From Bdellovibrionota bacterium (GTDB lineage Bacteria; Bdellovibrionota; UBA2428): a stretch of 64,000 nucleotides of DNA. How positions within the stretch are numbered: the stretch's first letter is position 1; every line of letters starts with the position of its first letter. The notes below the pieces were generated by a model that was not told where the DNA came from, did not search any database, and was given only the letters and a program-made list of their open reading frames with translations. Positions 1-64,000 of this stretch are shown here, piece by piece. Made by a program: the position numbers and the translations under genes. The DNA lies in the NCBI GenBank assembly GCA_964202055.1, contig CAXNGS010000001.1, positions 358,439-422,438 on the forward strand, given 5' to 3'.

Positions 1-4
1 AAAA

Positions 5-472
5 GTGCGCTCGCCCGAGGAGACTTTGGCGCGCGAACGATCCTATATTTTTTGGCTATTAGCGCGCACTGATTATTCACGTAAAAAGTTAGAAACCAAA
101 CTTCGTGATCGCAAGACTTTAAGCCCCGAGCAAATCAAAGACTTGCTCGATAAAATGGAAGAGCAAAAATATTTTCAGCCCGCGGCTTTTTTGCGCACCC
201 GCACGCGCTCGCTTGCCCGCAAGGGTTACAGCGCTTCGGGAATTTCTTATCGGCTGCGCGAAGATGGCGTTTCTGAGAGTGCCACTTCTGTTGGGACGAT
301 GCTTGATGAGCAGGGGATTGAAGCCGATGCCGGGCTTAAGGCCATGGTCGAAAAAGCCCGGCGCAAATGTGCGGACAAGAAAGTTCCGGAAACTTTTATG
401 CGCCGCTGTCTGACGCGCGGTCATCGCTATGCCGATGTGTTGAAGGCTTGGAAGCAAAGTTTCGAAGAGTGA
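5..472 (+). CDS. recX: Regulatory protein RecX
   Basis: Three RecX-type helical repeats: LLARTDYSRKKLETKL, RKGYSASGISYRLREDGV, RRCLTRGH; 155 aa. Confidence 0.85.
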   Translation: MRSPEETLARERSYIFWLLARTDYSRKKLETKLRDRKTLSPEQIKDLLDKMEEQKYFQPAAFLRTRTRSLARKGYSASGISYRLREDGVSESATSVGTMLDEQGIEADAGLKAMVEKARRKCADKKVPETFMRRCLTRGHRYADVLKAWKQSFEE

Positions 473-530
473 ATTTGCAAACTTTTAGATTGCCCTGTTT
501 TAAAAATAAAATTTATTTAATGGAAGTTTT

Positions 531-1613
531 TTACAGACTGCTTAGGCCAAACATTTTAACATTGGTGACCGTGCCGTTGTTGAATGTGCACTTGTTCGGC
601 GCTCCACTGCCCTGATAGGAACCGAAATGGGGAGTGTATAAACAGTTTTCATTTGATTCGCAAAGTCCGTTTTCATTACCCTGTTTGTCTCCGAGTATCT
701 CCACAGCAGCAGCAAGATAAGTGTAAGTTCCCATACGAGAGACTAGTGCGTTGTTGCCGTTGAGTACTGATGGGCAGGCGGCGTCCGCAACAAAGGCGCT
801 GTTCGTTGAAGATCCATTGCCGCTGACATTGTAGATTGGTTGGCCCGATACCGCACTGTAGTCCCAAATTTGGCAGGTCTGACCGGTAACACAGTGGCCT
901 CGATGATTGGCGGTCAATGGCGCGTCGGCATGGAACTTTCCCCAGGCCCGAAAGGGATTTTCGAAGCCGACCCAGTAAAGGAAGTCGGCATTGATGCTGG
1001 TGAAAGACGCAGTTCCCGACGTATCGATGGGGATGATGGCGTCCGAAGGGGCTTTGCCGACAAAAGCATTGGATAAATTTCGGCTCGGTCGCAAAATTGC
1101 ATTGGAACCGGCTGTTGTTTCGCCGGGATAACTTGTGGATCCGTCGGCACCCGTACTGGTGCAGTTTAGGTCGATCAAACCTTGGCTGGCATGGGACATT
1201 TCGCAATCGACGCCGGTATTATTGCCAACGCCCAAAACTCCGGTGAATTTGTGGTCGTAAACTCCGTTGTCAAAGTAAATTCCATTGGACAAATTGTTGG
1301 TCGAAATGAAATTGGAGAAAGTGCCATTGTCGCCGCCTGCAGTTTGCCACTTCAATCCGTTAAGCCCACTGTTAGCGATGACGGTGTTGTGAAAAATTTC
1401 AGTTGTCCCATTGGTTGCGTAAATTCCTTCTCCGCCATTGTTAACCACGGTTAGGTTCGTAAAAAAATTGTCATCGGCATCGCCGATTTTGATCCCGCTG
1501 CCAGCATTTGAGGTTAGGGTTAGATTTTGAAGGACGTTGTAAGAGCCGTTAAGCAGGTAAATTCCATCGCCATTTACCACCTGGCCAATCCCGCTAATGT
1601 TGATATCGGACAA
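531..1613 (-). pseudogene. C-terminal part of a secreted right-handed beta-helix repeat protein (out of frame with 1574..2371)
   Basis: Asn/Gly-rich parallel beta-helix repeats and a C-terminal GLCESNENCLYTPHFGSYQG motif shared with 5299..7443. No signal peptide; the repeats continue upstream of the TTG (PVGIFLSNSSFNTL). Confidence 0.65.
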
Positions 1614-2371
1614 GGTATTGAAGCTAGAATTGCTGAGAAAGATCCCGACAGGAGCTGGGTGTTGGCGAAAGTGTACGCAGCGCCATCAGCAAATGTAACG
1701 ACAGAAGGGCCGTTGGCGTTGCACCCAGCAGGCGGCGAGCTTCGGTCTTTTTTAAGAAAAAATTGACCGTCAGAAAAGCTGACGTTGCTGTCTTTTGCGA
1801 TGGGGGTCAGGGACACCGTGTTCACGCCGGATTCGATCTGAGCGTCGCCCGATAAAAATTCGTAAATTTTATTCGATGCAATTTCAGTGGAGCCGATCAT
1901 AAACTTTTTAAATTTATAAGGGGTAGATGAGGTGGTGATTTCGATATTGCTACAGCTAGTTCCCACCGGTACGTCGACCCCAATCACTGAAAAATGAGTT
2001 TCGCCGAAAGGAACTTTGACCTCAAGATCGGCACCGTAATCGACGGTTCCCGCGATGATCCCGTAACCGTGATCGGTTTCGCAAGTAGCATTTTGCGAAA
2101 GTGATTTAGTGATTGAGGAGCCGGTTGAGTTTACGAAGTAACAAAGATTTTTTGGGAAGCTAAAACTTCCTGAATTCAAAGAAGAAAAACCTTGGCCCTC
2201 GTTAAGTTTAAAAACAACGGAGCCAGTGTTCTTTTGTTGAGGCGCGCAGGCATTCAGCAAAGCACCCATCGCTAGGACATTGAAAAGAGCTAGCGATTTA
2301 AAGTGATTGAAAAATCTCAAGATCTGCTCTCCTCTAACGTTCCACAAAATTTCACGACTTAGTAAAGTCAC
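1574..2371 (-). CDS. Lipoprotein, probable N-terminal part of the split beta-helix protein
   Basis: Lipobox LLNA|C after a hydrophobic stretch; the last ~25 codons overlap the downstream frame. Confidence 0.55.
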   Translation of the reverse strand: MTLLSREILWNVRGEQILRFFNHFKSLALFNVLAMGALLNACAPQQKNTGSVVFKLNEGQGFSSLNSGSFSFPKNLCYFVNSTGSSITKSLSQNATCETDHGYGIIAGTVDYGADLEVKVPFGETHFSVIGVDVPVGTSCSNIEITTSSTPYKFKKFMIGSTEIASNKIYEFLSGDAQIESGVNTVSLTPIAKDSNVSFSDGQFFLKKDRSSPPAGCNANGPSVVTFADGAAYTFANTQLLSGSFSAILASIPCPISTLAGLARW

Positions 2372-2522
2372 TTAGTAAAGTCGTTGAGCTTTAAGCACAG
2401 AAAGCCCAACCCTCATCTTATCGGATTAAATAAGATGACTTTTATTAGTTTTTTGATAAACGAAATCTTAATTTGCCCTTTATTGATTCTTAATAGGGAG
2501 GGTTGGCAAATCTCATAAGCTT

Positions 2523-2530
2523 GCCGATAA
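2523..2530 (+). promoter_or_regulatory. sigma28 (FliA)-type -10 box GCCGATAA, 7 nt before the ATG at 2538
   Basis: Exact match to the FliA -10 consensus; the same geometry recurs at 26943 and 30869. Confidence 0.55.
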
Positions 2531-2537
2531 TGGATTT

Positions 2538-2975
2538 ATGCAAGCCATCCATCATCGTTTTCAATACGCGGTGAGTGCCGAGAAGCTTTTTGCAGCGTTA
2601 ACGCTAGAATCACAAATCAAAGAATGGTGGACCGACGATTGCTCGGTGCCGGCCAAAGTTGGCGCCCAAGCGGTCTTTAACTGGAAAAATTACGGATGGT
2701 CAGTCACGGCGCAAATCGTGTCGGGCAAAATTGGCCGTGAACTTGTTTGGAAGTGTCTTAAGTCCAATATGCAAAATTCTGGGGCTTGGGTCGGCACTGA
2801 AATTCGCTTCAAAATCATTCCAGTTTCGGCCGAGCAATCGGAATTGGAATTCTCTCAAGGGCCCTATCCGGAATCAGCTTGCTATGAAGTTTGTCGCGAG
2901 GGGTGGGCTTTCTTTTTGGGTAAGAGCCTCAAGGGATATTTGGAAAGCGGCCAGGGGTCTCCAACACGCAACTGA
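2538..2975 (+). CDS. SRPBCC/AHSA1 (START-like) domain protein
   Basis: LFAALT..IKEWW, ELVWKC, WVGTEIRF, GWAFFLGKSLKGYLESG pattern typical of SRPBCC proteins. Confidence 0.85.
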   Translation: MQAIHHRFQYAVSAEKLFAALTLESQIKEWWTDDCSVPAKVGAQAVFNWKNYGWSVTAQIVSGKIGRELVWKCLKSNMQNSGAWVGTEIRFKIIPVSAEQSELEFSQGPYPESACYEVCREGWAFFLGKSLKGYLESGQGSPTRN

Positions 2976-3024
2976 GTTAATGACCATCGTTGACACGGTG
3001 CATTGATTTCACTAAGCCCAAAGC

Positions 3025-4155
3025 GTGAGAATTCTTCAGCAATGCTCGCTAAAAACAATTTATATCTGTTTGTTTTTATTGGTATTTAATGCAAATTCCG
3101 CTCTCCTTCCGCAGCGGCCCTGGTGCCAAAGCCCGTTATCGAGAACCCCGCGCGAAGTTCAGGCTTTTCAACACGATTTAGATTCACGAAGCGACGCAGT
3201 GGCTTTGCAACGGGACTACAAACGTCGGACTAATTACACGCCCTTGGCGCTGCTGGTGCTCGACTCTCTTTTACAGGGTGGAGCCTATCGTCAAGCTAGT
3301 CCCGAATTGCTTTCGCGACTCATCAGTTTTGCGATGGTCAGATGGCTGAAAATTCCTAACGAACGCAATGAATCGATCAAGCATCTTTCGGTTTGGTTGC
3401 GAGCCAAAGTCGAAGGACCCATTCATTTTTCGGCGGCCGACATTGAGCGACTTCGAATTTCTTATCAACTTTATGTGGGTCGCCGCCAAGCGATATTTGG
3501 CATGACCGGCGAAGAATATATTGGGCGCGGAGTGGGTTCAATTTTTGGCGACGGATTGGCGACCGCGTTTTTTGGCGGGATGTCGGGCGGAGCTTTTGCC
3601 TTGACCGGCTTGGGGTTTTTTCCACTTCCAATATTTTTGCTCTATAACCACGGCAAGTTTTTGCTTGAAGCTAAAATATTAAATGATTTAAGTTTATCAA
3701 CTAAACACATGGTCGCCGAGACCGATGCAGTTTTAGTCGGAAAAATGAGCGATCGAGTCCCGGTTGCTGAATTGAAATTCCGTTGGAGCTCGGAGCTAGA
3801 AGGAATTTTAAATAAAAAAAGCGGTACGATTCTGATCGAAGGAATGTTACAAAAGTTGATGCTTAATTCCTGCACTCTTCTTAAAGACGGGGCGGAAAAT
3901 AGAAAAGAATCTTTTAAGCTCGTGCTTTCTTGGGCCAAAGACCTGAAGCGGGTCAATCCATTGAATTGGCAAGAAATTCTGGAAACCATGAAAGTCATCC
4001 GGGCAACTTCGATGAGAATGACTTTTGACCAGCCACAGGCATCGGCAATCATCGAAGAACTTCGCAACAGCGTTGAGGGGTGGCGAGCCAGCGAAGAGGC
4101 CTATGCAGCCGGTGATGCGCTTTTAAAGACGAATTTTCAAAGGACTGAACTCTAG
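3025..4155 (+). CDS. Secreted hypothetical protein with a central Gly-rich hydrophobic hairpin
   Basis: Sec-type signal peptide; segment GVGSIFGDGLATAFFGGMSGGAFALTGLGFFPLPIFLLY; 376 aa, 5 nt from the next gene. Confidence 0.6.
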   Translation: MRILQQCSLKTIYICLFLLVFNANSALLPQRPWCQSPLSRTPREVQAFQHDLDSRSDAVALQRDYKRRTNYTPLALLVLDSLLQGGAYRQASPELLSRLISFAMVRWLKIPNERNESIKHLSVWLRAKVEGPIHFSAADIERLRISYQLYVGRRQAIFGMTGEEYIGRGVGSIFGDGLATAFFGGMSGGAFALTGLGFFPLPIFLLYNHGKFLLEAKILNDLSLSTKHMVAETDAVLVGKMSDRVPVAELKFRWSSELEGILNKKSGTILIEGMLQKLMLNSCTLLKDGAENRKESFKLVLSWAKDLKRVNPLNWQEILETMKVIRATSMRMTFDQPQASAIIEELRNSVEGWRASEEAYAAGDALLKTNFQRTEL

Positions 4156-4160
4156 GCATT

Positions 4161-5282
4161 ATGTTTAAGCCCAAGCTGATTTTTTTTCTGGCTTTGGGCT
4201 TTGTATCAAATCATTTCGCTAGTGAAGGATGGGCCGCTAAAATTTGCGAGAGCTCTTTACGGCCGGGGCAAAGTTTAGGTTTATTTAAAATAGATCCGAA
4301 AAGCCGGCGTAGTTCTGCGATTGAGTTTGAAATTTTACCCAACACCCGCTCATTTGTGATCTCGGCAGACCCCGAGGGCGGGACAGTGGCTCACGATTTA
4401 ATGATCGCGGAAATTCGAGATCCCGATGGAAAAATTTTCGTAGCTCAAAGTTTCACGAAACCCAACTGTCGGAAGGGTTGTTTTGGGAACCGGGCATATT
4501 TTCCCGCAAGCGCCAGCCAGATGATTCCCAACGACGCCACTTTCCCAAAACTCAAAGCCGGAAAATGGCGCGCAGTTGTTGAGTCATCGGTGGCCATTGA
4601 CCTGGCTGTTTCACTGCGTGTTCAAAGCCAGGTTCTTTTAGCGTCATCGCAAAAAATGGATAGGCGAACTTTTAAGATTTATTTATATTTGACCGGCAGT
4701 AACGGACTTTCCAATAAAACATTTCTTGATTCAACTTTTAATCGAGAAACTTTGCCAAAAATGAAAGCCATTTTTGAAAAATCTAATATCAAAGTCGAGA
4801 TCAAAAGTGTCTATGCGCTGCCCAAAAAATTTCAAAAATTGAGCATGATCGATGAAGCCGGCTCGATTTCGCTGACCCAGCTTTATGCAAAGTTGCCGCT
4901 GCGAGATGATGGATTTAATTTGATAGTGGTCGATGAATTGAAATCAGATATCGGCTCGGGTTTTGCCGATGGAGTTTCTCCAGGGGCTCCGGCTTCGCTT
5001 AACAAACCTCACATCGTCATCAGTAACCGCCCGCGCAGTGGCGAACGTCGATTGCCGACTCATGCTTTGATCGCCCATGAAGTGGCTCATGGTTTAGGGC
5101 TTTTTCATGTAGAGGAATTCGATGGACTTAAGGATCCCTTGTCGAGCACTCAGGTTGGGCAGGGCGATTTGATGGACATCAACTACAGCGGTGATTTAAG
5201 CGACCAGGCTGCTTGGGCTTTTAATTTGGAGCAATCTTTAGTCATTCGCAGTCATCCCTATGTGGTTCCATTTGTTAGATGA
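4161..5282 (+). CDS. Secreted metzincin zinc metallopeptidase
   Basis: Signal peptide; HEVAHGLGLFH (HExxHxxGxxH) followed by a Met-turn (DLMD). Confidence 0.8.
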   Translation: MFKPKLIFFLALGFVSNHFASEGWAAKICESSLRPGQSLGLFKIDPKSRRSSAIEFEILPNTRSFVISADPEGGTVAHDLMIAEIRDPDGKIFVAQSFTKPNCRKGCFGNRAYFPASASQMIPNDATFPKLKAGKWRAVVESSVAIDLAVSLRVQSQVLLASSQKMDRRTFKIYLYLTGSNGLSNKTFLDSTFNRETLPKMKAIFEKSNIKVEIKSVYALPKKFQKLSMIDEAGSISLTQLYAKLPLRDDGFNLIVVDELKSDIGSGFADGVSPGAPASLNKPHIVISNRPRSGERRLPTHALIAHEVAHGLGLFHVEEFDGLKDPLSSTQVGQGDLMDINYSGDLSDQAAWAFNLEQSLVIRSHPYVVPFVR

Positions 5283-5298
5283 TTTTTATAAATAGAAA

Positions 5299-7443
5299 CT
5301 ATTGACCATTGCTCAAGTAGCCGTGCATGGTGACGCCGGTCACTGAGGTGCTGGCGCTGTTGTCGTCGAAAGTACAGGTTCCAATCGTGCCGTGGCCCTG
5401 GTAATTTCCAAGATTGGGCGAGTAAAGACAAGATTCATCGGATTCGCAAAGTCCATCGTCGTCACCAATGCCGTCTTCCATAATTTCGCTAGCGTTGAGC
5501 AAATATAAATTAGCTAAAGCGGTTAATTGATCGGCGACCACTGCATCGCCATGTACCGAAGCCGGACAGCCCGCGCCATTGACGAAGGCGCCGTTTCGAT
5601 TTCGCAATTTGCTGTCGCTGACTCGAAGTCGCCAATCCCAAATGGCGCAATTGATCCCGCTTTCGCATTGAAAAAGATTTCCGGCATTAAAGAGGTTGGC
5701 GTTGATTCCTCTGCCCCAAGCTCGTTCAGGATTGGCGAAATTAAACCAATCAGTGACGTTGTCGTGAGTGAGGAAACCGCTACCGTTCAAATCAGCGGTG
5801 TTTTGGTTGGTTGGATCGTTGGTGATTTGACCGACAAAAGTCGTGGCCAAACTTTGATTGTTTAGCAAAGTGATCGATGCGCTGCCACCGCTGCAATCAG
5901 TGTCGCCGCTTAGAAGTCCATTGCCAGTCGAAAGTGCGTCGACCCGGCAATCGGTGCCGTTGTTGCCAACAATAAGATGATCGCTAAATTGATTGTCGTT
6001 GCCGGTTAATTCTATGGCCTCTCCAACATTGTTGGCTGAAGCCACTTGGCTAAAAAATCCTTCGTTCTTTTGGCTGCTGATTCCGCTGCTCGAATTGTGT
6101 GCGGTCACCAATTGGGTGACAGTCAATTGATCGGCGCCGCCATCTATGAGCATTCCGAAGTCCAAGTTGGAGGCATTGATGTGACTGAGGGTGTTGTTGG
6201 GGCTTAAGACCGTGACTCCGGTTCCGCCGCTCGTGCTTTGAAGATGAGTCAAAATGTTATTGCTGCCGTCGCTCAGCAGAATTTGGTTCTCTGAAATGTT
6301 ACTAGCGCTGATTTTATGCAAAACATTAAATTCCGATCCGTTTTCTAAATTCAAGCCGTCACTGATCGATTGGCCAAGTTTTAAATCATAAATTCGATTG
6401 TATAAAAAACCGCTGCCGAAAAACAATTCGACTCCGGCGCGTCGTGCTTGGATGTGGCGGAACATTGAAAATCGAGATTGCCCGGCGAGCACTCGACGAC
6501 CTCCGCCAGAGTTGTCGTTGTCCCCATCGAATTGGCCTTCGATCCATAAATAATTTTTAGCACCAAATCCCACCAAGCAACGATCTGTGCTGTTCACGGC
6601 TCCGCTGTTGTCGCAATTGTTAGTTCCAGGATCAGTGGCGCTGAGTTCGGCATCGGGATAGACCACTAGCGAAATTTTATCGGCGTTGATCACGATGCCG
6701 TGCAAAGCTTTGCTGCTAATCACGGTGTAAATCACTTCACTGTCATCCAATCGATAAGCATGAAGGGCTCCGGTTGTGGCGTTGAGATTGTCGACGCCCG
6801 AGACTCCAAGCACTCCGGTGCTGACTTGAGTTCCAGCCGAGGCGTTGTCGAGTGAATCTAAATTGCGAACCGGATTGTCCCACCATTTGGCGGCGGTGCT
6901 TTGATAAAGAAGGACGCTGTCTTTGCTGATGCTGATTGAGTTTTCACGCCAGTCATCGCCGTCGTCATTTAATAAATCACTTAATCGTTTTTCTGGATTT
7001 AAATTAGTTGAATAAAAATAAACTTGGCCGCCATTTTCGAGGCAAAGCCAATTAAGTACGGCAAGATCGTCGACCGCGCTCAAAGCATCACAAGAACTTT
7101 CATTGGCTAGCGAAACCTTACGAATGACTCCAGCGTGGAAGCAAGTTTGGGGTCCGCCGATTTCGCCGTCGCGAGTTCCGCCATCGATTCGACCATCAGC
7201 ATTGCAGGCGGTGTCGTTAGCTTGGTAAAATTGAGCGCCATTGTTTTCTAGGTAACCATTCCACCGGCCGCCGTTAACCGGAAAGGCAACTTCGACGTTG
7301 ACCTCGGTGACTTCTTGAACACTGCTTCGATCGCGAGGAACCAAACCAGAACAGCCCAAAAATTGGACGAGCAAAAACAACGGTGTCCACCGGTGAATTT
7401 TTTGGCCTAGCCGCGATCTTAACGAGATCTTCATCATCGGCAC
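5299..7443 (-). CDS. Right-handed parallel beta-helix repeat lipoprotein
   Basis: Lipobox FLG|C; Asn-rich beta-helix repeats; Cys-rich C-terminus GLCESDESCLYSPNLGNYQG, paralogous to 531..1613. Confidence 0.8.
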   Translation of the reverse strand: MPMMKISLRSRLGQKIHRWTPLFLLVQFLGCSGLVPRDRSSVQEVTEVNVEVAFPVNGGRWNGYLENNGAQFYQANDTACNADGRIDGGTRDGEIGGPQTCFHAGVIRKVSLANESSCDALSAVDDLAVLNWLCLENGGQVYFYSTNLNPEKRLSDLLNDDGDDWRENSISISKDSVLLYQSTAAKWWDNPVRNLDSLDNASAGTQVSTGVLGVSGVDNLNATTGALHAYRLDDSEVIYTVISSKALHGIVINADKISLVVYPDAELSATDPGTNNCDNSGAVNSTDRCLVGFGAKNYLWIEGQFDGDNDNSGGGRRVLAGQSRFSMFRHIQARRAGVELFFGSGFLYNRIYDLKLGQSISDGLNLENGSEFNVLHKISASNISENQILLSDGSNNILTHLQSTSGGTGVTVLSPNNTLSHINASNLDFGMLIDGGADQLTVTQLVTAHNSSSGISSQKNEGFFSQVASANNVGEAIELTGNDNQFSDHLIVGNNGTDCRVDALSTGNGLLSGDTDCSGGSASITLLNNQSLATTFVGQITNDPTNQNTADLNGSGFLTHDNVTDWFNFANPERAWGRGINANLFNAGNLFQCESGINCAIWDWRLRVSDSKLRNRNGAFVNGAGCPASVHGDAVVADQLTALANLYLLNASEIMEDGIGDDDGLCESDESCLYSPNLGNYQGHGTIGTCTFDDNSASTSVTGVTMHGYLSNGQ

Positions 7444-7562
7444 TGGTGCTCCAGATTACTTATCGGAATTTTGTCGCTGCAAATAAGGGAGATCTCTATG
7501 AAAAACAGTGCAATTTGATGAAATTTTGAAAATAGAGATAAAAAATTAAGCTAAAAATTAAG

Positions 7563-8078
7563 CTAAAAAATAAATCCTAAATCGATGCTTTGGGTGATAA
7601 AGCGCCGCTGGATTCCGCTGGGAAAAAAGAAAGTGAAAAGAGTGGTGATTCCCAGCGAAACTCGATCGGCCAAGCTGAAATTAATGCCGCCCCCCAAACC
7701 AATGCCGAAGCTATTGCTGAAACCATTGGAAATCGCGTATTGAGCCGAGCCCTCGAGAAAAACCATACGGCCAGGCGACAGATAATTGCGATAACCAAGA
7801 CCCATCATTTGATCGGTTGATTGAAACGGATTGATGTCCGTGTAATTAGCGGTCTGGCGGGTCCACTGATAATAAATAAAAGTTTCGTCGAGCCCGTGAA
7901 TCCATCCCAGTCGAGCGACCGCGCCGGTTCCATCGTAGAGGTCTTGGTTGCCATTAGAGACCCTGATAGATGGGGAATAAGCATAAGATCCGCGCAGAGA
8001 AATGCGAGCTTCAGCGATCATGGATTGAGCTGCCATTAAAACGAACACTAAAAAAATAAATCTTCGATAAAAAATCAT
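7563..8078 (-). CDS. Small outer-membrane beta-barrel protein
   Basis: Signal peptide AEA|R, amphipathic beta-strands, C-terminal Phe (DLGFIF). Confidence 0.7.
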   Translation of the reverse strand: MIFYRRFIFLVFVLMAAQSMIAEARISLRGSYAYSPSIRVSNGNQDLYDGTGAVARLGWIHGLDETFIYYQWTRQTANYTDINPFQSTDQMMGLGYRNYLSPGRMVFLEGSAQYAISNGFSNSFGIGLGGGINFSLADRVSLGITTLFTFFFPSGIQRRFITQSIDLGFIF

Positions 8079-8098
8079 TTCAGATAAATGATTTTAGC

Positions 8099-9826
8099 TT
8101 ATTTTTTGGAAACTAACTTCTGCCACCATGATTTTGCAGGGCTGGCAGACGCAGCGGTTCGAGTTTTGCTCGGAGCGCCATCGGCTTTTTTGCTGGTCGA
8201 GCTTGCGGCCTTTGAAGTGCTTCCCTTGTTTTCGCTATAGGAACCCTCGCGGCGTGAATTCGATCGAGAGGATCGTGAATCATTGCGTGAATCATTGCGT
8301 GAATCATTTCGTGGTCCACGAGATTGACTTCGCGGTCCACGACTTTGGCTGCCAGTTTGACCGCCAGAATTGGTGCGCGGGCTTTGACTAGCGTCAGTGG
8401 TGCGTTGATTTGAATTTTGAGCTGAATTTTGAAATTGCGGTCGGCCGCTCTGTTTTTGCGGGCGCGAAGAATTTTGTCCATTATTTTGACCCTGATTTTG
8501 GCTAAAAGTTCGGCGATCGTTTGATTGAGGACGGCGGTTATTTTGCTGGGGCCGGCGGCCTTGAGAATTTTGTCCTTGGCTATGAGAAGAGTGCTGCGAA
8601 GAGTGCTGCGAAGAGTGCTGCGAAGAGTGCTGAGAAGACTGCGATGGGCTCGGCGCCGGACGAGCCACTGGCTTACCATCAGACCCCGGATAGGGTCCCG
8701 CGACCACTCGAACTTGCATGCGAATTAAATGTTCGATGTCGCGCAAATAATCGCGCTCTTCGCGATCGCAAAATGATATGGCAATGCCTTCAGCGCCGGC
8801 TCGAGCAGTTCGTCCAATGCGGTGAACATAGCTTTCCGGAACGTTGGGAATTTCGTAATTGATGACGTGGCTGACTCCATCGATGTCGATGCCGCGTGCT
8901 GCAATGTCGGTCGCGACCAAGACTCGAGTCTCTCCGGCTTTAAAGTTATTCAATGCACGGATTCGATTGTTTTGTGATTTGTTTCCGTGAATCGCTTCCG
9001 CAGGAACGCGGGCTTGATTTAAAAATTTTGCGACTTTATCCGCGCCGTGTTTGGTGCGCGTGAAAACCAGCGCGCGCGAAATTTTGGGGTCTTGCATTAA
9101 ATGTTCAAGCAAAGTTCGCTTGGCAGTTTGGTCGACAAAGTAAACGGACTGATCAATTTTCTCAGCAGTGGTTGCGACCGGCGTCACTTCGACTTTTGCG
9201 GGATTGGTTAAGATGTCGTTGGCTAATCTTTGAATGTCAGGAGGCATGGTCGCCGAAAAGAAAAGTGAGTGGCGTTTTTTTGGAAGCACTCGAAGCACGC
9301 GCTTAACGTCGTGAACAAATCCCATGTCAAGCATTCGATCGGCTTCATCGAGCACAAAAATTTCAATGGTGGTCAAATCGACGTAGCGTTGCTCCATTAA
9401 ATCAAGCAAACGCCCAGGCGTGGCAACCAAAATATCGATGCCTCTTTGCAGGGCGTCGGTTTGAGGTCGCTGGCCGACTCCGCCGAAAATAACGGTGTTG
9501 CGAAGTCCAAGATTCGAACCATAGCGATCAAAACTTTCGCCGATTTGAGCGGCTAATTCACGAGTCGGAGTTAATACCAGGCAGCGAATCGGTCGAAAGG
9601 CGCCTTTAGAGGGGGCCGGTCTTTCGGCCAGCAATTGCAAAATCGGCAATCCAAAAGCCGCGGTTTTTCCGGTACCGGTTTGGGCGCATCCAAGCAAATC
9701 ACGGCGTGCTAAAATTTTTGGAATGGCTTGTTCTTGAATGGGTGTGGGGTGCTCGTAACCCTCTTTTTTCAGAGCTTCTAAGAGTGGATCAATCAGGTTC
9801 AGTTGGCTAAACAGCGTGGTGGTCAT
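8099..9826 (-). CDS. rhlE: DEAD-box ATP-dependent RNA helicase (RhlE type) with long disordered S/Q/R/N-rich tail
   Basis: Q motif [51 protein letters not shown]. Confidence 0.9.
8273..8308 (-). repeat. 12-bp in-frame tandem repeat (NDSR x3) in the helicase tail
   Basis: cgtgaatcattg units visible on the + strand. Confidence 0.8.
8585..8638 (-). repeat. 12-bp in-frame tandem repeat (SQHS x4) in the helicase tail
   Basis: gaagagtgctgc units visible on the + strand. Confidence 0.85.
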
Positions 9827-9968
9827 TAGAGCTCGACTTTATCGCATTTATCGAGCTGGGGAGGAAGCTAAATCGGATAGATTTGGGCTCTTTAGGCAAT
9901 TAATTGCTTAAAATATTAGGAGCTGACTAAGCTTTTTAGTTTTTTAATCCGGAGTAAACTCTGAATCG

Positions 9969-11171
9969 ATGAGGCCGCTTTCATTTTTTATAAATCGCCG
10001 CAGATTGAAGCTCATTTTTTTTGGATTCTTAGCCATGATCGGTGGCCCTTTGTTGTTGTTAATTTCATTAGAACTGGCGATTCGGGTGATCAAGCCCGAA
10101 CAAATAAACCCATGGCGATGGAATGCGGCTCGGATATTTAATCCGCCAAAACATTCATTAAATTCGCCCTTTCATCGGCTGATTCAACCGCCGAGGGATC
10201 CCGATGCTTCCTATCTGGATCATGAAATCAACACCGTGGAATTTAGCACTAAACGCGATTTTTCCCTGCGATACCCCAAAGATTTTTTCAATGATTCTTT
10301 GCGATTTAAGCCCAATTCCGATTTTCGTTCGATTGCCAAACACGATAAAGGGGTTTTGTTTAATGTCCGAATTCGATCAGATTCCTATGGACGCCGACTC
10401 ACGATTAACAAAGAGCCTCAAAAGAGAACTAAATTTTTACTAACCATGGGTTGTTCCTATGTCTTTGGTGAAGGACTCAATGATGAGGGAACCATGGCGT
10501 CTTCATTGGCGCGCAAGATGCCGGACTACATGGTTTATAATTACGGAGTTCCGGGTGCTTCACCTGTTCAAATGTGGCAGAAAGCCTCGCAAATGGATCT
10601 CAGAGCCGAAATTCCTGAAGCAAAAGGCACCGCTATTTATTTTCTTTACGCATTTCAACTTCAGCGTTTGCTCGGAAGTATGAAGTGGCTTCGCTATACC
10701 CCCTTGTCGGTTTATGGGCCATGGCTAGCAATGAACAAAAATGAAGACGATGTTGAAATTCGCGGGCGCTTAATAGACCGTAAGATTTTACTGGGTTGGT
10801 ACCAATTACTAGATGCCAGCGCGCTTGCCCAATGGCTAAATTTTGATTGGTTTCCGTGGTACACCGCTGATGATTATCGATTGATGGCGCTGACCTTAAA
10901 AAGTCTCGAAAAGCATCTTCAGCGTAAGTTGGGAATTAATCGTTTGGTTGTGGTTCTGGGGCCCTATTTACAAGGCGGAATCATTCGTGAAGTTCCTGGA
11001 ATAATCGCGGCCCTGAATGAGGAGAAACTGCATTCGCTTGATTTCACCCATTGGAATCTTCGAGAGCTGATGCTGAGATTGCCCAACATAGATGGCAATC
11101 ATCATCCATCGGCGGCCCATAATCGCTTTGTGACTCGATTTCTCGCTCCGGAATTAGAAAAAGAATTGTAG
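9969..11171 (+). CDS. Membrane-anchored SGNH/GDSL-like hydrolase/acyltransferase
   Basis: N-terminal TM helix; GCSYVFGEG block I, NYGVPG block II, DGNHHPS block V. Confidence 0.75.
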   Translation: MRPLSFFINRRRLKLIFFGFLAMIGGPLLLLISLELAIRVIKPEQINPWRWNAARIFNPPKHSLNSPFHRLIQPPRDPDASYLDHEINTVEFSTKRDFSLRYPKDFFNDSLRFKPNSDFRSIAKHDKGVLFNVRIRSDSYGRRLTINKEPQKRTKFLLTMGCSYVFGEGLNDEGTMASSLARKMPDYMVYNYGVPGASPVQMWQKASQMDLRAEIPEAKGTAIYFLYAFQLQRLLGSMKWLRYTPLSVYGPWLAMNKNEDDVEIRGRLIDRKILLGWYQLLDASALAQWLNFDWFPWYTADDYRLMALTLKSLEKHLQRKLGINRLVVVLGPYLQGGIIREVPGIIAALNEEKLHSLDFTHWNLRELMLRLPNIDGNHHPSAAHNRFVTRFLAPELEKEL

Positions 11172-11192
11172 TTTATAAACAGAATTGTCGAA

Positions 11193-11984
11193 TCATTGCC
11201 AGACCACTTCGCGAGTTGCGATCTTGTCTAGGTCTTCGTACTCGTGGCTGGTGATGAATCCCAAAGCAGAAACGTCTTTTCCGCGAACCGTAAAAATCAA
11301 TCGTTCACGGGCCGATAATTGAATGGCGTGCATATGAGTATAGCGGTTCATGATGTGATCTCGAAAACGGGCGTAATCAGCACTTTGGTGGGCGTCGAAG
11401 TATCCTTTTGATTCGACTAATTTTTTCCAAGAATCAAATCGTTTCTGAGCGCCGTCGCCATTTAAGAAAAGTGTTTCCATTTCGCGCAAGGCCCGATGGT
11501 TAAAAAATACTTTTCCAATTTTAACTTCTGCAGGCTTGCTTGTTTCGGGCCGAAAGGGCGAGCGTGAATTCGAAGTGGAATAAAATTTTGGATCGCTGAT
11601 GCGTTCAACGCTTGCCGAGTATTTAGCTAAAACTGCATCACTGTTCGCCTGGTCTCTGACCGCCTCAAACCACTGGGCCATCGCCAACGTTTCACTTTCC
11701 ATCTGGGCGCTTAGTGAACTGAGTTGTCGTGGATTGAGTTGAATTTGTTGTTCCAGTTCTTGAAGCCTTCGCTCAAAATAACTTAGCCATTCGGTTGCGC
11801 TGATTTGAGTCGGGCGTGAAGCAAGTTCTGGTCGCGTCCATGTCGCGGCCATTGTAAGTGGAAAACTGCAGCTATAAGCGGAAGGTGGGGGAGCGGAAGC
11901 TTCGGATGTGTGGATGAATGCAGCGTGGGCACCTGTGCTGCTCAAGAATCCAAGCAAGATCCAATATTTATTAAAAGTCCCCAT
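11193..11984 (-). CDS. Secreted protein with a C-terminal RelE/ParE-superfamily (mRNA interferase-like) domain
   Basis: Signal peptide AHA|A. The C-terminal ~105 aa read VFFNHRALREM...FDSWKKLVESKG...DHIM...HAIQLSARERLIFTV...ITSHEY, a RelE-like pattern. Confidence 0.55.
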   Translation of the reverse strand: MGTFNKYWILLGFLSSTGAHAAFIHTSEASAPPPSAYSCSFPLTMAATWTRPELASRPTQISATEWLSYFERRLQELEQQIQLNPRQLSSLSAQMESETLAMAQWFEAVRDQANSDAVLAKYSASVERISDPKFYSTSNSRSPFRPETSKPAEVKIGKVFFNHRALREMETLFLNGDGAQKRFDSWKKLVESKGYFDAHQSADYARFRDHIMNRYTHMHAIQLSARERLIFTVRGKDVSALGFITSHEYEDLDKIATREVVWQ

Positions 11985-12123
11985 TTCGGCGCCCGGAGCT
12001 TCTCATGAATAACGCGTGGTGTCAATTTGGCATTGGCCTCGCTCGAAGAAATCCCGACTTAGCTCAAGTATATGTTTTTATTGTTATATTTATTTAGATT
12101 AAACAGTCTATGTTAGTTTTGTT

Positions 12124-13326
12124 TCATGGTGCTAACTGAAATTTCTCGAAATCTGCCAGACTCGCTTCGATTCGTTTTTTAAGAGACGAGCCTTGGTAGC
12201 GACCGACCCAATTCCATTTTTGAATCAATAATTTTTGAGCATTCCGATCGGTCTTGAGATCCAGCGCCGCGACTACTTGGCCGTCGATTAAAACCGGAAG
12301 TGTAAAATAGCCAAAGACTCTTTTGGCTGGGGGAACATAGGCCTCAAAACGATGATCGTAATCGAAAAAAACTTTCAAACGCTTGCGCTGGATGATCAGC
12401 GGATCAAATGGAGAAAGAATGTGAACTTGGGCTGGATCGACTGTTGGAATCGAATCTAATTCCGATGGGCGAATCCAATGCGCGATTTTTTCAGAACCCG
12501 TGATTTGGATTTCGACCAATTCTTTAAGCTTTGTCATTTTTTCGAGAACTCGTTTAACACCAATTTTTCGTTTGGGTTCTAAATGGCAGATGGATTCTAG
12601 GGAAACAATTGATTGGCTGCGCAGCGATCGTTCCACCAGGTAATTTAAAATTTCGATTTCAGTAGCGGCTTTTGGTTTTTCAGACCAATTGAAATGGCGA
12701 TCGAGTAAATCATATTTTTTCAGCATTCCCTGGCGCTCGTTAACCACTAAGCGACCGCTGTAAAATCCCAGAAGCAGTGCTTTTCTTGAGGGCTTGCGAC
12801 TGCCCCAGGCGTGTTCCTTTTCAACCAGCACTTCGTCTTGGATGTCACGAATGGAAATAGGTCCCTGGCTTTTGATCATGCGCAAAACTTTTTGTAGTTC
12901 GTTTTTTTTCACAGCGCTTAGCCATTTGCCTGGAGATTTTTTTATGCGATTCATAGCCGGCAAAAAAAATCGGAAATCTTTTGCCGGCACATAGGAAAGA
13001 GCGTGGGTCCAATATTCAAACACTGTTTTGTTTTTGCTTTGAGCGTCATGAAGGTTTTGGCGTTCATAGCCAGGGATGCGATTGTAGAGAATGTGATGGT
13101 GGCAGCGCTCAATCACATTGATGGTGTCAATTTGCACGTAGCCTAAATGTTCGATGGCCTTTTGGGTGGCAAGCGCGCCGCCTGAACCAAAGGGCTCATT
13201 GACGTCGAGTTTTTGGGCTCGAATCCAAAGTCGGCGGGCCTGACCGGGGCTAATTTTGGGAATAGCATCGGTGCTAGGGCGGAGATTCATTAGAATCCTA
13301 ATAAGGGAAATTCCAGACTGAGACAA
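12124..13326 (-). CDS. ycaQ: YcaQ/AlkZ-family (HTH_42) DNA crosslink glycosylase; start may be 13290
   Basis: VQIDTINV (QxD catalytic motif), FEYWTHA, ILSPFDPLI, RFEAYVP..KR.FGYF.LPVL. Confidence 0.85.
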   Translation of the reverse strand: MSQSGISLIRILMNLRPSTDAIPKISPGQARRLWIRAQKLDVNEPFGSGGALATQKAIEHLGYVQIDTINVIERCHHHILYNRIPGYERQNLHDAQSKNKTVFEYWTHALSYVPAKDFRFFLPAMNRIKKSPGKWLSAVKKNELQKVLRMIKSQGPISIRDIQDEVLVEKEHAWGSRKPSRKALLLGFYSGRLVVNERQGMLKKYDLLDRHFNWSEKPKAATEIEILNYLVERSLRSQSIVSLESICHLEPKRKIGVKRVLEKMTKLKELVEIQITGSEKIAHWIRPSELDSIPTVDPAQVHILSPFDPLIIQRKRLKVFFDYDHRFEAYVPPAKRVFGYFTLPVLIDGQVVAALDLKTDRNAQKLLIQKWNWVGRYQGSSLKKRIEASLADFEKFQLAP

Positions 13327-13400
13327 TTCATGAAATAAGATGGCGAATGTTAATATTTGTAATTTGAGTTAAATCCAATGCTTCATGCGAGGATATTTTA

Positions 13401-14189
13401 ATGCCTGAATTGGCCGAAGTGGCGCTCTACGCACGTTCACTTAATCAAGTAAGCCGTCGTCAGCAAGTTTTGCGGGTGTCTTTTCCCAATCAAAAAGACG
13501 GTGGTCAGAAAATTATCGAACCGGAAGTTCAGCGAAAACTTAAAGAACTTGTGGGGACTTCACTTAGTTTTCATTCCAGAGGCAAAGGTTTGCTTTTGAA
13601 TGAGGCTAAATCAAATGAAGCGGTGGCTGAATTTCGATTGGGGATGACTGGGCAATTTCATCTGCAGGCTCCGCTTGGAAAGTGGAAGCGCCATTGTTTT
13701 TTGGAGATTGAATTAAAGGATCAAATCATTCATTACTCTGATGCTAGACGATTTGGTCGGGTGCAAGTACCTCGCGATATCGGCACCGCAATTGGCGGCT
13801 TTGGTGGCAGCAAGGGTTTTTGGGTCGAAAAAAAACCGCAACCTCCAAAAGGTTTTTTAACTCAATCCCGAATCAGTTGGTTGTTGGGAACGGGCCAGCA
13901 AAGTGGTGTCGGCAATTATATGGCCAACGAAGCTTTAGGTTTGCTTAAACTTTCGCCTTTTCAGCCTTGTCGCGATGAAGCTGAAGCTCGGGCACTTCTT
14001 CGCAAGTGCGCAGCCATTGCCCAATTAGCGTTTGATTTGGGTGCAGAAACCTATCGCGATCAATTTTACAACATGGCTATCGAAGGCAGCCAGCTTAGTG
14101 ATTTTTGCAAATTTTATGGCAATCCCAAAATCCCTCGCCAAGTTTACAGAGGGCGCCCGGTTTATTCGAAATTCCAGCTAGACTCCTAA
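13401..14189 (+). CDS. Fpg/Nei-family DNA glycosylase lacking the C4 zinc finger
   Basis: N-terminal MPELAEV, RGK, LGMTG, DARRFG, H2TH motif GVGNYMANEAL. No CxxC pairs at the C-terminus, which ends in RGRPVY. Confidence 0.8.
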   Translation: MPELAEVALYARSLNQVSRRQQVLRVSFPNQKDGGQKIIEPEVQRKLKELVGTSLSFHSRGKGLLLNEAKSNEAVAEFRLGMTGQFHLQAPLGKWKRHCFLEIELKDQIIHYSDARRFGRVQVPRDIGTAIGGFGGSKGFWVEKKPQPPKGFLTQSRISWLLGTGQQSGVGNYMANEALGLLKLSPFQPCRDEAEARALLRKCAAIAQLAFDLGAETYRDQFYNMAIEGSQLSDFCKFYGNPKIPRQVYRGRPVYSKFQLDS

Positions 14190-14273
14190 ACTAACTATGA
14201 GCCCCCGAAAAAATGGGAATTATTAGGCCGGTATTTTTTTACGGCAAATTTTTGTGCTTTAATTGATTTTGCT

Positions 14274-15668
14274 TTGAATCAGAAATTAGTGTTTTTCGCG
14301 AAAATTCTCCGAAAATATTTCGCTAGTTTTTATTTTCAATTTTTTGCATTGCTCGCTTTGATGAGTTTTTTTTATTTTCCAGGTTTTCCTGACTTCGACT
14401 GTGGTTGGATTTTTAAGTATCGCGAAGGCGGGCATGCGAGTGACTGGCATTCGCCCTTGATGAGTTACATGGCGTGGGTCCTGGATCGAATTGGATTTAG
14501 AAACGAAACATTTTTCCTGTTACACGCTGGAATGTTTTCCTACGGAATGGCTCAGTTCGCTCGCTTGCTGGTGAATGATGATCGTCACCGCATTGCTTAT
14601 TTTACTTTCATTTTGTTTTATTTCCCGCTGACACTGGCGGTTAGTTGCACCGGAAAGGATGCCGCATTCGTTGGGGCAATGGTGTTTAGTTCCAGTGCTT
14701 TGATGGTGGCTGAACAAAAAAAATCAAAATTGAATTTGTTGTTTTGCTTTGTTGGCCTTGTTTATGGATTTTCGGTTCGGCACAACGCTATATTTGCTAC
14801 TTTGCCATTTGTGTTTTGCTTCGAAGCGGCCATCCTTCGATTCTTTCCTGCGCTCCCTCATAAAACTAAAATTCCTTTCTATGGATTTTTGGCTTTAGTT
14901 GGACTTTGGGTGAGTGCTTGGTTGATTAAATATCCTATACTCAAAGCTAATCTTAGCTATCCAAGCCAGGTGGTGATGATTCATGACCTGGCGGCGGTAT
15001 CGTCTCAAAGTCAGCAAAATTATTTCCCAGAATTGTTTTTCGATGACGCAATTACCCCAACTTTAGAGTTTCTCGAAACTAGCTACACCCCCTCGGATAT
15101 AAGCCCATTAGTTTGGGGTTTGCCTTTGATTCAAGGGCAGCGCGAGCCTCGAGGTCCCCATCTCAGCCTTGTCACCCAGCAAGCGGAGTATTTGCAATTA
15201 AAACACCAATGGATCCATGGAATTTTAGCTTGGCCACAAATTTATTTAAAACATCGGGCCAGGGTATTTGGGGCTTTGCTGGGGTGGAGTCGTTATCCCG
15301 AGACTCGCGAAAATTATTGGCCCTATCGAATCATTCTCAAGGAATTCAGAACCAAGTACCGACCTGATTTTTTCTTTCCGGCCACTCAGATTAAGGAAAT
15401 CGTAAAACTAAGCAAAGATTGGTGGATTTTTAAAAATGGTTTTTATTTACTACTTTTGATTTTCGAATTTTTGATAGGTTGGAAACTTGGTTTAATGAAA
15501 AACCGATCATTTGTGGCTTTAAGCTTGAGTGCTTTTTGCTACATCTCGAGTTTTTTCTTTTTCGCGCCCGGGATGGTCTTTCGATATTTTTGGTGGCCGG
15601 TGGCAGTTTCGCTAATCTTGCCGGCGTTCATTCTGGGTCGTATTAAAAGGCGCTTGCTAAACTTTTAG
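14274..15668 (+). CDS. Polytopic membrane protein, probable GT-C-fold glycosyltransferase
   Basis: About 10 TM segments; DWHSP, KD and RHN motifs; large periplasmic loop; C-terminal FRYFWW. Confidence 0.55.
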   Translation: MNQKLVFFAKILRKYFASFYFQFFALLALMSFFYFPGFPDFDCGWIFKYREGGHASDWHSPLMSYMAWVLDRIGFRNETFFLLHAGMFSYGMAQFARLLVNDDRHRIAYFTFILFYFPLTLAVSCTGKDAAFVGAMVFSSSALMVAEQKKSKLNLLFCFVGLVYGFSVRHNAIFATLPFVFCFEAAILRFFPALPHKTKIPFYGFLALVGLWVSAWLIKYPILKANLSYPSQVVMIHDLAAVSSQSQQNYFPELFFDDAITPTLEFLETSYTPSDISPLVWGLPLIQGQREPRGPHLSLVTQQAEYLQLKHQWIHGILAWPQIYLKHRARVFGALLGWSRYPETRENYWPYRIILKEFRTKYRPDFFFPATQIKEIVKLSKDWWIFKNGFYLLLLIFEFLIGWKLGLMKNRSFVALSLSAFCYISSFFFFAPGMVFRYFWWPVAVSLILPAFILGRIKRRLLNF

Positions 15669-16868
15669 AATTTCGTTTGTACGCGAAAATCGACGGGCGA
15701 CCTCAAGAGCCATTCGAGTGTTGTGATACGGGCATTTCCAGAAATTCACTTTGGGCTGATCAATCCGTCGACCTTGGTGATTGAGTCCCCAAAACCATTC
15801 GCCGTTAGCATGATCAATTAAATGGACTTCAATGAATCTCCAAGTTTTTAGGGCAGCCGTTAGAAACCGTTGTTCTTTTGAAATTTGAAAGGCATTGAGA
15901 AATCCGACCACCGCTTCTGCTTGGGCCCACCAATCTTTGCAGTGGTCTATGACTCCGTTTTTGTTGCCTAGCCTGTAAATTCCTCCGTCTTCATCGGTGC
16001 CATTTTTCAGGGTGTGCTCTGCGCTGATTAATGCAAGTGCACGTGTCCGGTGGATCCATTCAGGCTTTGCTAAAATTTCCGAGGCTTCGCAAATCAGCCA
16101 AGAGGTTTCGATATCGTGGCCATAGGAAATTTGATCGGAGTTTGGTGTCCAATCTCGTTTGAGAAATAAAATCGAATGACCATCAGCTGCGATCACCCGA
16201 TTACAAAGAGCTTCAACGATCTCTTCAAGTGCTTTAAAAAGTTGGGGATCCGGCCAGACTCGAGCCAAATTTGCATAAGCTTCCATTAAGTGAAGCAGCG
16301 TGTTTTGAGAGTGAGAATCATTTTGATCGGTCGGGCTTAATCGGGTGTCAGGTTGTGGAAGCCACTCACGACTTAGCGATTCATAATAGCCGCCGAATTC
16401 GGAATCGCGAGCCTTGGCTTCAATTAAATGGAAAGTGTTTTTAGCCATTTCCAACGCTGCGATTTCGCCAGAGGCTGCGAAATACTCACTGAGTCCATAG
16501 ATCGCAAAAGCCTGGCCATAGAGATGCTTTCGATCATTTAAGACCCGATCATTAGGATGAATGGACCAAAAAAAGCCGCCGTGTTCAGGATCTAAATATC
16601 GCAGTCCAAGGTCTCGGTAGGCGAAACTCGCCATTTTCAAATATTCTGGGTTTGCTAATTTTTGGTAGGCTGCAGAATAAGCCCAGAGAATGCGCGAGCC
16701 TAGCACGGCGCCCCGCTCGGCTTTATGGTCTACCCATCGGTCATTGCTGAGAGCTCCATGAAAACTACGGCTTGAAGGGTTTTTTACGTGGCTAATCCAA
16801 AAGGGCAAGATGTTTTCTCGAAGGTCCGTTTGAATTCGATTGCACGCGTTTTCAAGGGCAGGCGTCAT
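15657..16868 (-). CDS. AGE-family epimerase (cellobiose 2-epimerase-like)
   Basis: ILPFW, RILW, YGQAFAIYGLSEY, NTLLHLMEAY, SYGHDIE, WWAQAEA, WKCPYHN. Start moved to ATG 16868 to avoid overlapping the divergent gene. Confidence 0.9.
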   Translation of the reverse strand: MTPALENACNRIQTDLRENILPFWISHVKNPSSRSFHGALSNDRWVDHKAERGAVLGSRILWAYSAAYQKLANPEYLKMASFAYRDLGLRYLDPEHGGFFWSIHPNDRVLNDRKHLYGQAFAIYGLSEYFAASGEIAALEMAKNTFHLIEAKARDSEFGGYYESLSREWLPQPDTRLSPTDQNDSHSQNTLLHLMEAYANLARVWPDPQLFKALEEIVEALCNRVIAADGHSILFLKRDWTPNSDQISYGHDIETSWLICEASEILAKPEWIHRTRALALISAEHTLKNGTDEDGGIYRLGNKNGVIDHCKDWWAQAEAVVGFLNAFQISKEQRFLTAALKTWRFIEVHLIDHANGEWFWGLNHQGRRIDQPKVNFWKCPYHNTRMALEVARRFSRTNEILKV

Positions 16869-16979
16869 GGGAATTTTTAGAATAGCCAGACTCCCGGATA
16901 CAGCAAGTTCCATTCGCAAAATTTGTCTGATAGTCTCGGGGAATCGATGGGAGTGCCATTTGCCTATTTTGATTTTCAA

Positions 16980-18011
16980 ATGGATTTTTCGTCATCCCAA
17001 GGTTTTTTTTCAACTCAAAATCAGACCACTATTGTTCCCAAACTGAAGCTTGATTTTATTCGTCAGTGTGTCTTCCGTGGGCACCGCAGTGGTTGGCGTC
17101 ATGTTTTAGAATGTTTGCGTCCACTCCATTTAAACTCTGGCATTGGCTGTGATGGTTTTCTCGAGAGCACCTTTCTTTGGCGATTTGAGCCCGGCTTGGC
17201 AAATCGCAATGTGGTCTATCAAGAACCCTGGGTTGGATTTTTACACAATCCGCCATCGATCCCGCCCTGGTATCCCGAAGAAGAGCGCTTTCATGAACCC
17301 CAAGCACTTTTGAAAAATCCGGCATTTGTTAAAAGTCTGGCAAACTGCAAAGGGCTTTTTGTTTTTTCTGAGCATTTGAAAAAGCACTTAAACACATTGG
17401 TCGACGTCGAGGTCGCCAGCGTGTTTCACCCGACCGCAATGCCGGATTTGAGTTGGGATCCGCTAAGATTTAAAAAAAATAAAGATAAAAAACTTCTTCA
17501 TGTTGGGAGCTGGCTTCGAAAATTTACCTCTTTCATGAGAGTTGCATCGCCCTATCGAAAAGTTGCCTTGGTCAACAGTCGCCATTTTTTAGAGGAATAT
17601 TGCGCCGAAGAGATTCGACATTACAATTCACTTCATCAGCCAAAAATTTCGACTCACAACAGTGACATTGAATTGATGGATCGAGTCTCTGACTCAAGCT
17701 TTGATAAAATGCTTGCGGAAAATGTGGTGTTTGTTGATCTTTACGATGCCAGCGCGAATAACACCGTGGTTGAATGCATCGTTCGCAACACTCCGATTTT
17801 GATTAATCGCCATCCCGCCACCGTTGAATATTTAGGTGAAAAATATCCGCTATTTTTTGAAGACCTGGGAGAGGCGGCACTTTTGCTGGCTGATCCCGAG
17901 AAAGTGTTTGAAGCCCATCGTTACTTAATAAATTCCGGCCTTAAAGAGCGACTTCATGGCGATCGTTTCGTTGAGTCCATTGCCAGCTCAGCTCTTTATA
18001 GGAATCTTTAA
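16980..18011 (+). CDS. GT-B-like putative glycosyltransferase
   Basis: GHRSGW, PWVGFLHNP, HPT, GSWLR, DASANNTVVECIVRNTPILINRHPA..EYLG..YPL. Confidence 0.55.
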   Translation: MDFSSSQGFFSTQNQTTIVPKLKLDFIRQCVFRGHRSGWRHVLECLRPLHLNSGIGCDGFLESTFLWRFEPGLANRNVVYQEPWVGFLHNPPSIPPWYPEEERFHEPQALLKNPAFVKSLANCKGLFVFSEHLKKHLNTLVDVEVASVFHPTAMPDLSWDPLRFKKNKDKKLLHVGSWLRKFTSFMRVASPYRKVALVNSRHFLEEYCAEEIRHYNSLHQPKISTHNSDIELMDRVSDSSFDKMLAENVVFVDLYDASANNTVVECIVRNTPILINRHPATVEYLGEKYPLFFEDLGEAALLLADPEKVFEAHRYLINSGLKERLHGDRFVESIASSALYRNL

Positions 18012-18013
18012 AA

Positions 18014-19081
18014 ATGCTTCGCACCCAAAGTGAGCGACAGCCGTCAAAGATCAAAAATTTATTACGCTGGCTTCTTCCTAAATTTAATCACCGAATTTCC
18101 ATTGGGCTGATTCGTTGGGCGGCAAGATTTTCGGCTTGGCTGCTGGCTCGAATTTTTGCGCTGAATCCCGGGGTTTCGAGTGTTTATTTGCGAAGGAGTC
18201 TGGCTAAGGGTGATTTTTATTTGGGGCTTTCTGACATTGATCTTTTGCTGGTTGTGAATGATTTCGAAGATCTCGAAAAGTTCGAGTCCATTACCGAATC
18301 GATTAAACGCAAGATTCCGTTGTTTGATTTTGAAGTTTGCACTCAGGATGAGTTGCTCTCGCGATTTAATGGCCGCGGATTTCATGCTTATCGATTGCTT
18401 GAGGGTTCGATGACTTGGAAGTTATTAGCCGGAAAGCCTCTGAAGGTTTTTGAGTTGCTTAAAAGTTTAACGGATTCGGAATTTAAAAAGATTTGCTTTT
18501 CAGAGTTACGATTGATCTGGACTTTGGTGAATCGAAAAATGTTCCAAGTTGAAGCTTTCGATTCAATGCCGATTTTATTTTACGAACATTTAATTTTTAA
18601 ATTTTTAGGCGAAATCAACACGGTGGTATTAAACGCTACAAAAAATCAGCGCAGCTTCAAACGCAGCTATCAAAATCTTGATTTTGAGGGTCCTGATTTT
18701 AGTACCTTCATCGAATTCCATAAGAGCCATTATCTGAGCAAAGCCTTTTCTAAGAATTTAGCGGAGTGCAAAGAGTGGGTTGAAAAGTTCCTTAAACACG
18801 CTGTGCTTTCTGTTGAACATTGTTTTGCGGAGCTTTCTAGCTCTCAGCGGCAAGAGTTTTTCTTAAACGACCCCCATGAGATTAAATTTTCGCGGCAACT
18901 CTTAACTCAACAAGTGTTCGAAGCCACGACTTTAAAAGTTGATGAACTGCGCCGCCAGATTCAAGATGGCCAAGTGGTCATTCATCGGGCTCGAGATTTT
19001 GTGATTAATTTCTCGAGTACCAGTCCCTATTTTTTAGAGCGCACGATCTTGTCGACCCTGCATTTTAATGAATTGCATTAA
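18014..19081 (+). CDS. Nucleotidyltransferase (pol-beta superfamily) domain protein
   Basis: SVYLRRSLAKGDFYLGLSDIDLLLVV matches the hG[GS]-x9-13-DhDh signature, with RS in place of GS. Confidence 0.65.
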   Translation: MLRTQSERQPSKIKNLLRWLLPKFNHRISIGLIRWAARFSAWLLARIFALNPGVSSVYLRRSLAKGDFYLGLSDIDLLLVVNDFEDLEKFESITESIKRKIPLFDFEVCTQDELLSRFNGRGFHAYRLLEGSMTWKLLAGKPLKVFELLKSLTDSEFKKICFSELRLIWTLVNRKMFQVEAFDSMPILFYEHLIFKFLGEINTVVLNATKNQRSFKRSYQNLDFEGPDFSTFIEFHKSHYLSKAFSKNLAECKEWVEKFLKHAVLSVEHCFAELSSSQRQEFFLNDPHEIKFSRQLLTQQVFEATTLKVDELRRQIQDGQVVIHRARDFVINFSSTSPYFLERTILSTLHFNELH

Positions 19082-20071
19082 ACAATCGCTGTTTTTATCG
19101 GGATCATTAGACAGTCGGAATCGCAGAACTTTGGCGCTACGAATCAATGCAATCGAAGCACAGAAGCGGTTGAAGGCCACCGGGATCAATTTTAACAAGC
19201 CGCTGGGGCTGCGGCTGAGCACCAATTCCGCAACTTGAGGAATTCCAATTCCAATGACCATGTCTTTAAACAATGCCACGAGTCCCCAAATAGGGGCAAC
19301 GGAATCAATACTTGGTTCATGATGGCTGGCTTTTCGACTGCCCAAAAAAATAAAAGCAACTTTTCGAGCTTCCGAACTTGCGATGCTTTTTGGGGGAAGC
19401 TGACGAATGCTGACTAATTTTTTATCGCCGTGATGACGGCGAATGAATTTTTGGCTGGACCAGGGAATGACTGCGTCCTTGGTAAAGGCCATTCGCATGG
19501 GGAAGGGCAAAACTTGGCCCAGTCGGTTAATGATCGGCGTGTCGTCGGATAAGAGGCTCAATGGGTGTTTAGTTAGTAGGTTAATGGCGAGTGTGCTTTT
19601 ACCTCCGCCACTTGGCAGCAAGATCAAAAAACTCTCATTTTTTGCAGTCACAAAAGCGGCGGCGTGAACCCGAAAAAGTTTAATTTGGTCGAGCCTTTCG
19701 CCAATTTTGCTCTGCAAAAAAAGATAAGCCAGTTCATGCAGCAGATCCGGATTTTCTGATTCAAGTTCGGCTTCGATGCAGGGGCCTGACTTGATCCAAA
19801 TTCGGGCACTGCCGTCATAGTCGATGATTTGGTCGCAGCCTGTTTGATCTAATGGTTGGTAAACATTTGCCGATCGAAAGCGATGGGTGATTTTGGCCGA
19901 GGGCATCGGAGTCGGTGCTTGTTTTTTGATGCGAAGTTTGATTTGAAGCTCGGAAATTTTCTCATCGGTAAAGTGAATGAAATCCTCGGCGATCAACTCA
20001 CTTAAGGCGCCGGAAATCGACACCCCAATCCCATAGATTTGAAAGTTGCAAATATGGGGGGCGGCGGTCAT
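19034..20071 (-). CDS. HPrK-related P-loop kinase
   Basis: VHAAAF, Walker A PSGGGKST, LLSDD, PFP. Confidence 0.75.
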   Translation of the reverse strand: MTAAPHICNFQIYGIGVSISGALSELIAEDFIHFTDEKISELQIKLRIKKQAPTPMPSAKITHRFRSANVYQPLDQTGCDQIIDYDGSARIWIKSGPCIEAELESENPDLLHELAYLFLQSKIGERLDQIKLFRVHAAAFVTAKNESFLILLPSGGGKSTLAINLLTKHPLSLLSDDTPIINRLGQVLPFPMRMAFTKDAVIPWSSQKFIRRHHGDKKLVSIRQLPPKSIASSEARKVAFIFLGSRKASHHEPSIDSVAPIWGLVALFKDMVIGIGIPQVAELVLSRSPSGLLKLIPVAFNRFCASIALIRSAKVLRFRLSNDPDKNSDCLMQFIKMQGRQDRAL

Positions 20072-20086
20072 AATTTAAGAAAATCT

Positions 20087-21124
20087 ATGCATGAAAAGCG
20101 CAATATACAAGTTAGCGTCGTCATTTTAGCTCATCGACGACTGACGATGTTGATGCGAGCCGTTGAATCGCTGCGGAAAAATTTTAAAACAGAAAATTGG
20201 GAATTGATCATCATTGGCAATGGTTGCGATCAAGCGATCATTGAGTACGCTAAAGCTTTGGATCTAAAAAATTATTCATTTGTCCAAGTTAAGGAATGCA
20301 CCCCGGGCGAAGCTCGCAATTTGGCGATTGCTAAATCTCAAGGGGAAATTCTGCTATTTTTAGACGATGACATTCAAGTGATGAATGACATGATCGAGCC
20401 GATCCTGCAAATTTTTCAGGATTCCAGCATTGCCGCCGCGGGTGGCGCGAATCTGACTCCGCCCCATAGTAAAATTTTAGCGCGAGCCAGCGGCTATGTT
20501 TTTGAGTCTTGGTTTGGAATGGCGGGGATGCATCGGCGCTATAAGCAAAATTCGAAAACTTTTGAAGCCAATGAGCATTCCTTAATTCTCTGCAGTTTGG
20601 CCGTTCGCAAATCAGCTATTTTAGAAAAATTTCCATCGGGCATGATTTCCAACGAAGAAAATGTACTCTTGCAAAGAATTTCAGGGCGTGGCCTGAAATC
20701 CATGCATTGCCCGCAGCTCTCGGTTTATCACGAGCGAAGAAGTACAATTACCTCCATTTTTAGCCAAGTCTTTAAATATGGATTTGGCCGTGCCCAAAAT
20801 ATCTTTAGGGTGCCAAGTAGCCTGAGCATCATTTATTTCATTCCTTTGATTTGGCTCAGCTATCTCTTGGCGTTAGTCATGGCCTTTCGACATTTTTCGT
20901 TTTGGCCCATCCATTTATATTGGGTGCTCGGTTTGGCTTCCTCGCTTCTTTGCTTCATTCGAAAGGGTGATGGGACCGCATCCTTTTTTCAATTTTTACT
21001 CTATCCGATCGTCCATGCTTCCTATGCACTCGGTTTTTTAGTCGGCCTGCTAGCTGAATTTTTTCGAATCCAACATTTTATTTTGGGCTCAAACGCTAAA
21101 CCCACTTTGATGAACCAAGACTGA
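20087..21124 (+). CDS. Glycosyltransferase family 2 with C-terminal TM helices
   Basis: VSVVI, ARNLAI..SQGEILLFLDDD, EE, QVFKYGFGR; start taken at ATG 20087. Confidence 0.9.
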   Translation: MHEKRNIQVSVVILAHRRLTMLMRAVESLRKNFKTENWELIIIGNGCDQAIIEYAKALDLKNYSFVQVKECTPGEARNLAIAKSQGEILLFLDDDIQVMNDMIEPILQIFQDSSIAAAGGANLTPPHSKILARASGYVFESWFGMAGMHRRYKQNSKTFEANEHSLILCSLAVRKSAILEKFPSGMISNEENVLLQRISGRGLKSMHCPQLSVYHERRSTITSIFSQVFKYGFGRAQNIFRVPSSLSIIYFIPLIWLSYLLALVMAFRHFSFWPIHLYWVLGLASSLLCFIRKGDGTASFFQFLLYPIVHASYALGFLVGLLAEFFRIQHFILGSNAKPTLMNQD

Positions 21125-21129
21125 AATCG

Positions 21130-22671
21130 ATGATTGGCTTTCTTAAGAAATGGTCTCTGAGGAGTGAATGGTTCATCTGGCTTGTGGCTGCCGCAGCCCT
21201 TCGGCTTTTGGGCGTGAATCGCAAATTATGGTTCGATGAATTTTGTTCGATCAGTTTTGCTGGTGATTCTGACTTTTGGGGCCGGGCCCTTCGTTACAAT
21301 CAGCCGCCGCTTTATTACGGGCTTTTAAAGGGTTGGAGTCTGCTGGGATCAAGTGACTCCATGCTGCGAATCTTTTCATTGCTCTTTGGGCTGCTCATTA
21401 TTTATTTTGTTTTTCATTGGCTCAGTTCGTTTGGGTTGTGGGCGGCTCGATTGGGAACCCTGTTGGCTGTCTCATTACCAAGTTTGATTCACTATTCGCT
21501 AGAGATTCGACCTTATCCTTTGTTGCTTGCGTGCTGTGCCGCGATTTGGTTTTACGCCCATCAAGTGACTATTGGAAAATCAGAAACCTCCGCAAAGTTC
21601 GATCTAAAAATGGGTCCAAAAGTTAGCCCAAAATTTAGTCCAAAAATTTTTCTAGCCACGGCTTTAACTTTTGCGATCATGCTCCATCCAATTGGGGTAT
21701 TTATGTTGCCGGCAGTCTTGGCATTTTTCCTTTGCCAACCCCATTCAAAAAACCGCTTACCGGCAGGATTTGAATATTTTTTAGGAATCCCTGCTTTAGT
21801 TTTTTGCGGAATATTTTTTGTGATTTTAAAGCCACACTCCGCCACTAATTGGTGGGTTCCGGATTCCTTAACTCTTCGATGGGTACTAAAAGCGATCAGA
21901 GGTCTCTTGGGGATTAACCAATTGAAGCCTTCGGGAGTTTGGCTTTGGCCATTTGGCTTGATTGCTTTGATATCGTTGCTTGATATTTTGAGGCGACTCT
22001 TTCAAAAAAAAATCTCGGTCGTGATTTCGCTCTTCGCTGCATTTTCAGGCTATTTGTTGCCGCTCGTTGGGTATTCGTTAATTTTTAAACCAATCATTCT
22101 TGGTCGGACTTTGTTGCCGTTGCTTTTGCCAATGATTGCTATCCTTGCCATTCAAATTGCTGAAATTAAAAATTTGAAGTGGCGGTGGCTGACATCTTCT
22201 TTGCTTGTAATCTTTGCTGGGATTTTGGCGGGATCTTGGGTTGATTTTAGAGGCCGTGCTTATCGGGAAAATTGGGACAATGCTTTTTATAATCTTTCCC
22301 AAGAGTGGCACAGTGGGGATTTGCTAGTTTATTACGGCAGCGAATTGGGTTACCAATCCATTGACTCTCGGTACTTTCCGCTGAGGACGTTTGAGAAAAT
22401 CATTTTTTCAGACACTGATTACGATTTTGCTGACATGAAAAAAAGAATCGAGTTGGCATTGTATGGAATGAGCACAGGGAAAATAAACACCAGCGGAAAA
22501 ATACAGGATCCTTCTTGTAATGTTTTTGTGATGTTCATGATTTCTAAAAAAGCTGCCCGAGTTGAGTGGCAAACAGAGCGGAGAATCTTTGAGCGGATGC
22601 TCGGACCTAGTCAGGTGCTTTCAAAAAATCCTTGGCTGCTAAGGTTTAGTTGCCCGAATGAGCTTCGCTAG
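21130..22671 (+). CDS. GT-C fold (ArnT/PMT-like) membrane glycosyltransferase
   Basis: LWFDE, QPPLYY, LRIFSLLFG, EIRPY; about 11 TM segments. Confidence 0.8.
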   Translation: MIGFLKKWSLRSEWFIWLVAAAALRLLGVNRKLWFDEFCSISFAGDSDFWGRALRYNQPPLYYGLLKGWSLLGSSDSMLRIFSLLFGLLIIYFVFHWLSSFGLWAARLGTLLAVSLPSLIHYSLEIRPYPLLLACCAAIWFYAHQVTIGKSETSAKFDLKMGPKVSPKFSPKIFLATALTFAIMLHPIGVFMLPAVLAFFLCQPHSKNRLPAGFEYFLGIPALVFCGIFFVILKPHSATNWWVPDSLTLRWVLKAIRGLLGINQLKPSGVWLWPFGLIALISLLDILRRLFQKKISVVISLFAAFSGYLLPLVGYSLIFKPIILGRTLLPLLLPMIAILAIQIAEIKNLKWRWLTSSLLVIFAGILAGSWVDFRGRAYRENWDNAFYNLSQEWHSGDLLVYYGSELGYQSIDSRYFPLRTFEKIIFSDTDYDFADMKKRIELALYGMSTGKINTSGKIQDPSCNVFVMFMISKKAARVEWQTERRIFERMLGPSQVLSKNPWLLRFSCPNELR

Positions 22672-23790
22672 ATGTTGTGCAATTTTTTGGGCTACTAGCT
22701 CGTTGCCGTTCGGTGAGACGTGATAGCCATCAATGTAGAAATGTTGATCACCATTAAAGACGTCGCTAAAATCAAGATATGGAAACTTATGGCTTTTAAG
22801 GGCTTGGCGAATGGCGGGATACACCGCGTTGAATTGATTTCGCAAATCGCTATCTTCGGTCACAAGTTTTAGATGCTGCAAATTAGGTTGTCCGGTGTAC
22901 GCCGACGCTTGGAGTATGGCGCTAAACTTAGCGCCATTTGATTCTGCGATAAAACGAGCTGTCTTCCAGTCGTTAACTAATCCTTCGGCAATTTTTTGCG
23001 TTTTAATTGAGTCGATGTCACAAGAATATTTTGCTGCGGGCGTTGAAGGAATGTAAATCGAGGCGAAAAGTTTTTGTAACACTTGCGTTGATGGTGCAAA
23101 AACTTGCCATAACGATTGGCTCGAAAGTCGAAAGTTTTCTTCAATTTGCCAGCGAATTTTTCCTTCATAGGCGGTGCTGAAGGGAGTTTGCATGGAGCGG
23201 CATTTATGAAGAACTTCATTGACCCCGTCATAAAAAATTACGTTTTGGGGGCGACCTCCATCAAGGTAAGCTTTCATTAATAAATTTAAATTCTGATGGG
23301 CAACGTAGCCCGACTCACCAAAATTGAAAGTTGGGGACTGGGTGGCTTGTTCTAAAAATGCAGGAATGCTTTCAAAGTCACGTGCGCCGCTTCCCCAGAT
23401 AGTTGAACCGCCAAAGACCCAAATTTTTGAATCCTGAAGAATTGAAATTTTAGCAGAGGAATTTTGTCGATAGCCTAGTGGATCGACGTTAATGGTTTTC
23501 CCGCTAAAGGGCTTTCGCCGCCAACCAATGTAATCGAAATACGTCGAAGTTAATTGATCAAATTCCTTAAAATGCTCGCCGGCCCATTTCGAATTTTCAT
23601 AATTTGGCAATAGCGCGCGGGGATCTTCCTTTGTTTTTGAATTAAAAAGACCAATTTTTTTAACAGCTGTTTGTAAATATCGAAAAGCATCAGAAAGCGC
23701 AGGGGGGGCCAGTGCCAGAAGAGAAAAACAAAGCAAAAGAACTAGAAAATTGACCAAAATTAATTTAGGCAATTTCTTTGCTCGTATCAT
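22639..23790 (-). CDS. Membrane-anchored SGNH/GDSL hydrolase-like protein
   Basis: FGGSTIWG, NFGESGY, YDGVNE, DGYHVSPNGN. Confidence 0.85.
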   Translation of the reverse strand: MIRAKKLPKLILVNFLVLLLCFSLLALAPPALSDAFRYLQTAVKKIGLFNSKTKEDPRALLPNYENSKWAGEHFKEFDQLTSTYFDYIGWRRKPFSGKTINVDPLGYRQNSSAKISILQDSKIWVFGGSTIWGSGARDFESIPAFLEQATQSPTFNFGESGYVAHQNLNLLMKAYLDGGRPQNVIFYDGVNEVLHKCRSMQTPFSTAYEGKIRWQIEENFRLSSQSLWQVFAPSTQVLQKLFASIYIPSTPAAKYSCDIDSIKTQKIAEGLVNDWKTARFIAESNGAKFSAILQASAYTGQPNLQHLKLVTEDSDLRNQFNAVYPAIRQALKSHKFPYLDFSDVFNGDQHFYIDGYHVSPNGNELVAQKIAQHLAKLIRATKP

Positions 23791-23799
23791 CGCTAAATC

Positions 23800-25386
23800 C
23801 TAACTGCAGGGTTTTTGTTTATCAAGCTGTTGGTCTGTCATTCTATAGAAGTAGACTGGACGTGATTTTTCAAAAAAACAGGCGGCTTTTAGATAATCTT
23901 TAATAAATGTTTTTTGGTACCACATATGATCGCGGCTTTCGAAAGCCAGAATGTCTGGGCGAATTTTTTCTAGATGCTGATGATATCTGATTCCAGTCAT
24001 GATCGGCCATTCGGCAAAAATCACTGAGTGAGGCGGAAGTTTACGAAAAATCAAGCGAACAGTTTTCTCAAAAATCTGAAGATCATGGCGGTCTACTTTG
24101 GTCACGTAGGGGTTATTGGCTTTTAATTGAGCTAAGGGATTTTGCATGGAAATAAAAAGAGTAATAGCCGGAATTCCAATGATTAACTTCTGGAAAACGT
24201 GATGAATTTTTTGGGACTCAATCAAACTTTGCAATCCATGACCGATAAGTAGAAACATCGCGGCGTGTGATAAATTGGATCGGATGACCGGAAGGTTGGC
24301 GCCACTGGCGTAGAATACTAGGCCTTGAAGGAAGATAATCGAGAGCAGGGCCCAGGCTAAATCGGTAAAACCGCTGCGGCGTAGTTGATTAAAGCCTAGC
24401 ACGGTGAAAGGAATAAAAATTCCTAAACTCACTAAAATGGAATCACCAAAAAATTTCAAGCTACGGGCCATACCGAAAGTCCCATCTGAAATTTGGAAAC
24501 CACCTTCTTCGAAACCAAAATAGTTTTGCAGCAGTTTGAAAAGATCTGTTGGGGGAGCGCGAGTACCGAGCCCGGGTTCTATTCTGGCATGATGGCAGGT
24601 GATCCAGGCGACCAAACAAAATCCAAGAGCGTAGCAAAGCAAGCGCCAAAAAAAGATCGTCGAGTCTTGCGGTTTTCGGCTAAATCCTAAATTTCGGTAC
24701 AGCAGAAAAGCGGTTGGCAAAAAGGCCAAGATTGGTGAGTAAAATCCGACAGAACAAGCCGCGAAGAAAAAGAAAAATAAGTGTGGTGGATTTTTTACTG
24801 GCTGCAGGATTTGCGGTGAACGATGGGTGTTGCCAAGGCTTTGGGCGATCATCAAAAGTTGAAGGGCCACCGCTACGTTTGTGACTTCGGTGAAGGTGGC
24901 TTGTGACCAAAAAACAGAGGTGAATGCCAGTTGAAGCGAGGTGAAGAGGGCCCATCTTGGATGAACGCCGGTATGCATTCCGATCCAACTCAATAATCCA
25001 ATCGATGCCGCTGAAAAAAATGCTGACATCAGGTTCATGGAAAAAATTATTGAGTAGTCGAATGCGAAACTGAAAATTTTAGTAAAAATTTTACCAAGCG
25101 CCAAATAAAAAGGGTATCCGCCGCCGTGGGCTAGCTTCAATCTATGGGCTTGTAGTGCGTATTCAGCGCTGTCATCACCGGCAATGCCCGGGGCAAGGGT
25201 CAGCCAATAAAAGTAAAATGGAATGAGAAAGCTTGCTAGTAATACAAAGTTTCGGCGGTATTTTTGCAAAGGGGCACGATCACCTAAAAAGAAAAATTCC
25301 GATGCTAGGCAAAGCGCTAAAAGAGCCATTGAAAAACTAGGAGCTCGTGGAATCTCTGGCCAAAAATCTACACTAAAAACTTCCAC
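23800..25386 (-). CDS. DUF2723 / TMEM260-like membrane glycosyltransferase
   Basis: TLAPGI.GDDSAEY...AH..GYPFY, NLMSAFFSA, FWSQAT..EV. Confidence 0.75.
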   Translation of the reverse strand: MEVFSVDFWPEIPRAPSFSMALLALCLASEFFFLGDRAPLQKYRRNFVLLASFLIPFYFYWLTLAPGIAGDDSAEYALQAHRLKLAHGGGYPFYLALGKIFTKIFSFAFDYSIIFSMNLMSAFFSAASIGLLSWIGMHTGVHPRWALFTSLQLAFTSVFWSQATFTEVTNVAVALQLLMIAQSLGNTHRSPQILQPVKNPPHLFFFFFAACSVGFYSPILAFLPTAFLLYRNLGFSRKPQDSTIFFWRLLCYALGFCLVAWITCHHARIEPGLGTRAPPTDLFKLLQNYFGFEEGGFQISDGTFGMARSLKFFGDSILVSLGIFIPFTVLGFNQLRRSGFTDLAWALLSIIFLQGLVFYASGANLPVIRSNLSHAAMFLLIGHGLQSLIESQKIHHVFQKLIIGIPAITLFISMQNPLAQLKANNPYVTKVDRHDLQIFEKTVRLIFRKLPPHSVIFAEWPIMTGIRYHQHLEKIRPDILAFESRDHMWYQKTFIKDYLKAACFFEKSRPVYFYRMTDQQLDKQKPCS

Positions 25387-25442
25387 TTCTTAAAAGTAAT
25401 GGAAGCTATGTCTTTCCGTCAATTATCATGGATAATGAATGA

Positions 25443-26471
25443 ATGACGCCCTGGTTTGAGTTTCCATTAAACCGAATGGCTTTGTTTTTACCCCGAATCC
25501 TCGGCGCGGCCGTTATCATTGTCGGGATTCTTTCGAATGCAGCGTTTCCTCAAAAAACAATGACTCTTAAGACTCCGATGGGCGGTGACTTCACTTTGCC
25601 GATTTATGGTGGCAAGCTTCGTACCCAAGATTTGCGTGGAAAAAATCTTTTTATATATTTTGGTTTTTCTCGTTGTTCCGATGTATGTCCCCTGACCTTG
25701 CGAAACTTTGCCCAAGCTTTTAAGCAATTGTCGAAAGCTGAGCAAAAGTTAGTCAGAGTGATTTTTATTTCAGTTGATAACGAGCGCGATAACTTGGCTG
25801 GATTAAAAAAATATGTCGAAATTTTTGGCGAGAACTTTACTGCAGGCACTGCTAGCGATTCTGAGCTGAATGCAATTGCCGAAAAATTTGGCGCCCGATT
25901 TGCGCGATTTAAAACCCGAAGTGGATCGCTTTTAGTGGATCACACCGATAGCGTTTTTGTGATCAATAGGGCCGGAGTTTGGACCCACACCTTGGCTCAA
26001 AATTCGACCACCCAGCAAATTGTTAAAACTCTGCACGATTCAAATTTAATCAGTGAAGAACAAGCCTATAAAGATAAGCGAAGTCGCAATGTGGTCATGC
26101 TTGGTGAAAATGCAAATTGTGATCTTGGGGTGAGCGATTGTAAAATTCAGCTAAGTGATAATTTTGGTGATCAAGGCTACATGAGTTTTTCGATAAGCCC
26201 CAAGCCTGTCCGAGTCGCTAAAGACCTTGCGATCATTATCAAAACAAATTCAAAAACGCTTCGCCCTAGCGAGATTGATTTTATCGGTTTGTATCGTAAT
26301 ATGGGTTACATAAGGCCAAAGCTTAATAAAATTGATTCGGAGACTTACAGCGTGGACATAAAGTTTCCGATTTGCGATTTAAAGAAAATGAAGTGGCAGG
26401 CTAATTTGTTAACCAAAGATTCACTAGGCTTTGATTCATCTTTTCTGTTTAACTTGGAAACATCTGATTGA
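25443..26471 (+). CDS. SCO1/SenC copper chaperone fused to a Cys/Met-containing C-terminal domain
   Basis: FGFSRCSDVCP (CxxxC), FISVD.ERD, VDHT; extra domain CDLGVSDC...NMG...PICDLKKMKW. Confidence 0.85.
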   Translation: MTPWFEFPLNRMALFLPRILGAAVIIVGILSNAAFPQKTMTLKTPMGGDFTLPIYGGKLRTQDLRGKNLFIYFGFSRCSDVCPLTLRNFAQAFKQLSKAEQKLVRVIFISVDNERDNLAGLKKYVEIFGENFTAGTASDSELNAIAEKFGARFARFKTRSGSLLVDHTDSVFVINRAGVWTHTLAQNSTTQQIVKTLHDSNLISEEQAYKDKRSRNVVMLGENANCDLGVSDCKIQLSDNFGDQGYMSFSISPKPVRVAKDLAIIIKTNSKTLRPSEIDFIGLYRNMGYIRPKLNKIDSETYSVDIKFPICDLKKMKWQANLLTKDSLGFDSSFLFNLETSD

Positions 26472-26484
26472 AAGTGGAAAAAAA

Positions 26485-26859
26485 ATGAGCAAAAAAAATA
26501 TTGCAGTTTCAGTAGTGATCGTTTTGTTGGTTTTGGTTGCGGCGTTGATCGTCAAGCGAAGGTTGGCCGTTCCAGTAGTGATTCAAGAAAGCAGAGATAA
26601 GAATTTTGATCCAGCGGCCGCCGGTTTAGAAAAGGAATTTGCAGCCTCGAAAGAACGCACTCGCATTGAAGGCGAGCGTTACGTGGCTCAGCAAAAGCAA
26701 GAGGAAATCGCGGCCTTAAAGACCGCGATTGAAGAAGATAAAAAACGCTTGGGAGCACTGGAGAAAAAGGGCTCAGGAATTGATGATTATAAAGTTGTTG
26801 AAGAAAATTTAAAAAATCGTGAGCTCCGACTCAAAGAACTTCTTGGACCTCAAAAATAA
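26485..26859 (+). CDS. Membrane-anchored coiled-coil hypothetical protein
   Basis: N-terminal TM helix then a charged helical region; 13 nt after the SCO stop codon. Confidence 0.65.
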   Translation: MSKKNIAVSVVIVLLVLVAALIVKRRLAVPVVIQESRDKNFDPAAAGLEKEFAASKERTRIEGERYVAQQKQEEIAALKTAIEEDKKRLGALEKKGSGIDDYKVVEENLKNRELRLKELLGPQK

Positions 26860-26942
26860 GCCCTTTGGTTTTTTCTTAATCAATTCTTAATCAAAAATCA
26901 GCCACTCATCCTTAATATTAATTGGGCTTGCGCGCTGAAAAT

Positions 26943-26950
26943 ACCGATAA
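26943..26950 (+). promoter_or_regulatory. sigma28-type -10 box ACCGATAA, 7 nt before the ATG at 26958
   Basis: Same motif and spacing as at 2523 and 30869. Confidence 0.5.
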
Positions 26951-26957
26951 TTAGAGT

Positions 26958-29900
26958 ATGAAAGTTCGTACTTGGGTATTGTCGTTTGCTTTTTTTACAT
27001 CAATGACATCCTTCGCCGCGACCAATGTTAGCTCTATCGCAAAGAGCCCGAACGGGGATTTGATCATTCCTGTTGGGGTAGAAGCCGTTTTGGATAATCC
27101 TGCCGGAGGCGGCAAGTCAATTGACGCAAAAATTTTGCGGATTCAAGGAACTCTCAAATGCCCTAATGATGGTAATTTCTCCATTGTTGCGGAAACGATT
27201 TTGGTCTCGGGCACTTTTGAATGTGGCCGATCTGAAGCTAAATTCAATGGTCGACTCGATATACAATTGAAGGACAATGCTTCAAATCGCCCGCAACGAG
27301 TGGGCTTGCAACCCGAAAACTATCGCGGATTTATCATAGAATCCGGTGGGACTTTGCGACTTCAAGCACCCAGTCCCACGATGATGGTTAAGCTCAACGC
27401 GACTGCTGAAGCCGGTGTTAATCGCATCGTGGTCGATGGCAACATTAGCAATTGGTCGGTCAACGATGAAATCGCCATTTCGACAACTAGTTACGATCCT
27501 TTGGGCCATGAAAAATTTAAGATCTCGCGCATTGAAGGAAATCAAATCACTCTTGATGGCGTAATCCATCACAGGCATTGGGGGAAAATTCAGAGTCTGG
27601 CAGTAGGCGCTCAGGTGCCCCAGATTTTGGATCAACGAGCCGAGGTTGTGAACTTGTCGCGCAAAATTAAAATTTCTCCGCTCGACACCACGGGAAGCTT
27701 AAATTTCTACATTGCAGATTCGCAATTGGGCGCTCACTTGATGGTTCACAATGGCGGAACTTCTAAAATTGATGGCGTCCATTTTGACAGCATGGGCCAG
27801 GCGGGAATTCTGGCCCGTTATCCCATGCATTGGCATGAAGGTGGCGATGGTGGCGATGGTCAATACTTACGCAATTCGGTTGTTGAAAATAGCTTTCAGC
27901 GTTGCGTTGTCATTCACGCTACTAATAAAGTACGAGTAGAAAATAATATTTGTTTAAAATTTCGAGGTCATGGATTCTTTTTTGAAGAAGGAACGGAAGT
28001 CGACAACATCTTAGACGGCAATATCGGAATGGCCGGCATGAAGCCTTTCCTTGAAAATCATTTGCTGCGTTCTGAAGATCCATCAGGTCGCGGGCTAGAC
28101 CAAGATCGATTTGCCCCGGGTTCTGTTTATTGGATTGCTAATCCGCGCACCAAAGTCACGAACAACATTGCCTCGGGTTTTGAAGGCTCTGGATTCTGGA
28201 ATTCCTTTGAGGACAAGAAAGTGGCTATCGACGGTGGAGTCATGGCTATTGATAACATCAACACTCCGGCTGGAAATTTTGCTAATAACGTGGCTCACTC
28301 TGGTAAAGTTGGTTTCACTTGGGATGGAGCGAAAGATTCGAGCGATCATCCGGAGGATGTAACAGCAAATAATCCACTTAACCCTTTTCCCAGTGCAGAA
28401 TCGGAAACCGACGTCGGAGATCGCACGATCGGTGCCCATCATTATAGCCCCACTGCCATTCCAGTTTTTTCAAATTTAGTAGCTTATAAAAACATTAATT
28501 CTGGAATTTACTTTCGGGGCAACACCGCAGTTTACGATCGTGCGGTTTTGGCGGACAACGGTATGTCGTTGTTCTTTGCCTATAATCAAATCACTAAAAA
28601 TTCAGTGATCGTGGGCTTTAGTGAAAACAACGATGCCGAAATTAAAAAATATTTGGTCGATAATCGCAATATGCAGCAAGTCGGGGTTGTGCTTTATGAT
28701 GGACCCTTTGAGTTGGAAAATCTCGATTTTATAAACTTTAATGGTTTATCAACTTACGATAGTAATGCTCAGGTTCCTTTTTGGGGTGGGGGCGGTTCTG
28801 AAAAATTCGTCAACATCACCAGCAAAATTCGCTTCAGTCCCCGGCGCCCGCCGCTAATTGCTTCTTATGGCGAAGCCTGGCCCGAGGTGAAGCACACCAA
28901 TTTGATTCGAGATTTAGATGGCTCATTAACTGGTAAACAGGGGGGCGCGTTGTTGGCGCCGGCTCAAATGATTGCGCGGTCGGCTGAGTGCGTTGACCAG
29001 GCAAGCTTTCCGCTATTCTCGATTTGTCCAGCAGAACCTAAAGTCGGAGTCTTAGAGGGCTCGCTGACTCCGGAAAATGAAACCGGCAACGATAACATTT
29101 GGAAACAGTTTGGTTCGCTTTGGTACGTTGTTAAGCGAAATGATGGGGTTGAATCTTTCCCCGGATCCGATCGTGAAACTTTTGTGGCTAAAGCTAAAGA
29201 CTCCAATGCCTTGCACACTAAAATTTATTTAATCAACGGTCGTAATTTTGCCTATGAGATGATTTTGTTGCCTAATCAACAAGCCGGGATCAAGGAATTT
29301 AATCACACCCGAGGCCGTACTGATTTACGAATAGGCTGGGGCGGGGAAGATCAAAGCGTTGGCCGATCGCCTTTGATAAAAATGACGGGCTTTGGTTCAC
29401 AGTGTCACATCACGGGTGCGACTCGAGTTTCCGCGACCAACACGGCGACTGCAATCCGAGAAATTCTTGGAAGCACGGAAGGCAAATATTATTCAGTCGG
29501 CAATGATTTGTATTTCACGATTGGTGATCCTGGTCACGCGATGAAAAGCACTTTGGCTGGCCAAGGAGTTTCCAAGCAGCGCAATCGCAAAGAGTATGTG
29601 GGTTGCGATGCAAACTTAATCGAAGGTTTTGTTTCTGAACCTTTGCCGCGACCGGAACTGCTTAATTCCAATCAAAGCACCGTTGCTGATGAAGGCACAC
29701 CGCCCGCAGTGATCACGACAACGACCAGCACCACGACTAGCACTGGGAGTGGTAGCACCAGCAACGGAAATAACACAAACACCAATGGTGGCGGCACTGC
29801 TACACCCGCTACCGGAAACACGGGCACAGGATTCTTTGGATTTTTTCGCCGTGGTGTAACTCCGGTTCAAGTCGCAGCATCACCAAATTCCAATTCTGGA

Positions 29901-30803
29901 GGTGATGGTGGAAACTCAGGAGCGAACACCACTTCCGCAAATTCTAATAATAATTCGGCAGCGAATTCAAATGAAGACGGCAGCGGAATTTCCAATACCA
30001 GCGGAAGCATCACAACCAGTGCAACTTCCACTAGTGGTGGTATCGGCGGCAACAACGAAGCGGTGACTATCGGGACAGACACTTCAGTGGCGGGCACGAC
30101 TGTGACTCCGCAAACGGGAACCAATAGCAACGGTGATACGCCAGTGATGTCTCGTGCCGATGCACAAGCTCGAGTGCGCGCCGCCTTTCAAAATGCTCTT
30201 GGGCGCGATCCAACTTCCGATGAATTATTGGCCTACACGCATTTTGTTGAAATTGGCCAAGACAGCGTTTTGAATTCCGCAATCACGCGCATTCAACAAA
30301 ACAATGCAGCGATTCAAGCGGAAATTGCCGCAGGGGCCGCAGCGGCAGCCGCAAACGGGCAAGCCAATGTTCAAAATCCTGGAGTCACACCAGTCACCCC
30401 GGTTAGTCCTGGGCCAGGTCCGGCTAGCGAACCTGTGATCGGTGATATTGTTGGTTGGATTGATATGGTCGATGCCAGTGGACGTGTGGGGGGGTGGCTT
30501 TGTGCTCCACGGTTTGAGGGATCAATAGCCTTTCACGTTTACGCCGAAGGTCCGGCTGGTTCGGTTGCCGGTATGGCGAATTTTTTAGTGGATGGCGTGG
30601 CCGATTTGCCCAATGAATCACAAGTCGATAGCGAATGCCAAACTTCAGGGATCGGCCATCGCTTTAACATTCAAGTTCCTGCTGCCAAAATGGCGGAGTG
30701 GGCGGGTAAAGCAGTGTTCGTCCACGGCATGGCACCGGACGGAGAGCCATCTGGCCGCCAAAATTTGCTGATTTCGGGATCGGGCTCTTATTCTTTGCCT
30801 TAG
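26958..30803 (+). CDS. Secreted G8-domain / beta-helix protein (TMEM2/CEMIP-like) with S/T/G/N linker and C-terminal domains
   Basis: Signal peptide; G8-like N-terminus; DQRAEVVNLSRKI, GAHLMV, MGQAGILARYPMHWH, SFQRCVVIHAT, GHGFFFEEG.E, YDGP. Confidence 0.85.
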   Translation: MKVRTWVLSFAFFTSMTSFAATNVSSIAKSPNGDLIIPVGVEAVLDNPAGGGKSIDAKILRIQGTLKCPNDGNFSIVAETILVSGTFECGRSEAKFNGRLDIQLKDNASNRPQRVGLQPENYRGFIIESGGTLRLQAPSPTMMVKLNATAEAGVNRIVVDGNISNWSVNDEIAISTTSYDPLGHEKFKISRIEGNQITLDGVIHHRHWGKIQSLAVGAQVPQILDQRAEVVNLSRKIKISPLDTTGSLNFYIADSQLGAHLMVHNGGTSKIDGVHFDSMGQAGILARYPMHWHEGGDGGDGQYLRNSVVENSFQRCVVIHATNKVRVENNICLKFRGHGFFFEEGTEVDNILDGNIGMAGMKPFLENHLLRSEDPSGRGLDQDRFAPGSVYWIANPRTKVTNNIASGFEGSGFWNSFEDKKVAIDGGVMAIDNINTPAGNFANNVAHSGKVGFTWDGAKDSSDHPEDVTANNPLNPFPSAESETDVGDRTIGAHHYSPTAIPVFSNLVAYKNINSGIYFRGNTAVYDRAVLADNGMSLFFAYNQITKNSVIVGFSENNDAEIKKYLVDNRNMQQVGVVLYDGPFELENLDFINFNGLSTYDSNAQVPFWGGGGSEKFVNITSKIRFSPRRPPLIASYGEAWPEVKHTNLIRDLDGSLTGKQGGALLAPAQMIARSAECVDQASFPLFSICPAEPKVGVLEGSLTPENETGNDNIWKQFGSLWYVVKRNDGVESFPGSDRETFVAKAKDSNALHTKIYLINGRNFAYEMILLPNQQAGIKEFNHTRGRTDLRIGWGGEDQSVGRSPLIKMTGFGSQCHITGATRVSATNTATAIREILGSTEGKYYSVGNDLYFTIGDPGHAMKSTLAGQGVSKQRNRKEYVGCDANLIEGFVSEPLPRPELLNSNQSTVADEGTPPAVITTTTSTTTSTGSGSTSNGNNTNTNGGGTATPATGNTGTGFFGFFRRGVTPVQVAASPNSNSGGDGGNSGANTTSANSNNNSAANSNEDGSGISNTSGSITTSATSTSGGIGGNNEAVTIGTDTSVAGTTVTPQTGTNSNGDTPVMSRADAQARVRAAFQNALGRDPTSDELLAYTHFVEIGQDSVLNSAITRIQQNNAAIQAEIAAGAAAAAANGQANVQNPGVTPVTPVSPGPGPASEPVIGDIVGWIDMVDASGRVGGWLCAPRFEGSIAFHVYAEGPAGSVAGMANFLVDGVADLPNESQVDSECQTSGIGHRFNIQVPAAKMAEWAGKAVFVHGMAPDGEPSGRQNLLISGSGSYSLP

Positions 30804-30883
30804 TTTTTGCGAATTTTTTAGTTCGTCAAATTTGTGTCGCGCTGATGGTTTAGATTTTTCAATCCTCGTTCGATAAATCCAAG

Positions 30884-31222
30884 GTGAAAACAACTTGGAT
30901 CAACACGAACTTTTTTCTAAAAACTTTTCTTAAGTTTACAGTTTTTTTGATTTTGCTTTGTTCGACTTCATTTTCATTCGCGGCTGATCACTATGATCAA
31001 GCATGTATCGCCGCTAAATTGAATTTGAGAGGTTCACATTTTCTTAGGCACACTTTTGCGACTCACTTCTTAGCAGCCACCAAAGACCAACCTGCGCTTA
31101 AGGCAATCCTAGGACATTCCGAGCTGCAACAGACCGATCATTATGCGCATGTGTTAGCTGAACTTCCACAGCAGGGCATGAAGACTTTCGAGCAAAATTT
31201 CCCCCTAAATAAGTCCCTCTAA
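30884..31222 (+). pseudogene. Chimera: signal peptide fused in frame to a tyrosine-integrase C-terminal fragment
   Basis: Residues 1-34 are signal-peptide-like (SFA|AD). Then HFLRHTFAT and LGHSELQQTDHY (integrase box B/C with the catalytic Tyr); the rest of the integrase is absent. Confidence 0.8.
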
Positions 31223-31314
31223 CTGGGTGAGACTGGGTATTGAATACCTAGAATAACTCCGCAAAACTCGATCTATTGGATTTGTTTGGAAAAAAGATAA
31301 TCGGAAAATGAAAA

Positions 31315-31380
31315 TGGTGGAGGCGGAGGGAGTTGAACCCACCTTCGAAACGCCCGCAGTGGGGCAGCTACATGCTTAGT
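31315..31380 (-). other. Isolated, slightly degenerate 3' fragment of tmRNA (ssrA), probable att-site remnant
   Basis: The minus strand reads ACTAAGCATGTAG...TTTCGAAGGTGGGTTCAACTCCCTCCGCCTCCACCA, closely matching tmRNA 3' ends. No 5' half was found upstream. Confidence 0.7.
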
Positions 31381-31600
31381 TCTGATCCAAACGTGACGTG
31401 CTTTGAATGCGCGCTTTTAAAAACAGAGTCAATCGTTGCAGTTCATCAAGGCTGGCAATTATGGCAGCACCGGCCAAAATTCAATCATTGGATTAAATGA
31501 CGCAATGTTTAACCGCTGCGGCAGTGAAAATTTTGTTTCGTAAAGTTTGGATTTTAAAATCTGAAATTCGTGTTTCTGTCATTTGATTTAGACTGCGTAG

Positions 31601-32131
31601 CTACTTTGTGTGATTCTGATCTGTAAGTCTCGAAAAGAACAAGATGTGATCGCTCAGCTCTTGCTTGAGTAACTTCAATCCGCCCATAATTTTGGAAATT
31701 TTAGCGACGGTCTCAGCTTTGGCTTTTGGATTGTTTTTAGATGCCAATTCAAGGGGCCACGCAGCTTCATAGGCAGCATTCATTAGTCCGTAAGCGATAA
31801 ACGACATTTCCATGGAATAGGGAAACCGGACAAACTTCCGAAAAATAATCTTACAGCCTGCCTTTTGGTCATCAGCTACGAATGGAAGGTCGCAAGTCGC
31901 CAAGTAGTCCTTCTCTCGAGCCTTACCCTTTGCCAAGCTGATGTACCCTTTGCTCGCTAATTTTTCGAACTGGGGGTCTGCCTGATTCTGAAAAGAGATA
32001 AATTTTTCATTCATGTCTTTTTTTTCATAGAGCTCGAGCTGAATTGTTTCTGCGGCTGTCTTTGCGTTTGCAGTAAAACTAAATAAAAATTGCAGAGTTG
32101 TGACGAGAAGTAATTTGTTTGGGAACGTCAT
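31601..32131 (-). CDS. Secreted hypothetical protein
   Basis: Signal peptide ANA|K; 176 aa; TAGACT -10-like box 6 nt before the ATG. Confidence 0.65.
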   Translation of the reverse strand: MTFPNKLLLVTTLQFLFSFTANAKTAAETIQLELYEKKDMNEKFISFQNQADPQFEKLASKGYISLAKGKAREKDYLATCDLPFVADDQKAGCKIIFRKFVRFPYSMEMSFIAYGLMNAAYEAAWPLELASKNNPKAKAETVAKISKIMGGLKLLKQELSDHILFFSRLTDQNHTK

Positions 32132-32496
32132 CGATACAGTCTAAATGTGAAACATAATTAATTACATAGAAAATCTCGACGAGCCACGTCCAACCGCGGC
32201 AATTGGGGACTCTCCGAGAGCCTGCATGACATCGACTCGAAATGCTAACTTTGGGTCTTTAGCTTGGAATAAGCTATAGATCCTCGAAACAAATGATAGT
32301 CAGTTGACACTACTCAAAAATTTCCGCTATGCCCGTCAAAGCTAGGGATTAGAGCGCAAAAAGATCAACGCCGTTACGACATACGAAACTGCAACAAGAG
32401 CTAACCCACCCTCTAGAGCATAAGGAAGCTGATGACCTGGCCGGATAAAATTGGTCCAGGTTGAAAGTTAGCCCGGACCTTTTTAGAAAGGTCGAA

Positions 32497-32775
32497 ATGG
32501 CAAAGAAACGATTTAAAGCAGAGGAAATCATCCAACATCTAAGGACGGTGGAGATCGAGCAGGGCCGAGGCCTGACGCTCGAGGAAGCAGCACGAAAGGT
32601 GGGTGTTTGTTTTCAAACAATTGTTCGATGGCGCAAGGAGTACGGCGGGCTTCGCGTCGATCAGGCGCGCCGACTCAAAGAGCTTGAGGGCGAAAATTCA
32701 CGCCTAAAACGCATAGTCGCCAACCAAGCCCTAGAAGTTTCAGTTTTGAAGGAAGTAGCTTCGGGAAACTTCTAA
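32497..32775 (+). CDS. IS3 transposase OrfA
   Basis: MAKKRFKAEEII, HTH, RWRKEYGG, LKELEGENSRLKRIVA; ends at the G GGA AAC slippery site (GGGAAACTTCTAA). Confidence 0.9.
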   Translation: MAKKRFKAEEIIQHLRTVEIEQGRGLTLEEAARKVGVCFQTIVRWRKEYGGLRVDQARRLKELEGENSRLKRIVANQALEVSVLKEVASGNF

Positions 32776-32801
32776 GCCCTGCACGACGACGGGAAGCGGT
32801 T

Positions 32802-33620
32802 TTGCATGCAGTAAAAGTACTGCAAGTTTCAGAACGCTTCGCGTGTAGGGTGATCGGACAAATTCGCGGAACACAAAGATACCAGCCAGTTGAAAATCCA
32901 GAGCGGAAATTACTTCGAGAGCGAATTGTTGCACTCGCAACCGAGTACGGACGATACGGCTACAAAACGATAACATCGATGTTGCAGCTCGAAGGCTGGG
33001 ATGTGGGCAAAGATCGTGTGCACGCGATCTGGCGTGAGGAAGGACTTCAAGTCCCGCACAAGCAGCCCAAGCGCGCCAGACTTTGGATGGCCGATGGATC
33101 TTGCATCAGGATGCGCCCAACCCACAAGAACCATGTTTGGAGTTACGACTTCGTTGCTGAAAAAAATCACGATGGCCGACCGTTTAAAATTCTAAACATC
33201 ATCGATGAATTCACGCGGGAATGTCTGGCTTCATATGTGGCTCGAAGAATTCGCAGTCAAGACGTGCTTCTGATTCTTGCGGATCTTTTCATCGAGCACG
33301 GAATCCCCGCGCACATTCGATCCGACAACGGACCGGAGTTTGTTGCTAAAATTTTAATGCGTTGGTTTAAAACGCTCGAAGTAAAGCCGCTATTCATAGA
33401 ACCCGGTTCACCATGGGAAAACGGCTACTGCGAATCCTTTAACGGCAAGATGCGATACCAGCTTTTGGATGGTGAGATTTTCTATTCACTCCTTGAAGCA
33501 CGAGTTGTGATCGAGGCCTGGAGACGGCATTACAACGAAGTTCGACCTCATTCCTCACTCGGTGGAAGGCCACCAAAGGCCCCGGAAACCAAGGAGGTGA
33601 ATTTTCAACTTGTCAGTTAA
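32802..33620 (+). CDS. IS3 transposase OrfB (DDE integrase core), expressed via -1 frameshift
   Basis: YGY, WSYDF, IDEFTRECL, RSDNGPEF, PGSPWENGYCESFNG, YNEVRPHSSL. Confidence 0.92.
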   Translation: MHAVKVLQVSERFACRVIGQIRGTQRYQPVENPERKLLRERIVALATEYGRYGYKTITSMLQLEGWDVGKDRVHAIWREEGLQVPHKQPKRARLWMADGSCIRMRPTHKNHVWSYDFVAEKNHDGRPFKILNIIDEFTRECLASYVARRIRSQDVLLILADLFIEHGIPAHIRSDNGPEFVAKILMRWFKTLEVKPLFIEPGSPWENGYCESFNGKMRYQLLDGEIFYSLLEARVVIEAWRRHYNEVRPHSSLGGRPPKAPETKEVNFQLVS

Positions 33621-34019
33621 TTACTAACATTGGTAGTGGTACAAAAACTCCCGGCCGGTCACTCAGTTGCCATTCTATTTTGCGAGTTTTTCATATTTCA
33701 CCAGAATAACTGGGATAGATTATTTCTCAAGTATTTGATGGGACTTTAATTAAATCCAATGATTGAATTTTGGGCGCTGCCATCGGAAGTGCTAGCTAAA
33801 TCGCGGCAACGCCAACAAAGTGTGCTTTAAAACGTACCCATTGGCGTGGCAGCTCACAAAAGCTCGTTCAATAGGGCAAGGTGTTTAAACGCTCGCTTTG
33901 ATGCCACTGTGGCCGGTCAAACAATTGTGTGAAGTTTGGAAAATCTCAGATTTTGATGTTGTGAAAACTACGAAGCATATTCGGGCTTGGCCCCTAAAAC
34001 TGGAACACTTAAAAGGTGC

Positions 34020-34661
34020 TTACCTCATCAACGCCCTTATCACAGTCTGGGCGGAACCCAGCATATGATCCTCTAAAGCTTCGAGGTATTTTGTGCATTG
34101 TTCGATCATTTCATCTCGGAGGACCTCGGCCTTCATGAGCCGATCAAACTCGCCAATCGACCATCCTAGGGAAGTAACGATGTGTTCAATTCGTTCTCTT
34201 GGAAGTTCAATTCGTCCGTTCTCAATCTGTCCAAAAATTGAGTTAACATAACCGCATAATTCAGATGCTTGATACTGAGAATACGTCTTCCGCTTGCGCA
34301 AAATGCGAATAATTCGAGCTTCTTTTGTTATGAGTTTGTAGAAGTTTCGACGGGGTTTCGTATGCAATGTTTTTACCGGAATCCAACTCTTCTTGGCGCT
34401 GGCCAAAGCAGCATTTGGATGCCTTTCGAGCTCTCGAAAATCATTTTCCGGCATGCCAATTGCTCCCATCAGTTCGAGCACCTTTGCATCGGAAATGCCC
34501 GTTCGCCCGTTCTCGATTTGCTCGAAATACTTTGCAGAACAGCCGCAAAGTTGGGCTGCCTCTTTGCGGGATAGTTGCTTCAATAGTCGTGCGGCCTTGA
34601 TGGCCTTATGAGTGTTCGTAATGATTTTCTTTGTATGTCGTGGTGCAGATCTTTCGCTCAT
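34020..34661 (-). CDS. Double-XRE helix-turn-helix regulator (copy 1)
   Basis: Two Cro/C1 HTH units (LSRKEAAQLCG..FEQIENGR; YSQYQASELCGY..FGQIENGR); paralog of 37189..37845. Confidence 0.85.
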   Translation of the reverse strand: MSERSAPRHTKKIITNTHKAIKAARLLKQLSRKEAAQLCGCSAKYFEQIENGRTGISDAKVLELMGAIGMPENDFRELERHPNAALASAKKSWIPVKTLHTKPRRNFYKLITKEARIIRILRKRKTYSQYQASELCGYVNSIFGQIENGRIELPRERIEHIVTSLGWSIGEFDRLMKAEVLRDEMIEQCTKYLEALEDHMLGSAQTVIRALMR

Positions 34662-34850
34662 TTTTCCTCCAAAAATTACGGAAGGAAACCTGGAAAATGC
34701 TCTCTTGAGTTTGAAATCTAAAGTGAGTTAACGAAAATTTCGACCTGATAAACTAGCAATATTCGCAAAGCATTCGATTATGAATGAAATCGAAAACTTG
34801 AGTTCGATTTGCTATTGATTCAATAGCCATTTTTAATGCGAACGGTCGGT

Positions 34851-34878
34851 AGCCAAACGGTAGCCACGAAATAGCCAA
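34851..34878. repeat. Three AGCCA(A) units at exact 11-bp period (integrase arm-site-like)
   Basis: AGCCA at 34851, 34862 and 34873; mirrored at 38024, 38035 and 38046. Confidence 0.65.
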
Positions 34879-35149
34879 CGTCAGTCATTGCCGGTCAGGT
34901 ACAGTCAGCTGCACTTCGGAACTCTCTTGCTATTCTATTGGTATCTAAGGGCTTGGGTTGATTGTGGAATCAAGGTGCCTTTGCTTCGAACAGCAAATCA
35001 GCACCTTTTAAATTGGTGGATGGCATTTTTTCCGCAATAAAAATATTGGCTAGGATAGTGCGTGCCGTTTCAAATTCTCCAGGAATTCAACAGCTTTTGC
35101 TATGGCAAAATCGTCTGTCACATCGCAGAAAGGCAATTCTGAAGATAGA

Positions 35150-35180
35150 TATGTATTTATACATACTAATATGGTAATAT
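35150..35180 (+). promoter_or_regulatory. brnTA promoter/operator: palindrome TATGTAT-tt-ATACATA and extended -10 TGgTAATAT
   Basis: Inverted repeat at 35150-35165; the -10 ends 6 nt before the GTG start and there is no Shine-Dalgarno (SD) sequence. Confidence 0.6.
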
Positions 35181-35186
35181 GTCTTT

Positions 35187-35465
35187 GTGGATTTCGAGTG
35201 GGATCTGGCCAAAGAGCTGGAGAATAGAAAAAAGCATGGGGTGAGTTTCACGGAGGCTGTCGAAACTTTCTCTGACCCTCATGGTATCCAACTGGTTGAT
35301 GAAGAGCACTCGAAGGCTGAAGAACGGTATTACTGGGTTGGAAAATCAGATTCTGGACGAGTTTTGACAACCAGATTCACGAAACGCGGATCGAAAATTA
35401 GGATTATAGGAAGCGCTGATTGGCGCAAGTTTAGGAGACTCTATGAAACAGCCAAAGATGAGTGA
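35187..35465 (+). CDS. brnT: BrnT-family type II toxin
   Basis: FEWD..K...N.KKHGVSF.EA...F.DP, EERY, RII. Confidence 0.9.
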   Translation: MDFEWDLAKELENRKKHGVSFTEAVETFSDPHGIQLVDEEHSKAEERYYWVGKSDSGRVLTTRFTKRGSKIRIIGSADWRKFRRLYETAKDE

Positions 35466-35721
35466 TATGAAAATCGATAAGGTTGGCACCCGTCGGATGC
35501 GCGCTGAGATGGCCAAGGCGAAAAAGGTTAAGATCACCATTAATCTTGATTCAGACCTTCTGGGCGTTCTTCGCCAGATGGCGGCGGAGCGTGGGGCTCC
35601 TTATCAGTCGTTGATCAATCGGATTTTGAGGCAAGTTGCTATGGAGAAGAAATCGATTGATGATTCGCGGCTTGAGAAGATCGAGCGTGAGCTAGCGTTA
35701 TTGAAAAAGAAGATTGCCTAG
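35443..35721 (+). CDS. brnA: BrnA/CopG-like antitoxin
   Basis: KITINLDSD...PYQSLINRILR ribbon-helix-helix; overlaps the toxin gene. Confidence 0.85.
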   Translation: MKQPKMSDMKIDKVGTRRMRAEMAKAKKVKITINLDSDLLGVLRQMAAERGAPYQSLINRILRQVAMEKKSIDDSRLEKIERELALLKKKIA

Positions 35722-35764
35722 TTAATTTCTCGCATTCACAGCTTTGAAAAAAATGTTCCCCGAT

Positions 35765-37120
35765 CTATTTCTCCTCGTTCAAATACTTTTGTAATTCAAT
35801 AAAATCAGGCCACCTCTTTTCTTTTGATTGGTAGTCAAAAGGAACTGTTTTGATGACCTTCCAGGTGTTACCAACTTTATTGACCCGAATCGCCTTCATC
35901 GAAGGCTTTTTGTTTTTATAGATGCATAGTGCGTCGAAATGATCGTCTACGAACGCATAAACATTCCTCAGGTCAGCTCCCGGCTCATCAGTTTTTCCGG
36001 TTTTCTCCAGTCTTTCACCATTGAAAAGGAGCCGCTCATTGGAGTCTCGGCATTGGTCCAATAGAATCTTGGGCACCACGCCCGGATAATTAGAAAAAAT
36101 GTCAACGTGTTCGGAACAGGGAGGAGTTCCGTCTATTTCCCAGGTAATACTCAAATCCCTGTTAGGAATGTAATTTGATATTTCCGCAAATAGTGAGCCG
36201 TCTGGCTGACTCACTAGCCCAGGGAAGCAGGTCAAAACCCGCCGGTATTTTTTGGGTTTTTCGATTTTCAGTTGGAACTTCTTGATGTTTCCTGACTTCC
36301 AATTTCCACCTGTTTTCAGAACATAGCGTTGCCAGTTTAGTCCACAACCTAGACGCTTTGGAATTTTTGATTCTTGTTCAGATGCCGAACACAGGTCGTC
36401 GCGAAGAAAGGGCAATCGGGCCGGATGATACCCTCCGACGTCACCGCCCAGGAAAAATGCATTTGCTTTATCTTCTCTCGCATATTCATGTTGGATCTTG
36501 GTGATAGCTCCCGCTTTAAAATTGTATTTCCAAATAAATGTATAGTTTACCTTGAGTTCTTTGATTGCCTGGGAGCAGGAAGATATCCCAGTGGCTTTAA
36601 GCAAGTCAGCGCATAGTACTTTGTATTCTTTTTGGTATTCCCGGCATTGGTCTTCGGTATACCCCTCCCAGGGACATTTATCGGCCTTTGCAAGCTTTTC
36701 GATCTCTGTGCCGTCTCCATGAAGAAAACTTGGATCAGTATGAATAGAAAGTAGTTTGCCCTTGTATTCATAATTAAATATCCATTCTCCACTGACCGGC
36801 TTGTTGTCTACTGTCAATTTCATAGGAACCTTGTTGTAGCAATCGCTTGCATCCCAACTAAACTCATCGAGCTTGCACTGAGGTTGGGGGAAGCCAAGCG
36901 TGATGGACTTGTCTTGCTTTGATGTATTGAGAAACTCGTATTCAACTTTGATATTTCCGGGAGCGATTGTGAGTTTCTCAGACTCAACGGAAATTGATTC
37001 GTTCTTTAAGAACTGAAAATTACCGACAACACTTCCGACTTCGGTATCATTTGCGTAAACAGCACCCGACAAAACCAACGCGACTGCAAAAATCAAACCA
37101 ACTGTATAAATCCGCAGCAT
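35765..37120 (-). CDS. Secreted DUF4424-family protein
   Basis: Signal peptide, AND...GNFQF.KN.SISVESEKL.I...IKVEYEF.N...ITLGFP, YVLKTGGNW..G.IKKF.L.IEKP. Confidence 0.75.
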   Translation of the reverse strand: MLRIYTVGLIFAVALVLSGAVYANDTEVGSVVGNFQFLKNESISVESEKLTIAPGNIKVEYEFLNTSKQDKSITLGFPQPQCKLDEFSWDASDCYNKVPMKLTVDNKPVSGEWIFNYEYKGKLLSIHTDPSFLHGDGTEIEKLAKADKCPWEGYTEDQCREYQKEYKVLCADLLKATGISSCSQAIKELKVNYTFIWKYNFKAGAITKIQHEYAREDKANAFFLGGDVGGYHPARLPFLRDDLCSASEQESKIPKRLGCGLNWQRYVLKTGGNWKSGNIKKFQLKIEKPKKYRRVLTCFPGLVSQPDGSLFAEISNYIPNRDLSITWEIDGTPPCSEHVDIFSNYPGVVPKILLDQCRDSNERLLFNGERLEKTGKTDEPGADLRNVYAFVDDHFDALCIYKNKKPSMKAIRVNKVGNTWKVIKTVPFDYQSKEKRWPDFIELQKYLNEEK

Positions 37121-37188
37121 ATAAGTCCTCCAACTAGGTAGCTTCTATTATGCCGCGGATCCTGAGTTCTTAAACGCTTAAGAAATTA

Positions 37189-37845
37189 TTATCTCATCAA
37201 TGCCTTGATCACGGTCTGCGCCGATTCAAGCTTGTGATCCTCCAGAGAATCCAAGAAAGCGGCGCATTGCTCGATCATTTCGTCTCTAAGAACCTCCATT
37301 TTCATAAGCTTATCGAACTCTAAAACTGGCAATCCCAGTCTTCGAACAATGTGCTCAATTCGAGGTCTCGGGAGCTCGATTCGGCCGTTCTCGATCTGTC
37401 CGAAGATCGAAGTCGCGTACCCACAAAGGTGAGCCGCTTGGTATTGAGTCAGCCCCATTCGCTTTCTCAAAATGCGGATCACCCGGACCTCCTTTATTAT
37501 TTTCTTATATGTATTTCGCCGTGGTTTGGGAGGCACCCTCGGCCTCTTTTCGAGAGCAATTTTTTTCAGCTCATGGAGGATTTCCCGCGCGTTGATTCTG
37601 TTTTTTTCGTAGTCCTCCATCGTGTATCCAAGTGCGTTGGCGTAGCGTTCAATGCGCCCCGGTTTCATAAAGCAACGCCCATTTTCTAGCTGTTCAAAGG
37701 CGCGTGCCGACACGCCGCAAAGTGCGCCAGCCTCTTTCCGGGTAAGACCTTTCAGAAGGCGCAAGGCCTTCATGGTTCGTGAAATATCCGTGATTAAATG
37801 ACGCCGAATTCTAGCCTTCCGGGGGGTGTTAATTGCAGTTGTCTT
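37189..37845 (-). CDS. Double-XRE helix-turn-helix regulator (copy 2)
   Basis: Two HTH units; C-terminal half nearly identical to 34020..34661 (IFGQIENGRIELPR.RIEHIV, EVLRDEMIEQC, SAQTVI.ALMR). Confidence 0.85.
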   Translation of the reverse strand, partial: KTTAINTPRKARIRRHLITDISRTMKALRLLKGLTRKEAGALCGVSARAFEQLENGRCFMKPGRIERYANALGYTMEDYEKNRINAREILHELKKIALEKRPRVPPKPRRNTYKKIIKEVRVIRILRKRMGLTQYQAAHLCGYATSIFGQIENGRIELPRPRIEHIVRRLGLPVLEFDKLMKMEVLRDEMIEQCAAFLDSLEDHKLESAQTVIKALMR

Positions 37846-38023
37846 CATTTCAATTTCTCCTTTCAAGTTTGGAAATTAAAGGAGGAATGGCCTGTAACTG
37901 GTGAAACAACCCTGGCGAGTGCCCATAGCAGTTCCGTAAATCAATTGATTTGCAACTTTGCTAGAGGCTTTCGGACGTCCTGCTATTGCAAAATTGTCGC
38001 TGGGAACTCGCCGCTATTCGCTT

Positions 38024-38051
38024 AGCCAAAGCAAAGCCAAGATAAAGCCAA
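38024..38051. repeat. Three AGCCAA units at exact 11-bp period (integrase arm-site-like)
   Basis: AGCCAA at 38024, 38035 and 38046, about 130 bp from the tRNA-Ala 3' end. Confidence 0.65.
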
Positions 38052-38175
38052 CCAGAGTTTGGAGGAGTTAGTTTCCGTTAGGTTTAAGAAGGGAAAACAA
38101 CAGTAAGCACTCGATCTAATGGATAGTGGTTACGTGTATTTAGTCAACAGAGGCCACTTTGAAGCCTCTTCTTAA

Positions 38176-38252
38176 TGGTGGACCCAGACGGGATCGAACC
38201 GACGACCTCCTGAATGCAAATCAGGCGCTCTCCCAAACTGAGCTATGGGCCC
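38176..38252 (-). tRNA. tRNA-Ala(TGC)
   Basis: GGGCCCATAGCTCAGTTTGGGAGAGCGCCTGATTTGCATTCAGGAGGTCGTCGGTTCGATCCCGTCTGGGTCCACCA; G3:U70 pair, encoded CCA. Confidence 0.97.
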
Positions 38253-38272
38253 ACTTATTGATGACTTTCAGT

Positions 38273-38301
38273 GATTTAGGGGTCGTGCTGGGCCTTGTCA
38301 A
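38273..38301 (-). promoter_or_regulatory. sigma70 promoter of tRNA-Ala
   Basis: TTGACA-17 bp-TAAATC on the minus strand, 20 nt before the tRNA 5' end. Confidence 0.6.
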
Positions 38302-38365
38302 TACACAAGCTTAGGAATTTACAAAAGAGCGGCTAATGGCTCCCATGTGCCCCTATAAAACCCGA

Positions 38366-39358
38366 TCACTCCTCGGGGGGAAACAAAATCGACTGCGGGG
38401 CGGTCAACTTTTTCTTTTTGAATTCGCGGAATCCGCTGGGCTTTACCGTACCAAACAATCCATTAAGGCTGGTGCCCGAATTAATCGAGTCCTCAGTTTC
38501 TTTGTCGACCTTGATTTTGCCGGCCAATTCGCCGGCTGGGAACATCATTCCTAAAACGGGCTGCATTTTGAATTTGCCTTTGAAGTCCCCATAAATTTGC
38601 TGGTTTTTTTCCGAGCCGAGTTTGAAGGATTTCAATTCGACTGCGCCTTCTTTGGCGTATAAATCAATCGATGCGGTTTGCACGGGGATACTTGGCAGCG
38701 CAAATCCCATGTTGGGATCGTTGAAGGGTGGGGTTCGAAATTTTGTGAAGTCTAACGTTAGGTCCAATTCGCCGGGCAGTCCGTAACGATCGGATCCTGC
38801 TAAATCCGAAGTTTTGATGCTGCCGTTGGCGATGCCTTTGATTCCAGAAATTCCCAGAGCTTCACCAAAAACCGACAAATCCACATCGTCAAGGTTTACG
38901 AAAATTGTGGGCTTTGAAATTTTAAAAGGAAATCCGCTGCGAATCGTGATCAAGACTGTGCCCGCGCCATTTTTTTTGCAAACGACGGCGGTTTGCAACT
39001 GCAAAAAAAACAAGCGCCAAATTTGCGGGCTGATTTTCACGCTGTCACATTCCAATGATTTATTTAAACTCAAATCATAACGAAAGGCTTTAGCGGACAG
39101 TCCCAAGAGTCCGCCCTCGGGGAAGACGCCGCGGCCAATGCCGATCGGGCCCATACTGACTCGCAGTCCGGCTTTGCGGGCTTGGTCGACGATGACGCCT
39201 TGGAATCGATCGACTGGCAAAAATAAAATCAACCCAAATACAAAAAGAATCGTGAAAGAAATCCACGGGGTTTTGAGCTTTTGAATTCCGTTTTTAATAA
39301 AATCCGGAAATTCCATGTTGGACACCGCTTGAAAAAAGTTTCGTAAAAATTCCTTCAT
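38366..39358 (-). CDS. gspN: Type II secretion protein GspN
   Basis: N-terminal TM (LFLP), beta-rich AsmA-like body; last gene of the gsp operon. Confidence 0.7.
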   Translation of the reverse strand: MKEFLRNFFQAVSNMEFPDFIKNGIQKLKTPWISFTILFVFGLILFLPVDRFQGVIVDQARKAGLRVSMGPIGIGRGVFPEGGLLGLSAKAFRYDLSLNKSLECDSVKISPQIWRLFFLQLQTAVVCKKNGAGTVLITIRSGFPFKISKPTIFVNLDDVDLSVFGEALGISGIKGIANGSIKTSDLAGSDRYGLPGELDLTLDFTKFRTPPFNDPNMGFALPSIPVQTASIDLYAKEGAVELKSFKLGSEKNQQIYGDFKGKFKMQPVLGMMFPAGELAGKIKVDKETEDSINSGTSLNGLFGTVKPSGFREFKKKKLTAPQSILFPPEE

Positions 39359-40209
39359 ATATCGCCGTTCTCTTCAAAGACCGGAGGATTGTCATCGAAG
39401 CTTTCGTCAAAGTTAGGCGGCGGTGGCGGTGGGTTATCATTGAATTCAACCGGTGGTGGTGGCACTTGGTTGGGATCGGAATCAAAATAGTCCGGATTGT
39501 CGCCGCCACCAAAGTGCGAAGTTTCGCCGTTGGGATTTGAGGTGCCCTCGGGGTTGTGAGTGGTGCCCTCGAAGTCATTGTCGTGGCTGCCGAAATCTTC
39601 GCTGCCGGGAATGGCGGCGGGAATGAAGGCCGCTATGCTTAGGCTCAAGCGATCAGGATTTTTGCCGTGAATTTTTATTTCTAAATTTTCAGTGCGCACC
39701 GCTGGATGCCAACCATCGAATTGAAAAGTAATGGCAAGCGCTTGGCGTAGAGTCAATTCTTCAATGTTCAAATTAAAGCGATCAAGGCCGTCGGCTTGGG
39801 CCACGAACAATTCATCGGGAACGCCAATGTTAGCCAAATATTCGCGCATGCTATTTTCAAGTTCCGCGGAACTGGAAGCCGGCAAGCTTTGCCAAGTCGA
39901 TGGCTTCGGTGCTTGTGACACCACTTCGGATCCTTTGGCCGCGATTAATTGCAACTGAAAAGCCGCTTCATCAAAAGTTTTAATATCGGATTTACTTGAA
40001 TAGCTTTTCATCAGTGGCGAGAAAAGCGTCACGATTGCTAGCGCAAAACATCCAAAGCGTAGGATGCCACGGGCAAGCGCTTGCTTGGATGGATCAAGTC
40101 CTTCGTAAAAAATCAGAATCCGTTCAAAAATCGAAGACTCTTCGATTTTGGCGAGCAAACTTTTAATGGCTTCGTTTATTTTTCCAAGGATTTCCCAAAC
40201 GCGGTTCAT
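39355..40209 (-). CDS. gspM: GspM-like inner-membrane platform protein with acidic Pro-rich tail
   Basis: Position between gspL and gspN; single TM helix. Confidence 0.55.
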   Translation of the reverse strand: MNRVWEILGKINEAIKSLLAKIEESSIFERILIFYEGLDPSKQALARGILRFGCFALAIVTLFSPLMKSYSSKSDIKTFDEAAFQLQLIAAKGSEVVSQAPKPSTWQSLPASSSAELENSMREYLANIGVPDELFVAQADGLDRFNLNIEELTLRQALAITFQFDGWHPAVRTENLEIKIHGKNPDRLSLSIAAFIPAAIPGSEDFGSHDNDFEGTTHNPEGTSNPNGETSHFGGGDNPDYFDSDPNQVPPPPVEFNDNPPPPPPNFDESFDDNPPVFEENGDI

Positions 40210-41882
40210 TTTTTGCTACCTCCGCTTGATTTGCGCGAAGTCCAATTGGCGCTGATCGAGAGATCTCCGCTTTTCACATCAGTGTTGATCTTTGAATAAC
40301 CTTTGGACTGCAGGGCTTTGCCAATTCTGGTTTTTTCAGTCTGATCATTCACATTGCTTAAGCTGGCGCTCACTGAGCTGACGCTGTCTAGGTCTTTGTA
40401 GAGCATGCTCTTTAAAGTAGAGCCCTTGGGCTGCAGTCGAGTCAGGTCGAGCAAAACTTCGCTACTGGCGCGGCCGGTGGGGGCGGGGCCTTGTTCAGCT
40501 TTGCGGCGGCGCGAGCTTACGATTTTTCCGACCAGCTCTTTGGTTTTCGAGCGCGAGTCTAAAATGCCGCTGCGCTTAGCGCTATCTCCCATCATGGGAT
40601 CGGCTTTGCGAAGTTCGGCGAGTAATTGCGTTCGGCTTTCCTCAAGCCGCGAGCCTAAAAGCTTGGCGCTGATTTGGCCGTAAACGATGACCGCTAAAAA
40701 CAGTCCGGCTAAATGCAAAACCGGCCTGCGATTTTGCGGCGCTAAAAACTTCGCGTAGGTTTCACTTAATACTTTGCGATTGGGGTTTGTAGTGCGCTTA
40801 AAATTCAGCCAATTTTTGCGATCATTGCGGCAAAAATAAGAAGCCAATGCCAATGCCGAAGCAAATCCCCGATTGTCGGATTCCGACGGCGCGTAACGTT
40901 CGGTGCCGAATCCAATGGCGATTGGCCAACTCGAAACGCTCAGTCGTAATTCGTGGGCTAAGAATTCTTTTAAGCCCGCGATTTGCACCATGCCGCCGGT
41001 TAAATACAAAGTCTTCGGCACCACGCCGCTTTGAACGCGCGAGGCTTGGAAAGTTTGATAGAGCTCCACTACCCAAGGTCGCAGCGCGCTTTTCACATCG
41101 TCGCTTAAATCTTGTTTGATTGATTTTAAATCATTGGCTGAAGTTTGAATTTCCGCACGATGGATGAGCCAGCTCTTCGATTCTTCAAGCGAAACTTTGC
41201 GACGTTCGGAAATGTATTGAATCCATTCGTTGCTGCCGCGTTCGATGCGGCGAAGTTCCAAGACTTCGCCGGGAAAGGGATCAAGCCCTTTCTCTTTGTA
41301 AAGTGAGTGAATGTTACGGCCCTTGATGATCGAAATTCGCGAATGAGTTAAGCCCACATCGCAAAGCGCATAGGGCTCGTCGGTTTCAGCAGCCGGTAAT
41401 TTTTGGCCCAACGCTAATTCCGCCAAAGCTTGAGTGTCGTCGAGATAGGCCGCCGGCTGAATCCCGATTTGATTCATCAGTGCGTTGATTTTTTCAACTT
41501 GTTCTTTGGGAACCACGCCCACTAAAAATTCGTAGACGTTGCCTAATTTTCCAAGCGGGCGAATGTCGATCACAAAATCATCAAGCGAAAGCGGCAATTG
41601 GTCTTCTAACTCCGACATCACCGCGAGGCGTAAGCGCTTGGCGTCTTTAAAGGGAAATTGCATTTTGCGAATGATCGAGTTGGTGTTGCCAATGCCGATC
41701 GCCACGCGGGCGGTCGACACGTGAGTCGAGCGAATGAAGTTGTCGATCAGGGTCGCTTCGTTGGAGTCATGAGTGCGCGCTAATTCGTACAGCCCGATGA
41801 TCTCTTGGCCTTTGGGCGTGAAATCAATTTCCGCGACTTTGATGCTGACGGTTCCAATGTCGATTCCTAATGCGCGGCTCAT
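40206..41882 (-). CDS. gspL: GspL (PilM-like actin-fold N-terminus plus TM and periplasmic domain)
   Basis: LGIDIGTVSIKV, DVG, LYLTGG...GL, LNF motif before the TM helix; operon position. Confidence 0.75.
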   Translation of the reverse strand: MSRALGIDIGTVSIKVAEIDFTPKGQEIIGLYELARTHDSNEATLIDNFIRSTHVSTARVAIGIGNTNSIIRKMQFPFKDAKRLRLAVMSELEDQLPLSLDDFVIDIRPLGKLGNVYEFLVGVVPKEQVEKINALMNQIGIQPAAYLDDTQALAELALGQKLPAAETDEPYALCDVGLTHSRISIIKGRNIHSLYKEKGLDPFPGEVLELRRIERGSNEWIQYISERRKVSLEESKSWLIHRAEIQTSANDLKSIKQDLSDDVKSALRPWVVELYQTFQASRVQSGVVPKTLYLTGGMVQIAGLKEFLAHELRLSVSSWPIAIGFGTERYAPSESDNRGFASALALASYFCRNDRKNWLNFKRTTNPNRKVLSETYAKFLAPQNRRPVLHLAGLFLAVIVYGQISAKLLGSRLEESRTQLLAELRKADPMMGDSAKRSGILDSRSKTKELVGKIVSSRRRKAEQGPAPTGRASSEVLLDLTRLQPKGSTLKSMLYKDLDSVSSVSASLSNVNDQTEKTRIGKALQSKGYSKINTDVKSGDLSISANWTSRKSSGGSKK

Positions 41883-41919
41883 GATATGTGACTCGTTTCA
41901 CTCATGTACTTCACTTTTT

Positions 41920-43137
41920 TCATTGTGCTTCCTCCACATAGATTACCTGAGGATCCGTTAATTTGGCGTCTTTCAGCTTAGTATCTTGCTTGGCACGTTC
42001 TTCGGGCGAGGCTTTTTCAGGATCGGGGAGCGGCGGCACGAATTCGCTGGGCAAATAGACGCCCAGCTTAACAACCCGCGAAATATCCCCGGCTTCGCCG
42101 CTGCCTTCGATGACAAAACTTTGTTCCTTAGAGTGACTTTTAAGGCCCGCCGGCGTGATGATGAAAGTTCGCCCGCCAGTGATGCCCGGGGTGTTCTTGA
42201 TGAAGCCTTCTAAATCCGCCAAATCGGCAAAGGGCTGCAACCTTCGGCGTTTTTCAATCTGCTGCAAATCTTCGGGCGTTAAATCGGGACCCCACGCTTT
42301 GATACGATTGATAGAAACTTGGTTGGGATTGACCGAAGTTTTGTAATTTAAAATCGAAAAGCTTGCGGCAAAGCGATCGACGAAATCATCGGTCCAACCT
42401 TCAATCATATGCAACTCACTAAGCGAAGCCATTCGATCGTTACGAGCCGAGTAGGGCGGCTTGAGTCGCTCGTACTCAGAGTTTTCGTCGCCACCGTCTT
42501 GCCGATCAAAATCGCTGTCGATCCAGTCAGCGAGTGGGAAAAGTAAATTTTTAGCTTCCATGCCTTTGTAGGGAAGTTTGTCGAAGTCGGTGTTCTGCAC
42601 AAAGCCAAGGATCAAAGATTCGAGTTGGTTATAGACGTCTTCGCTCTCAGCCTTGCCGCTGTTGCGATGGCGATTTTTGTCGAGCAAATTGATGGGGATT
42701 TTAGAGCTCTCGCTACTAATCGAGGCGCTGATTTTTCCGGGCCAATGAGCGGTCGTTTTGTCTTCTTGCAGTGGTAGCGGCGGCAGCGGCATCGACCAAA
42801 TTTGATCGATGAGTTTAGTGTCAAACATTGCCGCGGCGGCCGTGCCCAACACTTGGTTATTAACTTCCTTGAAGATTCGCAGGCGCAGCAAAGATAATTT
42901 AGTCGCGGAATTCGACAAATAATAAGCCTGCAATCGGTGAATCGCGTTGCGCGAAATTTTAGTGTCAACGGAACTTGCCATTACAATTTCTGCCACCACA
43001 ATGATGATGAGCATCATCGAGACGATCACCATAAAAAGCGCGACGCCTTTTTTGCGCGCGGGATTTTGTGAACGCAATTCACCCAAGAATTTACGTACCC
43101 GGCGGATTGCTGGCAGATTTAGCTTTCGGCTGCTCAA
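41920..43137 (-). CDS. gspK: Minor pseudopilin GspK
   Basis: G|VALFMVI, QAYYLS.S, ESSKIPIN, DWIDSD, SELHMIEG. Confidence 0.85.
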   Translation of the reverse strand: MSSRKLNLPAIRRVRKFLGELRSQNPARKKGVALFMVIVSMMLIIIVVAEIVMASSVDTKISRNAIHRLQAYYLSNSATKLSLLRLRIFKEVNNQVLGTAAAAMFDTKLIDQIWSMPLPPLPLQEDKTTAHWPGKISASISSESSKIPINLLDKNRHRNSGKAESEDVYNQLESLILGFVQNTDFDKLPYKGMEAKNLLFPLADWIDSDFDRQDGGDENSEYERLKPPYSARNDRMASLSELHMIEGWTDDFVDRFAASFSILNYKTSVNPNQVSINRIKAWGPDLTPEDLQQIEKRRRLQPFADLADLEGFIKNTPGITGGRTFIITPAGLKSHSKEQSFVIEGSGEAGDISRVVKLGVYLPSEFVPPLPDPEKASPEERAKQDTKLKDAKLTDPQVIYVEEAQ

Positions 43138-43861
43138 ATGACCCCTCCTTGTAAATTCGTTGAGTGATACGGATGGATGATTCTATAGTGACCGGCACTG
43201 GTTTAGCGTCGGGATCGTCTTCAAGCACCGGCGTGAAGACCACTTTGAATTTCACGGCGCCGGGAATTTTATCCAATGTTTCAGCGCGATTGGCGTCCCA
43301 AGAATCTTCCCATCGTTCGCGCTCTTGATCGTAATATTTAAATTCAAGGGTGGTGACCCCCTCGAGCAAAGTGATTTCTTTAAAATTAGTTTCATTGCCG
43401 ATGTCGTCGCGGTTGATAGCCCGCGCGCTTTCGGCGCGTTTTAATTTGCCCGCTTCTAAAACATAGCGTACGAAATGCTGCTCGTTTTCGGGAACGTCTT
43501 GGCTCATGCGCTGGTGCGAACGCGTGGAAATGATGATCTGATTCAAAGTTCCCTGAAAAATCGTAGCGGGAATGGGCTTCACCGGCAGTGGTGTGCCATC
43601 GTCCTTTTCTGCTTGGGTTTGGGGTTGGGGGTTCCAGCCTAAATCCATCGCGGTGATGTAGAAAGCATTTCGCAAATCGCGATCGATGATGGACCATAAG
43701 CTTCGCTGAACTTGGCCTTGGTCGGTGCGGTAATCGATGCGGCCTTTGGCTTCCATCAGTTCACGCACGCTGACAAAGGTCGCGTAGACTAAATAAAAGA
43801 GCAGAAAAATCACCATCAAGACTTCAATCAAAGTGAAACCAGCGGCCTGTGACTTTTTCAT
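43091..43861 (-). CDS. gspJ: Minor pseudopilin GspJ
   Basis: G|FTLIEVLM, IDRDLRNA, W..SWD, PGAVK. Confidence 0.85.
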   Translation of the reverse strand: MKKSQAAGFTLIEVLMVIFLLFYLVYATFVSVRELMEAKGRIDYRTDQGQVQRSLWSIIDRDLRNAFYITAMDLGWNPQPQTQAEKDDGTPLPVKPIPATIFQGTLNQIIISTRSHQRMSQDVPENEQHFVRYVLEAGKLKRAESARAINRDDIGNETNFKEITLLEGVTTLEFKYYDQERERWEDSWDANRAETLDKIPGAVKFKVVFTPVLEDDPDAKPVPVTIESSIRITQRIYKEGSFEQPKAKSASNPPGT

Positions 43862-44439
43862 TCGCTGTCCGTCGTCGTCGTGAGGCTGACTTTTGGATTT
43901 TTAGGAATCAGGTGATTTAAAAGAGTTAGCTTTTGTTTGCCGATGTATTCCCAATTCACTTCAAGCTCGAGCTCGCCGAAATTAGCTTCGACGTTTTTAT
44001 TCAAATTAGTGATCAATAATTTTTGCTGCTCGATTTGGGCTAACGCTTCGTCTTTGTCCATGCCCAACTCGACTAAAAATTTCGTAAGTAATTTTGCGGT
44101 GAACTTGATGGTGGGCGCGTGAAACTTCATGGTCCAACTGTAGTCTTGATAGGGCTCGTCGAATTTGCCGGCCTCTTCCAGGTAGCTGGGCTCGACCCCA
44201 TTTTTATCAATGGTGGTTTGCAGTTTCATTTCGAGATCGGTCATTTTACTTTGCAGCAATCGAATCGCAATGTCTCGGCGCATGTTTTGCCGGACGTTTC
44301 GTTCGCTGTCGCTTTTAGAAATTGCGAATACGGTGGCGATGATGATGAACAAAATAAAAGCGAGCATCACTTCAATCAAAGTGAATCCGGATTTTTTGCT
44401 TTGATTGCTCGTTATTTGGTTCATTTCAAGAGCGCTCAT
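43858..44439 (-). CDS. gspI: Minor pseudopilin GspI
   Basis: G|FTLIEVMLA; operon position. Confidence 0.75.
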   Translation of the reverse strand: MSALEMNQITSNQSKKSGFTLIEVMLAFILFIIIATVFAISKSDSERNVRQNMRRDIAIRLLQSKMTDLEMKLQTTIDKNGVEPSYLEEAGKFDEPYQDYSWTMKFHAPTIKFTAKLLTKFLVELGMDKDEALAQIEQQKLLITNLNKNVEANFGELELEVNWEYIGKQKLTLLNHLIPKNPKVSLTTTTDSE

Positions 44440-44442
44440 GAT

Positions 44443-45063
44443 TTAGCGGCCCTCGTTTTCGACTTTGATGGTCGTCTTGCCGGTTAATCCGGCAGTGGAG
44501 ATAATGAACTTTTGAATTTTTTCTTGGCCTTCTTCGGAAATTTCAACGCTCGATTCATCGATCATTCCACTGGGAAAAGCGTAGATTGCGACTTCGCCTT
44601 TTTCGATCAAATCATTGCCTTTGCGCCAAGACTTAACGCCGATGATTTTAGTGCCGCTTGGAATTTTCTCAACAACCCGGGCACCCACGGTTTTATAGGT
44701 GGGCTCGGGATTGACTCGGTCTTCTACCCGAAAGCCTTGCATCATCACTCCGGCGCGTTCTTTGTCGATTGGTAGCATTCCATCTTGGGCTCGTTCTAAT
44801 TTCCAAGTTTGCTTGTCGAGGTCGATCACAATTCGGTGAACTTTTCCGCTGAGCATCGCTTCGTCATAAGCAAAGCGCACCAGTGCGGTGTAACGGCGCA
44901 CGCTGGATTTCACACCCACTCGAAAAATCGTGGTGATGTCGGGCATGATCGCGGTGGTGGCATAGGCCAGCAAAACCAGCACGAGCATGACCTCGATCAA
45001 CGTGAAAGCTGCGCGTGAAGAGGGAACATCTCGAGGGCGCCTGCGTTCCATCTTCACACCCAT
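44443..45063 (-). CDS. gspH: Minor pseudopilin GspH
   Basis: A|FTLIEVMLV, FPSG, GLTG; start taken downstream of the gspG stop codon. Confidence 0.75.
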   Translation of the reverse strand: MGVKMERRRPRDVPSSRAAFTLIEVMLVLVLLAYATTAIMPDITTIFRVGVKSSVRRYTALVRFAYDEAMLSGKVHRIVIDLDKQTWKLERAQDGMLPIDKERAGVMMQGFRVEDRVNPEPTYKTVGARVVEKIPSGTKIIGVKSWRKGNDLIEKGEVAIYAFPSGMIDESSVEISEEGQEKIQKFIISTAGLTGKTTIKVENEGR

Positions 45064-45073
45064 CAATCCTTGA

Positions 45074-45556
45074 TCACTCGTCAGCGCTAGAAATGTCTTT
45101 GTCGTCGCCATCTCCGCCTTCTTTGGCATCGGCGCCTAAACTTTTAAGCGTGTATTCAGAGCCTCCAGTGGATTCGTATTTGAAGGGCGTGTTCCATGGA
45201 TCAACCGGAGCTTTTTTCTTGCCGTTCAGGTAGCCCTTGGGCGCGTAATTCAAACATTGGCGTCCGGCAGTGGGTGCTGTTCCCAGAGCTTCTAAGCCTT
45301 GCTCAGTGGTTGGGTAAAAGTTGCAATCCAGTCGAAACAAATCGAGCTGCTGTTGCAAACTTTGAATTGCGAGCTTGGCGGCTTTCTTTTGGCCTCCGGC
45401 AAATACCGAGAATAAATCCTTGGCAAAGAAAGACGCAATGAATCCCACCAGGACTAGGACCAACATGATTTCAATCAGGGTCATGCCTTTCTTGGAATTC
45501 TTTTTTAGGGTTTGTTTCATAACGTTCATCATTTTTTTCTCCTCAACATTTTTCAT
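45074..45556 (-). CDS. gspG: Major pseudopilin GspG
   Basis: G|MTLIEIM, LDLFRLD..FYPTTEQGLEAL, DPW, SLGAD..EGG.G.D.DI. Confidence 0.95.
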   Translation of the reverse strand: MKNVEEKKMMNVMKQTLKKNSKKGMTLIEIMLVLVLVGFIASFFAKDLFSVFAGGQKKAAKLAIQSLQQQLDLFRLDCNFYPTTEQGLEALGTAPTAGRQCLNYAPKGYLNGKKKAPVDPWNTPFKYESTGGSEYTLKSLGADAKEGGDGDDKDISSADE

Positions 45557-45558
45557 TA

Positions 45559-46785
45559 CTACTGCGCAAATTGATTCAATTGCATGAGGGGCCCAAGGAC
45601 CGCCATCATGATAAATCCAACAAAAGCGACCATGAGCACGATCATGATCGGGGATAAAACCGAAGTCATGATTTCCATAGCGGAATCGACTTCGCGGTCA
45701 TAATTTTCAGAAACGTTCGTAAGCATATCCTCAAGCTCGCCGGACTTTTCGCCGACGCCTACCATGTGAATGACAATCGGCGGAAATTCGCCGGTTTGCT
45801 TGAGCGCCAGTCCCAGCGATTTACCTTCTTCGACTTGGCCAGAAACGGTTTCGATCGCTCGTTCAAAGACCGTGTTGTTCACCACGTTTTTAGCAATTTG
45901 CAGCGACACCAGCATCGGAACGCCCGATTGCAAAAGCGTGCCCAAAGTCCGCGAAAATCGCGAAACCGCAATCAAGCGCATCAATCCACCAATCAATGGC
46001 AATTTTAAAAGCAAGCGGTCCTTAGTGTCGCGACCTTTTTCAGTCGCCACAAATCTTTCGAGAAAAACCATCGCGGCCAATCCGCCCATCGCAATCGGCC
46101 AAATGTATTTTTTGAAGAACTCACTCGCCCCAATCAAAAGCCGAGTGGACCAGGGCATCGCTTGATTGAGCGAATCGAAAACTTTGGTGATGTTCGGGAT
46201 AACGAAAGTAAAAATCACAACCATCGCAATCATCGCCACGATCACGATGATGATGGGGTAGGCCAACGCGCCTTGGACCTTTTGTTTTTGCTTTAATTGA
46301 TTTTCGTAAAAATCCGCCAAGCGCATCAAGACCACATCAAGTCTTCCCGAGCTTTCCCCGGCGCGAACCATGTTGACGTAAACTCGATTGAAAAGTTTGG
46401 GAAATTGCGCGAAGGAATCGCCTAGTGACTTACCTTCCTTGACGCTTTGGCGTATCGACATCAAAACTTTTTTAGTTTTGGCTTTTTCGGTTTGATCGAC
46501 CAGTGCTGATAAACTTTCCACGATCGGCACGTGCGATTTAACGAGCACCGCAATTTGGCGAGTGAGGCTGGCGATTTCATTTGAGCTCAACCCGCCCATG
46601 CTGCTGAAACCTGTTGGCGCTTCTTTTTGCTTGGCGATTTCTTTGCCGTCGGACACCCGAACGTCGAGCGGAATCATTCCGCGCTTTTTGGCCTCAAGTC
46701 GCGCGTTGCGCGTGGAATCCGACTCGATGAAAATCTTCATCGACTTTCCGGCTTTGTCGGTTCCAATGACTTCGTACTGGGCCAT
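45559..46785 (-). CDS. gspF: Type II secretion inner-membrane protein GspF
   Basis: AGESSGRLD, ALAYP, RFSRTLGTLL.SGVP, GEKSGELE.ML. Confidence 0.95.
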   Translation of the reverse strand: MAQYEVIGTDKAGKSMKIFIESDSTRNARLEAKKRGMIPLDVRVSDGKEIAKQKEAPTGFSSMGGLSSNEIASLTRQIAVLVKSHVPIVESLSALVDQTEKAKTKKVLMSIRQSVKEGKSLGDSFAQFPKLFNRVYVNMVRAGESSGRLDVVLMRLADFYENQLKQKQKVQGALAYPIIIVIVAMIAMVVIFTFVIPNITKVFDSLNQAMPWSTRLLIGASEFFKKYIWPIAMGGLAAMVFLERFVATEKGRDTKDRLLLKLPLIGGLMRLIAVSRFSRTLGTLLQSGVPMLVSLQIAKNVVNNTVFERAIETVSGQVEEGKSLGLALKQTGEFPPIVIHMVGVGEKSGELEDMLTNVSENYDREVDSAMEIMTSVLSPIMIVLMVAFVGFIMMAVLGPLMQLNQFAQ

Positions 46786-46802
46786 TTATTAAATCTCCAA
46801 AC

Positions 46803-48521
46803 CTAATTTTCTAACTGAGTCATCCGAACAATTTCTTCGAGACTCGTCTTGCCTTCTAATAATTTCTCAATCGCCGAATGTCGCAAACTCTTCATGCCTT
46901 GCTTCACCGCAATCTTGCGAATGTTGTTGGCGTCGGATCCGGTTAGAATCAAACCCTTCAAATCTTCGGTGATGACCATCAATTCGTGAATCGCCGATCG
47001 ACCGCGATAGCCAGTCAGTCGACATTCCGAACATCCGGCCGCGCGCTTGAATTTAGGATTCGCTTCTTTGAAGGTGTTTAGAAGTTCTTCGCGGCTAATT
47101 CCAGCGTTCTTCAGAATTTCATTGGTGGGTGTGTATTCTTCCGAGCAAGTTAGGCAAACTAGTCGAATCAGTCGCTGAGCCAATACGCCAACTAACGACG
47201 AACTCACTAAGAAGGGCTCGATGCCCATGTCAACGAGCCGAGTGACCGCGCCGGGCGCATCGTTGGTGTGCAGGGTCGATAACACTAAGTGACCAGTGAG
47301 TGACGCGTTGATCGCGATTTCGGCAGTTTCCTTGTCTCGAATTTCTCCGACCATCACCACATCGGGATCTTGTCGCAAAATCGCGCGCAAGCCGCCCGCA
47401 AAAGTTAGTCCCACTTTTGGATTCACCGCAATTTGCGCGACGCCCGGTAATTGATACTCGACTGGGTCTTCGACCGTGATGATGTTTCGTTCGGGCGAAG
47501 AAATGTTTTTGAGCGCCGCCGAAAGGGTGGTGGATTTACCGGAACCGGTTGGCCCGGTGACCAAAAAGATTCCGTATTTGCGATTGGTGAGTTCTTTAAT
47601 CTGGCGCTCGATTTTGATGTTGAAGCCAAGTGACGGCAAATCCAAAACCACGCTCGATTTGTCTAACAAACGCATGACCAGTCTTTCGCCAAACACCGTG
47701 GGCACGACTGACAAACGAATATCGATTTCCCGATTGGCAAGTTTCACTTTCACACGACCGTCTTGGGGCGTGCGCTTTTCAGCGATGTTTAATTCGGCCA
47801 TGACCTTAACCCGCGAAGAAATCGCGGCGTGCAAACGCTTAGAGGCGGTGGTCTTGTCATATAAAATGCCGTCGATCCGAAAGCGCACGACTACGTTTTT
47901 TTCGAAGGGCTCGATGTGAATGTCGGAAGCTTTTTCTTTCACGGCTTGAAACAAAAGACTGTTCACGAAACGAATGACTTTGGATTCTTCGTCAGTCGAC
48001 TCCAACAAATCAATCGTTTCCGACAGATTCATTTCCAAGTCTTCTTCGTCTTCTTCGATTTCCGAGATCGCGTTTTCCGATCGCTCGAAAACTCGGTTGA
48101 TCGCGTCGTCGAGCCGAATGTGAGTCGTTAGAACGATGTCGACCGATTTTTTAAAAGCCATCCGCAGCGCTTCGATTGGTTGGTAACGAAAGGGATCGGA
48201 AACACAAACGGTCAACCGGTCATCACTTTCGGAAATCGGCAGCAATTGATTTTCGCGGCAATAATGAATGCTCAGGTTTTTGACTAACAAAGGATCGATT
48301 TCATCGGGCTTGATGTCGTTGACAAAGGGAATCCCCAATTGAATCGCTAATGCTTTAGCAATGTCTTCGGGCTTAAGTAATTTTTTCTCGATTAAAATTT
48401 CGCCCAATTTTTTTTGGGTGGTGCGCTGCTCTTGCAAAACTTCTTGCAAGTCTTTTTCTTTTAGCCCGGCGTTTTGGACCAAGATCCAACCGAGTTTGCT
48501 TTCGAGTGATTGATAAGCCAT
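46803..48521 (-). CDS. gspE: Type II secretion ATPase GspE
   Basis: ASDIHIEP, TGPTGSGKSTT, TVEDPVEY, LRQDPDVVMVGEIRD, TGHLVLSTLHTN, tetra-Cys motif. Confidence 0.95.
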   Translation of the reverse strand: MAYQSLESKLGWILVQNAGLKEKDLQEVLQEQRTTQKKLGEILIEKKLLKPEDIAKALAIQLGIPFVNDIKPDEIDPLLVKNLSIHYCRENQLLPISESDDRLTVCVSDPFRYQPIEALRMAFKKSVDIVLTTHIRLDDAINRVFERSENAISEIEEDEEDLEMNLSETIDLLESTDEESKVIRFVNSLLFQAVKEKASDIHIEPFEKNVVVRFRIDGILYDKTTASKRLHAAISSRVKVMAELNIAEKRTPQDGRVKVKLANREIDIRLSVVPTVFGERLVMRLLDKSSVVLDLPSLGFNIKIERQIKELTNRKYGIFLVTGPTGSGKSTTLSAALKNISSPERNIITVEDPVEYQLPGVAQIAVNPKVGLTFAGGLRAILRQDPDVVMVGEIRDKETAEIAINASLTGHLVLSTLHTNDAPGAVTRLVDMGIEPFLVSSSLVGVLAQRLIRLVCLTCSEEYTPTNEILKNAGISREELLNTFKEANPKFKRAAGCSECRLTGYRGRSAIHELMVITEDLKGLILTGSDANNIRKIAVKQGMKSLRHSAIEKLLEGKTSLEEIVRMTQLEN

Positions 48522-50998
48522 TAGTTCCCCTCGGGCGAGGCAAGCGCATCGGGGAACGATTGGTCGATGTTAGTGGGTTCAACGGGCATATCGCCACTTC
48601 CGCTTTGTAAATCCAAAGGCTCGGCCATCAAGTCTGGTTTTTGAGGAACCACAGTAGGTTCCTCGCCTTCAAGTCCATCCTGACTAATGTATGAAGATTT
48701 ACCGGAGCCGCCCTTAGAGTTTGATGGCGCAAATCCATGAGCTTCCCGATCTTCGGTGCCGGCGCGAATTTTTTTCTTAAACTTGGCGACATTGTCCTTT
48801 TGTCGATCCTCGGGATTACTTGCAAGTTTTCCGACTTCTTGACGCTCGTTTAAAACTTGATCGGTGATAACGGCTAAATCTGAATAATTGTTGATCACAC
48901 GGGGAGTTAAAAAAATCGCCATGTAAGAACGACTGCTATCAGAAGTCGATCCGCTAAATAAGCGACCGATGATAGGGATGTCGCCCAAGAGCGGAATCTT
49001 GCTTTGAGTGTCAGAGCTGGCTTGTTTTTGCAATCCGCCGATCACCACAGTGTCGCCGTTTTTAACAGTGACCACCGTTTTAGCCTTGCGCTGAGTGGTG
49101 TCGAGTTGTCCGGCGGCATCGGGAGCCGGAGCAAAGTCGTCCATCGTTTGCTCGACTTCGAGTTTGATCAAATCCGAACCTTCACCAATGTGCGGTTTGA
49201 TTTTTAGAGAAACTTCCACGTTTTCTTTGTTCAAGGTTTGAGTGGCGATCGGAGTGGTGCCGCCAGTTGAGCCATTTAGTAGCGTGGTCTTTTTCTGAGT
49301 CACTTTGATTTCCGAGTCTTCATTGTCGGATGTTAAAATCTGCGGTTGCTGCATGATTTGGGCTTGAGTCGATTCAACCAAAGCGCTGATCAAGGAAACG
49401 ACAGAATTGAGTTTGATTTTTTTTCCGTTAGGTAATGTTTGCGTGAATTTTTTTCCAGCACCGAATCCGGCAACTAAACCAGTGAGCCCGGTGGGGCTGC
49501 CCAAAATTTTTGAAAGCGATGTCGGAGCGGTCGACGGATAAAATCCGCCTGCAGCCAACACGCCCGGAGTCGAAACGTTGGTGATAACTCCTAAGTCTTT
49601 CGAGCCATCCAACTTAATTTCCATGATCGTGGCTTCCACGTAAACCTGGCGACGGGGAGCATCGAGCTGGGCCAAAATGCGTTTCAGCGACGAAAAGTCC
49701 GAGGCCGATCCTACGACGATCAAAGAGTTGGTAGCTTTGTCAGCCGTGATTTTTAAATTGCCATCAAACTGCACGCCATCAACGCTACTGGCTGCCCCAA
49801 TGCTGGGGCTCGAGTCGTTGCCGATGCCCGGGCGAGGTGCCGCGCCACGAACTTCATTGCCCTTAGAATTGCTCGATAAAATTTTACCGAGAGTTTCCGA
49901 AAGTTTTTCGGCGTCCGCTTGCTTGCAAAAATAAATGTGCAAATTTCCGCCGCCCGCGGCGTTCGGAGTGTCGAGTTTGTTGACGAGGTTTCGCAATTCT
50001 TGAATCCCGCGACCGTTGGCCAAGACCACTAAACTATTGGTGCGTTCATCGGGCACGATTTTCGAAATGACTCCGCCGCCCCGAGTTTTTTGCTTGGTGC
50101 CACTTCGACGAATGGTGCTCGAGCGACTTCGAGTGGGATTTTGGGCGTCCAAAATATCTTCGATGAGTTTCGAGATGTCTTTGGCGCTGGCGTAGCGAAT
50201 TGGAATGTTTTCTAATTGCTCGCTTTGGCCCGAGACGTCGATCGATTTTAAAATCGCAATGATTCGGCGCAAATTGAGTCCGGTGTCAGTCATGACCAAA
50301 GTGTTGGTGTCGGGATAAGCCGCGACTCGGCCAGTGCGCGGGACTAATTCTTGAACGAAGCGATAAGTTTCTTCAGCGTTCAAGTGCGTGAGTGGATACA
50401 AAACGGTGACTATTTCAGCACTCGGCGGCGCATAGTCGCCCATGAAAACGCGAGTGTTGGATTGGTATGCGGATTTCGAGTCGATGATTTTTAAAAATTT
50501 TCCTTCAGAAACCATCGTCAAATCGTTCATGTACAAAGCCGATAAAAACGCATTGTAAGCTTCTTGATTGGTGACCGCGACCGGAGAAATGATGGTGATT
50601 CGACGGTTTTCAATTTTTTTGTCCAAAATAAAATTTTTCTTGGCTAATTTAGAAATCGCTTTGATGATTTGCTTCAATTCTGCATCGGGAAAATCGATGG
50701 TGCCGTAGAGTTCATTTTTCATAGAATCATCAAGCTCGACGTAATCGCCGATCATGATTTCCTTAACGAAAGAACTATCGGGTGGCGGCGCACCTTTAGG
50801 CGCACCCGGAGCCGGGCTGCTGCTTGAGCTCATCCCGGCACCCGGCATACTAAGTCCCGCACCCGGCACTGACGGCTCGGAATAATCTTCTTCGTCCTCG
50901 GAATCTTGGCTCCAAGATCTGACGGCCAGCAAAGCTAGTAGCGCTAAGAGCACCATCGAAAGAAAGCTAAATTGTTTGGCAGCGTTTTGTGTTTTCAT
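48521..50998 (-). CDS. gspD: Type II secretion secretin GspD
   Basis: N0-N3 domains (DERTNSLVV, DKATNSLIV), QVYVEATIME, KIPLLGDIPIIGRLF, IFLTPRVI. Confidence 0.95.
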   Translation of the reverse strand: MKTQNAAKQFSFLSMVLLALLALLAVRSWSQDSEDEEDYSEPSVPGAGLSMPGAGMSSSSSPAPGAPKGAPPPDSSFVKEIMIGDYVELDDSMKNELYGTIDFPDAELKQIIKAISKLAKKNFILDKKIENRRITIISPVAVTNQEAYNAFLSALYMNDLTMVSEGKFLKIIDSKSAYQSNTRVFMGDYAPPSAEIVTVLYPLTHLNAEETYRFVQELVPRTGRVAAYPDTNTLVMTDTGLNLRRIIAILKSIDVSGQSEQLENIPIRYASAKDISKLIEDILDAQNPTRSRSSTIRRSGTKQKTRGGGVISKIVPDERTNSLVVLANGRGIQELRNLVNKLDTPNAAGGGNLHIYFCKQADAEKLSETLGKILSSNSKGNEVRGAAPRPGIGNDSSPSIGAASSVDGVQFDGNLKITADKATNSLIVVGSASDFSSLKRILAQLDAPRRQVYVEATIMEIKLDGSKDLGVITNVSTPGVLAAGGFYPSTAPTSLSKILGSPTGLTGLVAGFGAGKKFTQTLPNGKKIKLNSVVSLISALVESTQAQIMQQPQILTSDNEDSEIKVTQKKTTLLNGSTGGTTPIATQTLNKENVEVSLKIKPHIGEGSDLIKLEVEQTMDDFAPAPDAAGQLDTTQRKAKTVVTVKNGDTVVIGGLQKQASSDTQSKIPLLGDIPIIGRLFSGSTSDSSRSYMAIFLTPRVINNYSDLAVITDQVLNERQEVGKLASNPEDRQKDNVAKFKKKIRAGTEDREAHGFAPSNSKGGSGKSSYISQDGLEGEEPTVVPQKPDLMAEPLDLQSGSGDMPVEPTNIDQSFPDALASPEGN

Positions 50999-51048
50999 CG
51001 ATTCATCCTCAAACTGAAGTCATTGGCTTTTTTCATCTCTTCAATCCT

Positions 51049-52113
51049 TTATCGTATGGAGTAGGTCTGGGTTACGTCTTGGCCGTTTCGATTCATAGTG
51101 ATTGCAATTTTGTCTTGGGTTCTAAGCGACACGAAAAGTTCTTGGGCTTTGGCGACTGAATTCATGGGCTCGCCGTTGACGCCGGTGATAACGTCACCGA
51201 CTTGCACGCCTAAGGATTCGTATACCGAGCCGGGTTTGATCGTGAGAATTTTAAAACCCTTGAGTTCCCCGTCTTCACGCTGCGGAACCGCGTGGGCTTC
51301 GGTCAAGAGCATCGGGTCTTCAAGTTTTTTATTTAAAATATCGCGAGAGATATTAAATTCAGTATCGGAAACTCGATCGATGCCCGGAGTGTTGGAGGGT
51401 TGGAGGCTAACTTTGGTGGTCGCGGCGGGCGGCGGCGTTTGGAATTGGAAAAAATCTTGGGGCAATTCGATGTATTGCAAAGCTCCGGTGCCGATCATGA
51501 AACACACCCGGCCTTGGCGAATTTCATACACTTCGCCGACGCCACCCATTGCATCGCCCTTTTGTAGAGCGACGGTTTCGCTTCCGCGCTGAATGGTTGC
51601 GACCGAATATTTGGGGTCACTCAAAACGATCGTGCCGATTAATTTTAAGCTTCCGCTCGCTAAGGGTTTCGCCATTCCGCAATCTTTGGGCCGTTGCAAT
51701 TTTGAAATGTCGGGAATCGGGCAACCCGGACAAAAGGGATTGGCGGTTAAAATTAAATTGTATTCTTCGAAATTTCGCACGTAGGGGTCCAGGTTCACCA
51801 CTCGACGAGTGGGGGCGGGAGCCGAAGTACTGCCGGCCGGAAATTTTTTGCCCAAATAATTTCCGAGTCCGCTCATTGCCAAATCGGCGACTAAAATTCC
51901 GCTTAAAGCCCACAAAACCCATTCGAATCTTTGCAGCCGCCCAAAAATTTCTTCAAGTCCCGGCAAACGCAAAAGCCCGCGATGAGCCATTGGGCCAATC
52001 GTGCCACCGGCACTTCGCAAACTATCGGCCAGTCGCAGATTTCGGCTCCGAGCGCGCAACGCCACAACTTTTTCGCGGAGTCCGTCGACCAGTTCTTTGA
52101 ATGTTTCGCGCAT
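51049..52113 (-). CDS. gspC: Type II secretion protein GspC (HR + PDZ domains)
   Basis: TM helix, NPF, LKLIGT, PDZ GFKILTIKPGS.YESLG.QVGDVI..VNG. Confidence 0.9.
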   Translation of the reverse strand: MRETFKELVDGLREKVVALRARSRNLRLADSLRSAGGTIGPMAHRGLLRLPGLEEIFGRLQRFEWVLWALSGILVADLAMSGLGNYLGKKFPAGSTSAPAPTRRVVNLDPYVRNFEEYNLILTANPFCPGCPIPDISKLQRPKDCGMAKPLASGSLKLIGTIVLSDPKYSVATIQRGSETVALQKGDAMGGVGEVYEIRQGRVCFMIGTGALQYIELPQDFFQFQTPPPAATTKVSLQPSNTPGIDRVSDTEFNISRDILNKKLEDPMLLTEAHAVPQREDGELKGFKILTIKPGSVYESLGVQVGDVITGVNGEPMNSVAKAQELFVSLRTQDKIAITMNRNGQDVTQTYSIR

Positions 52114-52282
52114 ATCAGGTTTATAAGAGCAAGAACAATGCCAAGTCTCAGCACGCCCTAGTCTTTGAGCTGATGAAAGATCGCAAAGGTGGTGGCAGAG
52201 AGTGCGCTGAATTAGCTATAAAATATTGCGGCGCGTCTGACAGCTTGTCAGTCAAATTTTCTATCCCTGGCGCGCGCGCAAA

Positions 52283-53290
52283 GTGGCTAAACTTATACAG
52301 GTGTCTTTAGGTGGAAAAATCAGCGTAAAAAAATTATGCCTGCTAACGGCCGCCGCGTGCTTTGTACATGCGTCCGAATCCAAGGCCGCGCCGATGGCAT
52401 CGGTGGGTGCTAAGACTTACGTTGCAAAAAATTCCAAAATTTGGACCGAACCAAATCGTTTTGGCGAAGCCATCGCAGAACTCAAAGCCGGATTACCAGT
52501 CGAAGTTTTAGATTACGACGCTTCACGAATTTGGGTTCTTGTGCGAACGCCCTCGGGCCGCGAAGGGTGGATGCCCCTGCGTTTTACTTCGCAAGACTCA
52601 CGTCGCACCCAGCCGATGATTTCCCACAAGGTCGAAAAAAGTGATCGCGCACCCGCCAGTTCTTTTGAAGAAACGGTCGAGGCCGAAGAAAAAGCCGAAA
52701 AGGTCGGCGAAAGTTCCACTGCCAGTCGAGGTCCGGCTATGGATTTTTCCCTAGGATATTCCAATCAACTAAGCGTGGAAAACGCTCACGGTTTAGGCCT
52801 GGGCGTTAGCATCAGCTTTGAAATCGATTCGGATTTTTACTGGGGCGCGGGGTTGAATTGGAAACTTCATTCAAAAAGTGTCACCGGAACTTGTTTCACT
52901 GACAACGAATGCCAAGTCTCTCGTCAGTCGCAAAGAATTTATCCAAGCGTTCATGTCCAAATGCGCAAGAGTGCTTTTGCTTTGAGCGCGAACTTAGGAT
53001 TGGCTTGGGATCACACCGGCATCACCACGAAAAACCTAACGACCGGAGTGATCGAGCAAACAGACGATAGCGGAAATAAACTCACCGGATCGGGCAATGA
53101 ATTTCGATTGGGCTTCGGCGTGCGCGCGGCTTACACTTTTAGAGTCGGCGCTTCGATGGCGTTAGGGCCCTATGTAGATTATGATCTCGATCTGGCCCTT
53201 TCAGACGGCAGCGGCGAATTTGCAGGCACAGCTTCCGGAAAAGTTTTTCATTACTTCGGTGGTGGAGTGCTTCTGCAAACGGTTTTTTAG
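52283..53290 (+). CDS. Secreted SH3b domain + outer-membrane beta-barrel protein (start possibly GTG 52301)
   Basis: Signal peptide, WVLVRTPSGREGW SH3 motif, amphipathic strands, C-terminal Phe. Confidence 0.7.
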   Translation: MAKLIQVSLGGKISVKKLCLLTAAACFVHASESKAAPMASVGAKTYVAKNSKIWTEPNRFGEAIAELKAGLPVEVLDYDASRIWVLVRTPSGREGWMPLRFTSQDSRRTQPMISHKVEKSDRAPASSFEETVEAEEKAEKVGESSTASRGPAMDFSLGYSNQLSVENAHGLGLGVSISFEIDSDFYWGAGLNWKLHSKSVTGTCFTDNECQVSRQSQRIYPSVHVQMRKSAFALSANLGLAWDHTGITTKNLTTGVIEQTDDSGNKLTGSGNEFRLGFGVRAAYTFRVGASMALGPYVDYDLDLALSDGSGEFAGTASGKVFHYFGGGVLLQTVF

Positions 53291-53296
53291 AAAAAT

Positions 53297-53710
53297 ATGA
53301 AAGCATTTACTGAATACCTTTGGTTTGAAACGACCAATAAAAAAGAAATTGTCCACATCACTCCCCAAGTCGAAGCACTGGTTGCGCGTTCGGGCGTGAG
53401 CGAAGGTTATTGCTTGGTTTCGGCAATGCACATCACCGCCAGCATTTTTGTCAACGATATGGAAAGTGGCCTTCATCACGATATTTTAAAATGGGTTGAA
53501 GGTGTTGCGCCAGTCGATTCAACTTATCAGCATCATCACACCGGCGAAGACAATGGCGATGCCCACTTAAAAAGACTCCTTTGCGGACACCAGGCGATAC
53601 TGCCGGTGACCAATGGCCATTTGGATTTGGGACCGTGGGAACAAGTTTTCTACGGCGAATGGGACGGCCAACGTCGCAAACGTGTGGTCATTAAAATCGT
53701 CGGAATTTAA
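53297..53710 (+). CDS. yjbQ: YjbQ/UPF0047 family protein
   Basis: HITAS..VND, HH.TGEDNGDAHLK, LDLGPWEQVFYGEWDG.R. Confidence 0.92.
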   Translation: MKAFTEYLWFETTNKKEIVHITPQVEALVARSGVSEGYCLVSAMHITASIFVNDMESGLHHDILKWVEGVAPVDSTYQHHHTGEDNGDAHLKRLLCGHQAILPVTNGHLDLGPWEQVFYGEWDGQRRKRVVIKIVGI

Positions 53711-53733
53711 TCGGCAGAAAAAATCAAATCGGA

Positions 53734-54291
53734 TCAATTGTCGGTCGCGACTACTGAAGTTTTTTCGGGGCGCGAAATCGCAATGGCTGCCGGGGGCGAT
53801 AAAATCAGGCCCATCCAATTCCAAGCCGCAATTGCCCAATCGCCAATGCTCTCTTCTTTGCGATAACTGATCTTTAAAAGTTTGCGCTGCGTGGGATCCA
53901 CATAAAGCAAAATCTCTTCGTTTTTTTCGCGGTAGCGCAAAATCAGCCGACCATCCGAAACGTTCAACGGCAGCAACTTAAACTTAGCCGTTCGGCGAAA
54001 AAGCTGGCCGTCTTTCCACAATTTGACTTCAATTTTTCGAACTGGGTTGGCCAGAGTTTCAAGGTCGAACTCTAGGTGGTCAAAAGGCAGCTCGGTTCTT
54101 GTGGCTAATTCATTGGCCTTTTGTCTGGCTAAGTTTTGCTGGGTTGGAATTTGGGCTCGAAAAACATCAGTGGCCATTGCCTGAGAGGGCTTCAAAAGCG
54201 GAGCGGCGATTAAAATCGCAAAGCTTAGAGACAAGCCTAAAGAAGCGGCCAATCCGGGCCCTGGGTTCAGAAACGGCGTCCTTGCCATCAT
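53734..54291 (-). CDS. Secreted hypothetical protein
   Basis: Signal-peptide-like N-terminus (AMA|T); 185 aa. Confidence 0.55.
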   Translation of the reverse strand: MMARTPFLNPGPGLAASLGLSLSFAILIAAPLLKPSQAMATDVFRAQIPTQQNLARQKANELATRTELPFDHLEFDLETLANPVRKIEVKLWKDGQLFRRTAKFKLLPLNVSDGRLILRYREKNEEILLYVDPTQRKLLKISYRKEESIGDWAIAAWNWMGLILSPPAAIAISRPEKTSVVATDN

Positions 54292-54371
54292 GGCGCAAGT
54301 CTAATTGATGCATTGCATTAATACAAGGCTTTCAATTTAAACTAGCAAAAAACAAAAATAAAAACAGATAT

Positions 54372-54830
54372 TTAGATAACAATCTTGTAGTGCGCTGTGA
54401 GCTCTAAAATCAGCCTGGAATCGCGAAAAGCTTTGGCTTTGAAGCTGGCTTTAGCCCGACCCTTGGACTTCAATTGCTCGGCGATTTGCTGGGCTTCAAT
54501 CGGGTCCACTTCGACTTTGAATTCAGCATCGCCATCGCCCGGCGAAACATAATGGATTTGTGAATCCGTGATCACGATGTTTTTGGTGCTTAAATTTAAG
54601 CGGCTCAAAATTCCCAAAAGGGTCGAGTAACAAGTCAGGGCCCCGGCCGAAAAAAGGCTGCCCCCAAAAAGCGTCCCCACATGGTTGGTGTTTCCCGATA
54701 GCGGCAATTGGGCGCGGGTTCTCAGCGAGCTGAGCTCCATTATTTGAAAGTTCAAATGGTTGGGTCCCGAGAGCGGAATTTCTCGATGGAGTTTGCTTTG
54801 GATGGCTAAGGCTTCTTCGCTTGAAGGCAT
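54372..54830 (-). CDS. Hotdog-fold thioesterase (YiiD C-terminal-like)
   Basis: LHREIPLS, PLS.N.NH.GT.FGGSL, SQIHY.SP. Start at ATG 54830 because the longer ORF runs into the tRNA. Confidence 0.8.
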   Translation of the reverse strand: MPSSEEALAIQSKLHREIPLSGPNHLNFQIMELSSLRTRAQLPLSGNTNHVGTLFGGSLFSAGALTCYSTLLGILSRLNLSTKNIVITDSQIHYVSPGDGDAEFKVEVDPIEAQQIAEQLKSKGRAKASFKAKAFRDSRLILELTAHYKIVI

Positions 54831-54921
54831 AAATCTCACTTTACAGCATTTTAGTGGGCTTTTTAGAAGTTCAACTAAAGAAGCGACTAGCTTAATTTTC
54901 CGCTTTGTTATAAGACCATGC

Positions 54922-54976
<55 letters not shown>

Positions 54977-54998
<22 letters not shown>

Positions 54999-56704
54999 AT
55001 TCTATCAATAAGCGAACCCCCGACCTTTCGGTTAGGAGTTCGCTTTATTCTTTTGTAGTTTTCAATACTTCGATCCTCTTCCACTGCAGAAGCTGGATCT
55101 AAAAGTCTGTTAGATTTCATTTCGCAGCCGGTTTCCGAGCTTTTTTCATCCACTCGATAGTGCAGTTCCAGTCCGTTGTAGCTCGCTACGATATTCCTAA
55201 AAACACTTCGTATAAGTCTACGTTGAATGTGAGGCGTAGCTTTTTTCCACCCACGTTGGAACTCATCGGTGTTTTTCTGGATGCGAGAAACAGCTTCCTC
55301 AACGGTTGTCTGATCCTCGATGGTCAGCTCAATTTCATTCAGACGCCCTTGGCTATGTTTTTTCTGTTCCGCGAGTGTCTTGATCTTGTCCCTGAAAACA
55401 TAATCCACGGTCGCATCGTTCATCGAAAGTTGGAGTTCAATAACCTTCTTTGTTTCCATCTCGATGTTCGATAGCCGTCCACGCAATGCGGTCTTCTCGG
55501 TCAGATGATCGCGGTGGCTTTGCCCAAGAATGACTTCATACCTGGCTTCAATACCGTCCATGTATCCTTCTCTGTGGAGCGTTTCATTCAAGTGCTTTAC
55601 TATCGCATCCTCAACGTCGTCGGCCCTGATCCAATCAATCGGGCAAGTAATTTCCTGTCCCTTGAGCTTGCGGTGGCGATAATAGCGATGCACTTTGACT
55701 TTGCCATGAGCGGCGGATCCCATAAGCGGACCTCCGCAGGACTTACAGCGTAGAATCCCCGACAAAAGAAACACTCGGGTTTCCTTGTTTGCAAGGCGAG
55801 TCCGCTCCTGTTCCAGTGCAAGATCAAGATTCCTCTGTGCCGCTGTCCAGACCTCTTGTTCAACAATGGCAGGCCATGATGCCTTAACGACTTGGTAACG
55901 CTCAAAGAGGCGGAGTGTCTCCGGGTCTTTATTCTTACTCTTGCGGTTGATATCTCTAAGTCCCGCATAGGCCGGGTTACGCAGGACCAGAAGCACAGCA
56001 TTGCGTGTCCACTTGCCCTCGTTCCTTAGGCTGAAGTTTCTCTCGGGACGAGCCCTGGGAGTGATATGCTCACGGTTCAGTCTGTCGGCAGCTTTCGCAC
56101 AAGTTCCTTCTTCTAGGAAAATCCGAAAAACATCTCTTACTCGTACAGCCTCTTCTTCATTGACCTTGAACGTTGCTTTGTTGGACTTATCAATATCAAA
56201 GCCCAGGATAACGTGTCCCCCATTGCGGAGCCCCCGAAGGGCTCGCGCATGGAAGTTCATCGAGACACGTTCTGATGTCTGTTTGCGCTCGAATTGCGCA
56301 AGGTTAATCATGTTGAAGACCATCATTTCGCCTGCGGCGGTCGTCGTGTCGAATTGCTCTTTGATCGAAAGGAACTTTGCGCTCGCCTTTTTCAGGTCTT
56401 CTAGCAGGATGCAGAAATCGAGAATGTTACGCGAAAGACGCGCAAGATCAGTCACCAAAATGAGGTTGATCTTACCTTTTCGTATATCGCGCATCATTCG
56501 CTGAAATTCAGGGCGCTTGGTGTCCTTCGCAGAAATTCCGTCATCAACGTAAGTTTCGACAACCTTTCCCCACGCGGGGTCTTGGACGTTCTTGATGTCT
56601 ACAAAGGACATCAATCGGTGTTTTTGGTTGTCGAGCGACCCTTCGTGGCGGGCCGCTTGCTCGTCGGTGCTGACTCTCAGGTAGAGGCCTATCTTATGCC
56701 GCAT
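54977..56704 (-). CDS. Large serine recombinase (resolvase + recombinase + Zn-ribbon/coiled coil)
   Basis: YLRVSTDEQ catalytic Ser, DDGISAK..KRP, DLARLSR, AQFER..TSER, LRNPAYAG, LSGILRCKSCG. Confidence 0.95.
55010..55054 (+). terminator. Probable intrinsic terminator for tRNA-fMet, inside the recombinase 3' end
   Basis: Stem aagcgaac...gttcgctt with inner gacc-tttc-ggtt, followed by tattctttt. Confidence 0.5.
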
Positions 56705-56900
56705 TTTTTAGCTCCTCCTCAGATTCGCTTTTCTTTGGGCGTCCTCGTTTGTGGGCGCTGACAAATAGCACCGCAAGGAGGGACTTGATTTCTTGTTTTC
56801 TCAGTTCGTAGCTCACCTGGTCTTCTGGTGCAGGAATCAATTGGACGCGCGGCCAGTTAGCAGGAAGACGGCGTACCGCCTTCTTGAGCTTTCGTGCCAT
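56694..56900 (-). CDS. Small basic protein overlapping the recombinase start (candidate directionality factor)
   Basis: 68 aa, GGAG SD sequence, KRGRPKK motif; function inferred from position only. Confidence 0.55.
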   Translation of the reverse strand: MARKLKKAVRRLPANWPRVQLIPAPEDQVSYELRKQEIKSLLAVLFVSAHKRGRPKKSESEEELKNAA

Positions 56901-56925
56901 TTTCACGCTCCATTTTTGGATAAAC

Positions 56926-57150
56926 TTAAACAACATCGTAGTTCCTCAAGCGTTCGATAAACTCCGTAGCTTTTTTTGCCGGAAGATCATCAAGAAATCG
57001 GAGAAGCCGAATTGCTAGTTTGTTAGGACGGCGCACTCCATTCTCGATATTCATGATGCTCCCATAGCCGGAGAGCCCCAGAAGATCCGCAAACTCCACG
57101 GGCGAAAGTCCGAGTTTTTCTCGGATGCGGCGGACCTCATCGGGGTTCAC
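56926..57150 (-). CDS. XRE-family HTH regulator
   Basis: VRRIREKLGLSPVEFADLLG...IMNIENGVRRP. Confidence 0.88.
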   Translation of the reverse strand: MNPDEVRRIREKLGLSPVEFADLLGLSGYGSIMNIENGVRRPNKLAIRLLRFLDDLPAKKATEFIERLRNYDVV

Positions 57151-57153
57151 TTA

Positions 57154-57579
57154 TTAGGCTTCTCCACTCCTCCTGTTTTCATCATTGATTAAACTTTCTT
57201 GCAAGCCCTTTTTTGTGGGCTTCTTGGGCGCCGCAGGAAGCCCCATTTGCTTTTGGAGAAGCGCTCTAAGGTCGGCGGACAGCTCGCCCGTTTGTTTGGC
57301 ACGTTTCAGCAGGGCTTCGAGCATCGCCACTTCGTCGAAGTGAAGAGAGCGAATGTCTCGGACATCTTGATCGGACAAGATTTCGGCTTGCCTGATGAGC
57401 GCCCAGCTCGCGGCCTGACTCTTCGTGATCTGGCCCGCATCGAATCCACTGTTCACTCGCTCCGTAATCTTCGTTATCGCCTCCTCAGCATCTCGGGCCA
57501 CCGTCAGTCGATATTGCTCATCAGTTTTTCCGTCCCCCGTTCCCCTGTATTTTTGTATTTTATTATTATTTATATCCAT
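57154..57579 (-). CDS. ICE hypothetical protein
   Basis: 141-aa ORF with an AGGA SD sequence, ending 3 nt before the XRE start. Confidence 0.65.
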   Translation of the reverse strand: MDINNNKIQKYRGTGDGKTDEQYRLTVARDAEEAITKITERVNSGFDAGQITKSQAASWALIRQAEILSDQDVRDIRSLHFDEVAMLEALLKRAKQTGELSADLRALLQKQMGLPAAPKKPTKKGLQESLINDENRRSGEA

Positions 57580-57598
57580 TAATTCCTATCCACTTCCC

Positions 57599-57722
57599 AC
57601 AACCCCCGCCTCCTTACTATTCCTTCACCCCCAGCTTCCTGACCCCTTCCACTCAACTCGTTGGGGGGGAGGGGTCAGGAAGCGATCAGGGGGTGAATTC
57701 TTCAAGTGTTGGCGGGGGTTGT
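57599..57722. repeat. 124-bp nested imperfect palindrome (candidate oriT / single-strand origin)
   Basis: Arms acaacccccgcc/ggcgggggttgt, ttcacccc/ggggtgaa, gcttcctgacccct/aggggtcaggaagc. Confidence 0.8.
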
Positions 57723-57803
57723 TCTTTGGTTTCAGAAAGATCGAGTGATTTTCAGAAATAGTTTTCTTCAGAAGTTTAGTTCGTCAGACGAATCAATGAC
57801 GAA

Positions 57804-58580
57804 CTAAACTTCGGTGCTCAAAGATAAATTCGACTGACGGCGTTTCTCGGAAATTTCGGCTATGAGCGCTGCAAGTGTAGTCCTTCGGGTTGGCATTTCA
57901 AGACCTGCATCGGCTGGACTTATTATCCACTCATCCACGAGAGCAAAACCTATAGGCTTTTCATGCGAAGGAAATCTTGCTCGCTTGAAGGCGGTTTTAA
58001 TCGCCTCGACGATTTCCACATTTTTGCAGACGAAGAACACGGCCTTGACGCCTGCAATCCTTCGATAAGCATAAGCGACATCCTCGTAACGCTTAAAGGA
58101 TTTCCTCGAAAGCTCTAGTTCAATGGCGACGTGCACGGGTTTACCAGGCGCATTCAAGGTTACAAGCGCGTCTGGATATTTCGCCGCTGGCCGACGATCT
58201 TGGAGCTTGAAGTCGGCTGCATTCACCTTTTTCAACTCGGCTTCGCTGATCCAGTGTTGGATAAGCCTTTGCTGTTTTGCTCGGAGAAGTATTTTCGCAA
58301 GTATCTCGTCGTGATTGATTTGTCCGACGTGAGGCGGTGGCACGACGGCCATCACCTGAGAATCGGAAATGTCCATAGAGTTAGTGCACAGAACCAATGT
58401 ATCTGAGCACGTTGGCGAAGGATGTTGTTTGAACAAGCCCCGCCGAACAAGATTTAACCAATGCTTTTGCGTATTCCTAAGATCGCCGGAAGAGAAAAAT
58501 TCATAGTACAGACTTCTTGTTAGAAATCCCGTCTTCGCAGCAAAGATGATGGCTTCGGTCGCGTGATACCTCGGCCTCAC
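57804..58580 (-). CDS. Replication-relaxation (Replic_Relax) / MOBC-like relaxase
   Basis: N-terminal winged helix, HD, then PD-x16-ELELSRKSFKRY fitting the D..ExE[RL]xxKxxxRY signature. Confidence 0.75.
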   Translation of the reverse strand: MRPRYHATEAIIFAAKTGFLTRSLYYEFFSSGDLRNTQKHWLNLVRRGLFKQHPSPTCSDTLVLCTNSMDISDSQVMAVVPPPHVGQINHDEILAKILLRAKQQRLIQHWISEAELKKVNAADFKLQDRRPAAKYPDALVTLNAPGKPVHVAIELELSRKSFKRYEDVAYAYRRIAGVKAVFFVCKNVEIVEAIKTAFKRARFPSHEKPIGFALVDEWIISPADAGLEMPTRRTTLAALIAEISEKRRQSNLSLSTEV

Positions 58581-59044
58581 CGTCGGGCATCCCAGCGGGC
58601 TGGTTCAGTGATGATGTATTCATAGTGGCCTTCGATATAGCGATTGCCAAGCGTTCGACCCTCGATCCAGCGAGCCTCCACTTGAGGGGCCTTCAGGTCC
58701 GGCATGGCTCCACTCACTGGGTGAGGAGCCGATGCCTGCCCCTTCTTGAAGGCTTCCCCCCGCTGCCGTTCAAGCGAAGAAAATGTATAAGAACCAGCGA
58801 CCATCCCCGCCATGCCACCAAGTGTTGCGCCAATGACGACGTTGCGTGTGCGGTTCTCACCATTCTTCCCAGCGTCGGCAATCCCGCCAATTGCGGCGCC
58901 GCCAAGGGCTCCGAGTCCCGTACCGAGCCCTACACTTTTGTTCATAGTTGAGCATCCGGCAAACATGAACAGGCTCAGAAGTATAAGGATCACGCCGCTT
59001 AAATACGAAAGATCAAAAAGGCTATGACTTAGGGTTTTTCCCAT
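58577..59044 (-). CDS. Glycine-zipper lipoprotein (TraV/VirB7-like position)
   Basis: Lipobox FAG|C, glycine zipper, C-terminal WI...YIEGHYEY.I..P.RW. Confidence 0.6.
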   Translation of the reverse strand: MGKTLSHSLFDLSYLSGVILILLSLFMFAGCSTMNKSVGLGTGLGALGGAAIGGIADAGKNGENRTRNVVIGATLGGMAGMVAGSYTFSSLERQRGEAFKKGQASAPHPVSGAMPDLKAPQVEARWIEGRTLGNRYIEGHYEYIITEPARWDARR

Positions 59045-59079
59045 AGTGCTTTACCTCCATTTTGGAAAATACGGCAACT

Positions 59080-60699
59080 TCATGCCGCAGACATCGTGTC
59101 AGAATCACTCTCAAGAAGAGAAGCTGATTTCGATTTTTCAAACTTTAAGCGAGATGGCCGCTCTTTTTCAGGTATCGGGATTGGGATAGTCGCAAGGTCT
59201 TCATATTTATCAAAGCGCATTTTTAGCATCTTGGAACCTCGGGCATGAGGCAAGATCATGATGCCTTCGCCAACTCCAAGCTCGCGCTTGAAGTAGTTGG
59301 GGTGGATGACAAACTGTTCGACATCTCGAACGGATGTATCGCCCGTTCGCTCCGCTCGGCCAAAGAATCCCTTTTTTGCCCTTTCCGTACTTTTTATTCC
59401 CTGGACGGTTCCGATGAGTTTTGAAAAATACTCTGCCGAAGTGGGGTCGTTGCCTCGCATGAAAACTTTGATGTTTGAGTTAACCAGTATAGTGTTGGCA
59501 ACAGATTCACCTAGTGCGCTGATGTCACCCAGTGCTTGATGCGCGAAAACGATGCCGACATTTGCGCTCCTGGATTTGTTCAGGATCGAAACAAATCCTG
59601 CGTATAGATACTCAGAGAAATCATCGAGGAACACCGAGAAAAACTTTCGATCTCCGCTTGATCTATGGCGATTCGCTACGGCGCTTTGAAGCGATTGAAG
59701 AATCATCTTCCCTGCCGCCCTCCCAAGAAACGGAGAAAGAAGCACGGGCAGCTGAAAGTAAACGATCAGCCTGTCTTGAAGTGTCTCATCAATCGTGACC
59801 GATGGTTTATCGGCGTTAAAGAGCTGTGCCGTGCTCCCGAACGCGAAGTGACTGAGTGCCGCAAGTAATCCGCTGGTTCTTGTCTCGCGTTCTTTAGACT
59901 CAAGACTCCTAAATGTGATCGCCCATCGAATCAGCGCAGGATCTTTTCCTTTTTCGGCAAGATCAACAAGGATCGCAGGCTCCGAGATTACTTGATGAGC
60001 TTTCAGGAAAGTTGGTGTGACCGATGCTGCGGAAAAGATTCTCATTACTTGAGAAAAGACCTCAAACTGCAAAGCCCTGTAATGCGGATTCTCGAACTCG
60101 AAAGCATTGAAAACTCTTTCGGTGACTTCTTCAGGCGTGCCTCCAAACAGTGGATTGAACTGATGACTCTCTTCGAGAAAGCTCAGACTCACGAGCCTGA
60201 AGTCTTTTTCGCGTCCTGCCTTCACGGTGTATGCCCAGATCTTTTCCAAAAGTCCCCGGTCAGCCTTACCGTCGATCAATAGGAGTCCTCTTTGTTGCTC
60301 AATATCCTGAATCGCCCAGGGGAGAATTAGGCTCTCGGTTTTGCCCGCGTTCGTCGTGCCAACAATCTGTGTGTGCATCGACCTTTGATGGGTCTTGATC
60401 CACACAACTTTGCCTTCGCTCGTTCGTCCCGAACAGACCGCTTCCGATTCTTTTCCTATGATGGATTCATCAAAGCGCTTCTTTTCAAGATGAGCTGAAA
60501 CTTTCCCGTGAATCCAATGCCCAAGGATTGCAGCAAGGTATGCCACGACGAGCCCGAAGGCTATGGCGTGGCGAGGTTCGGAAATCCAAACATCAAGCCA
60601 CTTCCATGCCTTCATGAGAGAGACGCAGCCAAGGAAAAGCCCCGTGCCCCAGAAAAGCATGTGGTCGCTTCCGCCAGATGGATTTTTATCATCTGCCAT
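59080..60699 (-). CDS. Type IV coupling protein (VirD4/TraD-like)
   Basis: Two N-terminal TM helices, H..IVGTTNAGKT Walker A, IDGK, FNP, FLDDF, K.RSA, AHQ. Confidence 0.9.
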   Translation of the reverse strand: MADDKNPSGGSDHMLFWGTGLFLGCVSLMKAWKWLDVWISEPRHAIAFGLVVAYLAAILGHWIHGKVSAHLEKKRFDESIIGKESEAVCSGRTSEGKVVWIKTHQRSMHTQIVGTTNAGKTESLILPWAIQDIEQQRGLLLIDGKADRGLLEKIWAYTVKAGREKDFRLVSLSFLEESHQFNPLFGGTPEEVTERVFNAFEFENPHYRALQFEVFSQVMRIFSAASVTPTFLKAHQVISEPAILVDLAEKGKDPALIRWAITFRSLESKERETRTSGLLAALSHFAFGSTAQLFNADKPSVTIDETLQDRLIVYFQLPVLLSPFLGRAAGKMILQSLQSAVANRHRSSGDRKFFSVFLDDFSEYLYAGFVSILNKSRSANVGIVFAHQALGDISALGESVANTILVNSNIKVFMRGNDPTSAEYFSKLIGTVQGIKSTERAKKGFFGRAERTGDTSVRDVEQFVIHPNYFKRELGVGEGIMILPHARGSKMLKMRFDKYEDLATIPIPIPEKERPSRLKFEKSKSASLLESDSDTMSAA

Positions 60700-61673
60700 C
60701 AGCGCACCGATCCTGCTTCTCGAAAGGCAAAGGCTTCAGTCAAAATGGCTGTGCTGAGTGTTCCTGCTTTAAGTTCCATCCAAGGATTTGTAGTTTTCAA
60801 ATCCTCTGCCCAGGAATCGGCTTGGTCACGGGCCGTTTCGCCGACCGCATTTTTCAAACCATTTTCGTAACCTCCCTCAGATTCACCTGTCTGGGTGCGG
60901 GTCATCGAGCCTTCAGCAAAAGCGCCTACAAATCGTCCTAAGAGTTTTCCTGTGGTCGCTAGGACTGCTCCCGAATGGACGTTGCCTTCGATGCCTGGCT
61001 TTCCGTCCCGACCGATGCCTATTGCGGCAAGCTCACGCATCCGTCCATCTGAAAACACGAGCTGTTTCCAGATCACCTGCGCACGTCCAAGAGACGAGTT
61101 GAAGGCCGCTTCGCCCAGAACTTGCGAGCCTTTTGGGATCGCAACGGTTGATTCATGTTCGATATCCATTTCCACAACGCCTCGAATAGGCATAGAGCCA
61201 GAAGCTACCAATGACAGAGTGTCAACGACCCGAACTTGAATCCGTGTCCCTTGGGAGAGCTGGGTTTTGGCATCAAACCCAGAACGCATAAGAATCATCG
61301 AAGCCCCGAGGCTGCGGCCACCGGAACCGCTCCCATGTCCTCCCTGCGCATTTTCTCCCATAAGCTCCGAAAGACTCGGCACTCGTCGCGAAGGATCGCG
61401 GGCAGCCATTTGGCTCTCATGAAATTGTGACAGCGTGTTGTCTTGAAGTTCTGATCCCGTCCTTTCAACAATTCGACCCGAAGAATCCCGCTGCTCGTTG
61501 AAGACGGTCGCTTCCGGCGGAGGAGTGGGCCAAGCGATGAGTCCTATAACGACGAGCACCACAAGGCCGCCTCCGACTTTTGCAAGTTTTGAGACATCAA
61601 GATCGCGTTTATCGGAAAAAGGCTTCGGATCTTTCAGAAAAAGTTTTGATGCCCACGCTGTCACTTTTTCCAT
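60699..61673 (-). CDS. VirB10/TrbI-like core-complex protein
   Basis: TM helix, Pro/Gly linker, GTRI, IPKGSQVLG, DG.PGIEG; start at ATG 61673, coupled to the upstream stop. Confidence 0.7.
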   Translation of the reverse strand: MEKVTAWASKLFLKDPKPFSDKRDLDVSKLAKVGGGLVVLVVIGLIAWPTPPPEATVFNEQRDSSGRIVERTGSELQDNTLSQFHESQMAARDPSRRVPSLSELMGENAQGGHGSGSGGRSLGASMILMRSGFDAKTQLSQGTRIQVRVVDTLSLVASGSMPIRGVVEMDIEHESTVAIPKGSQVLGEAAFNSSLGRAQVIWKQLVFSDGRMRELAAIGIGRDGKPGIEGNVHSGAVLATTGKLLGRFVGAFAEGSMTRTQTGESEGGYENGLKNAVGETARDQADSWAEDLKTTNPWMELKAGTLSTAILTEAFAFREAGSVR

Positions 61674-62413
61674 GACTCGGCCTCGTGAAGAGTCATGTAA
61701 CTCGTTCGCTTTCTCCTCAATTCGATCCGAAAAGATTCGCTCGAATTGAGGTCTGCGCGCCGGATTTGCAAGACTCCCTGGACTGGCCTGCCTGGTTGCA
61801 ACTCTAAGGATGAAAGAATCAGATTGTGAATCGGTCGAGTCTTGCCTCCTTGGGTGATCCAAAGCCATGCAGGATCGAATTTTCCCGCGCGAGTCGCTGT
61901 TACTTCAAAGTCGATCCAGAGAAGTCCATCAGGTGAGACGAGCTTTTGTTTAGTTCGAAAAATAAGTTCCTCGTTTGTGAGTTGCCGATTCAAGGGAATC
62001 CATGCCACTGTCACGGAATCTTGCATTTTCGGAAGTGCCTGGGCTTCGGACTTCGCTCGTACTGCGGATTCAAGGTAAACCACAAAGTCGGCCTCTTCCT
62101 TCGGAACCGAAACGAGCCTTACATTGTAGCGCCTCCACTCGGTGTAAATGTAGAGATTGCTGCGAGCCCCATAAGAGAGAGGCTTTATGGTAATGGCCTC
62201 ATCCAAATACTCGACCTTGAAGGAATCCAAATCACCGACGACGACGCTCGTGGGTCTTGCCTCGACTTGAATGATCGTGGCAATCCCGAGCGCCGTTTTA
62301 ACGGTTACGATTTGGTCCTGCGGAGCTTGCGCCCGACGCACCTGGGCGAATGATTCCGAGTCAAGAAAGGTTAGAATCAAGAAGATGAGCAAGGAAAACA
62401 AACCCTTTGTCAA
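61661..62413 (-). CDS. VirB9/TrbG-like conjugal transfer protein
   Basis: Signal peptide, V.TALG.AT.IQ, GD, ITIKP, SNL.IYT..RRY; TTG start behind a GAGGAGG SD sequence. Confidence 0.7.
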   Translation of the reverse strand: MTKGLFSLLIFLILTFLDSESFAQVRRAQAPQDQIVTVKTALGIATIIQVEARPTSVVVGDLDSFKVEYLDEAITIKPLSYGARSNLYIYTEWRRYNVRLVSVPKEEADFVVYLESAVRAKSEAQALPKMQDSVTVAWIPLNRQLTNEELIFRTKQKLVSPDGLLWIDFEVTATRAGKFDPAWLWITQGGKTRPIHNLILSSLELQPGRPVQGVLQIRRADLNSSESFRIELRRKRTSYMTLHEAESWKK

Positions 62414-63003
62414 AGTCCCTCCTCTCGCTCCTTTGTGATATAGATTCCCCACGGATTCTCAGGAGTTCTTTCTCCGTATTCAAAATTAAGGCCAAGCCTT
62501 AAGACTCCTGCCGCGAGCACTCCTTGAATGGAAGTCACGCGGTCCCCAGAAATTTCGACCGTTTTCCTTGAAAGGTCGATCTTGAGCTGATCGGGATAGA
62601 GCCTTTGCGATACGCCTTTGTCGGTCGAGAATTTCGCAACTGATCCAGTCGCATTGCGAAACACTTTTTGTGAAGACGACGCAATGAAACTCTCGGCTTT
62701 CTGAAGCTGCATAGCTACGGACTTGGAATCCCACCAGTAACGCAGCTTCAAATAGCGCCTGACCGCCTCCTCAATCTGGACTTCCGCTTTTGGGAGTTCT
62801 GTCATTTGAAGAACCCGGCTCTGGGAATCTGTTACGACGACGATAGGCTCTTTTCCCAAGAGCGAGGCCAGACTCAGAACAAGAATCAAAAGGAGGGCAA
62901 GAAGGCCTAAGCTAAATACTTTCAAAAATTGCACGGAATGAGAAAGCTTCCCCACTAGCGCTGGCAGTGCGGAGACTTTCATGCTGAGTTTATTTGGAGT
63001 CAT
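62410..63003 (-). CDS. VirB8/TrbF-like protein
   Basis: Single TM helix, NTF2-like body, RTPENPWGIYIT motif. Confidence 0.7.
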   Translation of the reverse strand: MTPNKLSMKVSALPALVGKLSHSVQFLKVFSLGLLALLLILVLSLASLLGKEPIVVVTDSQSRVLQMTELPKAEVQIEEAVRRYLKLRYWWDSKSVAMQLQKAESFIASSSQKVFRNATGSVAKFSTDKGVSQRLYPDQLKIDLSRKTVEISGDRVTSIQGVLAAGVLRLGLNFEYGERTPENPWGIYITKEREEGL

Positions 63004-63893
63004 AGATGTCCTTTCTCGTAAGCAGAACGAGTGTCTTTCGGGAAAATTCGCGCATAGCTCTTCTGGGAAAAGTTCTTGCTGGCATTTAGGCTTTCTCTAG
63101 TAATTCGGCTCACCGTTGCGACCCTCGTTGGAGTACCTGTCATCGCGCTAACGGCCGCCGCACCGATAAGAGGCGCAACCGAATTGAGCCCCGATCCAAC
63201 AAGAGAGCTTACGACAAGAGGCGTTGCGAGCATCGCGACCGCGATCACGAAGTTCATCACCATCAAGGTTACGTAACCGCCTTCAATCTGATAGGCGTCG
63301 CCAAAGGAGAGGGCCGTGAGCATCGCCCCTAAGATCGCCCATACGATTTTCCAGCAAGCAACCTCGATCATTCCCTTAAACAGATTGACCGTAATTTTGC
63401 TCGTTGCTGGAAACAGATTGAACAAAAGCAGGATCGGCGCCGCTATCGAGTAGAAAACCCAAAAGAAGTGATACATCGAAAAGGTAATGGAGCGGGCAAA
63501 ATAGAGAATCAGGTAGCTCAAGAAGGAAAGCGTCGCAATGATAAGGTCGTTGAACTGAATCAGAACGCTGGTAACGGAGAGCGAATAAGTTTCGGACTTT
63601 TCTTTTGCCATTCTTATAAACGCATCGATGCCTGAAAGTTTGTCGATCCGTTCAGTTATTCCATCAGCTAGAAAGAGGATACATCGAGTGATTTCAGGAA
63701 ATGCCACTAAGAGCAGAGTCGAGATGATCGCTCGCTTCAATATATCCAGAAACTCAGGACTTCCCTGCGGAGAGCGAAACCACGCTAGGGCTACAGCAAG
63801 CGCAAAAAAGACCGGTAATAGAAGATAGTAGAGCTCGGTGAAATCCCTATGGAGATCACGCATAAGCCCACCTAGAAGCTCAAGGTTTTGCAC
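63000..63893 (-). CDS. VirB6/TrbL-like polytopic membrane protein
   Basis: About 6 TM segments, Ala/Gly-rich C-terminus, position in the transfer operon. Confidence 0.65.
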   Translation of the reverse strand: MQNLELLGGLMRDLHRDFTELYYLLLPVFFALAVALAWFRSPQGSPEFLDILKRAIISTLLLVAFPEITRCILFLADGITERIDKLSGIDAFIRMAKEKSETYSLSVTSVLIQFNDLIIATLSFLSYLILYFARSITFSMYHFFWVFYSIAAPILLLFNLFPATSKITVNLFKGMIEVACWKIVWAILGAMLTALSFGDAYQIEGGYVTLMVMNFVIAVAMLATPLVVSSLVGSGLNSVAPLIGAAAVSAMTGTPTRVATVSRITRESLNASKNFSQKSYARIFPKDTRSAYEKGHL

Positions 63894-63902
63894 GGCGCCC
63901 TC

Positions 63903-63998
63903 CTAGTCTTTGAGAGAAGGAAGCGTTGATTCACGCTCCTTGGGAAGAGAATCAAATGCGTTCGACAGTCCTTCGTATTGCGCTTTGAACTGAGAACT
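63903..63998 (-). CDS. 3' end of the next transfer-operon gene (truncated by the window)
   Basis: Open frame SSQFKAQYEGLSNAFDSLPKERESTLPSLKD* ending 9 nt before the VirB6-like start. Confidence 0.5.
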   Translation of the reverse strand, partial: SSQFKAQYEGLSNAFDSLPKERESTLPSLKD

Positions 63999-64000
63999 GG

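What the first reader, a model, noticed from the sequence alone, without database searches (positions are those of the whole stretch)
11193..11984. RelE-like ribonuclease domain behind a Sec signal peptide, with no antitoxin: candidate exported translation-killing effector
Seen: an N-terminal signal peptide (AHA|A), a helical linker, then ~105 aa (about 11193-11520) with the RelE/YoeB-type layout. That layout is strand VFFN, helix RALREM, helix FDSWKKLV, HAIQLSARERLIFTV and terminal HEY. The gene is standalone, with no small partner ORF next to it. Known: RelE-superfamily toxins act on ribosome-bound mRNA in the cytoplasm and are normally paired with an antitoxin. Inference: export replaces the antitoxin as self-protection, and the domain is meant for another cell's cytoplasm. 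That would fit a predatory or symbiotic Bdellovibrionota lifestyle.
Basis: partly seen in the sequence, partly recalled or inferred. Interest (0 to 1): 0.78.

Follow-up and report, generated by a model that had tools for sequence, protein, structure and literature searches.

The report
Exported RelE-type toxin without antitoxin
A lake bacterium related to predatory bacteria encodes a protein that puts an export signal in front of a RelE-type ribosome-toxin domain and has no antidote gene beside it, so it may be a weapon used outside the cell, though its activity is untested.

Summary
ORF 11193..11984 (-) encodes 263 aa. It has a Sec-type signal peptide (AHA|A after residue 21), a lone Cys39, a three-helix region (63-130) and a C-terminal RelE/HigB/YoeB-fold domain (155-254).

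Fold evidence: the alignment-based AlphaFold model has pLDDT above 85 over most of the domain. VIA-align gives Z 10-11 to HP0892-type toxin, YafQ, RelE, HigB and YoeB. Profile-profile probability to free-standing toxins of the phylum is 98.5%, and those toxins pass NCBIfam RelE_StbE.

Those small relatives carry a downstream HTH antitoxin in 17 of 19 loci. None of the 8 fused loci examined does. All 10 fused proteins with a complete N-terminus look like signal-peptide proteins, against 0 of 22 small toxins. The family is tiny.

H247, Y249 and R228 are invariant. The position matching an Arg of YoeB's SRRI motif is Gln here.

Export and RelE ancestry are well supported. RNase activity, toxicity and delivery into other cells are inferred. 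I class it as a new variant of a known kind: secreted BECR RNases exist, and a secreted "Tox-RelE" was noted once (PMC3482391).

The parts
11193..11984 (-). Whole gene, 263 codons plus stop (protein P0001)
   Evidence: Full-length homologue P0002 (E 1.9e-21, residues 33-260) and P0003 (the later-start form of the G001 protein; E 1.8e-11).
11922..11984 (-). Sec/SPase I-type signal peptide, residues 1-21 (n: MGTFNK; h: YWILLGFL; c: SSTGAHA, predicted cut AHA|A)
   Evidence: Sequence. Heuristic flags 10 of 10 N-complete fused relatives, 0 of 22 small toxins and 456 of 1502 genome ORFs. SignalP not available.
11805..11921 (-). Low-confidence, Pro/Ser/Ala-rich segment, residues 22-60; contains the protein's only cysteine
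   Evidence: pLDDT below 50 for 19-48.
11856..11870 (-). Lone-cysteine tag C39-S-F-P-L, 18 residues behind the predicted cleavage site
   Evidence: A Cys is present in all seven sequences inspected: six family lineages (CSFPL, CEWDL, CQLNL, CGTPL, CDSPL, CTQLV) plus the separate G283 fusion (CGSME). The motif C..[SP]L is 3.2-fold enriched at residues 19-65 of this genome's ORFs.
11583..11804 (-). Acidic three-helix region, residues 61-134 (helices 63-83, 85-108, 112-130)
   Evidence: pLDDT about 87-96, but the cut at 50-138 drew only 7 alignment rows. Region 22-154 has pI 5.2. Fold matches only designed helical bundles, which is not informative.
11523..11582 (-). Flexible linker, residues 135-154
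   Evidence: pLDDT below 50 for 140-148.
11223..11522 (-). RelE/HigB/YoeB-fold (BECR) domain, residues 155-254. Invariant: W186, G194, R228, H247, Y249. Nearly invariant: D209, and positions 212 and 231 (Leu and Tyr in most members; Met and Phe in this protein). H210 lies in the F-R-D-H motif.
   Evidence: Domain net charge +4, pI 9.57.
11193..11222 (-). C-terminal tail, residues 255-263, plus stop. The helix 249-256 (start of the EDLDKIATREVVWQ tail, residues 250-263) is shared only with P0002 and the G001 protein.
11985..12123 (-). Upstream intergenic region (139 nt) between the AlkZ-like gene and this gene; holds no antitoxin ORF
   Evidence: No sigma-70-like site was found here and there are no Rfam matches in 9500-13500.

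Best explanation
The gene encodes a protein that is exported through the Sec pathway. Its mature form has an acidic helical N-terminal region and a basic C-terminal domain. That domain descends from the toxin half of the higBA-type (toxin first, HTH antitoxin second) RelE/StbE toxin-antitoxin modules common in this phylum. The antitoxin has been lost and a signal peptide gained, so the folded domain should exist only outside the producer's cytoplasm. The most likely role is an RNase toxin or effector that acts on other cells. By analogy with RelE, HigB and YoeB it would enter the ribosomal A site and cut mRNA. The variable N-terminal region would serve in targeting, entry or as a pro-region. 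Shown: the gene, the export-type N-terminus conserved across the family, the RelE fold and homology, the absence of a neighbouring antitoxin, and retention of the C-terminal His/Tyr pair and a basic surface. Inferred: cleavage of the signal peptide, secretion beyond the periplasm, RNase activity, ribosome dependence, and entry into a target cell. The confidence given is for the whole composite claim; the export and RelE-ancestry parts alone I hold at about 0.9.
For: Fold: VIA-align Z 11.1 (4lsy_A, H. pylori toxin), 11.0 (YafQ 9lew_B), 10.7 (RelE 3bpq_B), 10.4 (HigB1 7nbu_Y) and 10.0 (YoeB), model range 155-254. 68 of 992 chains reached Z of 8 or more. Foldseek's list is made up largely of RelE, YoeB, YafQ and HigB toxins, with some ParE-type entries, at prob 0.99-1.00 and TM by target 0.54-0.78. 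The ESM Atlas's own single-sequence model, which is independent of my alignment, also matches RelE/YafQ/YoeB clusters over about 150-251. Homology: a profile of 6 fused domains hits about 90-115-aa ORFs in 171 of 401 genomes of the phylum, best E 5e-12 per genome. hhalign of fused against 17 small toxins gives 98.5%, E 2.4e-15. The reverse HMM, built from small toxins only, finds all 12 fused proteins; P0001 scores 22.6 bits. The small toxins pass NCBIfam TIGR02385 RelE_StbE in 4 of 5 tested and Pfam ParE_toxin or YafQ cut-offs in 3 of 11. Antitoxin contrast: 17 of 19 small-toxin loci have an 88-112-aa ORF directly downstream; the 4 tested are all Pfam HTH_3. None of the 8 fused loci examined has one. 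No full-length match to that antitoxin profile exists in G000; the best is E 3e-5 over the HTH only. Export: 10 of 10 N-complete fused proteins have a signal-peptide-like N-terminus, against 0 of 22 small toxins. Active-site-type residues: H247 and Y249 are invariant in 30 of 30 aligned sequences, as is R228. YoeB's C-terminal His83/Tyr84 contact the scissile or 3' phosphate (PMC6821326, passages read). The domain stays basic at +4, pI 9.57; the small toxins have median +6, pI 9.7. The tree suggests that exported or multidomain fusions arose more than once: 3 label changes, 3-4 in bootstraps.
Against: No activity data exist, and P0001 itself gives no significant Pfam, NCBIfam, PADLOC or PDB sequence hit. 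The column that the HMM alignment pairs with the second Arg of S. aureus YoeB's S-R-R-I motif is Gln222 in P0001 and Tyr in P0002; it is R, H, K and R in the other four lineages. The preceding conserved Arg of the small toxins is His219. The Lys/Arg-rich loop of the small toxins is depleted here. No route into a target cytoplasm is known, and ribosomes are absent outside cells. No immunity gene, secretion-system gene or conserved operon partner lies nearby. The signal peptide was judged only by a home-made heuristic that flags 30% of this genome's ORFs. The starred branches of the tree do not exclude a single origin of the fusions. The predatory lifestyle of this organism is not established.
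Confidence: 0.45

Rival explanations
1. An exported, ribosome-independent RNase that degrades free RNA in the periplasm, in the medium or inside an already breached prey cell. It would serve feeding or scavenging and would not be a translation-blocking effector.
For: Export places it where there are no ribosomes. [quoted passage not shown] The H/Y pair and the basic surface are retained. Relatives of this phylum are known for secreted nucleases (title and abstract of PMC7925074 seen in the listing).
Against: RelE-family enzymes are poor RNases off the ribosome. Free RelE is described as inactive in PMC11980606. The family is rare and small, which fits poorly with a core digestive enzyme.
Confidence: 0.2
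2. A catalytically degenerate RelE-fold module reused as an extracytoplasmic binding or structural domain, with no toxic activity.
For: Gln222 and His219 replace the two conserved Arg of the small toxins, and the basic loop is eroded. Long branches in the tree: P0002 1.64, P0006 2.62. No antitoxin or immunity gene is needed if the protein is harmless.
Against: H247, Y249, R228, W186 and G194 are invariant and D209 nearly so across fused and free toxins. The domain remains basic. Active sites in this superfamily are known to vary between families (recalled, not tested here).
Confidence: 0.2
3. An ordinary cytoplasmic or membrane-anchored toxin. The hydrophobic N-terminus would be an uncleaved anchor or an artefact of start-codon choice, and an unlinked antitoxin would neutralise the toxin.
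For: G001 carries two full-length matches to the HigA-like antitoxin profile at unlinked sites, E 7.7e-32 and 6.2e-28. The genome is only 73.5% complete. Internal Met codons exist (M45, M95).
Against: ATG 11984 is the first start in the frame, and the hydrophobic N-terminus is conserved in all 10 N-complete relatives. With a positive n-region, the C-terminal domain would face outward even if the signal is not cleaved. G000 has no full-length antitoxin match.
Confidence: 0.07
4. A ParE-like delivered gyrase poison, not an RNase.
For: ParE shares the fold: ParE2 5czf Z 9.2, ParE 7r5a Z 8.5. Pfam ParE_toxin is among the hits of the small relatives.
Against: RNase members score 1-2 Z units higher. 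The nearest relatives pass the RelE_StbE mRNA-interferase model. The C-terminal His/Tyr pair typical of the RNase branch is invariant. Pfam ParE_toxin also contains RelE itself (PMC11980606).
Confidence: 0.04

Closest known systems
HigB/RelE/StbE-type type II toxins (NCBIfam TIGR02385; structures of YafQ, HP0892/HP0894, RelE, HigB, YoeB)
   Same: Same fold (Z 10-11) and demonstrable homology. Shares the motifs W...G, [FY]-x-D-[HE], R-L-I-[YF] and the C-terminal H-[ED]-Y. Basic domain.
   Different: Has a signal peptide and a 130-residue N-terminal extension. No adjacent HTH antitoxin. Two conserved Arg are replaced (H219, Q222). Not recognised by the curated family models.
Tox-RelE in polymorphic toxin systems (Zhang et al. 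2012, PMC3482391; passages read)
   Same: A classical RelE domain at the C-terminus of a secreted protein. Their table lists signal-peptide ('T2SS') export.
   Different: That paper reports a single instance (Paenibacillus elgii), and its table lists RHS repeats, a HINT protease and Imm54 immunity for Tox-RelE. Here there are no RHS or HINT domains and no downstream immunity gene. The N-terminal part is what varies between members, not the toxin tip.
Nuclease colicins E5 and D and CdiA-CT RNases (BECR fold)
   Same: N-terminal helical or variable part followed by a C-terminal BECR-fold RNase meant for another cell's cytoplasm (fold unification as stated in PMC3482391).
   Different: Those belong to other BECR clades, target tRNA, have cognate immunity proteins and use lysis-protein or two-partner secretion, not a plain Sec signal (recalled).
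Txp40 insecticidal toxin of Xenorhabdus (PDB 7xbj)
   Same: A secreted toxin. Its residues 229-365 superpose on model residues 153-247 (Z 9.0, rmsd 2.5, 86 aligned). Foldseek aligns 222-247 columns including the helical N-part (E 7e-4 to 1e-3).
   Different: 15% identity and overall TM only 0.24-0.27. No sequence relation was shown. I found no paper in the library that links Txp40 with RelE, and the structure paper is not held.
Multidomain RelE/ParE toxins surveyed by Gerdes 2025 (PMC11980606): fused TA, PtuZ, ToxM
   Same: A RelE-superfamily domain inside a larger protein.
   Different: ToxM keeps the BECR domain in the cytoplasm in front of a TM segment and has a ToxR antitoxin. The paper's text has 0 occurrences of 'signal peptide' or 'secret', and it set aside fusions without an identifiable antitoxin.

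Membership tests
RelE/ParE superfamily (BECR fold) | [quoted passage not shown] | tested here: met
   DSSP order E159-161, H163-174, H177-193, E218-222, E227-234, E237-245, H249-256. Z 10.0-11.1 to the H. pylori toxin (4lsy/4ltt), YafQ, RelE, HigB1 and YoeB, covering nearly the whole target chains.
RelE/ParE superfamily (BECR fold) | Sequence match to curated family models | tested here: not met
   P0001 and its domain alone have no RelE-type hit in Pfam or NCBIfam. Homology is seen only through profiles: hhalign 98.5% and the small-toxin HMM at 22.6 bits. Those small toxins pass TIGR02385 in 4 of 5 tested.
RelE/ParE superfamily, RNase branch | Catalytic or phosphate-contacting residues (for YoeB: Glu46, Arg59, Arg65, His83, Tyr84; PMC6821326) | tested here: inconclusive
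   H247 and Y249 are invariant. The column paired with the second Arg of S. aureus YoeB's SRRI motif is Q222 here and R/K/H in 4 of 6 lineages. There was no residue-level structural superposition.
RelE/ParE superfamily, RNase branch | Ribosome-dependent mRNA cleavage | not testable with these tools
   Needs biochemistry.
Type II toxin-antitoxin module (higBA type) | Adjacent, co-oriented antitoxin gene | tested here: not met
   No same-strand ORF of 30 aa or more abuts the gene. None of 8 fused loci has an HTH partner, against 17 of 19 small-toxin loci.
Polymorphic toxin system | Immunity gene immediately downstream; variable toxin tips on a conserved trafficking N-part | tested here: not met
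   The downstream neighbour is a convergent SGNH-like gene. In this family the C-terminal domain is conserved and the N-parts differ, 244 to 593 aa.
Sec/SPase I secretory protein | Positive n-region, 7-15-residue hydrophobic core, small residues at -3 and -1 | tested here: met
   K6; YWILLGFL; A19-H-A21|A22. Heuristic only; no trained predictor was available.
Bacterial lipoprotein | Lipobox with Cys at +1 of the cleavage site | tested here: not met
   The only Cys is residue 39, 18 residues after the predicted cut.

The most novel reading that the evidence does not exclude
Relatives of predatory bacteria have turned their own higBA-type addiction toxins into antitoxin-free, Sec-exported weapons, probably more than once. 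The RelE domain would shut down translation in prey or competitors. The variable acidic N-terminal region would act as an entry module or removable pro-region. The lone-cysteine tag behind the signal peptide, shared with other exported proteins of the same genome, would couple the protein to a common carrier or export route.
Probability: 0.3. Interest if true: 0.8.

Novelty: new variant of a known kind. Interest (0 to 1): 0.6.

Why it matters
RelE-type toxins are textbook intracellular enzymes that are always discussed with their antitoxins. A conserved family that replaces the antitoxin with an export signal would show a route by which addiction-module toxins become secreted effectors. Such a route has been proposed for other toxin folds, but I could find only one noted instance for classical RelE (PMC3482391). 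It would also give a small candidate protein, 263 aa here, for studying how a ribosome-dependent RNase could be delivered into another bacterium. Finally, it would add a translation-targeting agent to the mostly hydrolytic arsenal known from Bdellovibrio-like organisms.

Tried and rejected
Searches with P0001 itself found nothing significant:
- Pfam, NCBIfam, PADLOC and PDB sequence searches. The weak GlnD_UR_UTase/PRK05092 matches (E 0.34 and 0.014) were treated as chance.
- The search for homologous proteins found only the protein itself.
- The fused-domain profile found nothing among proteins of 53-195 aa and nothing in the PDB.

Structure and binding:
- The single-sequence AlphaFold model was unusable (pLDDT 39).
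- Complex prediction of the helical region (50-138) against the RelE domain (150-263), testing a cis-inhibitor or pro-domain idea, gave no verdict (score 0.23, mark 0.32). It says nothing either way.

Collection scans:
- It found no relatives in genome contigs with P0001 or in metagenome contigs with A8.

Expression and local signals:
- The look-up of sequencing runs listed no RNA holder; the DNA sits in lake-water metagenomes.
- The promoter and terminator scan was at chance level.
- No Rfam match in 9500-13500.
- GC content is uniform, so there is no sign of an island.

Context checks:
- The AlkZ-like neighbour has no match in G001 and the SGNH-like neighbour is only 36% identical. I therefore make no claim of unusually fast evolution or of synteny.
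- The 465-aa gene downstream of the G002 member recurs only in genus g2, so I rejected it as a general partner.
- L006 (G010, E 0.1) was judged a chance hit.

Literature:
- The Txp40 structure paper and the 2026 BECR preprint could not be read.
- Searches for a described exported RelE in Bdellovibrio-like organisms surfaced none. This is not proof of absence.

Full report
THE GENE. The ORF listing and translate confirm a 263-codon ORF at 11193..11984 on the minus strand. Its ATG is the first start in the frame; the genome search reports an open frame of 269 aa. The gene lies 139 nt downstream of a co-oriented AlkZ-like DNA glycosylase gene (12124..13326; Pfam PF06224, E 2.3e-60). It converges on a 400-aa gene (9969..11171) with only a weak SGNH/GDSL match. 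GC content is uniform across the region. No Rfam family matches in 9500-13500, and the promoter and terminator scan is at chance level.

ROUTINE ANNOTATION FAILS. The protein has no significant hit in Pfam, NCBIfam, PADLOC or PDB sequences. The word-indexed search of 5.8 billion proteins returns only the protein itself. The exhaustive HMMER search of 1.84 billion representatives returns three proteins. These are the protein itself, P0002 (258 aa, E 1.9e-21, aligned over residues 33-260) and P0003 (E 1.8e-11). A single-sequence AlphaFold model was useless (pLDDT 39).

A SMALL FAMILY WITH ONE ARCHITECTURE. Six-frame searches of 41 related genomes found the C-terminal 100 residues in longer ORFs:
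- G001, same genus, 244 aa.
- G028, 506 aa.
- G002, 510 aa.
- G011, 593 aa.

Reading these ORFs, together with the 'longer' protein search (7 proteins of 207-581 aa, none with a Pfam domain, all 'hypothetical'), gives about eight distinct members in six lineages. All begin with a hydrophobic, signal-peptide-like N-terminus and end with the conserved domain. The middle parts differ in length and sequence. W186, L189, G194, Y204, R228, H247 and Y249 are invariant in the family. One cluster member carries the source label 'Bacteriovorax sp.'. That label is my only named taxonomic anchor.

LINK TO RelE. A profile of the six C-terminal domains (A2) matched ORFs in 171 of 401 genomes sampled from the phylum. 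Most are free-standing ORFs of about 90-115 aa, with best E 5e-12 per genome. Evidence on these small proteins:
- Pfam ParE_toxin, YafQ_toxin, HigB-like and YoeB models hit them; 3 of 11 are above gathering score.
- NCBIfam TIGR02385, 'mRNA interferase toxin, RelE/StbE family', is passed by 4 of 5 tested.
- Their profile finds GraT/HigB, YafQ, HP0892 and YoeB chains in the PDB.

Profile-profile comparison of the fused domains with 17 small toxins gives 98.5% probability and E 2.4e-15 over 87 columns. An HMM built from the small toxins alone, and therefore not circular, detects all 12 fused proteins. P0001 scores 22.6 bits, E 6.7e-6 for a search space of 1502.

STRUCTURE. With a 30-row alignment, AlphaFold gives mean pLDDT 80.1. 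The elements are three helices (63-130), a disordered linker, and then strand, helix, helix, three strands and helix over 155-256. Foldseek's list is made up largely of RelE-family RNase toxins, with some ParE-type entries (prob 0.99-1.00, TM by target 0.54-0.78). Only 2 hits reach E 1e-3 or better, because the query is the whole two-domain model. VIA-align gives the following, each covering nearly the whole target:
- Z 11.1 to the H. pylori toxin 4lsy_A.
- Z 11.0 to YafQ.
- Z 10.7 to M. jannaschii RelE.
- Z 10.4 to HigB1.
- Z 10.0 to YoeB.
- ParE members score 7.8-9.2.

The ESM Atlas's own model of this protein, made without my alignment, also matches RelE/YafQ/YoeB clusters over about 150-251.

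ANTITOXIN. In 17 of 19 small-toxin loci an ORF of 88-112 aa follows the toxin directly or overlaps its end. The four I tested are Pfam HTH_3, and 14 align as one family. This is the higBA gene order. None of the eight fused loci I inspected has such a partner: the window, L002, L003, L005, L009, L018, L041 and L042. The antitoxin profile finds only HTH-limited weak matches in G000 (best E 3e-5). G001 has two full-length matches at unlinked sites. G000 is 73.5% complete, so an unlinked gene cannot be excluded.

EXPORT. P0001 has K6, the core YWILLGFL and A-H-A|A. A strict home-made rule flags 10 of 10 N-complete fused proteins and 0 of 22 small toxins. It also flags 456 of 1502 ORFs of the genome, so it is permissive. 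With a positive n-region the C-terminal domain faces outward whether or not the peptide is cleaved. Further exported or large fusions exist elsewhere in the phylum:
- G279, 280 aa, signal peptide plus a Cys-rich N-part.
- G283, 229 aa.
- G247, at least 623 aa.
- G211, at least 490 aa.

In a maximum-likelihood tree of 34 domains, the P0001 family forms one group (support 91/74). The other four fusions sit among the small toxins. The 'fused' label needs 3 changes (3-4 in bootstraps), but the well-supported branches alone do not force more than one origin.

IS IT STILL AN ENZYME? H247 and Y249 at the end of the last strand are invariant in all 30 aligned sequences, as is R228. In YoeB the C-terminal His83 and Tyr84, with Arg59 and Arg65 and Glu46, contact the scissile phosphate and 2'-OH (PMC6821326, passages). 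The F-R-D-H210 motif lines up with Y-K-D-H of HP0892 in the printed HMMER alignment. The domain is basic (+4, pI 9.57), like the small toxins (median +6, pI 9.7), whereas residues 22-154 are acidic (pI 5.2).

Against activity: the two Arg conserved in the small toxins (G-Q-R and S-I-R-L) are His219 and Gln222 in P0001. The second aligns with an Arg of YoeB's S-R-R-I. It is Tyr in P0002 but R, H, K and R in the other lineages. Activity is therefore plausible but not assured for this particular member.

WHAT IT MOST LIKELY DOES. I commit to an exported RelE-type RNase that works against other cells. I hold the composite claim at roughly even odds. The export and ancestry parts are at about 0.9, and the 'translation-killing effector in another cell' part at about 0.4. 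The rivals are a ribosome-independent scavenging RNase, a degenerate binding module, a mis-read cytoplasmic toxin and a ParE-like poison. I tested the idea that the acidic helical region is a cis-inhibitor with complex prediction and got no verdict.

COMPARISON WITH THE LITERATURE. Gerdes 2025 (PMC11980606; abstract and passages) surveys multidomain RelE/ParE proteins: fused TA, PtuZ, and ToxM with a cytoplasmic BECR domain. The text never mentions signal peptides or secretion, and it set aside fusions without an antitoxin. Its supplementary tables were not opened and could list such proteins. Zhang et al. 2012 (PMC3482391; passages) define the BECR fold shared by RelE, colicins E5/D, barnase and EndoU. 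They state that the classical RelE domain was seen only once as a polymorphic-toxin tip, and their table lists RHS, HINT and Imm54 for it. By fold, the secreted insecticidal toxin Txp40 has a RelE-like C-terminal domain (Z 9.0). I found no paper that says so and could not read its structure paper. My searches for exported RelE in Bdellovibrio-like organisms found nothing. The finding is therefore a new variant of a known kind: a known fold and a known general strategy, in an undescribed, immunity-free, Sec-signal form.

SIDE OBSERVATION THAT MAY BEAR ON MECHANISM. The protein's only cysteine (C39, in C-S-F-P-L) is conserved in position class in all six lineages of the family, and the separately derived G283 fusion also carries a Cys behind its signal peptide. 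In this genome the motif C..[SP]L occurs 21 times at residues 19-65, against 40 times in all later residues. That is a 3.2-fold enrichment per residue (binomial p 5e-5). About a dozen cases lie just behind obvious signal peptides, including two adjacent genes of this window. With the stricter rule it is 9 of 456 flagged ORFs against 6 of 1046 unflagged. Earlier notes of this scan describe similar 'cysteine tags' on exported proteins of other Bdellovibrio-like genomes. I treated them as a lead and tested it only in this genome.

Noticed in passing
window 3025..4155 (+) and 4161..5282 (+); also G000 C1:341221-343122, C1:478645-479445, C4:161491-162198, C5:4909-6291, C2:250140-251123, C5:46526-47236: Exported proteins of this genome, none with a Pfam hit among the two tested, carry a C-x-x-[S/P]-L motif 5-30 residues behind the signal peptide, as the RelE fusion does. 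The motif is 3.2-fold enriched at residues 19-65.
   Followed up: partly
window 12124..13326 (-) and 13401..14189 (+): An AlkZ-like DNA glycosylase and an Fpg/Nei-type glycosylase are divergently arranged next to the finding. The AlkZ-like gene has no match in the same-genus genome G001.
   Followed up: no
window 8099..9826 (-): A DEAD-box helicase with a C-terminal tail of about 200 residues of low complexity, rich in Ser, Gln, Arg and Asn and containing SQHS repeats.
   Followed up: no
G001:C18:53055-53372 and G001:C15:5514-5801: Two full-length HigA-like antitoxin matches (E 7.7e-32 and 6.2e-28) in a genome where the fused-domain profile found only the fused toxin at E 0.001 or better. Their partner toxins were not looked at.
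   Followed up: no
L005 94..1491 (-) and G011:C61:6721-8112: In genus g2 the 510-aa family member is followed, 3 nt later, by a 465-aa protein with a signal peptide and hydrophobic segments. This protein is 82% identical between the two genomes and was not found in G000, G001 or G028.
   Followed up: partly
L015, L019, L026 (G224, G056, G359): A distinct clade of 115-aa RelE-like proteins that are acidic (pI 5.4-6.3), unlike the other small toxins. They still have a downstream HTH gene.
   Followed up: no
PDB 7xbj (Txp40) against model residues 153-247: [quoted passage not shown] I found no paper in the library that notes a RelE-like fold for Txp40.
   Followed up: partly
ESM Atlas structure row 2: A cluster of 393-aa hypothetical proteins with 873 members, commonest in Myxococcota, aligns to residues 144-259. 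This may be another multidomain RelE-fold family in a predatory group.
   Followed up: no
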